NCBI GenBank assembly: GCA_977018835.1
Contig: OZ361261.1
Span: forward strand, 62,001 to 126,000
Origin: Minutocellus sp. GHC0000111
Lineage: Eukaryota
Direction of reading: 5' to 3'
Length of the DNA: 64,000 bases
Both the position numbers and the translations under genes were made by a program. Positions 1-64,000 of this stretch are shown here, piece after piece. A model generated the notes under the pieces. The model saw nothing but the letters and a program-made list of their open reading frames with translations, made no database searches and was not told the DNA's origin. How positions within the stretch are numbered: position 1 is the stretch's first letter; each line of letters opens with the position of its first letter.

Positions 1-1438
1 CCTGCGCGCCACAGCCGATAAGTCGATAGTACCAATGAGGATGGTCCGGTCCCAGCTTGTCATCGGTGGTGTTGGCGTGGCCGAGCCACTCCTCGTAGGG
101 CATGCGCATCATTTTGGTGGGTGGCTTCCAACCCTCGGGGGGCGTTGGGAATTTCGGATGACGAGCCCGTCCCGCCTTCTCGCGTTGCTTCTTCTTGTTG
201 GGATTTTCTGCCATCCAGTACATAAAGTGGTTGTTGGGAGAGTATTCCGTCCGATGAGGCGTATCGGACATCAGGTCCAGCATGTAGCCCGGATGATTCC
301 ATCGCTCGGCCGTTCGAAGAACCTGTGGATCATCGCGAACGACGAAGGGAACCTCGGCTTCCCTGTAAATCTTTGCCTTTTCCATTTCTGTCTCATAGTC
401 AAACACACAGATGCCCTGGTAAATTTTGGGTCGAGGAGCCGTGTCATCCGGGGGCCAGTTCTGCACAATGTCAATCACCGGCCATGCGTAGGGGTATCCC
501 TCAGGCGGATAGAGAGGGCAGTTGGTAACAGTATAGGGCAGCTCGTCCGGCTTGATGGGCTCATATGTCTTCACCCTCAACTCCTCATGCACCCTCCGCT
601 TGGTCCTGTCCATAACCAACGGCAACGTTTCCTCGATCCGCTGCCTCAAATCATAGTACCGCTTCGTCTTGTCCCCAATTCCCTTCATCGAATCAGGACT
701 GGGCGGCGGATACGTCTTCTGACTCCCCCCAAAGGGCAAATTGGACAGCCACGAGGCGGCCGAGTTGACTCGATTCATCAGCCCACCCCGCCGCTTCTTC
801 TTTTGGTTGTGATTGTTGTTGCCATTGTCGTATTGGTACGGACTATCTTCGGCGTTGCTATTCTTGTGGAGGTTGTTGGCAGGTCCATGATGATGATGAT
901 CGTGTTTGGGAGGCAACTGCAAATCGTCCATCATGCCATTGTCCCTGCCTGCCGCAAAATTGTTTCCCGCAAAGAGCGCCCGAAACATGGCCACGGTACA
1001 AAGCAAGAACAGGAAGAAGCCAATCAGCATCATCTGCACGATGGCGTCGGAATCGATCCCTCTGCCGCCAGGTCCAGGCCGTCCTCTGCGGGATCGATAT
1101 CGATTCAGGGAGGACAGACCCCCACCTCCACCGCCTCCCGAGGTTGGAGGACGCCGCTGCTGCCGCGATGCCGCCCGTCGCCTCCGTCGTTCGGCCCGCT
1201 CCTCGGCCTGCCGGTACGATGCGTCCATGGCGCTGGAGGCCGAGGGGTAGTAGCCGCCATTGCCATTGCCACTGCTACCGCTGGCATTAGCACCGACGCT
1301 GATGGCATGGCTTTGCTGCTGCTGCTGCTCGCAATTGGAATCGCTCGATCCCGACTCGCCGAGGTCGGCGGCCACCACGCCGGGCACGGATGATGGTCCG
1401 CCGCCGTCCCTCCCGCGGTACTGCATAGAGGAGGACAT
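1..1438 (-). CDS. Type II membrane protein, probably JmjC/cupin-like family (3' end runs off the window)
   Basis: Open minus-strand frame from ATG 1438 (MSSMQYRG...), antisense to the listed + ORF 35..1393. One hydrophobic helix (MMLIGFFLFLLCTVAMF), then YPYAWPVIDIVQNWPPDDT...YREAEVPFVVRDDP...TEYSPNNHFMYW...HWYYRL, which I recall from stramenopile JmjC-like proteins. The catalytic motif is not in the window. Confidence 0.65.
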   Translation of the reverse strand, partial: MSSSMQYRGRDGGGPSSVPGVVAADLGESGSSDSNCEQQQQQSHAISVGANASGSSGNGNGGYYPSASSAMDASYRQAEERAERRRRRAASRQQRRPPTSGGGGGGGLSSLNRYRSRRGRPGPGGRGIDSDAIVQMMLIGFFLFLLCTVAMFRALFAGNNFAAGRDNGMMDDLQLPPKHDHHHHGPANNLHKNSNAEDSPYQYDNGNNNHNQKKKRRGGLMNRVNSAASWLSNLPFGGSQKTYPPPSPDSMKGIGDKTKRYYDLRQRIEETLPLVMDRTKRRVHEELRVKTYEPIKPDELPYTVTNCPLYPPEGYPYAWPVIDIVQNWPPDDTAPRPKIYQGICVFDYETEMEKAKIYREAEVPFVVRDDPQVLRTAERWNHPGYMLDLMSDTPHRTEYSPNNHFMYWMAENPNKKKQREKAGRARHPKFPTPPEGWKPPTKMMRMPYEEWLGHANTTDDKLGPDHPHWYYRLIGCGAQ

Positions 1439-1921
1439 GTTTTTGCCTGGAAACGCAAATGAATAAGTTTGGTAGCGGTCGTTGTGCTATGCGCTGGCTG
1501 TGCCAATGTCGAAAACCGACGGACGCACCGATTGTGCCAACACAAGACCGAAGTGAAAAATGAGCACAAACCTGAAACCTGACCAGGGCAGGGTGCGTCA
1601 AAAGATACGATGGCAGAATCCCAGTTAGTTGGGAACTGGCAAGTGGTACCTGTTGCAAACGGCCCGTGGCAGTTTGCAGGGAAGGGAGCAAACGCAATAT
1701 GTGCTCTCGGCCTCCAGTCAACTGCTCTCTCGCCGTTTTTGTGGCCATGGACTCTGCATGGTTCGGGTTGCGGCAAGTTGCGATTGCTTCAGGGGATTTC
1801 AGTTGATAATCAGCCACTCGATTCATTCGAATGAATCGACTCCTGACTCGACTCGCTCGATCGATTGACAGGCTAATTATGCCCCCTCGCCTCCTCCCTC
1901 ATTTCTCTCGGCGGCTCCACA

Positions 1922-4003
1922 ATGGCGACCATGAGGAGAAGCGCCGCCGCCGCCGCTGCTGCCGCGACGGCAACTGCATCTTCCCCTGACCAAGCAGATG
2001 ATAAGGAAGACAATAAGCTCAGCAAACGCCCAAGGACATCCCTCATCGCTACCCTCCGAAGGCGACGGTGTGGTTGTTTGAACCAATGTTCGTTGTCTAC
2101 AATCGCACCGCATGCGGTTATTGCCGTGGCAACGGCGTTGGCGTATTCCCCGACGCTCCAAAATGGCTACGTATGGGACGATCGAATATTCCGAGACGCC
2201 AGGCAGGTGGCCACTTACGAGGGTTTGTACGATATCTGTGCCAAGCCAGGTACAATTGAGCGCGAGGCACACTACTGGCCCATGGTTTACACGAGCTTTT
2301 GGGTGGACTATCAACTATTCGGCAACAATCCGGTGGCCAGCCATGTCATCAATGTTGCGATTCACGTTGTCAATTCGTGTTTGATTCTAACGGTATTGAA
2401 ACGGATTGGGTTGAACGATAGAGCGGCAGGCTTGTCGGCCATGATCTTTGCTCTCCATCCGGTGCACGTTGAGAGTGTGGCGTGGGCTATTGAGCGAAAG
2501 GACACGTTGAGCACCCTTCTATATCTGATGGCACTGCTTTGGCACCCTTGTCTTTCGAATAACAAACGGTCAATGGGATTGTGGGTTTTATCTTTGATCT
2601 TCTATGCACTGGCGGTACTCACCAAATCCATTGCCGTATCACTACCGGCAGTTTTACTGCTGATACCGTGGTTCATGCGCGGTACAATCCGTCGGGATGA
2701 ATTTGTGCAGTCCATACCGTTCTTTGTCGTCGGGGCAAGCATTGCCATTTACGATATTGTGCAGATGGGCGCCAAAGGAAAAATGAATTTCGGCTACAGT
2801 TTTGTTCAACGCATAATGATTGCGTCCCGCGCAGTTTGCTTTTATCTATGGAAGATTGTCATGCCGACCAACCTCGCCATGATTTATCCCCTTTGGATAT
2901 TATCGGAGGAAAAAGTCACCTGGTACTTGTCGGTGGTATTTGTTGCTTTTTCGCTCATTGGTTTATTCCTCATGCGACATCGATGGGGACGAGGGCCCAT
3001 CTCAGGTCTACTCTTTTTTGGCATGACGGTTGGGCCGACTCTCGGTCTCATTGACTATTCCTACATGCTGTACTCCTTCGTCGCCGATAGATATCAGTAT
3101 CTGGCGATGCTTGGGCCAATTGCGGTCTTGTCATCAACCATTGTTTATGCTTGTGATAAATCAGAAGGAGGTAAACCGATCCTACCACTCGAAAGAAATT
3201 CTATCGATGAAAAAAAGAGCCAGAAGTTTGTGGGCATCACAATTCTGCTAGGAATATCTCTCTACTACAGCACATTTCGCCAGTGTTTTGCATATCGAGA
3301 CAACGAGAGCTTCTTTGGCCATTCTGTGCGCCAAAATAGTGACAAGGCAATGAATGCTTGGTTCCATCTGGCCGTGCATTACGCAGATTCCAGTGTCAAG
3401 AAGCCCGAGAAATCGGTGGCCTCCTACCGACGAGCATTGCAGATCATGAACGAGCGACGGGGAAGGGTTCCGACAATAATTTATGATCGGATTGCTCCCA
3501 TGATGTACAACAATGCGGGGAATACTCTGATACATGCCCTACAAAGCCCAGAGGCGGCAATAATGCTCCCCAAGGAAGCTGTCGAGCATCTTCCTAAGAA
3601 CGCCAAGGTCCACCAGCAATTGGCGGACGCCTTGAGCAAGGTCGATAAGAATGAGGAGGCAATAGAATACTTCACCAAAGCAACGCAACTATACCCATCT
3701 TCGTACGTGGCTTGGGGGAATTTGGGTAATAGTCTGGCAAGGCTTTTTCGCAAAGAAGAGGCAGAAGCTGCTCTGAAGAAGGCACTGGCAATCAAACCTG
3801 ACAAAATCAATTTTCGACATAGTCTGGCGACGGTCTACGCAATGATGGGCAAACATGGCAATGCAATCAAGGAGTACGATAACATACTTTTGTTCGACCC
3901 CAACAATGCAATGGCCAAGGAGCGAAAACAGACTGCGATAGAAACGATCGCTAGGCACCAGGCAAAGTTGCAGGCAAAACAGAAGTCGGAGATAAAGCAG
4001 TAG
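1922..4003 (+). CDS. TMTC-like GT-C glycosyltransferase (protein O-mannosyltransferase-like) with C-terminal TPR repeats
   Basis: 693-aa intronless ORF with a YVWDD luminal motif, HPVHVESVAW..ERKD, many TM helices, ADRYQY and then TPR-like repeats (AWGNLGNSL...EAEAALKKAL). Confidence 0.88.
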   Translation: MATMRRSAAAAAAAATATASSPDQADDKEDNKLSKRPRTSLIATLRRRRCGCLNQCSLSTIAPHAVIAVATALAYSPTLQNGYVWDDRIFRDARQVATYEGLYDICAKPGTIEREAHYWPMVYTSFWVDYQLFGNNPVASHVINVAIHVVNSCLILTVLKRIGLNDRAAGLSAMIFALHPVHVESVAWAIERKDTLSTLLYLMALLWHPCLSNNKRSMGLWVLSLIFYALAVLTKSIAVSLPAVLLLIPWFMRGTIRRDEFVQSIPFFVVGASIAIYDIVQMGAKGKMNFGYSFVQRIMIASRAVCFYLWKIVMPTNLAMIYPLWILSEEKVTWYLSVVFVAFSLIGLFLMRHRWGRGPISGLLFFGMTVGPTLGLIDYSYMLYSFVADRYQYLAMLGPIAVLSSTIVYACDKSEGGKPILPLERNSIDEKKSQKFVGITILLGISLYYSTFRQCFAYRDNESFFGHSVRQNSDKAMNAWFHLAVHYADSSVKKPEKSVASYRRALQIMNERRGRVPTIIYDRIAPMMYNNAGNTLIHALQSPEAAIMLPKEAVEHLPKNAKVHQQLADALSKVDKNEEAIEYFTKATQLYPSSYVAWGNLGNSLARLFRKEEAEAALKKALAIKPDKINFRHSLATVYAMMGKHGNAIKEYDNILLFDPNNAMAKERKQTAIETIARHQAKLQAKQKSEIKQ

Positions 4004-4029
4004 CTGTGAAAATTGCAATGTCTTTACTG

Positions 4030-5106
4030 CTACTGCTGGTATTGCTTATTCTTCTCAACTCTACTTGGAGTAATAAAGACCGAGCTCCAAGCATCGGCAT
4101 TATGTCCCCAATCCCATGCGCCAATTTTGGATGAGCAGTGAGGGCAGGTGAGCTTGCCGCTCCTTGTCAGCATTCCCATCGACGATGATGCCTCCATTTG
4201 CGATTGCATCCAATCTATGGGCTCGATCTTCAATGAATTGGTCGAGCTACTGGTACTAAATTGATGGCCAGCACTGGAATCCATAGATTTACTGCGGCGT
4301 GAGTATTCCAGCCCACCAGCACTGGTTGCCCAGTATTTCGATTTGGGCAATTCCAGCTCGTCTTCCTTGGTCAATTCTTCATTGATATTGCTGTCGTAAA
4401 ACAGCATATGCCTGCACTTAACGCATCGGTATGAAGCAAGAGAGCCGTCCCCTGCGGACATAGACAACAAGGGGAACCACTTTGCAATCTTCCCACTCTC
4501 TTCAAACTCGCATCTATGGCGGAAAGAACGGAATGCCGCATGAGCTCTGGATGTTGGAGGGACGAGCATCGTGTTGCAGCTGCTGCATATCATGCGCCTG
4601 TATATTTCCAACTGCTTCACGAACCCAGGGTTGATGGCCATGCAGGGTCGGGCCGTCTCGACTTGATGGTAGCATTGATGAAGTAGGCTCGTGTTTGGAT
4701 CGTCATCACCATCATTGTTGTTGTTGCTGTTGTTGTTGCTGTTGTTTTTGTTGGCCATGCGCATTAGATATGCCACCACAATTGCACACGACCGACTCTG
4801 CCCGTGAACGCAGTGCACAAACACACACCCTCCGTCATCGAGCGCCTTTTGGATGAATCCCGTAGCTCGAGGCAAATGACGAAGCAAGTTTTCATGGGGA
4901 TCGTCCCTCACGTCGATGCACAGGTAACGGTACTTGCTGGCAGGAAAGTGGCCCAACCGAAAGCCGGCGGATACAATGTGCGTTATGCGATGGTCATCAA
5001 GGAGGCCGGCATCCTGAGCTGCTGCGTAGTTGCCAACATACAGCTTGCCGTCGAGGACGGTGTCGCATTCGGCCATCTGGTCAAGCCCAGCATGGCGCAT
5101 GCGCAT
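4030..5106 (-). CDS. Dual-specificity phosphatase, DUSP12/YVH1 family
   Basis: Catalytic loop VHCVHGQSRS and INPGF motif; C-terminal zinc-binding region YRCVKCRH...KLTCPHCSSKIG.W.W. Confidence 0.9.
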   Translation of the reverse strand: MRMRHAGLDQMAECDTVLDGKLYVGNYAAAQDAGLLDDHRITHIVSAGFRLGHFPASKYRYLCIDVRDDPHENLLRHLPRATGFIQKALDDGGCVFVHCVHGQSRSCAIVVAYLMRMANKNNSNNNSNNNNDGDDDPNTSLLHQCYHQVETARPCMAINPGFVKQLEIYRRMICSSCNTMLVPPTSRAHAAFRSFRHRCEFEESGKIAKWFPLLSMSAGDGSLASYRCVKCRHMLFYDSNINEELTKEDELELPKSKYWATSAGGLEYSRRSKSMDSSAGHQFSTSSSTNSLKIEPIDWMQSQMEASSSMGMLTRSGKLTCPHCSSKIGAWDWGHNADAWSSVFITPSRVEKNKQYQQ

Positions 5107-5446
5107 GGCATGGGCTCACAACGGTGATGTGAACATCGGTGACGGCCAGACAAAACACTCCTGAAATGAACAGCAAATGTAGCGTCGTCGCTTTGTGCCT
5201 GTTTGCGTGGTTCGGTAGACCGCATCTTGAGGATGACTTGCATGATGGTCTACCGTATTTCATCCGACCAAGCATGTTGTACATGCTGAATATCTATTTG
5301 TTAATGTGCTATTTACATGCTATGTACAGTAGAATAATAAATAATAACAATACATAAAATAACAGATTCAAAGCAAGTACCAGTAGATCTAGATCAAATA
5401 GTGATTTCACGAGAGAGCAGACACCCCCTCCGCGATGTTTCGTAAA

Positions 5447-5533
5447 CATTGTACCAACTTCCTTTTATTGATGATCCTTACTCAGAAGGGTATTGTAGAC
5501 CATAATCAACAATAAATGGAAGTTGGTACAATG
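5447..5533. repeat. 29-bp inverted repeat (hairpin/MITE-like)
   Basis: 5447-5475 cattgtaccaacttccttttattgatgat matches the reverse complement of 5505-5533 at 27/29 positions, with a 29-nt loop. Confidence 0.85.
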
Positions 5534-6995
5534 ATCTTGGTGCTCTTTTAGCACATGATATAGATACGGTATTAGAGTGTTTCTTTTGGTACACTATTGT
5601 TTGAAAATTTATTTTTATGTCGTAGAATACACTTGTGCTGTTTCAAGAAAGAAAAAATACATCAAACTTTATAACGAAACAAAACCCATTTCGTTCAACG
5701 AATGGGGCCACAACATGTGTCGCCGACGTGCCTCCCATTGAGAACAATCAAGACTACGGGGCACCATACCCTTGTAATAGCCTTTCACAACACTGTGGTG
5801 CAGCAGGAGACTTGCAATTACTTTTTTGAGCCTTGAAAAATTCGTTCGCATTAGACCCGATTTTTTCGACAGTTTCCGACGTTCCATCACGACCATGTTC
5901 GCCCGATGTACAGCACCACCCCGGCCATCGCATACACTCTGACCACCTAGATGCCTTCCTGAATATTACTGGAAGGGATTTTTGGGCGATAGCGGTGCGT
6001 CGGTGCGTGCCTGTACCGCGAAATGTGGCCCAGCGCCATTACCACCCCCATTACACCACCCATCCGAAAGTTGGTCCGGATGCTTTTATGCGGTCCATGC
6101 ACCACTTCCGTTGCACTGAGCCGTCGACTCTTCACCCATATATATACCAAGCGCATTTGAGTGGGGATGGTGGCATTTCTTGACAATTCATAGAGAAAAC
6201 TATTCCCAAAGTCCCGTGTCTGATGTCGGCACCAGATTTCACCTTCATTGCTTCTGCCGCCCGAGAGGAACGAAACCGGAGAAAGCGGCCAAACCAACAC
6301 GTGAGATCGATGGATGTAATATAGAATGAGCATCGTGCGTGCTGATATTGCGTGAAGGAACAGTGGTTGAGGCTTGAAGGGGGTTGTAGTTGGGGATTTG
6401 CTACTTTCAGATGTTTTTGCTTTCCATGGTGACGGCCACAATGATACAAAGATGGGGCCCAATATCGACCCTCTGGCGCAAACTTGCTCCCAATATTACC
6501 CAAGTGAAAGTAATGCCGGTCAGGGAGGATTGAAATGGATGTAGACAAGCATCAGCCATCATTCTTTGCCATTTTGAGGGTAAAAAAATATTGAAAATTT
6601 CTGGGCATGAGGAGATGTTGCTAAAATAGCACATGATGTACGAATGAGTTTGCTTTCAAGTATGCAATACTCACCTAACGCATGTAGTTGGTGTATACAT
6701 CGGTTGGCTTGGAGTTATTTATCGTTATACCATCATTTGGTGGCCTTCTTGTGGAGATGAATTCTCCTTGCTTTCGCCGTGTTGAGAGAGGCCATTTAGT
6801 GGGTTCATTTTTGCGCTGCATAAAGTATCGCACAAAAAAATTTCCTAGTGCCTTACTATTTACGGCGATTTTGTCGGCGGTCTCGTGGAATCACTCTACA
6901 TTTTTACATGCATTCATGAATTCAAACATGCATCTTTATGTATTTACATATCTAATCCAATCAAATACTGCGTGCATGGCCATCATGTTTCTCAA

Positions 6996-7350
6996 TTAGT
7001 CACTCAGGCACATGTTGAAGGTGCGATCGTTTCTCCATGCTCCGTGTGTCGTCATTGCTTCAGCCAGAATTCCAGCAGATCCAGCATCCGTGATGCCACC
7101 TTCAGCCTCCTGGAGGATTCCGGCCGCTTCATCGTCGTTCCACTTATCCCCTGTAGCTCGGCAGAGGCAATTCGAACACAGCATCATCGCCGGCACGTCG
7201 TCGATGTTCATGTCGTGCTCTATCTGAGCCTGGCCCACAGGATGCAGATTGCTGCGGCACAAACCGCCACGGCTCTGGCATGTGACGAAGAAAATTGCGC
7301 GCGGGGTGATGCAGCGGCCCATGCGGTGGCACGAGCAACTACATGTTCAT
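6996..7350 (-). pseudogene. Remnant PHD-like Cys/His finger, probably transposon-derived
   Basis: CSCHRMGRC...TCQSRGGLCRSNLHPVGQ...MLCSNC parallels the N-terminal finger of the transposase at 31551 (CSYSQIGAC...RCTKCGASFHHCCQ...LRCHKC). Confidence 0.4.
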
Positions 7351-7892
7351 TTTGAATCAAGATGTCTGTTGCGGCGGCGAGCGCAAGATGCCATCCATCG
7401 ATGTGGGTGTCGAATGAAGGCATCGTCGCATCCGCGTCAAAGATCGCTCGACTCGCACTCGCGGTTCCAGAGAGTTCTCTATGCATTTTTCAACAGGCTG
7501 GGCCGGCGCGATGCGAACTCTGACACCCCGCAAGATGCGTGCCAAAGCAAGCCAAAAATGCTAGCAGCTTCCTCGGGTAATGATAACTTCATTACAAGAA
7601 GTTCGTGTCTTGTCCGTTCATGTCCGGCCGGCTTATGTATGTTTTCATTTTCAAACATTTTTTATGTTCAAAATGGATCGGCTGACTCGCAGATGCGAAC
7701 TTGCGAACTGGGTTTTGTAATGATGTTGGGCTGTTCCCGGCCAATCTGGTAATGAAGTTCATTACCGGGACCATGCTTACCTGTAGTTATCACCCCCTCT
7801 GGTAATGATGTTGACTACAGTACCAAAGATCCCCGTCATGGTATTACCAAGAGCACTTTCAAATCTCTAAGTCTCAAAATCCGGACGCAACA

Positions 7893-8322
7893 ATGACCAC
7901 CATCGACGATGATGAGGACAATGACGACGAGGAAAACGGCGGCGGCGGGGCGGAAATTCCCCTCCCCAACGTCAAGGGTGCGGTCCTGGCCAAGGTCATT
8001 GAATATTGCACCGCACTACACCAACGTGGAGGAGATGACGGCGATATCGACCCCGCTCAAATCCAGCAAGATCGAGGAGGTGGTCCAGCAGTGGTGCGCC
8101 GACTACGTCAAGGTGGAGCAGGTAATGCTGTTCGAGCTGGTGACGGCGGCGAACTTTATGGACATCAAGCCTCTGCTGGATCTGACGTGCTTCGCCGTTT
8201 CGGTCCTCATCAAGGGCAAGAGCGCCGAGGAGATACGCAAGATATTCAACATTTCCAGTGACTTTACTCCCGAGGATGAGGCCCAGGTCCGGGAGGAGAA
8301 TAAGTGGTGCGAGAAACCTTGA
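7893..8322 (+). pseudogene. SKP1: Skp1 (SCF subunit), 5'-truncated and frameshifted
   Basis: [19 protein letters not shown] in one frame, then HY...[21 protein letters not shown]...[31 protein letters not shown] in another (+1 shift near 8010). The usual N-terminal strand (KLxSxxG..F.V) is absent. Confidence 0.85.
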
Positions 8323-8886
8323 GAGGGCGGAAATGGAAGGGTGTCGGCAGGGTGGAGGAGAGCGGGTGGTGGCTTCTGGCGGAGCCAGGCGGCCGGCCCT
8401 TCTTTCCCAGCATATATGAGCATGCCTGTCGACCCGTTCCATTGGCATTGAGGTCATACCGGAATTTTGGCCTGGGGACTTGCAGATCGATCGATCGATC
8501 GATCATCTCTGCTTCGAGAGCGAATGAATGGACTATCTTCTTCTGCTTCGCTCTTTTAGAGCTCTTCATGTTTGTGCATTGTAAGTATATTCCTTGGCAC
8601 TAAGCTCTAGCTACATTTGTTGTACTACACGTGGTCTACTGTACATAAGATCGTAACACCTTTGAAAGCGATACGTGCATGCCGTGTTGGATTCACAGAC
8701 CAAGACGAGCTCGGTCGGCGTCCCCAAAGTCAACGGAGGGGCTAAACAAAAGGGGCCCTCCCAATTTAGGGTTCGCACAACAAGAACTCAGCGAGATGAA
8801 ACGATGCTCGAAGATATAGATGTCAACGATGAAGGCATCGGCTCGCAACGAAGCACCCCGACCCAAGCCGAGCCTCTTCGAATCAT

Positions 8887-8906
8887 ATTCACGAAACTCT
8901 TCGAAA
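8887..8906. promoter_or_regulatory. Heat-shock element-like array upstream of HSP20
   Basis: aTTCa cGAAa cTCTt cGAAa: alternating nGAAn pentamers, three perfect and one imperfect, about 150 bp before the ATG. Confidence 0.5.
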
Positions 8907-9050
8907 GATACCAACGCACGACAAACGCAATCCTTTCATTTCTCTCTTCCGATCAAGCTCATAATTCGAACATAGAGAACAAACTCAACCTTCCATCATT
9001 CAATCACAAGATCACAAGTAGATCAACCCAACCACCAACAACACATCAAG

Positions 9051-9554
9051 ATGTCCCTCATTCCCCGATCCTTCCTTACTGGCCTTACTGGCTTTGACGA
9101 CAACTTCTTTGGACCGTCGCCATTCATGAATGATCTGATGGTTCGACCAACTCTTCTGGCGGATGACGACGTCGGCATGGTCCGTCGATCCAGCCCCTTG
9201 TATGAAATCTCGGAGACCGATAAGTCGTTCCAGGTCGCTTTGGATGTGCCAGGCGTCCCGAAGGAAAACATCAACGTGGAGCTACTGAACAATGGCCGTG
9301 TTGTTCATGTCTCTGGTGGACGCAAGGTGCGCAAAGACAACTTATACTCGGAGACCAAGTTCGAGCAATCGTTCACAGTCGGTAGCAACGTTGATGCCTC
9401 CAAGCTGATGGCTCATCTGCAGGATGGCGTTCTCGTCCTCACTGCTCCCAAGAAGGCCGAGGACAGTGGCAACAGGAAGATTGCCATCGAGTCCGGTCCC
9501 GCTCCGATGATCGAGGACAAGAAGCCTGAGGCAGAGGAGGAGAAGAAGGAGTAG
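9051..9554 (+). CDS. Small heat shock protein (HSP20/alpha-crystallin)
   Basis: 167 aa; YEISETDKSFQVALDVPGV.KENINVEL...FEQSF...LMAHLQDGVLVLTAPK and a C-terminal IAI motif. Confidence 0.93.
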   Translation: MSLIPRSFLTGLTGFDDNFFGPSPFMNDLMVRPTLLADDDVGMVRRSSPLYEISETDKSFQVALDVPGVPKENINVELLNNGRVVHVSGGRKVRKDNLYSETKFEQSFTVGSNVDASKLMAHLQDGVLVLTAPKKAEDSGNRKIAIESGPAPMIEDKKPEAEEEKKE

Positions 9555-9824
9555 TTACAACATATGAAATGATTTGTAGACGTGTTGAACTAGATCTATA
9601 TTGAAGGTGCACTGCGAAGCATATGCTGGAATTAGGTTGAAATATGTAAGTAGAGCAAGACTTAGTAGATTTGCCACATACATTTCTCTCACAAGATGCA
9701 TTGATTGAAAGTATTGAGAAGAAAGATCAACAAAGTAGTTCATGTCAAGTATCTGTTGCATTGTACTTGGTAGCTGGTTGGTTTACACGCAATTTTTTGT
9801 CATGTGCAAAATTCACATCTAGTA

Positions 9825-9952
9825 GTAACCGCCCTCGGGCAAATTACTTCGTAATTTGCGCCCTCGGGACCTCGGTTACATTAATAACGCCCTTCGTAAT
9901 ATTTTTGCGAGCTCTTCCAAGCGAAAAATATTAAATACATCAGGGTCGTTAT
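9825..9952. repeat. Small palindromic repeat element
   Basis: gtaaccg...gggcaaattac-ttc-gtaatttgc...cggttac hairpin at 9825-9879, two cgccctcggg units, and an ataacgccc / agggtcgttat inverted pair. Confidence 0.55.
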
Positions 9953-10112
9953 AATAAGTAATGGGCGGCTCCAATGTCCTTCTAACACATTCTTGCTAGC
10001 TAGTAATAAGTTGTGGAATATTTTTAGATACATATATCAATAATTAATGCTGCGCCAAACAATCCCAAATGAACGTTGGGGCCCAAATACATGTATTGCG
10101 GATAAGACGGGA

Positions 10113-13100
10113 TTAAAAGCCGAACATAGCAACGGCCGACATACCAAGAACAACCGAGATCATGGTAGCAGCGGTGCCAGATCCGGATGTGGTGTCTTCC
10201 ATCTCTTCTTCCATCTCCTCTTCATCATGCTCATCCTCGTCCCCATGCTCATGGCCATCCTCGTCCCCATGCTCATGGCCATCCTCGTCGCCGTGCATCT
10301 CCTCTTCGTCCTTCTCCATGCCATCGTCCTCCTCAGGCATAGTTTCGGGCATGTCGGCAGGAGGAAGAGGCTCACCGACCTCGGTCATGGTGTATTCCCC
10401 AACGTTCATGAAGAGCTGCTCTCCAGCCGAATCGTCGACGCCGTCATTGTCCGAGTTGACCCACATGCTGCCAGACGAAGTGACAGCAAGGCCCTCGACC
10501 TTCTCGAAGATTCCACCCTTGGTGGACTGAAGGTCCTCGTAGAGGTCCCTGACCAGGACCTTCTCGACGGTGGAACCATCTTCGAACGAGAAATCGCCGA
10601 GGTTGATCTGGTAAATACGCTTGATGGCGGCATCAGGTCCGCCCTGGTTGTCGCGCTCGAGGACGAGGAATTGACCCTCTCCGATGGGGGCGATGTCGCT
10701 GAGACCGACCCAGCCTCCAAACTGAGACTCGGGTGCATCGAGGGGGTAGAAGGCATACTTCCAAGTGTCGGTGGCCTGGTTGTAGATGGCAAGACGGGGG
10801 TGGGCCTCTCCTCCCCAGGCGCGCTGGACAGTGATGACGACGTTGTCGCCGTCTTCGGCGACGCCCTCGAAGCCGTAACGGACCTGAGAGGGGAAGGTGT
10901 CCGGAAGGAGATGGCACTCGGTGATGGCAGCCATTTCGTCAAGGCGGAGAAGAAGGTTGGGATAAGCCTGTAAAGCCAAAATGAAGAGAGTAATTTAGGA
11001 AAAATATTGTAAGCCTGAGTGATAGAAACTCGTCAATAACAAGTTCTATATCAACAAACATATGCATGCCAATTATTTGCACATTTGCACTCACAAAGGG
11101 CCGGGCCTCGTCACCAACAGTACCACTGCCCTCCGAGACGAGCCAGAAACCGCCCTCGGCGGCGACGGCGATGCCCTCAGGGTCGATGTTCACGGTCTTG
11201 TCCACGTTGATAATGTCCGAGATGGCAGAGGATGCGGGCTCGATGGGAGCCTCCGGATCGGGGGACATGCCCATGCCAGCGAGGCAGCCGGCCAGCTCGT
11301 CGTTCGAGTCCATGATGCGCATCTCGTCGGTGATGACGGCGGGGAAGGAGGATGCGTCGATCCGGAGGACGCGGTTCTGGGTGAAGAAGCTATCCTCAAT
11401 GGAGTAAAGGATGTTCTCGTCACCTGCGACGCCAAGGCCGTACGGGCTGGCAGAAGCGAGGCCACTCAGAGCCGCAAAGGGGATGTAGGATCCATCGGCG
11501 CGGGCATCGGAGATGATCATGGGGAAGGCGGGATCGCCCTCCTCGAGGCCGTAGAGGGTAATGCTGGAACTCATCTTGTCCCCACGCGCATCTTCTTCAG
11601 AGGCGACGGCAACGACGTTCTTGGAGGGGATGGGCACGATGCCCTCGGGTCCAACTCCGGCAGGAAGGATCTGGAGGAGGGTGGGGCTGGTAGGATCGGC
11701 CGCGTCGTAGACAAAGACAACGGACGACCGCTCAGACAGGACAAAAAGGTACTTGGACCCGTCGTCGAACTCGCTGTACATGATGTTCTCGGGCTCGTTG
11801 CCCTTGTTCTCGGACCGGGCCTCGGGGTAGGCACCGATGCGGGCGGTCCAAAGCTCCATCTCGTTGCCGGAATCGTAGACGACATTGCCCTCGGTGTCCA
11901 TGATGGTGAAGCCACGGCTTCCGCCGTCAATATCGCCCTCGTTGGCGAGGGCGTAGTACTCGGTGCCAATCCACGTGACGCCGTCGGGCTCACGAAGGAG
12001 GGTCAGCGCATCGACCTGGTTGATGACCATCTCCTCCATGGTGTCGATCTGGTCGACCAAGACCTCGCCGGCGCTATAGCTGCCGACAATGTTGCCCGTG
12101 GGCAGATCGACCAGGACGATGCCGTTGTTCTCCTGGAGAGTAACGACGGCGACGTTGTCGGAGTTGATTGCCACGTACTCCGGCTCGGGATCTTCCGGGT
12201 AGAGGATGCCGTCGAGGCCTGTCATCTCCACCTTGCGGGTGGTCCACTCGGTGGGCATGGTGCCGGTGGGAGTATCGATGATGACGAGGAAACCGGCGGG
12301 CATCTGGGGAAGAATCCCCTCGCCCAGGTCCTCATCTCGCTCGTTCTCAATGGCCACGGCAATGTACTGCTCGTCTGTAGAAACGTCGATGGCGTCCGGC
12401 TGGCCCATGACGTCGATCTCGTGGATGATGGTCTTGCTGGCGATGTCGATGACGGCCACCTTGCCGCTGGTGTTGATAAAGTCGGGCGAAGTGTTGACTC
12501 CAACGACGGCGTAGTCGCCGTGGATACGGACGGTCGTCGGCTCGCCGCCGAGGGCGACGGTGCCAGCGGCGGCGGGCATGGCGGGGTCGGTGATGTCGAC
12601 GAAGCCAACCTGGCCGGCCTGCGAATCGGAGTACGCAAGGTTGGAGGAGTCCTTTGTCACCCAAACCGTCTCGGCGTTGGTTTCAGTGTCGGCTGTTGTG
12701 TCGGATGGAATAAATGATGTAGATGGGAACAAACAGTTTGAGAAAGATGCATGCATACCATATATTTGACGCATCTATTCTACGAAGTGGCTGCTCATGG
12801 GACTCGCATCGACCGTCCCGCATGCGGCCTGCATACATATGCCATGTGAATATGTAAATTATATGCGCCCACAATTGTGCCACGCAATCACATGGGCTGA
12901 CAAATAAAGTCACGCCAATCAGCAAACACTCATCGCATCGAATCTTTCGTCGCACGGCGATCGGCACTTACTGTTGCAGGTTGGATCGATCTTCGAGCAG
13001 ACATACCACTGTTGAATAAAAAAGAGGCGGGAGTATAAGTTGCAAGAGGAAAAGGTAGATATGTGCGTCAGAAGCTGAGACTTTTGCCGTAAGTAAGCGA

Positions 13101-13293
13101 AATCCCATGGCTCCGCTCCGCTACATGCCACGGCACAATGCAAATACGCAGCACAAATCAACCAAATCGCACAAGCCCCAAAACCGCGCGAAGGGCGACT
13201 TACGGTGGCAATGCGATTGAACGAGGCCGCATCGGCACCGGAAGCGGCGGCAAGTGCGCCCAGGATGGCAGAAGCGGCGTAGGAGAACTTCAT
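10113..13293 (-). CDS. Secreted, probably GPI-anchored alkaline phosphatase (beta-propeller plus phytase-like esterase domain type); 4 exons
   Basis: Signal peptide MKFSYAASAILGALAAASGADA then SFNRIAT. Exons about 13293-13204, 13008-12972, 12692-11095 and 10967-10113 with in-frame GT-AG junctions. Motifs EDPEPEYVAIN, REPDG, ANEGD, RSENKGNEPE, DPEGIA, GFEGVA, VLERDN, EKVEGL, DNDG; hydrophobic C-terminus. Confidence 0.85.
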
Positions 13294-13734
13294 CGCGACA
13301 GATAGATGGAGGCAGTTTGCAAGAACTTGCAAACTGGGTGATGAAGAATGAGGCGTTTGTGCTGCTGCTGCTGCTGCTCGCGGCGAAACAAGATACTTTT
13401 CTGCGGCTGGGGATCTTCGCCGTGTCATCAGCCGGGGGAATCTTGTGCTTTTAGGACGAATCTTCCGTTGTGCGGCCACGACGTTGGGAATCTCAAACAT
13501 ATTTATGCCGGCCGTACCAATGACCGACCCGAAAAAGAGTCATAACAGGACAGATGGACAGATCCTCTCCGCGACGATTGCCGCGACGAATCTGCAAATC
13601 GTGGTTTTGAAGGTTCTGCAATCTGCAGATACCTGTAACAACCGGTAATCGTCTAGCTAGTAGTACCTGCGGGTATAGAAAACTAGACCTAGAAATCTAC
13701 GTAGCTAGTCTAGCTACATGTAGATGTATTTACT

Positions 13735-15693
13735 TTACAACACATGTCGATGTGCCGCGGCAAAGATTCCCAAGCTGGTAAAAGCAGTCGCATACAAGCA
13801 CAGCTCTCCGAGGATTTGCAGCTCGGTCATTGACGACATTTCTCTCCGAGCCATGCCAAAGTATGGCTCTAATATTGGATCGAGGCCTGGCAACGACAAA
13901 CCTCCTCTTCTCCTGCCACGTCGAAAGCCACTGCCAATCTGCATCGGCTCGAGCTTTTCACCATCGTCCAAGTCAAAGCCACTACTCTTCTCTTCCCTTT
14001 CGCCATGGTCATCACCACTAGTGCTCTTGCTTTGTTCTGTTGATGTTTTGATTGCTTCCCATTCCACACGGATGAGACCCCAGAGCGAACGTCGTATTAT
14101 CTCTGCACTAGCCAAGGCCGGGCCGACGAAAGTCTGAAAGTCCGATGAATAGGCATCTCTCAACATACCGCTCTGGGACAGATATCTTCGCGGTATCAAC
14201 GTCATGGTCCAACAAAATCGAAGCATAAAGTTTGCCGCAAATATGCCATAATACACAGACTTGCGACTGTAAAGTCGGGTCGAACGCAACCGATATCCGC
14301 CCGATCCATCCTCTGGCTTTTCCAGCAAGGCCCAATCTTGAAAGACGTCCCACCAAACCTGATACAACGTCGCACAGACGAAGCAGGTTATCCACAGCAC
14401 GTTCCTCTTGGCATCGGGCTCGAACAGTCCAAACAATGCCACCTCGGCGGCCAGAAAGTACTTGAGGGCATTGCCCAAGTACGGCCATCGGGATTTGTTG
14501 TCGTAGCTCTGTCGCAGATTCTGCAGAAATCGCCACCACAATGGACTGACGACGCATGCGGGCAGAATGACCGTGCGGACCACCCAACTCCGTTCCACCG
14601 GTCCGGCAGCTTCGTCGATGGAGTACGACGCCGTCCACCAACCCTGCAGTCCACTCAGAATGTAAAAGGTGGTGAAGGCAATGTCTTGCAGAGGACGTAC
14701 AGTACTTGTAAGAATATCTCCGATGAACCCATCGCGAAACGTCACATCCTTGTAGGGTGCCCACGGAGTGCGCGACACGACCATCCAAAAGGTCCGCCGG
14801 CGTCTCCACGGCAGGACAGTCCTCAACGTTGAATACAAAAACAGCAGCAGAGGAAAGACCGGCGCCGCCAACCGCGCCGTCGCCATGGCCATCTTGCTCC
14901 AGGATTTGGAGAAGAAGTTAGCGGCGTCGGCGTTGGGGCCGTTCAGTCCATCGATGTACGTTCCCCCCTCAGCACTGGACAGGGTGAAGAAGAAGAGGCT
15001 GACCAGGGTGGACGATAGGAGGTCGAGGGCTACGCCCGCCACGTAGGAGGAGGAGGGTGGTTGCGGTCGGTCCGGAGATGGCATCGGGTTTGAGGGAGAT
15101 GCCGCCGCTGGTTGGAATGTGTAGTCGTCCTCTTCGAACTCGTCTTCATCTTTGCTGCTTTTGGAGTTCCGCCCCTCTTCTGCTGCCCGGTCTACATCTT
15201 CTGCATCATTATCAATATCACCATCATCATTGGCCTCCATGAAGCCGCTGCCATCACCCGTATATCGCAATTTTCTATTTGCACTGTCATCTTCCGCACG
15301 ATCATCGCTCACTGCCGCCATTTCGTACTCCTTCAAATCGCCGGCACCGTCCGTGTCGGCATTGGGACCAAACAGCAATCTGCCCACCACTTCTCTCATC
15401 CCGGCCTTCTCCCACACGCGCAGACTGGCCGCGGCGCAGAACAGTAGCAGACTGATTTCGGAGAGGGCCCGCAAGACGCGGAGGGATGGCGGATGCCGCC
15501 GCAGGGCGGTGAGGAAGGCCAGGTGGGCGAATCGGCGGGCGGTGGTGGAGTTGGCACTTCCGTCACTGTTACCATCGCCGTTATTACCGTTAATTCCCGT
15601 GGCGATGTCGTCGGTGAGCATGAGGAGAGCCAGCAGAAGGGGCGGGAGGAGGAGGAGCTTGGTCCGCAGGCTGGCCGGTCGGTGGTACGCCAT
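13735..15693 (-). CDS. EXS-domain protein (PHO1/XPR1/ERD1 family)
   Basis: VTFRDGFIGDILTS.VRPLQD, PLWWRFLQNLRQ.YD...WPYLGNALKY, YQVWWDVFQDWAL, NFMLRFCW, EIIRRSLWGLIRVEWE. Probable start MAYHRP at 15693. No SPX domain is visible. Confidence 0.9.
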   Translation of the reverse strand: MAYHRPASLRTKLLLLPPLLLALLMLTDDIATGINGNNGDGNSDGSANSTTARRFAHLAFLTALRRHPPSLRVLRALSEISLLLFCAAASLRVWEKAGMREVVGRLLFGPNADTDGAGDLKEYEMAAVSDDRAEDDSANRKLRYTGDGSGFMEANDDGDIDNDAEDVDRAAEEGRNSKSSKDEDEFEEDDYTFQPAAASPSNPMPSPDRPQPPSSSYVAGVALDLLSSTLVSLFFFTLSSAEGGTYIDGLNGPNADAANFFSKSWSKMAMATARLAAPVFPLLLFLYSTLRTVLPWRRRRTFWMVVSRTPWAPYKDVTFRDGFIGDILTSTVRPLQDIAFTTFYILSGLQGWWTASYSIDEAAGPVERSWVVRTVILPACVVSPLWWRFLQNLRQSYDNKSRWPYLGNALKYFLAAEVALFGLFEPDAKRNVLWITCFVCATLYQVWWDVFQDWALLEKPEDGSGGYRLRSTRLYSRKSVYYGIFAANFMLRFCWTMTLIPRRYLSQSGMLRDAYSSDFQTFVGPALASAEIIRRSLWGLIRVEWEAIKTSTEQSKSTSGDDHGEREEKSSGFDLDDGEKLEPMQIGSGFRRGRRRGGLSLPGLDPILEPYFGMARREMSSMTELQILGELCLYATAFTSLGIFAAAHRHVL

Positions 15694-16136
15694 TTCCTGC
15701 TGCTTCCGAGCCGCGGTACGTGTATGCGGGTCACTTCCCTGAAAATGGCACAAGATGTGTCGCTTTTCCCCCGGACTTCGCGCGGTGGAAGACAAAAGGC
15801 AAAGATACCAGGCCCAATGCTGTGTGTTCGTGGTTGTGATGCGCTTCTGCCGTCCTACTATCGGCGGCTGGTCATTGCTCTCAGCTATTTCCCTCTTTGC
15901 CTTGCGCCTTGCTTGCTTGAGCTCAACGGGCGTTGGCGCATTGCGGGAAATGGAGGTATCCTGCAGGGAATTTTCGGGTTTGGATACCACGCATGACTTT
16001 TATTTTGCTTGTTTTTTTCTCCTCGCCCTTTTCCCGCCACAATGCGACGGTGGGAACGACCAGACTAATAACGCACGGCCGGGGCCTTACCGACCAGTAA
16101 AGGCATACGGCTGAGGATAACACGTGGATATACAGC

Positions 16137-17558
16137 ATGGCAGAACCCTCCCCGCCAGCTGCAGCCGCCGCCGAGGCCGCGCAGCACATAATTGCCTCGG
16201 GTGATTCGCACCACCAGCCATCGCACGAACCCACGCAAGACATGCCGGTGCCGGAAGAAGAGGGCCCGGGGCCGGGAGAGTCGCACGATGACGACGACGA
16301 GAACGACACAACAACTGCAACTGGCGATGAAGATGAGAAGGCACCGGCGGCAAGGAACCGGCCGCAATCGGCCCTCCCGTCCGATCGGCAGCTCCGGCTC
16401 GCCCAGAGCGAGAATCGCCAACTGCGCGACGAGGTGGAGCGGATGCAGCGCGAGATTGAACAGTTGCGCCGGGGGAGTGGGGCGATACAGGACTTTGACG
16501 ACGATGGTGCCGAGACCCCACCGCGCGGCGGTGGCGGCGGTGGGGTGGGCAAGCTCGGCAAGGCCATCGGGCGCAAGCTGACCCGCAGGTCGAGCCCGCT
16601 CTACGAGTCGGTGTCCGTGGTGGAAAGTCCGGAAAAGGCAGGTGCCGCCGCGGTGCATCATCGCCGGGGTGGCCATGCCAGTGGCAGTGGAAGTGGCGGT
16701 GCTGCCGATCAAGATGTCGAGGCGGGGTGGGGCGCTTCTAAAAGAGTCGGAGGCACCCGCAAGGCCAAGCTGTCCGATACCGAAGAGGACGACCACGGAC
16801 GCGATTCCTTCGCCGACCACGACCTCCATCCCGTCAACATTGACGGATCGATGGTAGCAGCATCTGCCGACCAAACCGAGGTGATCGGCAACGGGGTCGA
16901 CGGCGACATTCCCTTCCGGGACGTCGTCAAGGACCGGGCCGGTTGGCTCGTCGGTCTGCTCGTGCTGCAATCGTGCTCGTCGTTCATTCTGGCCCGGAAC
17001 GAGGCCCTGCTGGAATCGCATCTGGTCATCGTCCAGTTCCTCACCATGCTGGTCGGGGCGGGCGGCAACGCCGGCAACCAGGCCTCGGTCCGAGTCATCC
17101 GTGGATTGGCGGTGGGGACCTTGAACGAACGCACCCTCAAGCCATTTTTGTGGACCGAGGCCAAGATGGGGTTGGCCCTCAGCGTCATTCTGGGATTGGC
17201 GGGCTTCCTGAGAGCGACTGTTTTCATGGTCCCAATAGCGGAGACTGTGGCGATTACCACCAGCCTGTACATGATCGTTATTAGCAGTGTGTGCATCGGT
17301 GCCCTCCTGCCCCTGGCTATGTACCGGTGCGGGCTGGATCCGGCGCACAGTTCGACGACCATCCAGGTGCTGATGGACATTCTGGGTGTCACCATGACGG
17401 TTTGGGTCAGTGGGGCCATATTGAATACCAGCGTCGGGCCGGCACTGACGGCATTCTTCCATCATGGTGCTGTGGCAGCAGCAGAGGCTGGCGCAGACGA
17501 TCTCGATGCTGGTGGAGCCGGAAGCAGCGGCGATGACTTGATGGAGGGTGTAGAATAA
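16137..17558 (+). CDS. MgtE/SLC41-type divalent cation transporter
   Basis: DRAGWLVGLL, MLVGAGGNAGNQAS, DPAHSSTTIQVLMDILG membrane domain after a disordered/coiled-coil N-terminus. Confidence 0.9.
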   Translation: MAEPSPPAAAAAEAAQHIIASGDSHHQPSHEPTQDMPVPEEEGPGPGESHDDDDENDTTTATGDEDEKAPAARNRPQSALPSDRQLRLAQSENRQLRDEVERMQREIEQLRRGSGAIQDFDDDGAETPPRGGGGGGVGKLGKAIGRKLTRRSSPLYESVSVVESPEKAGAAAVHHRRGGHASGSGSGGAADQDVEAGWGASKRVGGTRKAKLSDTEEDDHGRDSFADHDLHPVNIDGSMVAASADQTEVIGNGVDGDIPFRDVVKDRAGWLVGLLVLQSCSSFILARNEALLESHLVIVQFLTMLVGAGGNAGNQASVRVIRGLAVGTLNERTLKPFLWTEAKMGLALSVILGLAGFLRATVFMVPIAETVAITTSLYMIVISSVCIGALLPLAMYRCGLDPAHSSTTIQVLMDILGVTMTVWVSGAILNTSVGPALTAFFHHGAVAAAEAGADDLDAGGAGSSGDDLMEGVE

Positions 17559-17644
17559 TGCTCTTTAGGCTGGCCGAATAGCTACCGGCACTAATAATAC
17601 TGCTATGGAAAAATACAACTCAACAAAATTGTTACGCACAAAAT

Positions 17645-20098
17645 TTACCAGTCAAATCTCTCCACGGCAAGGTCACCAATGCCATATTTCTTCTTAATGT
17701 CCTTTAGCTCCTTCTCGATGCGCTTGCTTCCTCCGCAGTAAAATAGAGACCAATCGCGAAGAGGTGCACTTGGATCGTTGGATAGTTCCCGTACGTGCTC
17801 CACAGCAAAATAGCCGCCAAAGAGCTCGTCCACATATTCTCTTGCCTCGGTTGCTATAGAAGATCGATGTGAATGGTTGCTATTGTCCATTCCTTGGCCT
17901 TCGTTCGAAATCCGACGTCCCATGGACGAAACGGATGCCCCTCTCGTTAGGCCACGCTCTATCCTGTCGATCAGCTCAGTGTCTTTTGTATGTTGTGCCA
18001 TGGCCATGTCAAAAAAGGAATCAAGCTCAGCTTTGTCTATATAACCAGATCCATCCGTATCGACCTGTTCGAAGAGGCTCTTCATATCTTCAATAGTGTA
18101 GTCACCAATGCCACCCAACAGTGAGGATATGGTTGCATCCAGACCTTCCAAGCTAATCTCACCTGGGGGCATGTCGAGAATTGCCTCTGTTGGCATCTTC
18201 GCGGTTCTGCCCGAAACTACTGATCGACGTTTCCTGCTCACAGTCACACCGGTACGGCGTTGCTGCGTGCTAAAGGGTCTAATCGACGTAGCAGCGTTGT
18301 TCGGCTCCATCATTGGTCGAGCTGCCATGAGTTTGAGCTCCTCCGTCTTTTCAACACCATATTCGAAGAATTCTTCTCGGCTATAGGAGGAAAGAACACG
18401 AGCGAGGGCAACCTTGATTCTCTTATCGAACGATATGTCGGCGAGCTGCCGCTGATTCTCATCTGCAAATATTTACGTAGAATCGAGGATGAAGAATGTG
18501 AAGGTGAGATATGTCTAGGTCTAAGCATAGCAACAAATGAATGCAGCTTGTGACGTATACTTACACATCTCTTCCGGCATATCTTCGCCCTTTTCTATAA
18601 TAGAAATGATGCCGGCTATGGTGCTCTCAAGCTTTGGTCTGGTCCTAAATATGAAGAAGTTGGCAGGTAGTCGCCTCGGAATCACAAGGTCTCGAGTACC
18701 AGTATAGAAAATCAACAAGAAGGCATACTGACTGATGGCACTGAGATCCATCTTATGAAGGAAATACTCCACAAGACCTGCATCTCGACATGTCCAGATG
18801 ACGTTCACTCGTTTGATCTCCTTATATCGCTGCACCAAGCTCAAGGTCGGAGTAATGCCGATTCCAGAGGCTACAGCGACGCAATGCGTTGCATCTATAG
18901 CCACATCGGAGAATTCTGATTCGAACGGCCCGTAAAAGTAGGCAGTTCGTATCGACGGAGCATCGATTTCGGCGTGAAGCCGCTTGGTCCAATCCCCAGC
19001 ATTTCCGATGCACAGGGTTGAATGATTGGACTTGGTGGGGTGCGGAAATAATGTGAAGGCATGCCACTGGAATCTCGACAACCATGGAATCATTACATAA
19101 ACACATGCCGTCTTGCCAGAGCCATCGCCGGTGTCGAAGCCCTTGGGATTCTTGAACTCTACCACAACACCGCCCTCGCCATAACGCTCAAACAGGACGG
19201 TATCGCAAAGATGTGTCCGGAAGAAGAAACCAAAGACTCGATCAACAAAGTAGACCAGTGCAGGGATCCCAATCAGCAAGTAGATGCGGCTCGGAGCGTG
19301 ATACAGTAGAACTATCGCCCACAGCCACGAGAGGAAATGCAACCCTTTCCGCCACTCGAACGACATCTTCTCTCGCAGCCATGGCAGTACCATCGGCCAA
19401 ACGATCAGCGGTGTCATCAGGCAAGCAATAAGGCCAGATATGCCTGTGCTACTCTCCCAAAGTAACTGGATGTCATCTCCACGTAGCCCCCAACGCAAAA
19501 GATGGAAGAAGCTGTGGAACATGGTCTCAATGCCGACCACTATGCCGAACAAGCGATGGACGTGATGCATGTCGGCGAAGTCAACTACTTCTCGAATAGG
19601 CGTTCGTCGGAGGGCATCGTTGATGTTGTGAGCCTTGCTGAGGAACATCATCATGTACAGCGGGTAGTCGAAGAAGGCTGAGCATCTTGCCAAGGCTAGC
19701 AGAACCATGGAAATGATGGTGTCGGCGCATACTGTCTCACGAGGGCAGACACAGCTCTCCATGCCGTCTGCGCAACCGTCCGAGAATGGCTGCTCGGCGA
19801 CCTCGGCAGACGATTGTCGCATGCCGAACGGCGGTGGAAGAAGGATTTGGAGGAGACAAATGAGGAGGCTGATGCCCCCGAGGACAAACATGGCGTGGTA
19901 CCACTTGGCTTTGACTCTACATGTACATGATGACAGCTCCTGGCAATTCTTCCACTTTTCGGAGTAATTTTTTCCGCCTACTTCATCATTTTTCATCGTC
20001 GTCGCCGCCGCTTCTGTTGGTGCCGTGTAGCAAGTGCTATTGCTCGACGAAGGCGGGTCGGAACTTGAGGTTGTTGGTGCCAGAGTTCCGCTTATCAT
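17645..20098 (-). CDS. NADPH oxidase/ferric reductase family protein with an internal EF-hand; 2 exons
   Basis: Haem His-bearing TM helices (HRLFG...FH, LHFL...YH), FAD motif QWHAFT, NADPH motifs YGPF, VASGIGITP, IWTCRD, and C-terminal FYCGG...ERFDW. Intron 18463-18564 (GT-AG). EF-hand DTDGSGYIDKAE. Confidence 0.9.
19785..19915. repeat. 131-bp segment of the NOX gene duplicated in inverted orientation at 23342-23472
   Basis: The reverse complement of 19785-19915 is identical by eye to 23342-23472; both encode VKAKWYHAMFVLGG...EVAEQP. Confidence 0.95.
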
Positions 20099-20351
20099 TA
20101 GCGTCTTATTAGTCTTTGCCTTTCCTTGTCATGTGACTCAGACTGGTGGGGCGCGAAACGGTCGGAACGACATTGTGTGGTTCTCGAGGTTATCTGTCCG
20201 AATGCCGAGAAGCTCGGTGAGGTGCTTGAGTAACGGGGCGGTTCGTCAAATTTTCCTCTGGCTCTTGCTGACATGACTCGGCGAACTTTGACGTCACTTT
20301 TGCATGCGTCGTACGAGGCTCTCGTGAGTTTTTGAGGGTTTCCTTCATCTA

Positions 20352-22250
20352 CGCACGGCGGTGGCGCACGCACGTCGTTGCCTGCTCGATCGGCGCCTCA
20401 CCGCTCCGACCACTCGCCACTCGCCACACTGAGACTGAGCCGCCGCCCTCTGCGCCCACCCACCACACCGCCACTGCAGCTCTCGTGCGAGTGCCATGGT
20501 CCCACCATCTCTGTTTGTGCCCGTCGGCCTCATGTTTGTTGCTTCTCACAGCAGCACGTCTCCGGCTGCAGCCCTGTGCCAACGTGCATCGCGCAATTTC
20601 GCGTCATCGAGGAGCACGTCCGCATGTGCAGCCGCCACCATCTCGTCTCTGCCGCCCCTCCTGTCCAAGGATGGGTCGGCGTCCCCAGTGGACTCGGTTT
20701 CACTCCCCGACGCATTGGCACGACATGTGTTTTTTGTGAGGACAGACAACCAGAGTGGATGGGACGAAGTGGTGTCAAGACGCTGCCTTGCCGACAACGT
20801 TCAGCGAACCCCATGCAAAAAGAGCGTGTTTGTTCGCCTCGGCTCTGTCAATCCTCGTGCAGCCGACGCTCTCCACGACGTGATGGATGGATGGCTTTCG
20901 ACATGGTCACGGTCGAGCAACAACTTCGCCTCGAAGTGCCGCCGCCGCGGCTCAATTTGACGAAGGCATGTGGTGCACTCCTCAAGTCGGTCGCACCACA
21001 TGTGTCGGTGGGACATGCGGCGATGGACTGCGAAATCAACAGGCAGATGTTGCTCGAGGCCCAGAAGTTCCCTGGTGGGTGCAATGGCCAGGACGATGGG
21101 TGGGACAACGACGACGACGTTGGGACGTTGGGCACCCTGACCACGACGGAGGCCGGCGAGATCAGTGAGGACGACGACGACGAAGACGAGGACCATGTGC
21201 CCTGTCATGAGGACGAAGCTGACATTGCAAGAGAGGACGCTGCACACATGAAGCACACATGCAGCAGTGCTTTGAGAAGAGTCGTCAGAAGCACGGTGAT
21301 GGCGAGCCAGAGATGGGAGCTGTCGATGATGCCGAGGATGACGACGCCCCTCACTTCCACTTCCTGAAAAAGGCCGGCATTGAGGCGGCCGACTCAGGTA
21401 AAATGAGGGCAGTGCTGGCAGAATGCTGGAGAGCTTCATCCATTAACATTTCTGATGGCAACAACAAGAAGAAACCAAGGACAACAGAGTTCATCCACCA
21501 CAGCATCTCCACCAAAGGAACTCTCCTAGAGCACAATCGCGAGGAAGATGGCATGACGGATGACGACATCAAAGAGCTCTGCAAAGCTTGCTCTAACTTG
21601 CTCCACACTCTTGACGCAATGTGTTCCAGGTTTCTGAAATGGTGCATGAAATGGGATGATGAGGCAAAGAAGGCTGTGAGAGAGCTTGAAGCATTGATTG
21701 CAAGTGCCCTCAAGCAAGCACGGGCAATCGGCATCAGCATGACGCCCAAGTGGCACTTGCTCGAAGATCACATCTTGGACCAACACATTTGGCTAGTGAA
21801 GAGTGGATGGGGCGGCGTCTGTTGGCTCAACGAGTCGTTTGCAGAGCGAGCCCACCAAGAGGGCGTTAAGGAAGATCGTCGGACTCAGGGCGTCAAGGGA
21901 CATGAGGCCCAACAGACGGCGCAGTTCAAGGCTGAGGAGAGGGCATCCAATCCAAAGGTCGAGGAGAGGCGGGAGCGAAGCTCTCGGGTGGCAAGAACAA
22001 GGAAAAGGACAAGGACCGAAGCTGTTAAAGCAGAAACTGATGACAAGCGCCAACAAATGATCATGATGGCCACCGATGGAGATGAGGATGTAGAGATGGG
22101 AGCAGGGCATGTATAAAATTAGAAAATGAAATTGCACTGCTGCTGCACAATGACAAATGAATTGCACAATCATCCAACTTTTACAAACAGCATCGCGATT
22201 GAGCAAAAAAGCAAACAGCACACCCAAACAAACACATCACGTCCTTCTTA
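20352..22250 (+). mobile_element. Degenerate DNA-transposon remnant with a Chapaev/Transib (CMC)-like transposase C-terminus; TpA-depleted
   Basis: ORF 21259..22116 contains TPKWHLLEDH...GG...NESFAERAHQ, resembling the H-x-x-x-x-H...E-x-x-E-R-x-H-Q end of Chapaev/Transib transposases. Element ends are not resolved. Confidence 0.55.
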
Positions 22251-23341
22251 ACTCACCCATTTATCTCCCAGACCAAAAAGTCCCTTTGTCGGGTTGATTG
22301 TTGCATAAACTTATCCCAATGCTATCTGTCTCTCCTCGGGCGCAAAATCATTGTCGGAGCTCCGGGAGGTCGAGTGGGGGGATGCCAGTCTTCGTGTTTC
22401 TTCTTCTTCAAACCCAAGATGCCCGCAGTGTACATGACGGCGCCGTACATGATGGGACTGCATCCCAACAAATTCATCAAGGAGTCGTTGTTGCCGATGA
22501 AATTGTAGTAATGAAGTTCCTTTCTGCGAAGACGGACGAGCAGTTCAGCCAGGGCGTCCTGCACCGCAACTCTGTCTGCGGTGTTGACCGCGGGATTGCG
22601 GCCGTTATTTTTTTGCTCATGGAGAACTATGGATCGAGACCAACGGGAACATCACCAGGATGTCGGGAGCACCTGGTTGGTCTCGTGCCGTAATTCTCCC
22701 ACACCAGCGCGAGATGTCGCGCCTTCGTTCTGCACGCAGCGGCGGCAATTTGATTTTTTGCCGCCATGGTGGCTCGCGTTGGGCGCGCCGGTCGGTTGCT
22801 TCGCGCGCCGGCCGGCCACCGAAAGTGCGACCAAAAGTATGCGAGTCATCCGGCTGGCAGATGGTGCTGTGCCGACTGCACCGCCGGCGCCGTCCGTCTG
22901 TCCAGCATGTACACTCCTCATTGACTAAAACAGTTTGTATTTTAAAATCAGGAGAGTGAGCAAGACGGCAAGCACAAAAAGGGACAAAATGGGGCTGATG
23001 GTGATCCGAAGGAGCTGCTGCACCAAACTGCCACGACGGCACGTCACGGCCACCTGACTCATCATCAGAGAATATCCACGCGCCATACAGTAACAGCCCG
23101 CCAGGAAGTCACACGTGACATGGCCACATTTGCTCACTGTGCGTGCGCAATTGTTACTTAATTAAGAGGAAATCCTCTACAATTTCATTGTGCCCTCAGA
23201 GTGCGCAAGCAATTCGGCATCGAGCAAAATCAAGGGGAGACTCGTGACTTGACTCCATACACGATGTGTCAACACAAAGTAACTTATTCGCCTGAAAAGA
23301 GCAATAAGCAGGTCCGAATGAAGCCACGCAGAGCATGTAGC

Positions 23342-23472
23342 GTCAAAGCCAAGTGGTACCACGCCATGTTTGTCCTCGGGGGCATCAGCCTCCTCATTTG
23401 TCTCCTCCAAATCCTTCTTCCACCGCCGTTCGGCATGCGACAATCGTCTGCCGAGGTCGCCGAGCAGCCATT
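23342..23472 (+). pseudogene. Inverted duplicate fragment of the NOX gene
   Basis: Identical to the reverse complement of 19785-19915; homology stops abruptly after EQP. Confidence 0.85.
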
Positions 23473-26400
23473 GTGTTCTTGTTGCCGGTACTGCCACGCT
23501 GTTGTGGCCAGCAGAAAGGGCTGAAAGAAATGTGATTCATTCTTGCAGCTTACATGTAGCTATCAGCAAGGCATGACCATCTCAATCACGGACATCAGCC
23601 TCCTCCATCGCAATCACGGATGTCGGCCGAATGGAAGGGGCATATTTTTGTGATGCGTTTTGATCAAAAGAGCCTCTAGCTAGCTAGAGCTAGTCTTGCT
23701 TTCTCTGCCATGTGACATCTTGCTTTCCGGCATATCATATGCCCTTGGCTACTCTGAACGTCGAAGCAAGACGTCACTCGACATCTTGCTTTCGAATGAC
23801 GAAAGGTTCGCAGCAGAAAAAAGGTTCGCACTGCAGCAACCGCCATAAGAGTTCCCGCCAACATCTATGCCCCAGTCTTGCTTCGACATTCCCTGGAGCA
23901 TTTCAGCATTTCTCACCGCAGAAAGCCATCATAAGAATTGCCGCCAACATCTGTGCCCCGGTCTTGCTTCAACATTCCCTTCAGCATTTCTCGATGCATG
24001 CCGCGCCTCTAATTGAAGCCATTTTGGCCCTCACAAGCAAGCTTCGGCATCATTCACGGTTCACCCGTGACTGTGATACTCTGGTAGGCCTAGATACATG
24101 CCCCTAAACGTAGTAAGTACCCTATAGGCAACACTGAGTGTTGCCAGGCTCACCGTGACGCACGCCATGGCTGTTGCTCACCATGTCCTTATCGCAAGCC
24201 TAGCTTCTGCTCTAAAATAGATGAAAATATTTTCATGTCTGGATGTTTTTGCAATATTGGCCGGCTCGCAAGGCGAAAGCTGGCAACAACCAAAATTCTT
24301 TAGCATGCTTGGGACCTGTTTCATGCAACACAGGAAACAGCGGGACAGAGAGCTAAGGAGCATTGATTGTTGCGAAGTGTAAGCAAGCGAGCTGGGCCCA
24401 TCAGTTGAGTCCGTTCCAAACCGCAAGATACCGGCTTCAACGGTTCTTCCGTCTTTTCGATCCGTCTTTTTTCACGAACACGAGAGATACGAGAGATAAA
24501 AGCACCAATGGCTTGCTTGTTCTCCCGCGACTACAAGCGGCCGAGGCAGCCAAGGAGGCCGCTATAATAGCAACCAGCAATACTAGTAGCGCAGGATGTG
24601 GCGGCAGCGACAGTTCTGGATCGCCATCTCGTCGCCCCGCCGCGATCGATCGGCCTGTCCAAACTGCGCGTGGAGTTTGTGCTCGCTCATCACCATCTCG
24701 GAGCAGCCAATCTTGCCCGTGTCGACAGCACCAACCAAGCCAGCAGATTGGATCAATAGGCACATGGCTGTGACCGCCGTATTTTGTTTGCGTAAGCCCT
24801 CCGAGATCTCCGCTGAATTCCTGTCGTAGCAGAATCGCGAGAGCTATTTCTCTCGCAGATCGTCAGTCTCCTTCCCCACGAAAAAAATTCCACGATTCTT
24901 CCAACCTTTGGCATGGGTTATCTCGACAGCCAGAGCTCGGATCGCTAGGCCCGGCACTCCGACGTGACCGCCATCATCAAACTATGCAGTCAGTAGCTTG
25001 GAACTGCTGAATTCCATCGTAAGCTTGAATGGCAGCACATTCTCTTCCAAATCAATACGAAGTTCCACGAAACTGAAACACTGCCGGCATCCGACCTTTC
25101 TACCAGCTCTCTGGTATCCCACAGAGACCAAACACCCTGCCCTCCACCGCAACTGAACCCCTACATATATCACACATCTAATTTGGTCGGTAGAAGCGAA
25201 ATATGCATATTGCATCGGCCGTATTCTTTTGGCATGCATGTTTTGAGGATTCGGTCCCTGCTGCAATCAATTGTTCCCAATCTTTGACGGCCCGAAAGAC
25301 AACCAAGAAATGATCTGTTGATGTTGCTACCACCTCCGTTGCACTCGAAATCATTTGAACTTATATGAGCTTACTTTTCATTGTCATCGGGCACTTCTTG
25401 AAGATAATATACGCATTACTCCTTGACCTCAACGATTTCCCAGGCCCAATTTGTGTCATCACCCCAACTTCAAGATATTTTGACAGCCCGGGGACATCCA
25501 ACAATAGAGCATGCTATTCAATAACACCAATATAACTATATCTGATTATACTATAGATGTACCTCTACTCTTGTATCTTTGTGCTGCTTTAGTAATACAA
25601 TGCATGTGCGTGTCCTTTTGCTCCATTTTCAGATTTGGTTAAAAAATTGAATTGTTTGCCATTTTAGAACAACTATCTAGAGTGATCCCAAAGAAGGCTA
25701 TAAATGACAAGCTACATACCTCTTATATATAGTATTAGTGGGAGGTTGCAATGGCTGGGAGCAGGGGGTTGGCATCAAGATATGTTTATATTTTGTGCCG
25801 AAGATGGGTGGTGGGACTTGCTGTTTCAGACTTCACAGATTTTTTTAAGGTCTTTTGATGTGCCTACCAATGACCTTTTTCTGTTTGTTGCCAGGGGTAG
25901 GCTATTTCCTACGAGGTCGCGGACAGCAGTTTCAGGGACCCGGTTTTCGGGTCTTCGGGCAAAATCTCATAAAATTCAGCACAAACGCACGCAGCAAGCA
26001 GCATTTATTTGCTATCGTCCTGTCTTCAAGATGGCGGTGACGGCAGTGCCGACGGCATCCGCTTCACGCAAGCAAGGGATAAGCGTGGTGTCTCCAGAAC
26101 GGGTTGGTCCTTGACCTTGGACCGACTCGGAGATGTCGATTTCATCTTCCCATGCCAGCGTCTGGCCGATTCACCCCCCCCCCCATCCATCGCCCCTCTC
26201 CCGACTTCTGCCAGTTTTTCCGATGACAACCGGTCACCTCCTCCACCTCCCGACCCCACCACCACCTCCCAAATGCATTGATTCAAGTAGCCACATGGTT
26301 TGAGCTCCGATGTCGGTCTCCATGGTCCCCACAATGGCGGCGTGTCTTGTGCGCGGTCCGGGTGACCCCGCGCCAAAATCGAGCGGGCCAAAAAAATCAT

Positions 26401-27123
26401 CACCCGCCCGGCGCGCCCGCCACTCAATGAAACCTTCCTCATTTCCAACCCACCCGACACACAAACTGTTGCTCTGCTGCCACAAAACACTGCATGTCCA
26501 ACACCATGTTAATGCAAATGGCTGTTGCCACTGCTGCCACCGCAGCTGATGCGCCAGCATGTCGCCGCTCCCGTCGGTCCGGCAGCTCCATCCCATGCTT
26601 TGATTGTTTTGTCCATCGGAGCGGCACCATCGATGCCTCTACGATTCGTGGCAAAAGTCTCCTGGGATGATCCAGACCACAGCGAACCGGGCATGGGCGG
26701 GCCTCTCACTTCATTCAGAAACAGCAGGATGTCATGGAGCAAGCCCGAGAGGAGGAGCTGTGCTGTCCGAGCCAGACCGGTCCTGATCCGGCACAAGATG
26801 TGCCGATTTCTCAAATTCAAATTGCTCGGCACAATTCGTCATCCAACAACGCCGATGCCAGCCCTGAGCCGACGGTCGAGGACAATGCTGGTGGTGTCGC
26901 TGCTCGTCCTGGTGATGATGATGTCGAAGCTGGGGGCATCGCCGAGTCCATGGTGGTGGATGGAAGCGGCAACAGTGAAGAATCTGGCAATCCTGCCAGT
27001 GTCGGTGTTTCTGCTACCGGCACCGTGGATCGACCGAGGAGAATTTGGATGTGCTGCTGGTTGAGGCCGAAGCGCAACACAAAGCTGCAGAGGAGGCTTT
27101 GAAAGGGGGCTAAGGGACACACC

Positions 27124-28202
27124 TTGAAACGAGAAAAGCGGAAGGATGAAAAGGCCATGGCCGATGCCGAGAAGAAAAGGAACAAAAAGAAGGATGAGAA
27201 CGGCAATTTACCGAATGGAAAGAAGCGAGTTCTCCTCGTGCATTGCGATGAGAAATGGTTCTGGGGTCTCGTCCTCCGAGCTTTTGCGAAGGCTTGCGAG
27301 GGGAAATCGGCGTGAAAAAGCGAGATTACGCGGCCTTTCACAGGAGCCACATCAACAAGGTCATGGCCATTGCATTTGTTGCCGCAGTCTTTGACGGCTC
27401 TCTTGAGAGTGGGTGCGAGGTTGTAAAACTGCCACTGGCACACGAGCTCAAGCTCCTAAAATAGCGGAGCGAGCTCAGTGCGAAGCAGCATCACAGCCTG
27501 ATGGTTCAACACGGTGCCCAAACACCAACCCCGATGGGACACCAAAGGAACCTCTTCGCCGGAAAGGAGAGTCGTTTCTTGTTGATTGTTGCGTTGCTGG
27601 ATCGAACGAAGGCAGGCACCAAAAAGGATCCGAAATGCTCTTTGCTCCTCGTGTTCAAGGAGACCATTTTCCCAGCGATTCTCAACCTTGTCGGTCCGGG
27701 CAAGCAACACGAAGATTGCCATGTTATTATCCAGGGCGACCAGGCCGGGCCTCACGAGGACGGAACCTTCACGCAATTTGTTACTAACTTCTGTGCTGAG
27801 GAAGGCTGGACGTGGCAGCCACAGGCACCGCAGATGCCTCACGCCAACGTCCTTGACTTGAGCGTGTTCCCCGCGATGAGCCGGCGGCACTCGGAATGGG
27901 CACGAAAAATGGCAGGCACCTCCGTCATTTCCACCGACCAGATCTGGGACACTGCCGAGGACGTTTACGACAGCATGCCTAACTGCAAAATTGCTTCGGC
28001 CTTCATTCAGCACTGGAGGACAATGGGCCTGGTGATTAAGGCCGGTGGTAGCAATGAGTTTGTTGGAAGGTTGGGTGACGAAAACTTGCACACTGGAATT
28101 ATGATCGACTTCAACGAAACGGCCAAGGGGATGGAGCCCTCAGCTCGTCATCCTTCTAATAAACAGATAGTGTTAATGTCTTTACACATGTGTATTAAAT
28201 AA
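27124..28202 (+). pseudogene. Mariner transposase catalytic domain (element B), frameshifted
   Basis: DEKWF, HRSHINKVM, LVDCCV, GDQAGPH and NVLDLS are spread over three frames; 38 residues separate the second and third Asp. Confidence 0.88.
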
Positions 28203-28263
28203 ATGTTACACGTCTACAAACCACTTATAGATCTACATGTAAGATGCAGCAGCATTGGTTTGT

Positions 28264-29347
28264 TTATGTCACGGTGGGCTTCTTTGTTCTTCTATTTCTA
28301 CCGGTGTTCTTTTTTGCCTCCTTGGCCTTCTTGTGATCATTAGAAAGCCACACAGCGCGGAGGGACTGACGAATCTTTCCGCGCTTCACACCATATGCAT
28401 CGGCAAGTTTATTGTCAGTGAGGGCAGGGTGAGCAGTTGGTTGTTTACTCCCATCCTCACATCCCAACTTATATGCATCTAATGCAATCTTGTCAGTAGA
28501 TAATGCAATAGAGAATTCTATTGTCTTGTTATCATGCAATCCGAGTTCTCTGCTTCTCCACCCTTTCGGGTAGGCACCACGACCCTCTCTTACTTGGCGA
28601 TCGACTTCGATCATGCCTAGCACTGTGGTGACCGCGACCTCGCTGCCCCAACCAGGAACTTGTTTGAAGGGGAGGTAGACCCCTTTCTCTTTTCTTCTTG
28701 GTTCGGGCCTCTGACTACATGTGGGTGACTTGTAGTTCTTTATATCTTGTGGTAGTGGTGCTTCTCCGTGCGTCAAAAAGCACGCAAGCCTCCGATGTTC
28801 CTCAACCTCTCGTTCAATCTGTCGTTCGGTTGGTTCGGTTGGAGGCAAGGGCTCCAAGATGGCAGGGGATGACAATTGAAGGTTGCTGAACGACGGGCAT
28901 GAGCGGCTTGGGGTAAGAGCACACTGAGCATGAACTGACATTGGACTTGTTACCATGGGCGTCGGCGGTTGCCATGCTCATCTCTGAGAATGAATCATCT
29001 TCATCAGAATGAGATGAAACGGTAGCGGCACCGCGAAAGTCGGCACGCAATGTGTCATGATGCAAGTGCTTCCTTGCTTGGGCTTGTTCGGCGGCGAAGC
29101 CATCCTCTTCGTTGCACTCGCGTCGATGTTTCAACACACGAGGAGATGTGAGGTCTGACGATGCCGGTGGGACCCCTTGGTTGTCCTCCTCGTCATCGTT
29201 GTCCTTGTTCTCTCGATGCCGCGGATGTTCCGGCGTTTCGTTGGAAGTTTCCTTCTCATGGCGCGAGGGGCTGAATGCAGTCGCCTCGGCGCGTTTCGGT
29301 GGACGCGGTGGACTGAAGATGTGTCCCTTTGGAGCATCCATGAGCAT
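28264..29347 (-). CDS. Second ORF of element B: disordered N-terminus plus HTH-like domain homologous to the transposase N-terminal region
   Basis: KGWRSRELGL...KLADAYGVKR aligns by eye with RGWRADSMGL...NLAHAYGVER in the transposase at 29548..30792. Two overlapping ORFs indicate a frameshift or intron. Confidence 0.6.
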
Positions 29348-29569
29348 GGAAGCTTCTTGAAGCGCCAGTCGGCAGAAGTTGCCCAGTCTATTTGTGGTAA
29401 TTGCTTGGAGGTCGGTTGTTGACGGATGTGTTTTGATTTGCTTGCCGCGTGTTTTTCAAGGTGCGCGCAAACCGCCGTGTCGGAAAGTCCAAAGACCCCA
29501 AAAAACCGGGTCCCCGAAATTGCTGTCCCGGACCTCGTAGCTAGGGCCTACGTAGCTACTACGTAGCTT

Positions 29570-32049
29570 CCGACGTACCCATGGAACCACTTTTCATCGT
29601 AATGCACAAGAATAGTAGGCTCGGCTTCTCTCCCCCAGCCATTGAGGAAATGCTTCGCAAATCGGACATGCTCGGCCATCTGAGCTGTTGTAAGCAAAGG
29701 CAATGTTGCTTCTGCACCGCCGCATGTAGCTCCACAATGCGAAGTAGTAAACCACCGATCAATCGTCCTTGCACTGCACCAACCGTCAATGTCATCTGCA
29801 ACATCCTGCCAACTTTTGGACTGATCCTTGAGAAGCATTGCAACAATCTCATCTCGAATTCCAGGCTGTCTAGCGATGTCCGACCGAGAAAGAAAGTTGA
29901 ATGGCTCTTTGTTGTCGTCGGCGGTAAGGCATTGGAACTCTTCGCGCGCCATCTTCCTTATGTCTCCCTGCGCAGATGAATCCAAGAGGTAGCAATTCTC
30001 AGCGGCCTCCGCCGATGCCTTCTGTAGCAAATGCTCTCCATAAAAATATGCTGGAGTGTGCATCGAGCGCGCATGATCATAGTCTTCGATCACAGAAAGA
30101 AATTTGACCCTCTTCGCTCCGGGCTCCTCCCCTCTTTCCTTTCTCTTTCGCTTCTTGCTTTCCTTCTTCGCCTCTGCTCTTCGCTCGGCCTTCTGTGGCA
30201 TCATGAGGCAATCGTACGCATCTTTGGGGTGGTGCCGCTCAACTCCATATGCGTGGGCGAGATTCACTATTGCGAGGGGATCTTTCGTCGCTGGAAGGGT
30301 TGCCATTCCAAGGGTCTTGCGCATGGCAGCAGCAGATGCCACAGCACCATAGTCCACAGCAATTGCAGTGTCAAAATCAGGGTCGTCCCTTGATAGGCCC
30401 ATGCTATCAGCTCTCCATCCTCTGCAAAGATTCATTCCACCATTCTTTTTCATGAGCTCAGTTACAATCTGACCTCCGTCTTTCCGGCACTGCCGTTTCG
30501 CCGGCGGACTAGAGGCCGTTCCCCCATCGTCTTTGTCATCTCCTAATGCATCTTGGCGAGTCCTTTTGATAGCTGCACGAGCTGGGGGGTTGTGGATGAT
30601 TGGAGCAGAAGATGTGGCTGATCGAATTCGAGTGAGGCGGAAAAGGGGAACATCATGCTCAAATTTCTGGGCTGCGATGGCGTCATGCTGCACATCCACC
30701 GTCAGCTTCCCACCGGAGCCTTTCACATCGGTAACGATTCCATCACCGCCGGGAGAATTCTTGTATGGGCTGTAGTCTGATGAAACCCTCACGGTATCGC
30801 CTTTTTGGAGAGGAGGGGTTTGCCCGACACATAGTTGCTCGTCTTCTTCCCCTTCGGCGGCGTAGTGATGGAAGTGACGGCACCTCTTTGTTTTGCATGC
30901 TCCTTCCTTTCATATTCAAGGCATGTGCGCTTATTCTCGCGCTCTTTCTCCGCCGCGAACTGCGCCTTCTTGGCCCCGCCTTCTTCGCAATGTCTTCGGC
31001 TGCCTTCGCTTTCTCGGCATCCAATTGTTGGGATCGCTGCACTTGCGCCGGTGCTGGCGACGACGATGGATGAGAGGACGTATCAGTCGATGTACCAGTC
31101 GGCAGAGAAGGCGGAGAACGAGCAGGAGACACAATGGCCGGGCGAGTCGATGGCGTTCGAGTCACGTTCGACGAGGGTGAGGTATTGGCATTATTTGATT
31201 GCGATGCGGCCCGTGCAGACGTTGTTGGACGGCGGGATGAACGAGCGTTGTTGGAGGCTGCTGGCGACCGAAAATACGTAGGAGGCCATGGGAGGAGATC
31301 ACCCCTGGATAAATGCATGTCTGCAAGGTTTTTGTCGCTGAGATTGGTCGTGTTGTTTATATCGGCCACGAAGCATTTGTGGCAGCGCAAGTTTGCGTTC
31401 TCTTTGCCGATCTTTGGAAGTGCTGCACTTGACAGCAGTGGTGGAACGATGCGCCACATTTTGTGCACCGATCATTGGCGGGAGGGCCGGCCGAGCCAGG
31501 GATAGCCAACGCGCAAGCGCCAATTTGAGAATAACTGCAGGAGTTTGGCATAAATGGGAGGAGGGGCAAGCGGTATCGTTTCGTTCTCGTTCTTTATGCT
31601 TGGATGGTCGGACGATGATTGGCTGATGAACATCGAAAATCTTCAGAGCCGTATAAAAGTTTTACTGTGTCAGAGAGACTTGGGCGGGAATGTGTCGATT
31701 TGGAGGGCGATCCCGACGCCGCCGGATTCGCAAGGAGCGCGATCGATGAAGAAGGCGGCGAACATCACACGTTGCTCAACATATCTTGAACTAATCGATG
31801 AGGGAAAGTCCGATCGGTTGGACAACATTTCGTGATAAACGACCATGCAAAGCAACGACCTTTCGCCATGAAGAGAGAGGCAAACGAGACGGGCAAGCAA
31901 AAAAACGGTCAAAGACGCCCAAAATGTGCTAAATTAAGTGTAGTGGAGAGCCGGCCATGCCAGTAAAAGACATTTTCCCGCTCTCTCTTGTCACTCCTGT
32001 TTTTTCGCGAAAATTTCTCGCTGGCGTCGCCAGATCGACACGCACTTGG
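29570..32049 (-). mobile_element. Tc1/mariner element C, truncated just after the first catalytic Asp
   Basis: Transposase from ATG 31551 (finger, linker, RQPGIRDEIV...WCSARTIDRW...LVHYDEKWF) stops at about 29570 next to element B. Likely terminus TA|CCAAGTGCG at 32049, with a nearby gcgagaaat motif shared with the element A TIR. Confidence 0.72.
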
Positions 32050-32269
32050 TAGTACTCTGCTAGATACATGCCCCTAGCTACATGTACGAGGTCAGATTCG
32101 CGAGAAATCGAGCGCCCGGTTTTTGACTGCTTTCGAGGGGATTGAAAAGCGCCTCGAAGAATAGTCATGCTGAAATATTTAAGAAAATGGCTATTTTTAC
32201 TCTAATTTTGATTTATCTTCTCATGTGAAACAATAATTCGGATAAGATTTTAGATTTCAGCGGCTCTAA

Positions 32270-32790
32270 TCAAATGGACGCGTTCGTGCGACGCGACGGT
32301 TCGGCCTCCATCTCGTCTTCATCTTGAACGATGGCATGATACTCGCCTCGGATCGGCAGTACGATGCATTCGTCCCGGATCTCGCACCACAGCCAATCCG
32401 GGATGAGCTTGAGCTTCTTTAGCTCCCGCTTCACGCCGTTGAACTTGTAGATGAAGGTAACTGAGGAGTGGAACATCTCGCGGCCTTGTCGTACACCGAT
32501 TCAGTTATTGCCACGACATCATCCATGTCGAGGGGCATGTTCTCGGCCCTTATCGCCCGGCAGACGAGTCGACTGACGACATTGAGGAGCATGTGCTTCT
32601 CAAAATCCTCGGGCCCGTCAATCTTGAGAGTTTTCTCCTGGTCAATGATGATGGCCAAGACAGCGGTGAGCATGTGTTCAATCCATTTGTGTCTCGGGCG
32701 GAAGTCGAAGCTGAGCATTTCGATGACGCGATCGGCATACTTGGACCGGTACGCTGCTTCCCAACGAGTGCCGATGATTCATCTGATTCG
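32270..32790 (-). pseudogene. Passenger/accessory ORF fragment inside element A, unknown function
   Basis: Protein-like frame IIGTRWEAAYRSKYADRVIEMLSFDF...VYDKAA / MFHSSVTFIYKFNGVKRELKKL...NASI* with G/C-ending codon bias and one frameshift near 32478. Confidence 0.5.
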
Positions 32791-32794
32791 GCCG

Positions 32795-34196
32795 CCTTCC
32801 GTTCTGTCATCGACGATCTTGCAACGGCGACCCGGCGGCATGCTGCACCATGTCTCTTTGCAATTGCCAAGTGCAGGGAGCAGGCAAAGGTGGACTGTTC
32901 GGTGCTGTCCAGCGCAGAGCATGGTGCACGATTTTCGGGATGGATGAAGGCGTATGGTGCTCTACCTGCATCTGAGAAGGCGATGTGGGAGATGAAGAGG
33001 AGATCTCATCTGGCTATGCAGCCATACATTCGAGATGTTATTGTTGATGCTCTGATACGAAATCCTCGGGAATCTTGGCGGGAGCTGGAGGTTGATGTCA
33101 ACTTTTGGTGTTCCTACTCGGCAATACGGCGGTGGATAATGTCGCGGGAAGGGTTCCGGTACTATGCCGAAAGGATCATCCCTCTCCTTACTACCCATCA
33201 GATGGAGAAACATATTTGGTATTTGCGCGGAAATTCCGAAACAATTGGGGGCTCGGCGGTGGCAAGTTTCTCCTTATTATGTTGGATGAGAAGTGGTTTT
33301 GGGGCTTGGTTCTTCGATCGCATGCCAAGCAAGTTGCAGAATTGGGTATTGATCCTCGGTCCTTCTCGGCATATCACCGAAATCACATCAACAAGTGCAT
33401 GGTGGTGGCTGTCACTGCCTTGGCTTTTATTGACAGCATTGAGAATGGCGGCATTGCGTTCAAGCTTGGACTTTTTCGGGCTCAGGAGCATGAAATTGCG
33501 AGGCAGATGGCAAGGGAGGCGGTGCGGCAGGCAGATGGTAGAATCAAATATTGCGGCCCGGTGGTTCGGAAGAAAGACGATCTGTGCCTTGTGGATTGCG
33601 CGGTGACTGGATGCAGCCATGGCACCCTTGATAATCCCAAGTTCCCACTGAAAGCTTTATTTGAGAACAAGATGTTTCCGGATGTTGAGGCTTTGGTCGG
33701 ACCTGGTGGAAAGTTTGAAGGCTATGTCCCTATTTTTCAGGGTGACAATGCTGGGCCCCATGCCGAGACTGCTGAATTTGTGGAATATGTGGAAGGATAC
33801 TGTCGGGACAAGGGATGGCGTTGGGAACCTCAGGCCCCGCAAATGCCCCATATGAATGTTCTTGATCTGTCTGTTTTCCCTTGCATGTCAAAGCGGCATA
33901 CAATGTTGAGCCGTGATCGGGAGGGGCTGAAGGTTTTGACAGAAGATCAGACTTGGGATGCAGCGGAGGAAGTTTGGATGGGGCTGGAAAACTGGAAGAT
34001 CGCATCGGCATACATCCAGGCTCATAGAATTGCAAAGAAGGTAATCGTTGCAAAAGGCAACAATGATTTTCTTGGAAACGGTGAAGGCATTCATGTTGGG
34101 GTGCGAAAGGATTTCAGGCCGACTGAAAATGGCATGGTTCGGATAGATGGGAAAATTATCGCTCCTCCTCCTGCTGATCCAACCATGGATAATTAG
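32795..34196 (+). pseudogene. Mariner transposase of element A, 5'-deleted, 2-bp frameshift near 33213
   Basis: FRSVIDD...QPYIRDVIV...LDEKWF...QGDNAGPH...PQAPQMPHMNVLDLSVFP. Confidence 0.9.
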
Positions 34197-34611
34197 TCCT
34201 GCGGTGCTTTTAAGTTATGTTATGTTTAAAATAATACTAGATTATTTAGATTCGAGCTATATTTGTGCTACTACACACACATGCCGTACATGCATGTGTA
34301 GTGCTCTCTTGTCAGTTTTGATGGTTCCGGCTTTAAATGCATGTGTCCGTGTCCGGGTTGCGGGCCCAAAAATCGACATTTTTTGGTCCCGGCCCTGCGC
34401 TCGATTTCTCGCGAAACGGACTTCGTAGTTGTGTTACCATGTAGCAGCAGCAGCGCTGTAGCAGCAGCAGCGCGGCGGCGTCCAGCCGCGCGGGAAGGCA
34501 TATCTTTACATTTCCCTCATTCCCCCAACCTGCTTTCATTTCAGCTACATGTAAAAGCACGCCTTCAGCTTCTCGAACCCGAGCAGATTTTGAATTGTAG
34601 AAACGACAAAG

Positions 34612-36963
34612 ATGAGCATTTCCCGCCGATCTTTCTTCGTCCACACTGTCGTCGCCTTGGTTGTCATGGCGGCAAATGCAGAGGCTGGCGAGGTCGACAT
34701 CGTCCTGGCGTCCCTCACGCCCGCCCCGACGTCGGAAAAGAGATATGGACGACTTCCCATGGCGCGATCATTCGTTCAAGTGGACAGCGACGGAACGCAG
34801 ATGCCGACATCATCGGCACTGACTTCTGCGCCAACGTCCGGGGCTACGTACGTCCCAACCTTCCAACCGACGACGATCGAGGTGAACATCGTTTCGCCGC
34901 GTCATCTCCAGGAGGAGCGCAAGTGCCCCTGTCCGACCAGAGCTCCGACGACGAAGAAGCCGACTACGACTCCGGCTCCTGTCCAGTTCATTTCGCCACG
35001 GGCCCCGCCGACAGACAAGCCATCCCAGAAGCCTTCGGTCGGTCCATCTGGTCGGCCGTCAAAGTCCCCCTCAACATCGCCCTCGATAGCACCAAGCGTA
35101 TCACCCAGCGTGTCACCCAGCGTATCACAGAAGCCAACCCCACTGGACCGCACGGATGCTCCGAGTGGGAGCCCATCTGTATCGTCAATGCCCTCCAGCG
35201 GACCAAGTCCCAGTCCCTCCGTATCTCATGAGCCTTCGAACGCACCAAGCACGAGCCCCACAGTGTCATCGGAGCCCTCCAGCGATCCAAGCAGTAGGCC
35301 ATCGGTATCGCCAAAGCCGAGCATATCCGGATCATATCCCCCGAGCGTATCATCGATGCCATCGAGTGGTCCGAGTCCCAGTCCCTCCGTATCTCACGAG
35401 CCTTCGAACGCACCAAGCATGAGCCCAACCGTGTCATCGATGCCATCGAGCACTCCAAGTCAACAACCATTGGTCTCTTTGGAACCATCTGACTTGCCCA
35501 GCGCAACACCGACCAAGTCACCACAGCCTTCGAACTCGCCCAGTGCCAGTCCATCTATGAGCTCCATGCCGTCGGATGTACCGAGTTCTAAACCATCTGT
35601 GAGCTGGATGCCGTCCTCTTCACCATCTGTGTTTGAGTGTCCCGAGGATACTACCAGTGACAAGGACCAGGGCATCATCAACGGTACCGATGTCCATGGC
35701 ACTGTTTTCCCTCAAAATATCGAATTCAATTTGGTGACGAGCAACACAACCGCATACGGGAAGGCATGCGTCGATGGTATGATTGGTATCAGCCCTCCAT
35801 TCAACTTTCTGTTTGTCATTGATGTGAGTGCAAGCACAAGATATTCGTTTGGCGGGACAGCGGTTGGTGACATTAATGGGGATGGAAGGAATAACACGAT
35901 CCTAGGTGAGCCCAAATTATCGCTTGTGTTTGCTCGTTCTGCTTTTATATACTTCCCATACATTCTATTCTATTCTATTAGACTACCAAACTTTATACGG
36001 GCATGAGAAGAAGACGAGTCTGGCTTCCCATATACTTCCCGTACATGTAACGTTACGCTCACACACACACAATCTTTCTCATCCGGTTTCTCTTTCTCTT
36101 TTATACATGTAGATGCCGAACTCGATTCTGTCATTAAAGCCATTCAAGGCTTCGTGGATGCGCCAACTTTGACGAATAAAAATGTAGACATAGGCATCGT
36201 GACATTCTCTGATTCGGCAGACTACAAAGGACATTGGCCCCCTGCCAATCCAAACGATTCTAAAGAAATCAATCCTGCACTTTTGTCCATGCTCAAGACC
36301 CTTGAGCCACGTGGGACTACCCATTTCGACGAAGCCCTCGACGAGTCAATCCAATATTTTGCTAATGATGCACCTGCTGTTGGAACCCGCACAAATATAA
36401 TGTATTTCCTGTCAGACGGCAAACCAAATAACTGTGGCGACGATGATCCGGGAACGGAAGAAGATGACTGCGAGGGCGAAGCTGAGGAAAATGATCCGGG
36501 CGCTATAGTCTTTGATTCGGAGCTAAGTAAGCTGAGGGAATATTCCGTATCAATCCACGCCATCGGGGTTGGCACAAGCAGCGATATCTCTCAAGGTTCT
36601 GGCCTAGCCAAACTTGACACTACCGAGAATCCTCGAACTGGGGTGAACGTGACGCAAGTAACCACTACGGATGAGCTAAGTGCTCTCATTTTACAGAGTC
36701 CAGTCTTCTCCGACGTATTGGAGCTCGAAGTCAAGCTGAACGGGATTGCACTTCCACTCGTCAATGCATCCCATGTCAGATCAACTCCAACTGGCTATGC
36801 TTTCGGGACGACCATCACAGGGTTGGATCCTACCAAAGATGCCCAAAACATTGTCACAGCTACTGTTCTGCTTGATGTTGATGGGAAAACTACAACAACG
36901 GATGATCAGCTCAGCCTTAGCACATCAACCACTATATTAGGAACAGCGGCATCTTCTTTTTAG
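34612..36963 (+). CDS. Secreted Pro/Ser/Thr-repeat (mucin-like) protein with a von Willebrand A domain; 2 exons
   Basis: Signal peptide, PSxxPS repeats, MIDAS motif FVIDVSAS, GTTHFDEAL, YFLSDGKPN, IHAIGVG; intron about 35906-36112. Confidence 0.85.
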
Positions 36964-37072
36964 GTGAAATAATACATACATGTATAGAGAATTCATTCAT
37001 TCATCATCATCATCATCGTGATATTGTTACATTTATTCCTTATGCATACCTAAGAGTTTCTGCTACTTTTTT

Positions 37073-38396
37073 TCAGTACAGACAAGGATCAAGATTGCTG
37101 TGCGCATCGCCCTGACAGACCGCCCGTCCGCAGGCATCGAGGCCGCCTCCCTTGCAGTAGGAATTGCCACCAAAGTAGGCCGTACAAAAATCCGTCGACA
37201 ACGACGCATCGGTGCAACCACCAGCTCGATAAGTATCGATCGGTGCAAACCCGCTCATCGTCGGAGACGTAACGGGAGAAGATGTCGGCGAAGGAGTTGT
37301 GACTTCGGTCGGACACGGCAAAAGAAAATCTCCGCCTTGACAAACAGATCTGTTGCATTCGTCCTGATTCCAATGTTTGCAATAGGAAGACGTTCCAAGG
37401 TAGGATTGACAAAACTTGTCTGGTTCGGCAAAGTGAGTGCATCCAGTTGTCTGATATGTCTGCATATCTTCAAGATTCGTGGTAGGGGGGTACGTTTGCG
37501 GGGGGCTTGTGTAAGATGGAGAGGTCAGTTCTTTCGTTGGAATGCCTGTTGGGGCTTTCGTGGGAGTCGCAGAGGGCTGCGAGGTCGGAACCCCATCCGA
37601 GGCTGGTAGAACGTCAATGTCGGAACATGACGAGTACCAGAACTCGGTGAAATCCCAATACCACAACAGAGTGTACCTTTCAGGCGCCGTGTCGGCGGGG
37701 ATTGTGATGGTGTGCTCCGTCTTCACAAATCCCTGCGCATTCGTGTACCAATACGGCACGCACTCGCCACCGGGTATGGCAACAAAGGAAGCAAACTCGG
37801 GATCGGACTCGTACGGGGCCAGCATCATCTTGACGCACGTGCCATCGCTCTGGCCGTTGGCGGCGTGGCCATTGCCCATCCAGCTTAGATAGAGACCATC
37901 GCCGGCACGAACGCTGGCCCGGGGACTGCTCTCAACTCCCGCCCGGCATGGCCGTAGGGCGTCTTCCGTCAGAACTATTCCATGCTTGGGATCTGGTTGG
38001 CTGCATTTTACAGCAGAAATGTTGCAGTAAGATGAAGAAATGTAATGAGAGGGCATCGCACATGAGAGTGTAAAAAGTTACTACATAGCAGATTTTGGCA
38101 ATCCGGACATCGGCGTTGCGCATACAAATATGTGAGCACCATACAGAAATGTAGGGCACATGTCATCATGTCCGGTTTAGGTTACTTTGATTGAAAAAAG
38201 TTTTGACAATGGATGCCAATCGCACAGTCCAACTTACCAATCCGCCAGCAAGTCGAGGGGACAGAAGTAACGCTGGAGGGTCAGGTCGTCCCTGGATTTG
38301 CCACCTTCAAGTCCTACTTTGACGACCCAAGAATGAGGCGAGAACGCAAAGGACGACGAAGAAGAGGAGGCGATGAAGATGAAATTTTTGGCGCAT
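37073..38396 (-). CDS. LPMO-like secreted protein (N-terminal His) with two Cys-rich C-terminal modules; 1-nt frameshift after the signal peptide
   Basis: MRQKFHLHRLLFFVVLCVLA, one extra base, then HSWVVKVG...RYFCP; intron 38001-38237; PRASVRAGDGLYLSWMGNGH; YTLLWYWDF..WYSSCSDI; PT linker; two C-x9/10-C-x9-C-x7-C-x4-CQG modules. Confidence 0.65.
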
Positions 38397-38838
38397 TGTT
38401 TTTATATCAATGAGCGCATACGGTGCAAATCATCAAGAGCGGGACGCATTTCTGTGCTGTTTTTGGTATTGCCATACCGGAAGTCAAGTTGGTTCGAGGG
38501 CAGATGACTGCACTGCCGCGGCATTTGGCAAGGCAGAATGACAGTTTTGATCACCTCATTTTTCCGCCGTCCGAAGTTTGACTTCACGTACGTATGTCAA
38601 GTACGTAGCTACGTAGCTCTAGGCGTAGGCGGATGACGGACAGGACGGCTGGACGGCTGCTGCGCTGCGGACGCGCGGCTGGACCCGGCTAGATTATGGA
38701 CGCGGCTGGACGAGTACGAGTAGGAGGTAACCGGCAATTGATGTTGTAGCTGTAACAAACTGTGAGCAAGACGCATTGCTTGCTCTTTGTTTTTTCATCG
38801 CTTATTCTCTGGGACTTCGAATTTCGGGAGCAGAAACT

Positions 38839-39747
38839 ATGTCAGGGTCGGCGGCGGCGTCAGCGATGACGACGGACGGAGCTCTCGCCAGCAGCATCGC
38901 CGTCATGTCCTCCTCGGGGAGGAAGAGGCCAATGCGCTCCACACCTTCTGTCACCGGCGATGCATTCACGCGGTACAGAGATGTCAATGGGGAAGATGAA
39001 CTTGGCATGGGTGGACCTGGGGATGATTCGCCGTGCAAGAAGCCACGGTATCCGTCCTCGCCCGACGACTGCGATTACAGCGTGACGACTGTGGAGGCGT
39101 TGCCGGCAGCTGACTCTCCATCGGTCAACACAGGTGCCGGAGATTCTAGATGCGATATTCCTGATAATGCTGGTCAACTTGGTGCAAGTGTATCTTTTGT
39201 GCAAGCCTCATCGGACAGTGTGCACATGGATGGGAATGATGCAGCAATACCAGCCGCGGCCTCGGCCGGTTCTGGCGCACCATCGGTCGATACCAGTGCA
39301 GTCAACCACGCGGCAGAGGTAGCAGGCAACCACGCGGCAGAGGTAGCGGCAAGTCGCCTTGAATCGCAGATCGATGATCTAACGTCCGACTTGGGTGGTT
39401 GGTGCCTCACCGATCTCAAGAGTTGGAGACGGCGGAGAGCAGCCGTGGCAGCAGCGGCGGCTTCGGCATCTGTAGTGGTTGCCGAGAGCAAGTCAAAAAA
39501 GGAGGGGAATGATAGCTGCAATGTTACCGAAAACGATATGAATTTGATGGAAAGTCAAATGGCATCCAAAGGGCCGCATGTGTCGCCGAGGAAGAAGGAT
39601 GCGCCTGGTGGTAGTCCCAGTAGGTCACCCTCGGTGGTACCGAATTCGCCCCCGGAGAAGGAATTTCTACGTCAGCGGAGGCGGGAGGCCAGGAAGTCGA
39701 TGCTACGAGGGATAGCTAGTAGCGGCCGACGAAAGCTAGAGGTATGA
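38839..39747 (+). CDS. Hypothetical low-complexity protein
   Basis: About 300-aa Ser/Ala-rich ORF from MSGSAAAS with basic clusters and an internal NHAAEVA duplication; no recognisable domain. Confidence 0.5.
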   Translation: MSGSAAASAMTTDGALASSIAVMSSSGRKRPMRSTPSVTGDAFTRYRDVNGEDELGMGGPGDDSPCKKPRYPSSPDDCDYSVTTVEALPAADSPSVNTGAGDSRCDIPDNAGQLGASVSFVQASSDSVHMDGNDAAIPAAASAGSGAPSVDTSAVNHAAEVAGNHAAEVAASRLESQIDDLTSDLGGWCLTDLKSWRRRRAAVAAAAASASVVVAESKSKKEGNDSCNVTENDMNLMESQMASKGPHVSPRKKDAPGGSPSRSPSVVPNSPPEKEFLRQRRREARKSMLRGIASSGRRKLEV

Positions 39748-39897
39748 CATTCTTCTCCTAAGCGTTGGCATTGGTCAAAGCAGCGAATCGTAGATCTGCT
39801 GTCACTATTGCGCTTGCATGGTGAAAGGACATCACATGTTTACATAGTTACCATGTAAAAACCTCATCTCATAGTTTCTCTGATGAGCAATAGATAG

Positions 39898-41809
39898 CTA
39901 GATCGGAAGACCGGTATCCACCAAATCTTCGCCTGAAATCATTTCATCAATCACTTGGCCCAAATCTTCGATGGCCATTACTTCGTCCATCACCTCATCA
40001 AATGAATCTCGTCTACTTGGTGCCTCGGCGGCACCTGAGCCTTGCTCGTCAGGGTCTCGGCGTTTCCTTTTGCCGTCGCCGTCGGACGATGTTTCTCCTG
40101 ATGCGTCGTTTCTGGCATCGCTCCCCACATCCCACATGTGATGCTGGCATTGTTGGGTTATAACAACTAACTATACCAGATGGCTTGGTTTCGTCGGTGG
40201 CCTCTCGCTCTTCCTTGATCCACCTCTTGGCATTGCGAAGGCGCCGGCCGAGATTGTCCAGCCTCTGCTTGAGGGTGATGCCGTCAGCGTCCTTGGTGTC
40301 CCGTGCGCTCGCCATCCCCAATTCCTCGCGGGATAGAGGTGAAAAATCGAATCCGTTCTGAAGAAGGGCGTCAAGATGAGGTAGGTCCGGATCTCTCAGG
40401 CAGGTAATGAGAGTTTGATTCATTCTCGGGTCGCCCCTTTGGCCTCTCGCCCTCTTTTTGTGCACCACGTGCTTTTCGTACAGTTCAGCATCCGTAAGGT
40501 TGGAAAAACGCTGGTCCTTTGGCGGGGAAGTGATACTACCATCAAATTGATCTTGATCTTGCTTTTGAGTCACTCCCACAGTCAGAGAAGGGGATGCAAC
40601 CCCTTGCTCTGATCTCAGCAAAGCGCCGCCCCCGTGTTTGGTCGGTGTTTCTGTCTCAAGTGCCAGCCGATTCGCCATCCACGATATGGTATCGACGACT
40701 AGCTGTCCGCCAAGGTCGGTCGGTACCCTATCCGGGGGCAGGCAATATCCGGAAAGGCTCAACAATACCTCATTCGTTGTGCCATAGTGAAGAGTTGAAC
40801 GCAGCCGTATGGCCTTGGGAGTAAGACGTTTCATCACGGGAAATATAATGTGATTGACGATAGCGCTCGGATAGCATGCGTGAATGGCCTTGAATGAGAT
40901 GGGCATGGCCGAGATGAGGTCCATTAGACCGAAAAAGGCACCCTTGCACGTTTGTTTCCGACTGAAGCCACGGACGTCCACCATGATGACCACCCCGTGC
41001 TTCCTGCGGTTGGGATCTTCCATGATCGTTTCGATGAGATACCACAGCCACGACAGTTCGTCATAAAATGTATGTTCCGCATAATTCTTTCGAGCGGGAC
41101 AGTAGAGGATGACGGACCTCCCCGATGTGTCTGGTTGGGCCAATAGCTGGAATACTTTTCGATTGGCTAATTGCATGGCACCAGCAGGTGTCAAGGCACC
41201 CGCCTGAGTCATGGGAAGATATGCCGCGTTCATTGTTTTGGTATCGTCGTTGTCTCCTGAGCCGTTGGTTACATTGTTGAAAATATACTCCCGCACTTTC
41301 CAATATTTGGCCAGCTGCGTTGCCACCGCTCGAAAGTACGTGCCCATCTTGTTTTCCCTGTCGGGTTCTTCTTGCTCCGTTGCATAATCCAAAAACATTT
41401 GCAAGCGACATGGATCAAGAACTTGGTCGGGACATAATTGCAGCGCTTTGTTATATGCTTCGGTTTCTGATTGTGGAAGACTTCCCATCGCCTTGGCGAT
41501 TTCCATCATTTGCGCTTGATCGACTGGGCTGGCACTGCTATTGCTTCGGGAAATATGCAACCCGCTCATGGAGTTGCCGAGACCGATCAAGTCGGCCTGA
41601 ACGGAGGCAATCTCTCTAGCGCTGAGGGAATGGATTTCTCTCATCTCCTCTTCGGCTGTAAGGCCCTGTACGCCTTGGTCGAGGGCATCGTCGCTGTTGT
41701 GTCCATTATTAATGCTGGGGCTTGCAGACATTGACATTGGCCTGGGATCTACTTGCTCAGCTGCTGCTGCAGGACTTATTGCTGCAGGCAGCGGCGGGTT
41801 GCGGTCCAT
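39898..41809 (-). CDS. CRAL-TRIO/SEC14-like domain protein with a C-terminal DPRM...GFDF domain
   Basis: LAKYWKVREYIF, DTSGRSVI, GVVIMVD, MPISFKAIH, LPPDRVPTDLGG. The listed ORF ends at 40049, but a likely 4-bp duplication near 40165-40172 shifts away a more plausible tail ending at 39898. Confidence 0.75.
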
Positions 41810-42091
41810 TATTTGTAATTTGTGTGTGCAAACACGTACGTGTAGGAATTCTCTGGCGCTCGAATTTTGAATTACGCAAATTATGAATGCCGCCTGAATG
41901 AAGTATTATGCTACTCTGCTATTGATCTTACAAGCACATCGAAGAAATGCGATGCAAGGCAGGATTGAGCGCTAGCTAGGACAATTAATTGCCCACAGAC
42001 ACCAATTGCTGACCCGCACGAGCACACAGATCCCATCTCCGTTGCTATTACGCTGACTGTCCAGTTTTTGTCCGAAACGGCCGCCACTTCG

Positions 42092-42168
42092 CCGACAAAG
42101 CAATTTCTTTCTTACATCAAACAGATTAACTGCCCCGACACAGCAATTTCTTTCTTACATCAAACAGA
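42092..42168. repeat. 34-bp direct repeat in the Lhc / CRAL-TRIO divergent promoter region
   Basis: ccgaca(a/c)agcaatttctttcttacatcaaacaga at 42092-42125 and 42135-42168. Confidence 0.9.
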
Positions 42169-42316
42169 ATTTTGAGCTTTTGATTGAACTGCAAGCCGGA
42201 AAGATCGTCGGAAACTCAACAAAACTCAGTTCACCAGGCGACTTTGAATTGAGAACAATTCCCCAGCCCGTCATTTGTACGTAGCAACTCCAAAACAAGA
42301 ACAAACCACACCAAAG

Positions 42317-43126
42317 ATGAAGACCGCCCTCGTATTCTCCGCCATCGTAGCAGGCTGCACAGCCTTTGCCCCCTCTGCTAGCACTGCCGCTCGCTCCTCT
42401 GCCACCGCCCTCGCCGGCGATCTGAGCGGCGAGATCGGCGCCCAGGCCCCCCTCGGCTTCTGGGATCCCCTCGACATGACCAACGGCGGGGAGAAGGACA
42501 CGTTCGATGCTCTTCGGGAAATCGAGCTGAAGCACGGCCGTGTGGCCATGCTTGCTGTTGTGGGTGAGTTTCTATTTTTGTGCCCTCCCTGCATATGATA
42601 ATATGCGATGTGCCTACTTTGATCGCAAGAAAGAACGAAAGTAGAACGACTTGAAGAAGGAATGATCGGCGAATAAGAACATTTATCGACTTGCAGACTT
42701 TCAACCTCTTTTCGATATGCGTTTTGCCAGACTATTCCCTTCTAACATTCAATCCATCTATATTTTTATCTCTTCTTTTCATGATAATTTCAACAAACAG
42801 GATACCTCACCACATATGCCGGCAACCGCTTCCCCGGTGCCGAGGGCCTCTCGGCCCTGTGGAACATGAGCCTCGACGACTACCTTTGGATCTTTGGTAC
42901 CTGCGCCGTCCTCGAGATCTGCATGTCGGACCGGACCGGCAATTCCGAGTTTGCCGGTGATTGGCGCAACGGATTCGACTTTGGCTGGGAAAAGCAGAGC
43001 GAGGATTGGAAGACCAAGAAGCGCACCATCGAGCTCAACCAGGGCCGCGCGGCGCAGATGGGCATTCTGGGACTGATGATTCACGACTCTATGGGCAACT
43101 TGAACGAAATCCTCCCTACGCCGTAA
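42317..43126 (+). CDS. Fucoxanthin-chlorophyll a/c light-harvesting protein (Lhcf/FCP); 2 exons
   Basis: Bipartite presequence with AFAP, GAQAPLGFWDPL, REIELKHGRVAMLA, ELNQGRAAQMG; intron 42564-42800. Confidence 0.96.
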
Positions 43127-43359
43127 GTTTACATGCGTAAATCGTACATGGAGTACCATGGTTCGTGCTGCGAAGTAGATCTACATATTCAGTTGGTTTG
43201 CGTCGTAAATATAACGCAAGTCAAATATAGATATAGATATGCAGCCTAATCGCATTGGGCCCAATGGTCAATTTGAATACCATTGCGTGCAGATGCATTA
43301 AAACACAAGCACCATCGCAAAGTTACAGACACGGTAGTGCTCGATTATGAAGATATTCC

Positions 43360-44070
43360 TTACATTCCAGCAGCTGCTGCACCACCACCGGCCTGTTGGT
43401 TGGCATTGATGAGCAATATGACCAAGGAGCATATCGCCATGAGATCGCACCCCTTTCCAACTTCAATCTTGCCCTTGCTTCCAATTGTGTTTGCCTGCTG
43501 ACCCTTTGCCACGGCACCACCTCCGCCATTACTTCCGCTCTGCTCAATGACGCATCGAAATTTGATCATCCCCATCTTTTGTATCTTGTAGACTTCCTTC
43601 AGACCCGCTGGCGTTTGGACACAGTATGTAGCCGACGAGACGCCATTTATGGATATTTCGGCATATGGGTACAGCGTGGAACCCTCGTCCTTGATCTTGG
43701 CCAGCGTGGGATCGTCGCACGGTTTCTGGTCTCGATATGCTGGTTCGGTTCGATAAAAGGTGAATGTAGCCCCACCCAGCTTTCGATGAGTGCAGACAAT
43801 GGTTGCCAAAGTCTCTTTGGTATCTCCAGATCCGTTGTTAAATTGATACTTCTCAGGATTCATGCGCTGGGTCTGCTCGAAGCTAACTTCCGTCGTGAAG
43901 TTGGAGGTGGAAGCAAAGATCCAATTTTGCAGAGTGACGGCCTGCTTCTTGGCCTCGAAGGCCTGGGCGCATGTGGAGGGAACAAGCGCGCCTGGGATGC
44001 CATCGGTGGAATGAACCGTCGCATCTGAGAGAACGACAGCATCGTACTTCTTGCTGGCACCGTTGCCCAT
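43360..44070 (-). CDS. Putative N-myristoylated Tubby-C/LURP1 scramblase-like protein
   Basis: MGNGASKK start; beta-rich body ending in IEVGKGCDLMAICSLVIL, a central helix typical of that fold. Confidence 0.55.
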   Translation of the reverse strand: MGNGASKKYDAVVLSDATVHSTDGIPGALVPSTCAQAFEAKKQAVTLQNWIFASTSNFTTEVSFEQTQRMNPEKYQFNNGSGDTKETLATIVCTHRKLGGATFTFYRTEPAYRDQKPCDDPTLAKIKDEGSTLYPYAEISINGVSSATYCVQTPAGLKEVYKIQKMGMIKFRCVIEQSGSNGGGGAVAKGQQANTIGSKGKIEVGKGCDLMAICSLVILLINANQQAGGGAAAAGM

Positions 44071-44729
44071 GATTGCCCGGGTGAATAAAGCTCGTCAATG
44101 TGAAATAAAGTGTATTGTTCTCGAAGGGCGTCAGTGAGGAAGTTCCTACTTTCACTCAGCACCGCAATTCCCACACTTGAATTCCTAGCGTTTGGATATT
44201 TGGTGTATGCACCTTGCTTTTGCCGATGTGTCGGTGAATGGCTCTGTATTGCCGAGTACGATTCGTATTAGTGTATTTCCTCGCCAACCAGTCGATGGAT
44301 GCTGCTGTGCGTGCGTGCTGTGTATCTTGCAATCTTTCTCGTCTGGACTCCGAACGGACGGACGACAGACAGATCCAAAACAGGCGAGCCGCACGGATGC
44401 ACGGATCTTGATTGTGGATGGATTGGTGGCACCATGCAAATGATTACCGGTACAAGTGCATATCTCTGATACTGGCATCTATTTGGCGAAAGTATATACA
44501 TTTGTTTACCACTAGCTACGTAGCTAGATTGACTCTGTTTTATCGCCATCGTCATCGTCATCGCAATCATTTGTTTTCCGTGAGTCTCCACCAGCTTCGC
44601 TCGCAGGAACATTCGTATGAAAGCCCAAAGCCGAAGTCGATGCCGACGGCGATGTTGCAGCAGCAGCCGCTGCCATCATGGAATAAAAGGCCATGCTTGC
44701 GCCTGCCATTGCCATTTGTGTGTAATCGT

Positions 44730-45626
44730 TCATTGTGGGTTGATTATTCGGTTCAACTCGAGGCAATCTGATCCTTCGCCCCTCTCCGTTTGCCCGAAGA
44801 TCCTCGGCTGCTTGCTTCGCTGCCGCGGCGGCCGCTGCCGCTGGTTTTGAAAGGGGCATTGACACTGGCACGGGCACGGGCACGGGCACGGCAACATGAA
44901 TGGCGCCTGCATTGGACCTGCTTTGAGTTTGGATTCTAAATCCTTGTAATAGAGCTGATCAATCTCAGACAGGTTTTGTCCCATGGCCTCCTTCATGAGG
45001 AGCTCGTGCTGATATCCTCGCATGCTACGCCTCTTCTGCTTTGGGAGATTGTTGCATGCACTCTCTTTATGATGCTGATCGAGGTTTAGCGATTTGGCCA
45101 TCTCGTCGACTTGCTCGGCGGTCGCCTCCTTCGCACTGGCTATCTTCATAACAAGTTCATGCCGCGACTTGAACTTGCTGGATATCACCCGATGTGTGCA
45201 CTTCTGCTTCTGGTTATTTGTGCTTTCTGCTGCCGCCGATTTTGTTTCTTTGCTTCTGGGATTAGCCTTGGCTGAGGATCGCGGCTGGGATTCTTGCTTT
45301 TGACTTTCGGCGCCCTCCGCTGTCTGCTTATGCTTCCTCTTCTTACTGTTGCTTTGACTCACTGCTTTCTCCCTTGTGCCGGTATCGAAGCGTTGCTTCG
45401 GTGATTTGCCACGCGGGCGCTTTGCCGAGGGTGGCATAGCCGAAACGACCTGATCAGGTATATCTTCGGGGCCTGCAGGTGCAGAAACGGCTGGAGTGCT
45501 GGAAACAACCTCATCCGGAACCGTCGCTGCCGCCGAGCATGCAATCATTTCTGCGGCCGCTGGCGCCGGCACCCGTATGATCTTGGGCCGGCGCCTTGGC
45601 TTCAAAGTTGGCATGATATATTTCAA
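44730..45626 (-). CDS. Hypothetical Lys/Pro-rich protein (C-terminus may continue in the frame ending at 44524)
   Basis: 298-aa ORF; the (cccgtg)n repeat near 44870 may be a frameshift site. Confidence 0.45.
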   Translation of the reverse strand: MKYIMPTLKPRRRPKIIRVPAPAAAEMIACSAAATVPDEVVSSTPAVSAPAGPEDIPDQVVSAMPPSAKRPRGKSPKQRFDTGTREKAVSQSNSKKRKHKQTAEGAESQKQESQPRSSAKANPRSKETKSAAAESTNNQKQKCTHRVISSKFKSRHELVMKIASAKEATAEQVDEMAKSLNLDQHHKESACNNLPKQKRRSMRGYQHELLMKEAMGQNLSEIDQLYYKDLESKLKAGPMQAPFMLPCPCPCPCQCQCPFQNQRQRPPRQRSKQPRIFGQTERGEGSDCLELNRIINPQ

Positions 45627-46295
45627 GTGTACTAATGTTGCGCGAGTGCGAAAGTTGCGAATATCAGTGCATTCGCATCAACTTCCGTCGTATCGCCTTC
45701 AGTCAGCACTTATACTTGAGGCAAAACAGCTTGCTCATTTTCGTGTGACGGACAGACCTCTCAAAAAATTTTACCAACCGAAAGTACCAATGTCCCCCAA
45801 CGCATGTCGTGCTGGTTTTTGCTTGTCTGCGAAGCGTAAGCGGCACAACATGTGTCTCCGACTGCCTTGGCGGTATCCCACCACCGACTCGACGGCGCAT
45901 GTCGTGCGTTGGGCAGGAATCAAAGCCGTTCGGGAAGCAGGAGTGGCCGCACCTTCGTCCATCTGGAGCAGCAGCAGGCAGAATTGCAGCACCGCCCTTC
46001 CATTCGGAGCCGACCTTCCTTCTTTCTTGGCAAGAGCAACAGAGAGCCGATCGGCACATCTCGAGCTTGCAGGAACTTGGCCAGCGGCAGCTACTTTTGG
46101 CGCCTTCTGCGAGAGCCGATACCAGTACAGCAGCAACGAGGAGATTCCGACCGCACCGCACCTCCTTCGGCCACGACAGCTAGCCAGCCTGCAAGTAAAT
46201 CCCGTGACCACCTCGAACTCGACTCGACTCCCGGCTTCGACTCCTCCCTCTCGACTTCTCCTTCTTCTTTCGCAACCGCAAGCAGCAAACCAACA

Positions 46296-49200
46296 ATGCC
46301 CTCGGTCACTTCCTCCTCCGCCCATTCCGCCCAATCTGGTCAATCCGCCCAATCTGGCCAATCCACAAACAGCGGCAACTCTGGCAACTCTGGCAACAGC
46401 GGCACTTCCCGCAGCCACAACGCGTACCACGGCCCCGTCGAAGACCGCGACGGGGATTACGACGTCGACTCGTCCGTGTACTGCACGGACCTCATGGCCT
46501 CGACTACCATCGGCGATGGTGAAGGAAAAGGGGGAAGGTACGACGATCCGTTGACGGGATGGAGCGAAGGTGGAGGCGGCACTCCTCGCAATGCCGCGAA
46601 TGGTGGCAATGGTGGAAGCAAGACTGGCGGCGGCGGTGGGGGGCTAATGGGCCTCCTCAAGAGGGGCAAGAAGCCAAGTAACAGCAGCAAGAAGGCGTCC
46701 GGCGCCGCGGCCATCGCCCTGGCTTACAATGACTTCGACGACTCCTCGGAAGAGGAAAACAATGGCAACAAAAATGGCAATGACGATGAGGGTGGAGAGT
46801 CCGACCTCCTCCACACTGGTCAGTCGACTCTGCGATCCATCCGTGAGGATGGCGACAACGACAACGACAATGAGGAGGAGGAGGATGCGGGCACCGTCCA
46901 GACCAAGACCGACGTCTTCCTCAAATACGCCGACTCCGTACAATTGGACGATGGGATGATGTCCACCGTAGCGCCCGACGAGGAGGCCAACGGTGGCATT
47001 GGCATTGGTCATGGTGCCGGCAAGGATGACAGGGATGACAACAGGGAGGATACGCTGAGGGCGGTGGTAGAAGAGGAGGACAGCACGATCAAGGGCAGCA
47101 ACATCAGCAGCGACATCAATATCGGCAGCACTACCAGCGGCCATAGAAGCGATGCCGAAGGGAGCAGCGTTATAAGCGGGAGCATCGTCAGCAGCCTCGC
47201 CAGCGGCGGGGTGTCCTGGTTGGGCGCATCCCACAGCACCCCGCCTCGGGTCACCAACCACAAGCAGCACCCCGTGCAGCTGCACCCATCGTATCTTCAA
47301 GGGCAATACGGTCATGGTCGTCCGTCCGGCTCGGCCGTACCGGATTGGGCCCGGGACGACTGCAACGACGATGACAGCAGCACCGAGGAGTGCAGCGACC
47401 ACCACCACCACCACCATCCTCCCAGTGGTGGTCCGACCAAGCCCACCAAACTCCGCAGCAAGTATCAACGGAGCCAATCGGCCGGGAGCGAGAGCACGGC
47501 CACCCGGAAACGCAACCGGATGCTGACCATGGTGGCCATGACGATGCTGTTTCTCGGTTTGTGCGCCGTGGTGCTGGGCGTGGCGTATGGGATGGGACTG
47601 ATGGGGGGTGGGAGTGGAAGTGGAAAGGTCAAGTCTGTGAGCAGCAGCGGTGGTGGTGCCAACGGGGGTTCCTCGCAGGCATGCGCTCGGACCGGCTCGT
47701 GCGGTGGCGATGAAGAGCAGATAGAAACCACCACCGATCCTGCCCTCCCTCCTCTTGATGACAATTCCGCCACCCCCACCCTGACGGCACCCACCGATCG
47801 ACCTACCAGCCCACCCTTTGACGACACCGACGGCATCTGTGCCGCGCGTGGTGCCAAGTCGCAGTCCTGCGGGGCGCACAATCCCAACCATCCCGCCAGA
47901 TGCTGCTCCGGCCTGTACTGCAAGGACAAGGTCTGTACTGATCCCAATCCTACCATGGAGGGCGGCGAGAAGAAGGACAAGGACGACGACAAGAACAACA
48001 AGAAGCAACAACCTACAGCAGCGCCAACCTCGTCGGAGACCATGGAGCCTACCATGGAACCAGAGCCGACCTCTCGTCCGACCAGCGCGGCACCGACCAA
48101 GCCACCGACGCCCAACATGTGGATTTCTCAGCCAACGTCCGAGCTAACCGCCGAGGGCGTCGTCTTGCCTCCGGGACACTTTACCTACGATCCCAACGAT
48201 GCCGTTTACGGCCCCCAGGCCTGGTCCGACCCACGATATGCGTCCACCACCTCCGTCACCCTCGACGGCAGAGCCATGACCGATGCGGCCAGGTTGGCCG
48301 AGATGGGATCCGACGAGCTGGACGGACTGGAGATCGTACCCGCCGACGACGCATCCGCCGAATACAAATTCTGGTCTCGTCATGCGTGGAGCATTGATCC
48401 CAATCGCAAGACGGCCATTACGGAGAATGTCTGTGGCGGCTTCGACGCCCGAGCCGAGCAGAGTCCCATTGACGTATATGTTCAAAGTGGAGACATTGAC
48501 GAGACCGGGGAGGAGACCGGCATTCCCGGCAGCGTCGTCCAACCCCGATGCTTCGAGCATCACGAGATCCGAATCAAGCCCGGCCAGTTCAGTTTGGACA
48601 ATGACAGGATCCGGAAGGAGATTCTGCCAAGTCAGCTGAGGTTGACGTATCCCGATCCCGAGTTCGAGGCCGATGGCAAGACGTTGGCGGCCGACTCCAA
48701 GTTGCCCACCGCCGACTTCCCCCATGGCTGGGGAGGTAATATGGAAGCGCTAAGGGTCGATGTCAAGATCCCCTCGGAGCATTGGCTGAACGGGAAGGAA
48801 TATGCGGCAGAATATCAGCTCTACCATCTCCATCACAAGAAGAAGAGGGCTCCGGTCATCAGTGTACTCATTGACTTCCATCCCCTGGACAAACCCAACG
48901 AGCACTTCCAGCTGGCCTTGGATCAGTGGCAGGCGGTATGGCAGAAGGACTATCTCGAATGTGAGCTGAGAGAACGCAAGGAACGCAGGGCGACGGCTAC
49001 CTTGATGGAATCCATCAAGAGTTGGATTGCGCCCGCGAGAAGTAAGCAGGAGGAGCTACGTCAGTCGACCATCCTGGACGAGCCCGCCGAAGAATTGGAG
49101 AAGCTCCGTCGCAATCTCCGAGCGGCTCGAAAGATGCAGGAGGAGACCAACTTTGCATGGGACCCCTACAAAAAGGATGAGATAATGCGCTCCATCCATT

Positions 49201-49646
49201 TCTTCGCCTATTCTGGTTCGCTGACCGAACCTCCCTGCACCGAGTTTGTCGATTGGCGCATACTCGATACTCCCATGCTCATCAGCCGTCGTCAGCTGTT
49301 CCAGATGAAGACTCTACTCTTCAACCATCGCAGCGTCGAGAGTGGATGCCGACCCAGCTCCAACCATCACATGGGCAGCGTCGCTCGCCGTCCGTTGCAG
49401 CCCCTCAACAGACGCAAAGTCTACCGCTGCACATGCCGTGATTTCTTGAGTGACGAAGATCGGGATACCATCCTCGCTTTGGATGGATTGACCGAAGCCA
49501 ACGCCACCTACACACCGAGATGCAGCAAGCGTGAGTTTAGGCTTGCAGAAAAGCATCGTGAATGGCTTCACCGACCGGAGGACGAAGAAATGACACCGGT
49601 ATTAGGGACGCTGCTACCGGATGATCCAGCAGACGGCGGTCTCTGA
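46296..49646 (+). CDS. Type II membrane protein with an extracellular alpha-carbonic anhydrase-like domain
   Basis: Long disordered N-terminus, one TM helix, PT/Cys-rich stalk, then YGPQAW, EQSPIDV, PSEHWLNGKEY.AEYQ.YH, YSGSLTEPPCTE.V.W and RPLQPLNRRKV. Probable ATG at 46296. Confidence 0.85.
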   Translation: MPSVTSSSAHSAQSGQSAQSGQSTNSGNSGNSGNSGTSRSHNAYHGPVEDRDGDYDVDSSVYCTDLMASTTIGDGEGKGGRYDDPLTGWSEGGGGTPRNAANGGNGGSKTGGGGGGLMGLLKRGKKPSNSSKKASGAAAIALAYNDFDDSSEEENNGNKNGNDDEGGESDLLHTGQSTLRSIREDGDNDNDNEEEEDAGTVQTKTDVFLKYADSVQLDDGMMSTVAPDEEANGGIGIGHGAGKDDRDDNREDTLRAVVEEEDSTIKGSNISSDINIGSTTSGHRSDAEGSSVISGSIVSSLASGGVSWLGASHSTPPRVTNHKQHPVQLHPSYLQGQYGHGRPSGSAVPDWARDDCNDDDSSTEECSDHHHHHHPPSGGPTKPTKLRSKYQRSQSAGSESTATRKRNRMLTMVAMTMLFLGLCAVVLGVAYGMGLMGGGSGSGKVKSVSSSGGGANGGSSQACARTGSCGGDEEQIETTTDPALPPLDDNSATPTLTAPTDRPTSPPFDDTDGICAARGAKSQSCGAHNPNHPARCCSGLYCKDKVCTDPNPTMEGGEKKDKDDDKNNKKQQPTAAPTSSETMEPTMEPEPTSRPTSAAPTKPPTPNMWISQPTSELTAEGVVLPPGHFTYDPNDAVYGPQAWSDPRYASTTSVTLDGRAMTDAARLAEMGSDELDGLEIVPADDASAEYKFWSRHAWSIDPNRKTAITENVCGGFDARAEQSPIDVYVQSGDIDETGEETGIPGSVVQPRCFEHHEIRIKPGQFSLDNDRIRKEILPSQLRLTYPDPEFEADGKTLAADSKLPTADFPHGWGGNMEALRVDVKIPSEHWLNGKEYAAEYQLYHLHHKKKRAPVISVLIDFHPLDKPNEHFQLALDQWQAVWQKDYLECELRERKERRATATLMESIKSWIAPARSKQEELRQSTILDEPAEELEKLRRNLRAARKMQEETNFAWDPYKKDEIMRSIHFFAYSGSLTEPPCTEFVDWRILDTPMLISRRQLFQMKTLLFNHRSVESGCRPSSNHHMGSVARRPLQPLNRRKVYRCTCRDFLSDEDRDTILALDGLTEANATYTPRCSKREFRLAEKHREWLHRPEDEEMTPVLGTLLPDDPADGGL

Positions 49647-49788
49647 ACCTGAGAATATTGATTTCGATGCCATGTATTCATCCCAACACAAACTTAACTT
49701 GGCGCCCAACTATGAATTTAGTATGCGAGCCTGCCAAACGATTCGTTCAACATGTTCTTTTGATTCATATATCTTTATATATGTTAGT

Positions 49789-50014
49789 CCCAAAATGCGC
49801 ACTGTCCCAGTTCGCGAACTGGGATCCCAGTTTGCGAACTGAGATTCATTTATCCCAGTTTGCGCACTGGGCCCCAGTTCCCAAACTAGGATCTCAGTTT
49901 GCGCACTGATACTACCAGAATGGAAACTGAGATAAACACGCCAATCCGAATTTGGGAACCAGACGAGTTCGCGAACTGGATGGAACAAAAATGAATACCA
50001 GTTTGGAAACTGGC
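49789..50014. repeat. Cluster of about 9-10 degenerate 18-bp palindromes (consensus CCCAGTTYGCGAACTGGG)
   Basis: Units near 49806, 49826, 49854, 49873, 49893, 49914, 49963 and 49997, plus weaker ones. Confidence 0.88.
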
Positions 50015-50259
50015 ATTCTCGGCAAGTGTCAGAATGGTAACTGCCGGTGTTGGCTCATGCACAATGATTATGTACTGGTAGATCTATCTACAATACAAGT
50101 TGCACTGTGCATCATATCTTGAATTTGCAAGCTACATGTACTGGTACAGTAGCAACATGATGCCGGCATAGCACAGATGCATGTACAGTTCATGACTTAT
50201 ATTTGCCAGAAGCAGCTAGCTAGATATTTTTTTTATTCACTATATGTATTTAGTATCAG

Positions 50260-52304
50260 CTAATGCCAATTATTGAGTATCAGCTCCGGCACTAATGTCG
50301 TCTGGACGTCTGGACCAGGTTTGGGCTGTGTTGCTTCACTATGAAAAAATGAAGCGAGGAGAAGCAAAGGCGATATCATCCATGCTAAATATTCATGGTA
50401 CATCTGCCGGTGGTGCTGCTGCTCGGCGGCAGTGCGGTACGAGGATCCCATGGTGGAGAGCCGACGGGGTTGTGGATACTGCTGACCGTGGTGGTGATGG
50501 TGGTGGGCAGTAGAGGAGGTGCCGGAGGAGGAGAACAGCCCACTGGAATAGGCCAGGGGGTGCTGGTCCCTCGTGTGGGACGGACCTCGGGAGCCGTACC
50601 ACGCCGTTGGGCCCTGGGCCGATCCTCCGGAACGAGTACCCGTGGAACATCCCAAGTCGGTCGCCGTGGTGAGGGTGTTGGACGGCGGGTAGTTGTTGGC
50701 CGTTGTTGGCGGCTGTGGAATCGACATGGCGGTCGAGTACGCCGACCGGAGCTCCTCCTTCATGGGCAGCGGCTCGAAGCCAGCAAACGTACCGCCGCCG
50801 TCCTCGCTGCCGACCTCGTCCTCGGCGTCGTCGGACAGGATGGCCAGAGCCTCGTGGAGCATGGCATCGTCGGCCTCGGAGGTTGTGGTATGGTGAGACA
50901 CCGGGGCCGGGGCCGGGGCCGAGGAGGGGTAAATGTATTCCTGTGCCGCCCCCTGCTCGACTTTGTGGGGCTTCTCGGCAGCAGCGATCGCTACCTCCTG
51001 GTGATCGCCGTCATCCTTGCCATCCTCGCCGTCGTCCTCGTCATCGTCGATGAGGCCCAGCCCGGGACCAAAGAGGGCGATGGAATCGAACGGCAGAGGT
51101 GCGGCCTCGTCCACTGCGGCGGAAGCCTGGACCTCCTCCTCCTCCTCCTCCTCCTTTTCCTCATCTACCTGCTCCTGCTCAACCCCAACCTCTTCCTGAA
51201 CCTCATCGGAATCGGCAAAGAAGATGCCATTGTCGTCGACCAGACCGGCCTCCCGGGCCGACTGGCTCCAGTAGTCCTTGGAGTTGGACTTGGACTGCCG
51301 CTTCCGGCCGGGCTGCGTCTTGGCCTGCTCGATCTGAGCCCGAACCTGGGCGGGGAGGCGGGTGCAGGACTTGTAGTGGTGGCTGTTGGTTGGTTGGTTG
51401 GTTGTGGGAATGGGGGGCGAGAGTTTTGGGGAGGCATGCACAGACATGGAAAGGTGTGAGAGAGATGACATGCATGTGCATGTATAATGAAATATACACG
51501 TATATCGAGAGAATCTCCATCCGGGTAGGCTCGGTTTCCCTTCTCCTTCTCCTCGTGTCCATGCTGCTGTATTATCACTTATATTGTCGTCGGATATTGT
51601 CGGCGATGGTAAATCAACCCAAGGCCTACTTCTATAAGCAATAGGCCGAGTTGGGCCAGTTGGCACAGGGTGCTGGTATTTGCCTGCCTGCCTGCCTGCC
51701 TGCTCTTGCGGCGAGCGAACCTCTCTCGGCCTTTCGGCCTCCGGTCCCCTGACCGGATCGACGAAACAACCATCGATATGCATGTGTACGAATGAAAATG
51801 CCACTGGAATATCCCTTTTCCCTGCCTCCATCATCTTTCTCGTCGTCGTCTTGATCCCAACAGTTTCCAACAAACAAAAAAAAACGAGCACGAGATGCTC
51901 TACTAGCATGCACAAACTGCACTGACTTACCGCTGATAATTTCGGACGGCCTGATGGATCAGCCCGATGTTGCTCGGGTACAGCTCGCTGCCCTTGGAGC
52001 GCTCCCCCCGGGGGCAGTCCTTGCACCAGACGCATCGGATGCCGACCTGCCCGACGACGACGGCGGCCTTGTTCCCCCCGGAGCGGTTCTTGGCCGTCAG
52101 ATCTTGGGGGAGGGCGGCAAAGTGTTCGATTTGCGAGCGGAGCAGACAAAGGGCCGGGGACAGCCACTCGGCGTCGGTCGACGTGGAGAGGACGATGGAG
52201 GGATGGTTGGGAGCGGAGGAGGCCACCTGTGCTGGGCTGCTGCCGGTGGACGAGGGCACTTTGGTGGGTGCCGCTGCTGCTTCGTTTTTCTTTTCTTTTT
52301 TCAA
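50260..52304 (-). CDS. Protein with a diatom-type GQVGIRCxxC domain and acidic/low-complexity tail (putative transcription regulator); 2 exons, start unclear
   Basis: DAEWLSPALCLLRSQIEHFAA...GQVGIRCVWC...YPSNI..IHQAVRNYQR | HHYKSC...YWSQSAREAGLVD; intron 51383-51930; no in-frame ATG found in exon 1. Confidence 0.75.
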
Positions 52305-52724
52305 TCAATTTTTGGGTGCCGCCGAGAAAGCAAAGTTCCGAGACGAAACGGCAGCAAGGAGGTCGCGCGGAAGATACGAACCGAGGTTCCGGCGGCTGCG
52401 GTCAGCGAGAGGTGCCCCTTCGGATTTGGGGAATGGATGGCTGAATCAAACTGCTTTTGCAAAGCACGGTCTGGTCTTTTTCAGTACTGCATGTAGTGCA
52501 TCTGCGTTTGTCCGAATGAATAATGCGTCCGTCCTGGCGATTGCTCTGCAACTGCTTGCTGTGTTGTGTGCCAGCTTTTTACGACCGTGCGCACACGAAG
52601 ACTGGAGGGGACCCGCGAAATCGGTGACCAAAGGCGCGGTGACCGAAGGCGGCCCTGCGAAAAAGGCAACGAGGACGGCAATTAATTTATTCATTGTCCA
52701 CTCCCTCACTTATCAAAAGCAAAA

Positions 52725-55700
52725 ATGTCGTCGTCCTCACACATGGTTATGCCGATGTCGTCGTCCTCATCGCCATCGCCATCGTCCTATTCGTCGGCAC
52801 CCGGCCGTCTATTGGCGGGGCCCAAGGACGCCGAATGGCTATCGCCTCACCTATGCATCCTCCGGTCCATCATCGAGGCCTTCGCCGCCACACCGCACGA
52901 CGTCGAGGCCCGACGGAAACTCGGCGGGATGAAGCATCCCCCCCAGGTCGGGCAGGTGGCCATCCGGTGCGTCCATTGCAAGCATCTGCCCCTCCGGCAG
53001 CGGTACAAGGGCAGCGAGGCCTATCCCAGCTCGGTGAGTAACGTGCATGCAGGGCGCCGCTCAATATGTTTTGTAACGGCTGAAAGTTTCATTTCATTCC
53101 CAAGCAATTTCCGGCACGACATGTGTGCCTTTCGAGCATATGTTTTCAAATCGGAAAAACCATTGGGTTATTATCATGTGAGATATCTCAACAACTCACG
53201 CGGATATCATATATTTTCCCTTGCTCGCCATCATCACTATCCACTACTCCGTCTGCAGATCAAAAACATGCACCAGTGCGTCCGCAATTTCCAGCGCAAT
53301 CACTTTCGCGGATGTCAATGCATCCCCGCCGACGTGCGGCGGGAGTTTGACAAGGTCCAGTCCAAGCATACCCAATCCAGAGCCAAGGCGAACGAATACT
53401 GGGCCGAGTCCTGTGCCGATCTGGCCATGATCGACCGGACCGATGGGAGTGGCATTGTGTTTTTGGACGGTTTTGGTAGCGGTGGTGGTATTGGTGGTGG
53501 TGGCGCGGATGAAAATGTTCATGCAGTGCGCTCCATTGAAAATGATACACATGTCTCGGCGGTCTCGGCGGCATCAACGTCGGCGACAATGACTTCCGTT
53601 GCGGCGGGTTCTTCTGCGTTCGCTCGCCCTGACCAATCGCAGAGCAGCATGATGGCGCATGATCAGGAATCGATTCTGGCGACTGCGGCCATGGCTGCTG
53701 CGGCCGCTCCCAATGTGGCCGTGGAAACGACGACGACGTCGGTACAACAGGGACAACGACGACCCCGGGCCGACACCTTTGACATTTTGGACCAGCTGGT
53801 GGCAGCTTCGGCTGGACCGTCCCCTGCCCCGCAGATGCTGGACGATGGAGACGATGCGGCGCTGATGGATGTCACCATTGCTGCAATGGGTTTCGGTGGC
53901 AAGAATACTGACAGCAATGTCGGCGGAGAACAGGATGATGACGACGATAGTCTCCCTGCGTCAGAAGCCGTGTCTCGGGACGCTGATGATTCGCAGACCC
54001 AAAGCCTATCGCAGGGCACTCAGTCGCAAGATGATATCTTGCTCCATCGAAGCGATGATGCGTTGCTGGATGCAGCCCATGAAGAACTCGATTTGTTGGA
54101 AGGAGATGATGATGATGATGGTGGTGGTGGTGGTGATGCGGGCAGTAATGACGGCGCCAATGCGATTGCTTCTGCCCTCGCCGCCGAGGACCACGCCGGT
54201 CCCGACTTTTGTCAAAGGCACCGCCCCCCGAGTGCTGCTTGCGTGAGTGCTGGATCAGTGACAGACACTCATCCAGCTGTCCCGTCTTTCAACTCGAACC
54301 AATCCACCATTTTGTCGCCGTCATCTCCTTCTTCGGCTGGTTCCCCTTCTGTCGAATCGTCGCCGGCGTCGAATCATCCCACCATCGAGCTGGTCAATTT
54401 CATCATGAGTTTGGCTGCTCGACTTCAAGCATGCCACCGTGCCGGAGTATCTCTCTCGGTACTTCTCCCAACTTCAGCCCCTCTCAACATGCAGCACGCA
54501 CGTGCAGTGCTAGAGGACGCAAATGGCAAGTGTTCCAGAGTCCAATCGTCTGACTTCCTCTCTGGTCTTCTCGTTCGCAAAGATTTGGCCTTGCTTGGCC
54601 GTCTCCTTTTCTTTCATTTGGCCGGGGAGGACCCCACCACCTTTGTTAATCATACACGGACTTCTGCTCGTGGTTCTGACTCTGAAGACGAAAGTGAAGA
54701 GAGAGCCCCCAAACTGGAAAAGACAGCTTCCAAGGATTCGAAGATTAGGACCAAATTGCGCGATATTTCCCTTCCAGTATCACTCTGCATCGTGATCGAA
54801 AATCTACTCCAGGCAGAAGACAACGATGACTCTCCCTACAGATATCACGGTGCAGACGAGTTGCAGGACGATTTGCGATATATGCTTGCTCAACCGAACC
54901 AGTACCTTTTTGACGCTGATAACAGAGGTCAGACGGGCCAGCTAATCTTCCCTTGGGGGCAGATATACGGCAGGACGGAGGAGATGGCATCTCTTATGCA
55001 GTCATTTGATCGGACCATCATCTCCGGAGAAAAGGACAACCATGTCGTGTTCTTATCGGGCTATTCTGGCGTTGGTAAGACCATGATGATCGAGCAGCTT
55101 AGGATTCCACTTGCTGCCAGGTCTGGGCGCTTCATTAGCGGGAAGTTTGATAAGCTCCGTCAGAAACAGCCCCTGTCGGTCATTTTCACCGCGGTTGATG
55201 ACTTTTGCAAGGATGTTTTGTCGGGAGATGAGGCTGTGCTAAAGCAAATACGCTTGGATCTGCAGGAAAGCCTAGAACTGAGCGCTTCCAGTGTGCTCGA
55301 GGAACTGATTCCCAACCTCCGTGCCCTAATCGACACTGACTCGCCTCCATCTTCCCCCATCGGCGGCATGGAAGCTCTCAATCGGCTAGTGTATGCGTTC
55401 AGAGCCCTGATTCGATCGCTGGCTACCCCGTCGCACCCAGTCATTCTGTTCTTAGACGATCTTCAGTGGGCCGACGCTGCTGCGCTAGAACTCATTTCGT
55501 CTATCGTTTCTGACCAATTACTGTCGTCCTTGCTCTTCGTCGGAAGCTACCGTGCCAATGAGGTGGAGCATGAACCCGACCATCCCTTCCATACCGCCAA
55601 GCAGGCGATCGAATCGCCGAAATTGCGATTTGAGCCGCGACAACGTCAACTCGCTGATATGCGATACACTCCGGCTCCTTCCTCGATATGCAACGAGCCT

Positions 55701-57890
55701 ATCAGACGCCGTCTACTCCAAGACTGGCGGCAATCCCATGTTCACCGTCCAATTCATTCGATCACTTTGGGACGAGCAACTCCTTCGATATTCTGCGGAG
55801 CTTCGACAGTGGACGTGGGACGAGGCGGCGATCCAGGAGAAGGAGGTCGCGGGGAATGTAGCAGAACTTTTATCAGCGAAGATGCGCAAATTTGACGAAC
55901 GAATCCAGTGGCTACTCAAGATCGCCTCGTGCTTCGGATGTCGTTTTGACTCTTCCTTGATATCGGCGCTTGATACTGGGGGCGATGAAATGAACACGGG
56001 CATTTTGCTAGATACTTGCCTCAGCGAAGGCTTACTCTGCCGGTTGTCAAAAAGCGAGAGATTTTCAGGACAGTATCGATTTAGCCATGATTCCATCCAG
56101 CAAGCGGCTTACTCGCTCATCCCAGTTCTGGAGCGTGCGGGGGTCCATTTATCTATTGGACGGACCCTTCGAGAAAAGTCAGAAACGGCGGGTAACTTGG
56201 AAAGCATCTTGTTTGTGGTTGTCGATCAACTGAGCCGAGGTGCTGATTTGATAACTGACCCAGAGGAAAAGATCAAATTTGCGTGGCTCTGTCTCCAAGC
56301 CGGAGAGAAAGCAATGTCTTCGTCGACCTTTTTGCCCGCATCGTTATATCTTTTGCAAGGATCAGCGATGCTTTGCGAAAGCGACTGGGAGGTTTACTAC
56401 GAACTCAGCCTGAGGACCTTTGTAGCATGTGCACAGGCTCAGTATGTAATAGGCCAACACGACGGTGCACTCATTGCTCTTTCGAGGATCTTCGCGCATG
56501 CAAAGAGTTTCGAGGATCAACTCGATTCCCACTGCACACTCCTAAATTGTCTTGGCGCTCAGGGCAAGCTCACAGAAGCCGTAGTGAAGAGCTTGGGCGT
56601 TCTTGCTAGGTTGGGAGAGCCCATGCCGGCAGAGCCAACTCAAACAGACATAATGACAGAGTTTGGCGCCGTGAAGGCGCTGTTGAGCGAGACCTCGCCA
56701 GCACAGATTGTATCAATGCCTGAAATGGTCGACAAGGAAAAGTTGGCTGCAATGAAGCTTTGCTACTATCTCACATACCATGCCTTCCAAGGCCATCAAC
56801 AGCTGCTGGCCGTCATCCTTCCGCGAATGATTCAAATGTCTCTGAAATATGGAATGACACCAATGAGCGCAGTCGCTTTTGGTGGATTTGGAACATTTTC
56901 GGCTGCTTTTGGCAAATACAAAGAAGCAGTGAGTTTAGCAAGAATCTCTACTGCCTTACTGGACCGATTTGGCGATAGGCCTGTCTATCTTGCAAGGGTT
57001 TATGCGACGATCCAATCCAGTCGACTGTCTTGGCCCTAGAAAAGGGATATACGGTTGGTATGACAAACGGCGATATCAACGCGTGCTTTAGTTGCCTAAG
57101 CATGAAGCATTTACTGCAACTTCAGAGTGGAAGCTTTGCGCTTAGCTCACTTGTCAATGAGATGAGCTGCTCGATCCAAGAGATGAAGAAGCACTCTGGA
57201 GAAGGTCTAATGCTCAGCATGACATTACCGTCTTATCAAGCTGCATTGAATTTGAGCATTGAGACAGGTGAAGACCTGACGCTTCTTTCTGGGTCGGCAA
57301 TGAATCAAGAGGAGGTACTTCAGCGCACGAGAGAATTGGGGCAGACGAATGTCGAAAGCTTTATCATTTTCTTTCGTATGTGGCTGGGCTATTTATTTGG
57401 AAGATATGAATTGGCGGCTGAGATGGCCGAACAAAGACGAGAGATTAGCAAGGTCCGACCACTGCGAGGAGGTTCGTATGTTTCGGAAATATTCTACAGT
57501 GGCCTGATTGCAGTGCAGATGGCAAAAAGAAATGATCCTGGTGAATGGAAAGAAATCATCGCAGAGTCCATTGCAACCTTTACCTCGTGGACGGCAACTT
57601 CCGAGACAAACTTTCGCCATAAATTGAGATTGCTCGAGGCCGAGAAATTGTACTACCTCAACAACGACCGGGATGCCGCTGCCGTTGCTTATGAAGAGGC
57701 AATAACTCTGGCTGGTGAGAGAGGATTCATCAATGACCAGGCTCTCGCCTGCGAACGTGCCGGTCTATTCTATTCTGAGGTGGGAAACATTGGCCAGGCG
57801 CACAGATGTTTGGAGAATGCCCATACATACTATCTTGCCTGGGGTGCAACAAACAAGGCCAAGGATGTGATGACTCGACACTTAAATTGA
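52725..57890 (+). pseudogene. STAND-class P-loop NTPase/TPR protein (AAA_16-like) with an N-terminal GQVAIRCxxC domain; two frameshifts
   Basis: Intron 53034-53258. Motifs IYGRTEE, Walker A GYSGVGKT, FISGKFD, Walker B LFLDDLQWAD, VGSYR.NE, KTGGNPMF, YRFSHDSIQQAAY, then helical repeats ending AWGATNKA. Frame changes near 55620 and 57030. Confidence 0.85.
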
Positions 57891-58009
57891 AGCGACTAAA
57901 TGCTAGCTAGCTACAAACATATATTATAAACTGCATATTCATCATAACATTGTAACCTAAGTATATTGCATGTATCTTCTATTGAATCTAGTGGGCTACC
58001 CCCTTTGCT

Positions 58010-60009
58010 TTACGCCTCCTCCGGCACGGCATCAGCTATTCTCACAAGTTTATCTGCGAATTTTCGGACGGGGCCCAGAACTGCGGCATCCTTTTTTCCT
58101 CCGCTCTTTTTGCTGCCCAGCTCGGATTTGAGGTCCTGAGCAACCAAACCAATTTCCCTGAGGGCGTCCTCCAGCGCAACTACCCTCGCTTGGAGAGCAG
58201 CCGCCTCGGCAGTAGACATGTCGGCAGATCCTGCATCACCACCATCACGAGATCTTATACGCTCTTGCTTCTTTCGGAATGTTTCAAGGGTCTCAATGAT
58301 TGGCCCCATCTTTGCACTTGAATCCGCCGCCTTGGCCTCGGCGAGAGGGGTGAATCCAAAACCATTCTTGATATTGATGCTCTCGGGATAGGCCGCCAGT
58401 AGCTGCTCTACCACCGCCACCGAAGGTTTGCCATTGCCGTTTGCCTGGCAGGCATAGTGAATGGGAAGCTTCTGCGTATCATCAGGCGTCTGCGCAGCCC
58501 GGGGATAGACGCGGAGAAGGGCTCGGACGACCCCCTCCGATGCCGACTTGCGCGTCGCATGGTGCAGGGCCAACCGTCCCTGATTGTCCTTTGCCTGTGC
58601 CGCCTTTGGTGCCACCTTGAGCAAGGCCGATACGACCTTCTCGCTGGCGCCCTTGGAGCAGGCTTGGTGAAGCGGGAGCCGATTCTCGCTGTCTCGCACC
58701 ATGGCGCCCTTCGGGAACGCCGACAGGAGCGCCATCACCACCGCATAATCGGCCGCCTTCAGGCACGAGTACGCCAGGGGGATTCTGCCATCGTCGTCGA
58801 GGCATTGGGCTCCCTTTTCGTACGACCGGAGAAGGGCGCGGACGACCTCCTCCGAGGCTCCATAGAAACATGCGCAATGCAGGGCGCACCATCGGTCCTG
58901 GTCGGTACAGCGAGCTCCCTCCGGGTAGGCCTCGAGCAGCGCATCAACCACCCCGACCGGCGGAGACAGCATACAGGCCTTGTGGATGGGCAGGAATCTC
59001 AAATTGCCATTGAATCCCTTGGTCACGATCCACGTCGCCGCCTCTTGGGGGTGGGCGGCAGCCCGTTGAATCACCGCATTCCAATCCTTCTTGAGGATGA
59101 GGCGAAACAGTATCGTCCGATGTTCGTAATCCACCTCGCTCACACCGACGCCACCGGCAGCTGCCGCCGCCGATGGGCCCACCGTGGAATTGCTCCGTCA
59201 AGGCATCGTGATGGTGCTTGTTCGCGGCCACCGGCAAAAGCTGTTCCTGCTGGAACTTCTTGATGCCCGCCAGGACGGCCTCGCGATTTTGCGAGGTGGA
59301 CTGCTCGACGAAATGGAGGGGCGTCCGACCCTTGCGGTCCTTGACGTCCAGGCTGTCCGGGAAGGCGTGGAGGAGGGTCGTTACCACCCCCTTGGAGGCG
59401 CCGTTGCGGCAGGCCAGGTGGACCGGGAGCATCCCTTGGTCCTGCAATTGACAGCAGTGGATGGGCAGAGAAATAAGAAGGAATCAAAAGATGTTGAGAT
59501 GAAGAAAGCAACATATATGTCACATTACATGAAACATTGTCAGAACCACCAAACATCCAAGCCCAGCAAGCAACGAACAAAGCAATTCAACTCACGTCCT
59601 TCATCTGGGTCCCGTCGGGATACGCCTCAATGAGCGCCTCGATCAAACTCAACGGGCTGCGGAACACGCACGTGGCGTGGAGGGGCAGCAGCCTCCACCG
59701 GATCTGTCCCTGCCCATGCTGCTGTGCACCACCACCCCCGCCCCCCTTCTCCCGTCGACAAACCCACGTCGCCGCCTCCTCCGGACAGGACTGGGCCCGC
59801 ACGACGGCGGCATCCCACCGCTTGTTCTCGATGAGCTTGTAGAGCTGGGTGGGATGGCGGTCGTAGTCGCATTCCGGTTCGGCAAAGGTGTCGTTGTCGG
59901 TGGGTTTGATGGCGGAAGCGGAGGAATTGGTGGCCGCCGGACGGTTCTCGGATTGGACCGTGTCGTCAGCAGCGTCGGCATCGGCGCCAGCACCGAGCCA
60001 GGCGAACAT
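58010..60009 (-). CDS. Ankyrin-repeat protein (diatom LPLH..C type); 2 exons plus one frameshift
   Basis: Repeated LPLH.AC...VV.ALL..YP.GA...D units; intron 59442-59595; frame change between about 59180 and 59260. Confidence 0.85.
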
Positions 60010-60613
60010 GCTTGGGTGCGTTGTTTGCGCTTTGGAGGTTTAGGCGATATTTGATTTTGTTGCGACCAAGGAATTCAATGTGTAAATTGCCAATGCGGAG
60101 CTTGGCACGTAAGTCTGTCTCAAGTGCCTGCTCCTTCCGCTTTTTTTTTCTTCTTTCGGTGCCTCCCTTTCTATCTCTCTACCTTCGATCGAGGGTGGAG
60201 ACTCCACAAAGGTGATCAGCCGAAAGAGCCCAAGGCCAGAAGTACCCGTCGAATCCGTTCGACTGTTTGGTTTGACTGACTTTTTGATGAAAACGGACCG
60301 ATTCTTGCACGATCGATCGGCTCGATCTGCGGTTTGTTCCTCGCTCGCCTTCGACTGTTTCGCTTCCCGCCAAACGTTTCGTCGCTACTTTTATTTATTT
60401 ATTTTTCCTTGGGCTAGCTACTAGCTGCTTTTTCGGTTCGGCCAAAGAAAGTCAACACGAGATACTACGTAGTATGTGCCGCTTTTTGTTCTCTCGGGTA
60501 GATACAGTAGATACGCCCTCTATTCTGCTCCGTTGGGCACGGACGATACACACATGTATGTATGTACAATACGGAGCAGTTCTGCCTTCTCTTGTTGCCG
60601 CTTCACATACGTA

Positions 60614-61991
60614 CGAAGTCCGTTTCGCGAGAAATCGAGCGCAGGGTCGGGACCAAAACAGCGACTTTTTGGGCCCGCAACCGCCTGAATCTTAGATCTA
60701 CCGGCATTGAATACATGTACAATGCAAAGTACATGTATTGCAGCAGCTAGTATCCAGATCTACAATCCAATCTAGTATTATTAAACACAATATAACTTAA
60801 ATGCACCGCAGGACTAATTATCCATGGTTGGATCAGCAGGAGGAGGAGCGATAATTTTCCCATCTATCCGAACCATGCCATTTTCAGTCGGCCTGAAATC
60901 CTTTCGCACCCCAACATGAATGCCTTCACCGTTTCCAAGAAAATCATTGTTGCCTTTTGCAACGATTACCTTCTTTGCAATTCTATGAGCCTGGATGTAT
61001 GCCGATGCGATCTTCCAGTTTTCCAGCCCCATCCAAACTTCCTCCGCTGCATCCCAAGTCTGATCCTCTGTCAAAACCTTCAGCCCCTCCCGATCGCGGC
61101 ACACAACATTGTATGCTGCTTTGACATGCAAGGGAAAACAGACAGATCAAGAACATTCATATGGGGCATTTGCGGGGCCTGAGGTTCCCAACGCCATCCC
61201 TTGTCCCGACAGTATCCTTCCACATATTCCACAAATTCAGTCTCGGCATGGGGCCCAGCATTGTCGCCCTGGAAAATAGGGACATAGCCTTCAAACTTTC
61301 CGCCAGGTCCGACCAAAGCCTCAACATCCGGAAATATCTTGTTCTCAAACAAAGCTTTCAGTGGGAACTTGGGATTATCAAGGGTGCCATGGCTGCATCC
61401 AGTCACCGCGCAATCCACAAGGTATAGATCGTCTTTCTTCCGAACCACCGGGCCGCAATGTTTGATTCTACCATCTGCCTGCCGCACCGCCTCCCTTACC
61501 ATCTGCCTCGCAATTTTATGCGCCTGAGCCCGAAAAAGTCCAAGCTTGAACGCAATGCCGCCATTCTCAATGCTGTCAATAAAATCCAAGGCAGTGACAG
61601 CCACCACCATGCACTTGTTGATGTGATTCTGGTGATATGCCGAGAAGGACCGAGGATCAATACCCAATTCTGCAACTTGCTTGGCATACGATCGAAGAAC
61701 CAAGCCCCAAAACCACTTCTCATCGAACATAAAAAGGAGAAACTTGCCACCGCCGAGCCCCCAATTGTTTCGGAATTTCCGCGCAAATGCCAAATGTTTC
61801 TCCATCTGATGTGTAGTAAGGAGAGGGATGATCCTTTCGGCATAGTACCGGAACCCTTCCCGCGACATTATCCACCGCCGTATTGCCGAGTAGGAACACC
61901 AAAAGTTGACATCCACCTCCAGCTCCCGCCAAGATTCCCGAGGATTTCGTATCAGAGCATCAACAATAACATCTCGAATGTATGGCTGCAT
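60614..61991 (-). mobile_element. Second copy of mariner element A, inverted and lacking its 5' ~930 bp
   Basis: TA at 60612-13, then TIR cgaagtccgtttcgcgagaaatcgagcgc. The transposase is nearly identical to 33016-34196, with a 2-bp frameshift near 61103; identity ends abruptly at 61991. Confidence 0.93.
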
Positions 61992-64000
61992 CGATGCCAT
62001 CGACCAGGCTCTGGCCAAGTCGGCGTCGATGGTGGGGGGCACGACCTCGCCGAGAAGGTGCGAGGTGCACACTCCCAAAGTCGATAACGTTGATGGCAGA
62101 GACGCCGAGGTGTTCACCTTTGTCGATGTTGGGGATGATACGACCACAAATGTGGGAGGCGACGATGGCACCGAGGCCGATGATGCAGCCTTTTCCGTCG
62201 ATAGCGATGTGGAAGAGGATGTCAGCACCCGTGCCTCCGAGGACTACGACGACGAGGATGACGTCTTCAGTGACGACGATCTTGGTTCCGCCACCGAGGA
62301 TGAGCTTGATGATTCAACCCTCGATGAAGATCTATCCCTAACCGATGAGTTTGGAGAGTACTACGATGAGGATGAAGACAGCGACGCCGACGCCGATGCC
62401 GACGACAGGTACAACGTCCGCGAGGATGACGAGGGCTTCGAGATCACAGCATCGCCTCCCACTTCTCCTCTGTTCGTTCATGGCATCCTCCCATCGGGCC
62501 GACCACTGGTGTATGATCGCAAGCCCGGCGAACAAGTCATCCTCAGGGGTGTGCTTCCCAGCGGTCGCAAGATCGATATTCCCGAGGCCGAGGCCTACCT
62601 TCTCAGTGACCAGCTGAACTTCGACACGTACAGTCCTCGGTCGGCATCCGTCGCCAAGAGTCCCCGTGGTGCCAATGCCAACAAGGGCGGCCTTGCCGTC
62701 CTTCCCACCATTGCCGATGACGGCAAGAGCAAGACCATTGCGAGTCCCACCAACTTCCTCGGCCGTGGATTGGACCCCTATACCACCACCGAAGGTCAAG
62801 TCTACCGAGCTGCCGGTGGAAATCTCAATCTAGTCGCCGACGACAGCATGCTGGAAGAAACGCCGGTGATTGCCAATGGCAAGCATGTGATTCCATCACC
62901 CTCGGAAGACATTCTCAGCATGAGTTTTCCACTTGAGCTGGCCCAGGAAGACATGATGCCAGTTGAGAAGAAGGAGAAGGCCCGTGCGATCAAAGAGGCG
63001 CGGAGGGAGAAGAGCAAGAACGTCAAAAGTATCGATTCGTCCTCTGACGATACTGCAAATCTCGACGTGGATGACGCAGCCATCATGAAGACCTACCTGA
63101 AGCGGATGCAGCTATTTGATACAGCTCAGAGAATGGGCGAAGGCAGTGAACTTCCACAGTCACCGTCCGTTGCCTCATTGTTCGATGCCAAGGACCTAAA
63201 GATCGATAGAGTCGATGCAGTACTCTTGGAACCCAAGAAGGATCTGAGGGAAGTGATCAACACTATTGCGGGTACTGACAGCAGCTCTGCATCTGACGCG
63301 AGCCATCCAGCGGTAGAGAGCAGAGATGATAGTGCCGGCCGCCGAGGATCTGATCTTTCTGGTATTGATACGATGCCAACGGTGGCGACGGAGCTGGTAG
63401 CAAATCTGAAGCAGGCCACCGTCCGAAGAGAGAATGCCTGTGGCTTACTCTGTATGATGGTCCGGTCGTCGTCGGCCAAGTCAACTATTGGCCACACCCG
63501 AGGAGTCATCCCGGCTCTGTCGGCCGCCCTTGTCGACAAGAACGCTTCCACGGAGCAGAAGCACCGATGCCTCAATGCCCTGATCCTGCTCTCCCAGGAC
63601 TCCAAGGTCCGTTCCATTATGCTCCGATTCTCAGCACTGACAAATGCTCTGAAAGCATCCGCCATCGACGAAAGCCCGCAGGTCCGCCAATTAGTGTTTG
63701 TCCTTCTCATCAATCTCAACAAGGACAAGAGCAACCGCATCATTGTCTGCAAATTCTTTTTGGGACGAGCCACTCACATTATCGAGCTAGCGTCGGCCTT
63801 TGACGATGTGCTTCCCCATCGTGGACACCGTCGCAGCGGCTCAGAGCTTGTCACTGTTCTTTCCGACATGACAATGGATCGCTCTCTCGAGGACGATATC
63901 ATCAGTGCCAACGACACCACATATGATGCTGGGAATCTTCGCCCCGATGAATGCGACGAGGCAACAAAGGCCTCCAGTAATCACCAAGTTTATTTTCAGG
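61978..64000 (+). CDS. Acidic N-terminus plus Armadillo/HEAT-like repeat protein, fused directly to the truncated transposon; runs off the window
   Basis: Open + frame IDAIDQALAKSASM...RENACGLLCMM...GVIPALSAAL...HRCLNALILLS...VRQLVFVLLINL; absent from the ORF track because it has no stop in the window. Confidence 0.7.
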   Translation, partial: MYGCIDAIDQALAKSASMVGGTTSPRRCEVHTPKVDNVDGRDAEVFTFVDVGDDTTTNVGGDDGTEADDAAFSVDSDVEEDVSTRASEDYDDEDDVFSDDDLGSATEDELDDSTLDEDLSLTDEFGEYYDEDEDSDADADADDRYNVREDDEGFEITASPPTSPLFVHGILPSGRPLVYDRKPGEQVILRGVLPSGRKIDIPEAEAYLLSDQLNFDTYSPRSASVAKSPRGANANKGGLAVLPTIADDGKSKTIASPTNFLGRGLDPYTTTEGQVYRAAGGNLNLVADDSMLEETPVIANGKHVIPSPSEDILSMSFPLELAQEDMMPVEKKEKARAIKEARREKSKNVKSIDSSSDDTANLDVDDAAIMKTYLKRMQLFDTAQRMGEGSELPQSPSVASLFDAKDLKIDRVDAVLLEPKKDLREVINTIAGTDSSSASDASHPAVESRDDSAGRRGSDLSGIDTMPTVATELVANLKQATVRRENACGLLCMMVRSSSAKSTIGHTRGVIPALSAALVDKNASTEQKHRCLNALILLSQDSKVRSIMLRFSALTNALKASAIDESPQVRQLVFVLLINLNKDKSNRIIVCKFFLGRATHIIELASAFDDVLPHRGHRRSGSELVTVLSDMTMDRSLEDDIISANDTTYDAGNLRPDECDEATKASSNHQVYFQ

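What the first reader, a model, noticed from the sequence alone, without database searches (positions are those of the whole stretch)
20352..21398. Repeat-specific erasure of TpA: a candidate RIP-like hypermutation system (TA to CA/TG)
Seen: scanning by eye I find no TA dinucleotide between 20352 and 21398 (1047 bp). The 329-aa ORF 20378..21367 and the 285-aa transposase-like ORF 21259..22116 contain no Tyr, with Cys or His where Tyr would fit (KACSNLL, DAMCSRF, KGHEAQ). Element B shows the same pattern (no TA in 26642-27014; VHCDEKWF versus VHYDEKWF in element C), whereas neighbouring host genes keep TAC/TAT codons and intergenic DNA is TA-rich. Established: fungal RIP and 5mC deamination give C to T, the opposite direction; A to G at TA/WA motifs is the signature of polymerase eta or of adenine deamination. 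Inference: a repeat-targeted mutator converts TpA to CpA/TpG, which would inactivate transposases and also destroy mariner TA target sites. I know of no description of this, but a literature check is needed.
Basis: partly seen in the sequence, partly recalled or inferred. Interest (0 to 1): 0.92.

Follow-up and report, generated by a model that had tools for sequence, protein, structure and literature searches.

The report
TpA hypermutation of algal DNA transposons
Transposon copies in this alga (likely a diatom) have each independently lost TA dinucleotides to TG or CA while neighbouring host DNA keeps them, which matches a mutation process so far described only in one unrelated alga and likely reflects a host DNA-editing defence whose enzyme is still unknown.

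Summary
Observation confirmed: no TA in 20352-21398 (39 expected). Most of the run lies in a high-copy transposon (element A, 20721-22871). Across 131 protein copies the variable sites are three-state Tyr/Cys/His or Ile/Met/Thr, almost never Arg. So TA is ancestral and goes to TG or CA on either strand (304 vs 374), which excludes RIP and CpG decay. T[A>G] is 20% against 0.3% for the reverse change and 0.1% for transversions. The loss is context-graded (RTAY fast, YTAR nearly spared). It is absent from host non-coding DNA (RTAY o/e 0.94, against 0.04 in A and 0 in B). Hits are independent per copy and not strand-clustered. Five Tc1-like clusters of the same assembly show it too. It is not undescribed: a 2026 preprint measured TpA to TpG/CpA hypermutation of integrated viral DNA in Bigelowiella natans and proposed an adenine deaminase. 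New here are a likely diatom host, multi-copy DNA transposons as target, and polarity from copies. Mariner TA target sites are intact (5 of 5). This scan noted the same pattern on other diatom DNA (unchecked notes). The enzyme is inferred, not shown.

The parts
20352..21398 (.). TA-free run of 1047 bp
   Evidence: 39.5 expected
20129..20720 (.). low-copy flank, also TA-poor; origin unresolved (old repeat or edge of the affected domain)
   Evidence: depth 52-150 in X1; 4 of 4 shown strain differences (20306, 20476, 20493, 20503) have TA where the window has TG/CA
20721..22385 (+). element A, main segment: C-terminal part of a probable DDE transposase, broken by two 2-bp insertions and heavily TA-mutated
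   Evidence: depth 37,000-121,000 against about 120 in flanks; 131 protein copies map; RTAY 1 of 23 expected; RAG1-like Atlas neighbours at 0.89-0.91, weak
22386..22871 (-). element A, second segment; in other copies joined to the start of the main segment, so this copy is inverted or rearranged
   Evidence: loose ends at 22386 and 22871; P0004 fuses the two frames
25910..29539 (+). element B: Tc1/mariner-like, 39-nt inverted ends, intact TA duplications; RTAY 0 of 28 in 25892-28150 and 0 of 9 in 28801-29539, with a TA-richer insert at 28151-28800
29548..30909 (-). element D: Tc1-like transposase frame, partly affected (RTAY o/e 0.47)
32085..34427 (+). element C copy 1: Tc1-like, 36-nt inverted ends, TA duplications intact, lightly affected
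60612..61991 (-). element C copy 2 (partial); 9 of 24 core substitutions against copy 1 are TA vs TG/CA

Best explanation
After insertion, transposon copies in this genome accumulate A:T to G:C transitions at TpA on both strands, one site at a time, likely through a host adenine deaminase (predicted to be of the TadA/ADAT type) acting on DNA that the cell has likely marked as foreign or silenced. Shown: polarity TA to TG/CA, transitions only, both strands, confinement to mobile DNA in this window, flank dependence (RTAY fast, YTAR nearly spared), independent hits per copy, unequal load between copies. Inferred: A is deaminated to inosine and fixed as G at replication; once either A of the TA palindrome is hit the motif is gone, so CG is not reached; targeting follows chromatin state or RNA guides; the result is missense decay of transposases. 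No enzyme was identified. Odds: about 0.93 that the confined process is real, about 0.5 that a deaminase is the agent.
For: Three-state sites: 13 element-A sites carry both Cys and His, 11 of them also Tyr and 1 also Arg in a single copy. At 12 Tyr sites only 2 of 669 calls are not Y, C or H. Rates with the root chosen without preference for TA: T[A>G]N 420/2093 (20%), T[G>A]N 17/5392 (0.3%), G[A>G]N 13/10466 (0.1%), transversions 129/120600 (0.1%); element C 24/607 (4.0%) against 4/1272 (0.3%). 27 of 33 high-frequency variable codons fit a TA site, 8 of them through an inferred silent neighbour. DNA level: in contigs of 4 runs from 2 studies, 12 of the 22 shown differences inside element A have TA in the other copies and 1 has TA in the window. 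The C1/C2 pair differs at 11.8% of bases in TA steps against 1.4% elsewhere, P=7e-6. RTAY o/e is 0.85 in host coding and 0.94 in host non-coding DNA, 0.04 in A and 0.00 in B, while YTAR is similar everywhere. 304 TG vs 374 CA; no strand coordination within copies (1041 of 2125 pairs, 1056 +/- 21 expected); load overdispersed (117 vs 51 +/- 10). 25 haplotypes in 26 copies. Five Tc1-like clusters of the same assembly: 41 of 67 Tyr columns vary to Cys or His, and 0 of 11 Cys+His columns contain Arg (one reference protein is internally duplicated, so that cluster counts twice in part). The same signature was measured de novo in B. natans, where an ADAT2 candidate is proposed.
Against: No enzyme, chromatin or rate data; no genome is held. 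A weaker A[A>G]T class exists (39/1267, 3%), which also fits a WA-motif polymerase. Host genes are not wholly free of the change: 12-13 of 100 amino-acid variants among orthologs of three genes are T-context transitions, and one host Tyr in ATAT context varies to both Cys and His; 3 of 75 host Tyr columns vary to Cys or His, but selection lowers that count. The low-copy flank is affected too. 80 metagenome loci with related Tc1-like elements show no TA loss or TA-biased differences, and three C. closterium copies show none (0 of 12 Tyr columns, only 4 differences). Most spectra rest on predicted proteins, which hide silent changes and favour open frames.
Confidence: 0.5

Rival explanations
1. 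Error-prone repair synthesis (polymerase eta or iota type) is recruited to silenced or methylated repeats and inserts G opposite template T at WA motifs.
For: Hierarchy TA > AA > GA, with independent AAT to AGT hits at 5 of 9 AAT Asn codons. WA is the recalled polymerase eta motif. Diatom transposons are CG-methylated by DNMT5 (PMC9998398, passages only).
Against: TA exceeds AA about 20-fold (20% vs 0.9%); there are almost no transversions at Tyr sites (2 of 669 calls other than Y/C/H); no strand-coordinated clusters at any distance. Patch synthesis is recalled to give transversions and clusters.
Confidence: 0.17
2. A base modification written at TpA in silenced DNA (methylated adenine or oxidised thymine) miscodes or decays, a mirror image of 5mCpG decay, with no dedicated mutator.
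For: A palindromic, strand-symmetric, terminal two-product pattern with slow single hits is what CpG decay looks like.
Against: No modification data. I recall no eukaryotic TpA-specific writer. In B. natans the process was on in only 11 of 15 lines, which fits a switched activity better.
Confidence: 0.2
3. The TpA bias is genome-wide, and selection or biased gene conversion hides it in host DNA.
For: One three-state Tyr site in a host gene; affected low-copy flank.
Against: 15.7 kb of host non-coding DNA keeps RTAY at 242 of 257 expected. Host ortholog variants are spread over all classes, 39 of 100 being transversions. A 139-bp duplicate of a host exon keeps its 2 TA sites (too few to weigh much).
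Confidence: 0.05
4. RIP-like CA to TA change, CpG deamination, RNA editing before reverse transcription, or a sequencing artefact.
For: CpG decay is present as a minor class (5 of 24 in the C pair); one M/T site (20936) can be rooted on ACG or ATA.
Against: RIP gives two states per site, not Y/C/H. CpG decay needs Arg as the third state (1 of 13 sites, single copy). Both strands are hit within one copy and these are DNA transposons. Independent short-read contigs show the same differences, and one from another sample matches the window over 20112-20750 with a single difference.
Confidence: 0.03

Closest known systems
TpA hypermutation of integrated NCLDV and virophage DNA in Bigelowiella natans (Mettrop et al., bioRxiv 10.64898/2026.01.13.699255, April 2026)
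   Same: A to G and T to C transitions on TpA giving TpG/CpA, both strands, confined to foreign DNA; DDE endonuclease and reverse-transcriptase domains are enriched among its TpA-poor genes; enzyme unknown, ADAT2 proposed.
   Different: There: a rhizarian, a single-copy viral region, de novo rates. Here: a likely diatom, multi-copy DNA transposons, polarity from copies, a flank rule and a minor AAT class. The words diatom, stramenopile, context, flanking, trinucleotide and polymerase do not occur in its main text; its supplements were closed.
Repeat-induced point mutation (RIP) of ascomycetes
   Same: Dense transitions confined to repeats, dinucleotide-specific, degrading transposons (search listings and abstracts).
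   Different: RIP is C to T, mostly CpA to TpA, and creates TA and stops; this removes TA. Dependence on homology and the sexual cycle was not tested.
5mCpG deamination in methylated repeats
   Same: A palindromic dinucleotide decays to TpG/CpA on either strand.
   Different: The source here is TpA; CpG o/e stays at 0.80-0.86 in A and B.
Polymerase eta WA mutagenesis; ADAR and TadA-derived adenine editing (recalled)
   Same: A to G favoured after T.
   Different: ADAR acts on RNA and is strand-specific; a 3' G is disfavoured here; no clusters or transversions.

Membership tests
B. natans-type TpA hypermutation | changes are almost only A>G / T>C transitions | tested here: met
   T[A>G] 20% vs transversions 0.11%; 2 of 669 other residues at Tyr sites
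B. natans-type TpA hypermutation | restricted to TpA | tested here: met
   TA 20% vs AA 0.9% and GA 0.1%; a minor AAT class (3%) departs from 'exclusively'; the CA class (3%) is largely cross-codon sites with an inferred T
B. natans-type TpA hypermutation | both strands, giving TpG and CpA | tested here: met
   304 TG, 374 CA at 17 sites
B. natans-type TpA hypermutation | confined to foreign or mobile DNA | tested here: met
   RTAY o/e 0.94 in host non-coding vs 0.04 and 0.00; one 64-kb window only; the flank 20129-20720 is unresolved
B. natans-type TpA hypermutation | about 1000-fold rate per generation, active in a subset of lines | not testable with these tools
   only relative loads; overdispersion between copies
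B. natans-type TpA hypermutation | same enzyme (ADAT2-like candidate) | not testable with these tools
   no genome held; unproven in B. natans too
Fungal RIP | C:G to T:A polarity, TpA gain | tested here: not met
   opposite polarity; T[G>A]N 0.3%
Fungal RIP | triggered by sequence homology in the sexual cycle, RID-dependent | not testable with these tools
   the low-copy flank is also hit; a 139-bp host duplicate keeps 2 of 2 TA
5mCpG decay | CG is the root state | tested here: not met
   Arg at 1 of 13 Cys+His sites in A and 0 of 11 in five other clusters
Polymerase eta patch mutagenesis | strand-coordinated clusters with transversions at WA (recalled) | tested here: not met
   many small patches over a long time could blur clusters
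Transib/RAG1-like transposase (element A) | RNase H DDE core | tested here: inconclusive
   Atlas neighbours RAG1-like at 0.89-0.91 with low recognition; no Pfam hit, no PDB hit; model pLDDT 38

The most novel reading that the evidence does not exclude
Diatoms and chlorarachniophytes share a SAR-wide genome defence in which a natural DNA adenine editor, steered by silencing marks rather than by homology, rewrites R-T-A-Y (and weakly R-A-A-T) in transposons and integrated viruses: an A-to-G counterpart of RIP and APOBEC, and a natural double-stranded-DNA adenine base editor.
Probability: 0.35. Interest if true: 0.9.

Novelty: new member of a known kind. Interest (0 to 1): 0.66.

Why it matters
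It extends a process known from one preprint and one rhizarian alga to a likely diatom and to ordinary DNA transposons, so it may be a widespread eukaryotic defence with the opposite polarity to RIP. The flank rule gives a fingerprint for testing candidate enzymes, and diatoms are genetically tractable. In practice it raises GC in repeats, removes stops (long false ORFs rich in Cys and His that get annotated as genes) and would distort transposon dating.

Tried and rejected
No whole genome was available, so there was no genome-wide scan and no search for deaminases or polymerases. A DNA-level strain-SNP control on host genes was not obtained; that control rests on composition and on proteins of four genes. 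Of 10 host ORFs looked up by exact sequence, 4 were in the collection and 3 had other members. Breadth: 80 metagenome loci with related Tc1-like elements show ordinary TA content (o/e 0.40-0.94) and no TA-biased differences. The search patterns favour intact copies and short-read assemblies collapse copies, so this is weak. Three C. closterium copies and two other outside clusters show no Y to C/H; a fourth outside cluster has 4 of 31 Tyr columns among 174 variants. Host tandem repeats show no TA excess (few sites). Strand-coordination test: negative. Loss of TA target sites: not seen. Classification of element A by Pfam, PDB and folding failed; no fold search was run on the low-confidence model. 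A window-relative spectrum was replaced by a rooted one, because changes private to the window copy inflated it. Literature: nine searches answered for this pattern plus one on deaminases; only the B. natans preprint describes it, and 'TpA hypermutation diatom' gave 0 papers. Subscription journals are not searched.

Full report
Observation. The window has TA at 20350 and then none until 21399, a 1047-bp run; the next-longest gap is 396 bp. Composition predicts 39.5 TA. At the rate of six GC-rich host genes 22 are expected, P about 2e-10. The gap in element B (26640-27015) is also real.

Anatomy. Contigs of four public runs from two studies show depth of 37,000-121,000 over about 20750-22840, against about 120 on either side (X1). 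Summed depth is not a copy number, but 131 distinct protein copies map to the stretch, so element A (20721-22871) is a high-copy repeat. I take these proteins to come from the window's assembly because they are ENA-only, lie on long contigs, and share contig lengths with the window's own proteins; this is an inference. The window copy carries two 2-bp insertions and is rearranged at 22386. Element A may be Transib/RAG1-like, but that is only a lead. The first 369 bp of the run are low-copy flank. Elements B, C and D are Tc1/mariner-like; B and C have inverted ends and TA duplications. The host is likely a diatom: the only named relatives of element C are from Cylindrotheca closterium (57-58%), and the top Atlas cluster for a host gene is commonest in Bacillariophyta, on four records. 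That is modest evidence.

Polarity. At variable sites the copies show Tyr, Cys and His together, or Ile, Met and Thr. Thirteen sites have both Cys (TGY) and His (CAY); 11 also have Tyr (TAY), and one has Arg (CGY) in a single copy. RIP-type CA to TA gives two states per site and CpG decay needs CG as the third state, so TA is the root. With the root chosen by parsimony and no preference for TA, T[A>G]N is 420 of 2093 (20%), the reverse T[G>A]N 17 of 5392, G[A>G]N 13 of 10466 and transversions 129 of 120600. The less affected element C gives 24 of 607 against 4 of 1272. Of 436 codons, 33 have a second residue in at least 10% of copies: 19 are TA sites seen within the codon, 8 are cross-codon sites whose T is inferred, 4 are AA-context and 2 are ambiguous. 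One cross-codon T (21447) is confirmed in contigs. At DNA level 12 of the 22 shown differences inside A have TA in the other copies and one has TA in the window; 40 further rows were not shown. The two C copies in the window differ at 24 of 1185 columns, 9 TA-type and 5 CG-type, P=7e-6 for the TA excess. Five Tc1-like clusters of the same assembly (15 members each, of 22-146) show Tyr to Cys/His at 41 of 67 Tyr columns and no Arg at 11 Cys+His columns.

Specificity and context. RTAY observed/expected is 0.85 in 33 kb of host coding DNA and 0.94 in 15.7 kb of host non-coding DNA. It is 1 of 23 in A, 0 of 28 in B, 0.47 in D and 0.74 in C; YTAR is 0.35 and 0.22 in A and B against 0.22-0.38 in host DNA. 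This is the reverse of ordinary TA avoidance. Among copies, ten RTAY sites are 87% converted (462 of 531) and seven mixed sites 47% (216 of 463); six YTAR sites show 3 of 416 on the one visible strand. These sites were chosen as variable or as retained, so the unbiased figure is the o/e. A weak second class, AAT to AGT, hits 5 of 9 AAT Asn codons independently. Against strict confinement: 12-13 of 100 host ortholog variants are T-context transitions, one host Tyr varies to both Cys and His, and 4 of 4 shown strain differences in the low-copy flank are TA losses in the window.

Dynamics. The two strands are hit about equally (304 TG, 374 CA). Hits within a copy are not strand-coordinated at any distance (1041 of 2125 pairs; 1056 +/- 21 by permutation), and load per copy runs from 25% to 100% and is overdispersed (117 vs 51 +/- 10; 51 copies). 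Twenty-six copies give 25 haplotypes over 13 sites. So the changes arose after insertion, as single events over time, on DNA. A contig from another sample spans the flank and the element junction with one difference in 639 bp, and that difference is TA against the window's TG; one event only, but it suggests the process is recent.

Mechanism. The best reading is enzymatic A-to-inosine deamination at TpA in DNA marked as foreign or silent (about 0.5). A miscoding base modification at TpA (0.2) and polymerase eta/iota repair synthesis (0.17) remain open. Purity of transitions and lack of clusters count against the polymerase; the AAT class counts slightly for it. The properties of these enzymes are recalled, not tested. 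The change cannot create TAA or TAG, so damage is missense. TA target duplications are intact at 5 of 5 ends, so the target-erasure idea has no support here.

Prior art. Mettrop et al. (bioRxiv 10.64898/2026.01.13.699255; parts 1-4 of 5 read; supplements closed and may bear on flank context) report 231 of 302 de novo mutations in two integrated viral regions of Bigelowiella natans, almost all TpA to TpG/CpA, at about 6e-7 per site per generation, in 11 of 15 lines, with transposon domains enriched in TpA-poor genes and an ADAT2 candidate. Diatoms and flank context are not mentioned in its main text. PMC9998398 (passages only) covers DNMT5 methylation of diatom transposons and has no mention of TpA or deamination. 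Other papers were seen only as listings and abstract starts. No paper on this in diatoms was found. The scan's own unchecked notes report the same pattern, and the RTAY/YTAR rule, in other diatom-like genomes. I had the polarity before and the flank rule, and I do not count those notes as support.

Breadth. 80 metagenome loci with related elements and three C. closterium copies do not show the signature. Both tests are weak, so the distribution may be patchy or masked.

Verdict. Interest 0.66; new member of a known kind.

Noticed in passing
window 20720-22878: In X1 and X3 a single-haplotype-depth contig of 2872 bp has about 2.5 kb of other sequence in place of element A, so the locus is structurally heterozygous.
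   Followed up: no
window 23334-23472: Inverted 139-bp, 99% identical duplicate of an exon of the ferric-reductase/NOX-like gene (19785-19923), on the far side of element A.
   Followed up: partly
window 20754-21949: The minor AAT to AGT class hits codons preceded by G or T (or an inferred T) and spares four preceded by C, hinting at a role for the -2 base; few sites.
   Followed up: partly
window 28151-28800: TA-richer insert with an ORF that keeps Tyr inside the otherwise RTAY-free element B; possibly a younger nested insertion.
   Followed up: no
window 34200-34360 vs 60650-60800: The two element-C copies are 98% alike in the core but have largely different AT-rich subterminal segments between core and terminal repeat.
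   Followed up: no
window 1922-4003: TPR-containing membrane protein whose relatives beyond two close hits and a few marine-eukaryote transcripts are mostly unnamed, with the named ones bacterial; possible horizontal origin.
   Followed up: no
window 19733-19841: A paralog of the NOX-like gene (17 differences in 172 bp) exists in all four runs; only 1 of 9 shown differences is TA-type.
   Followed up: partly
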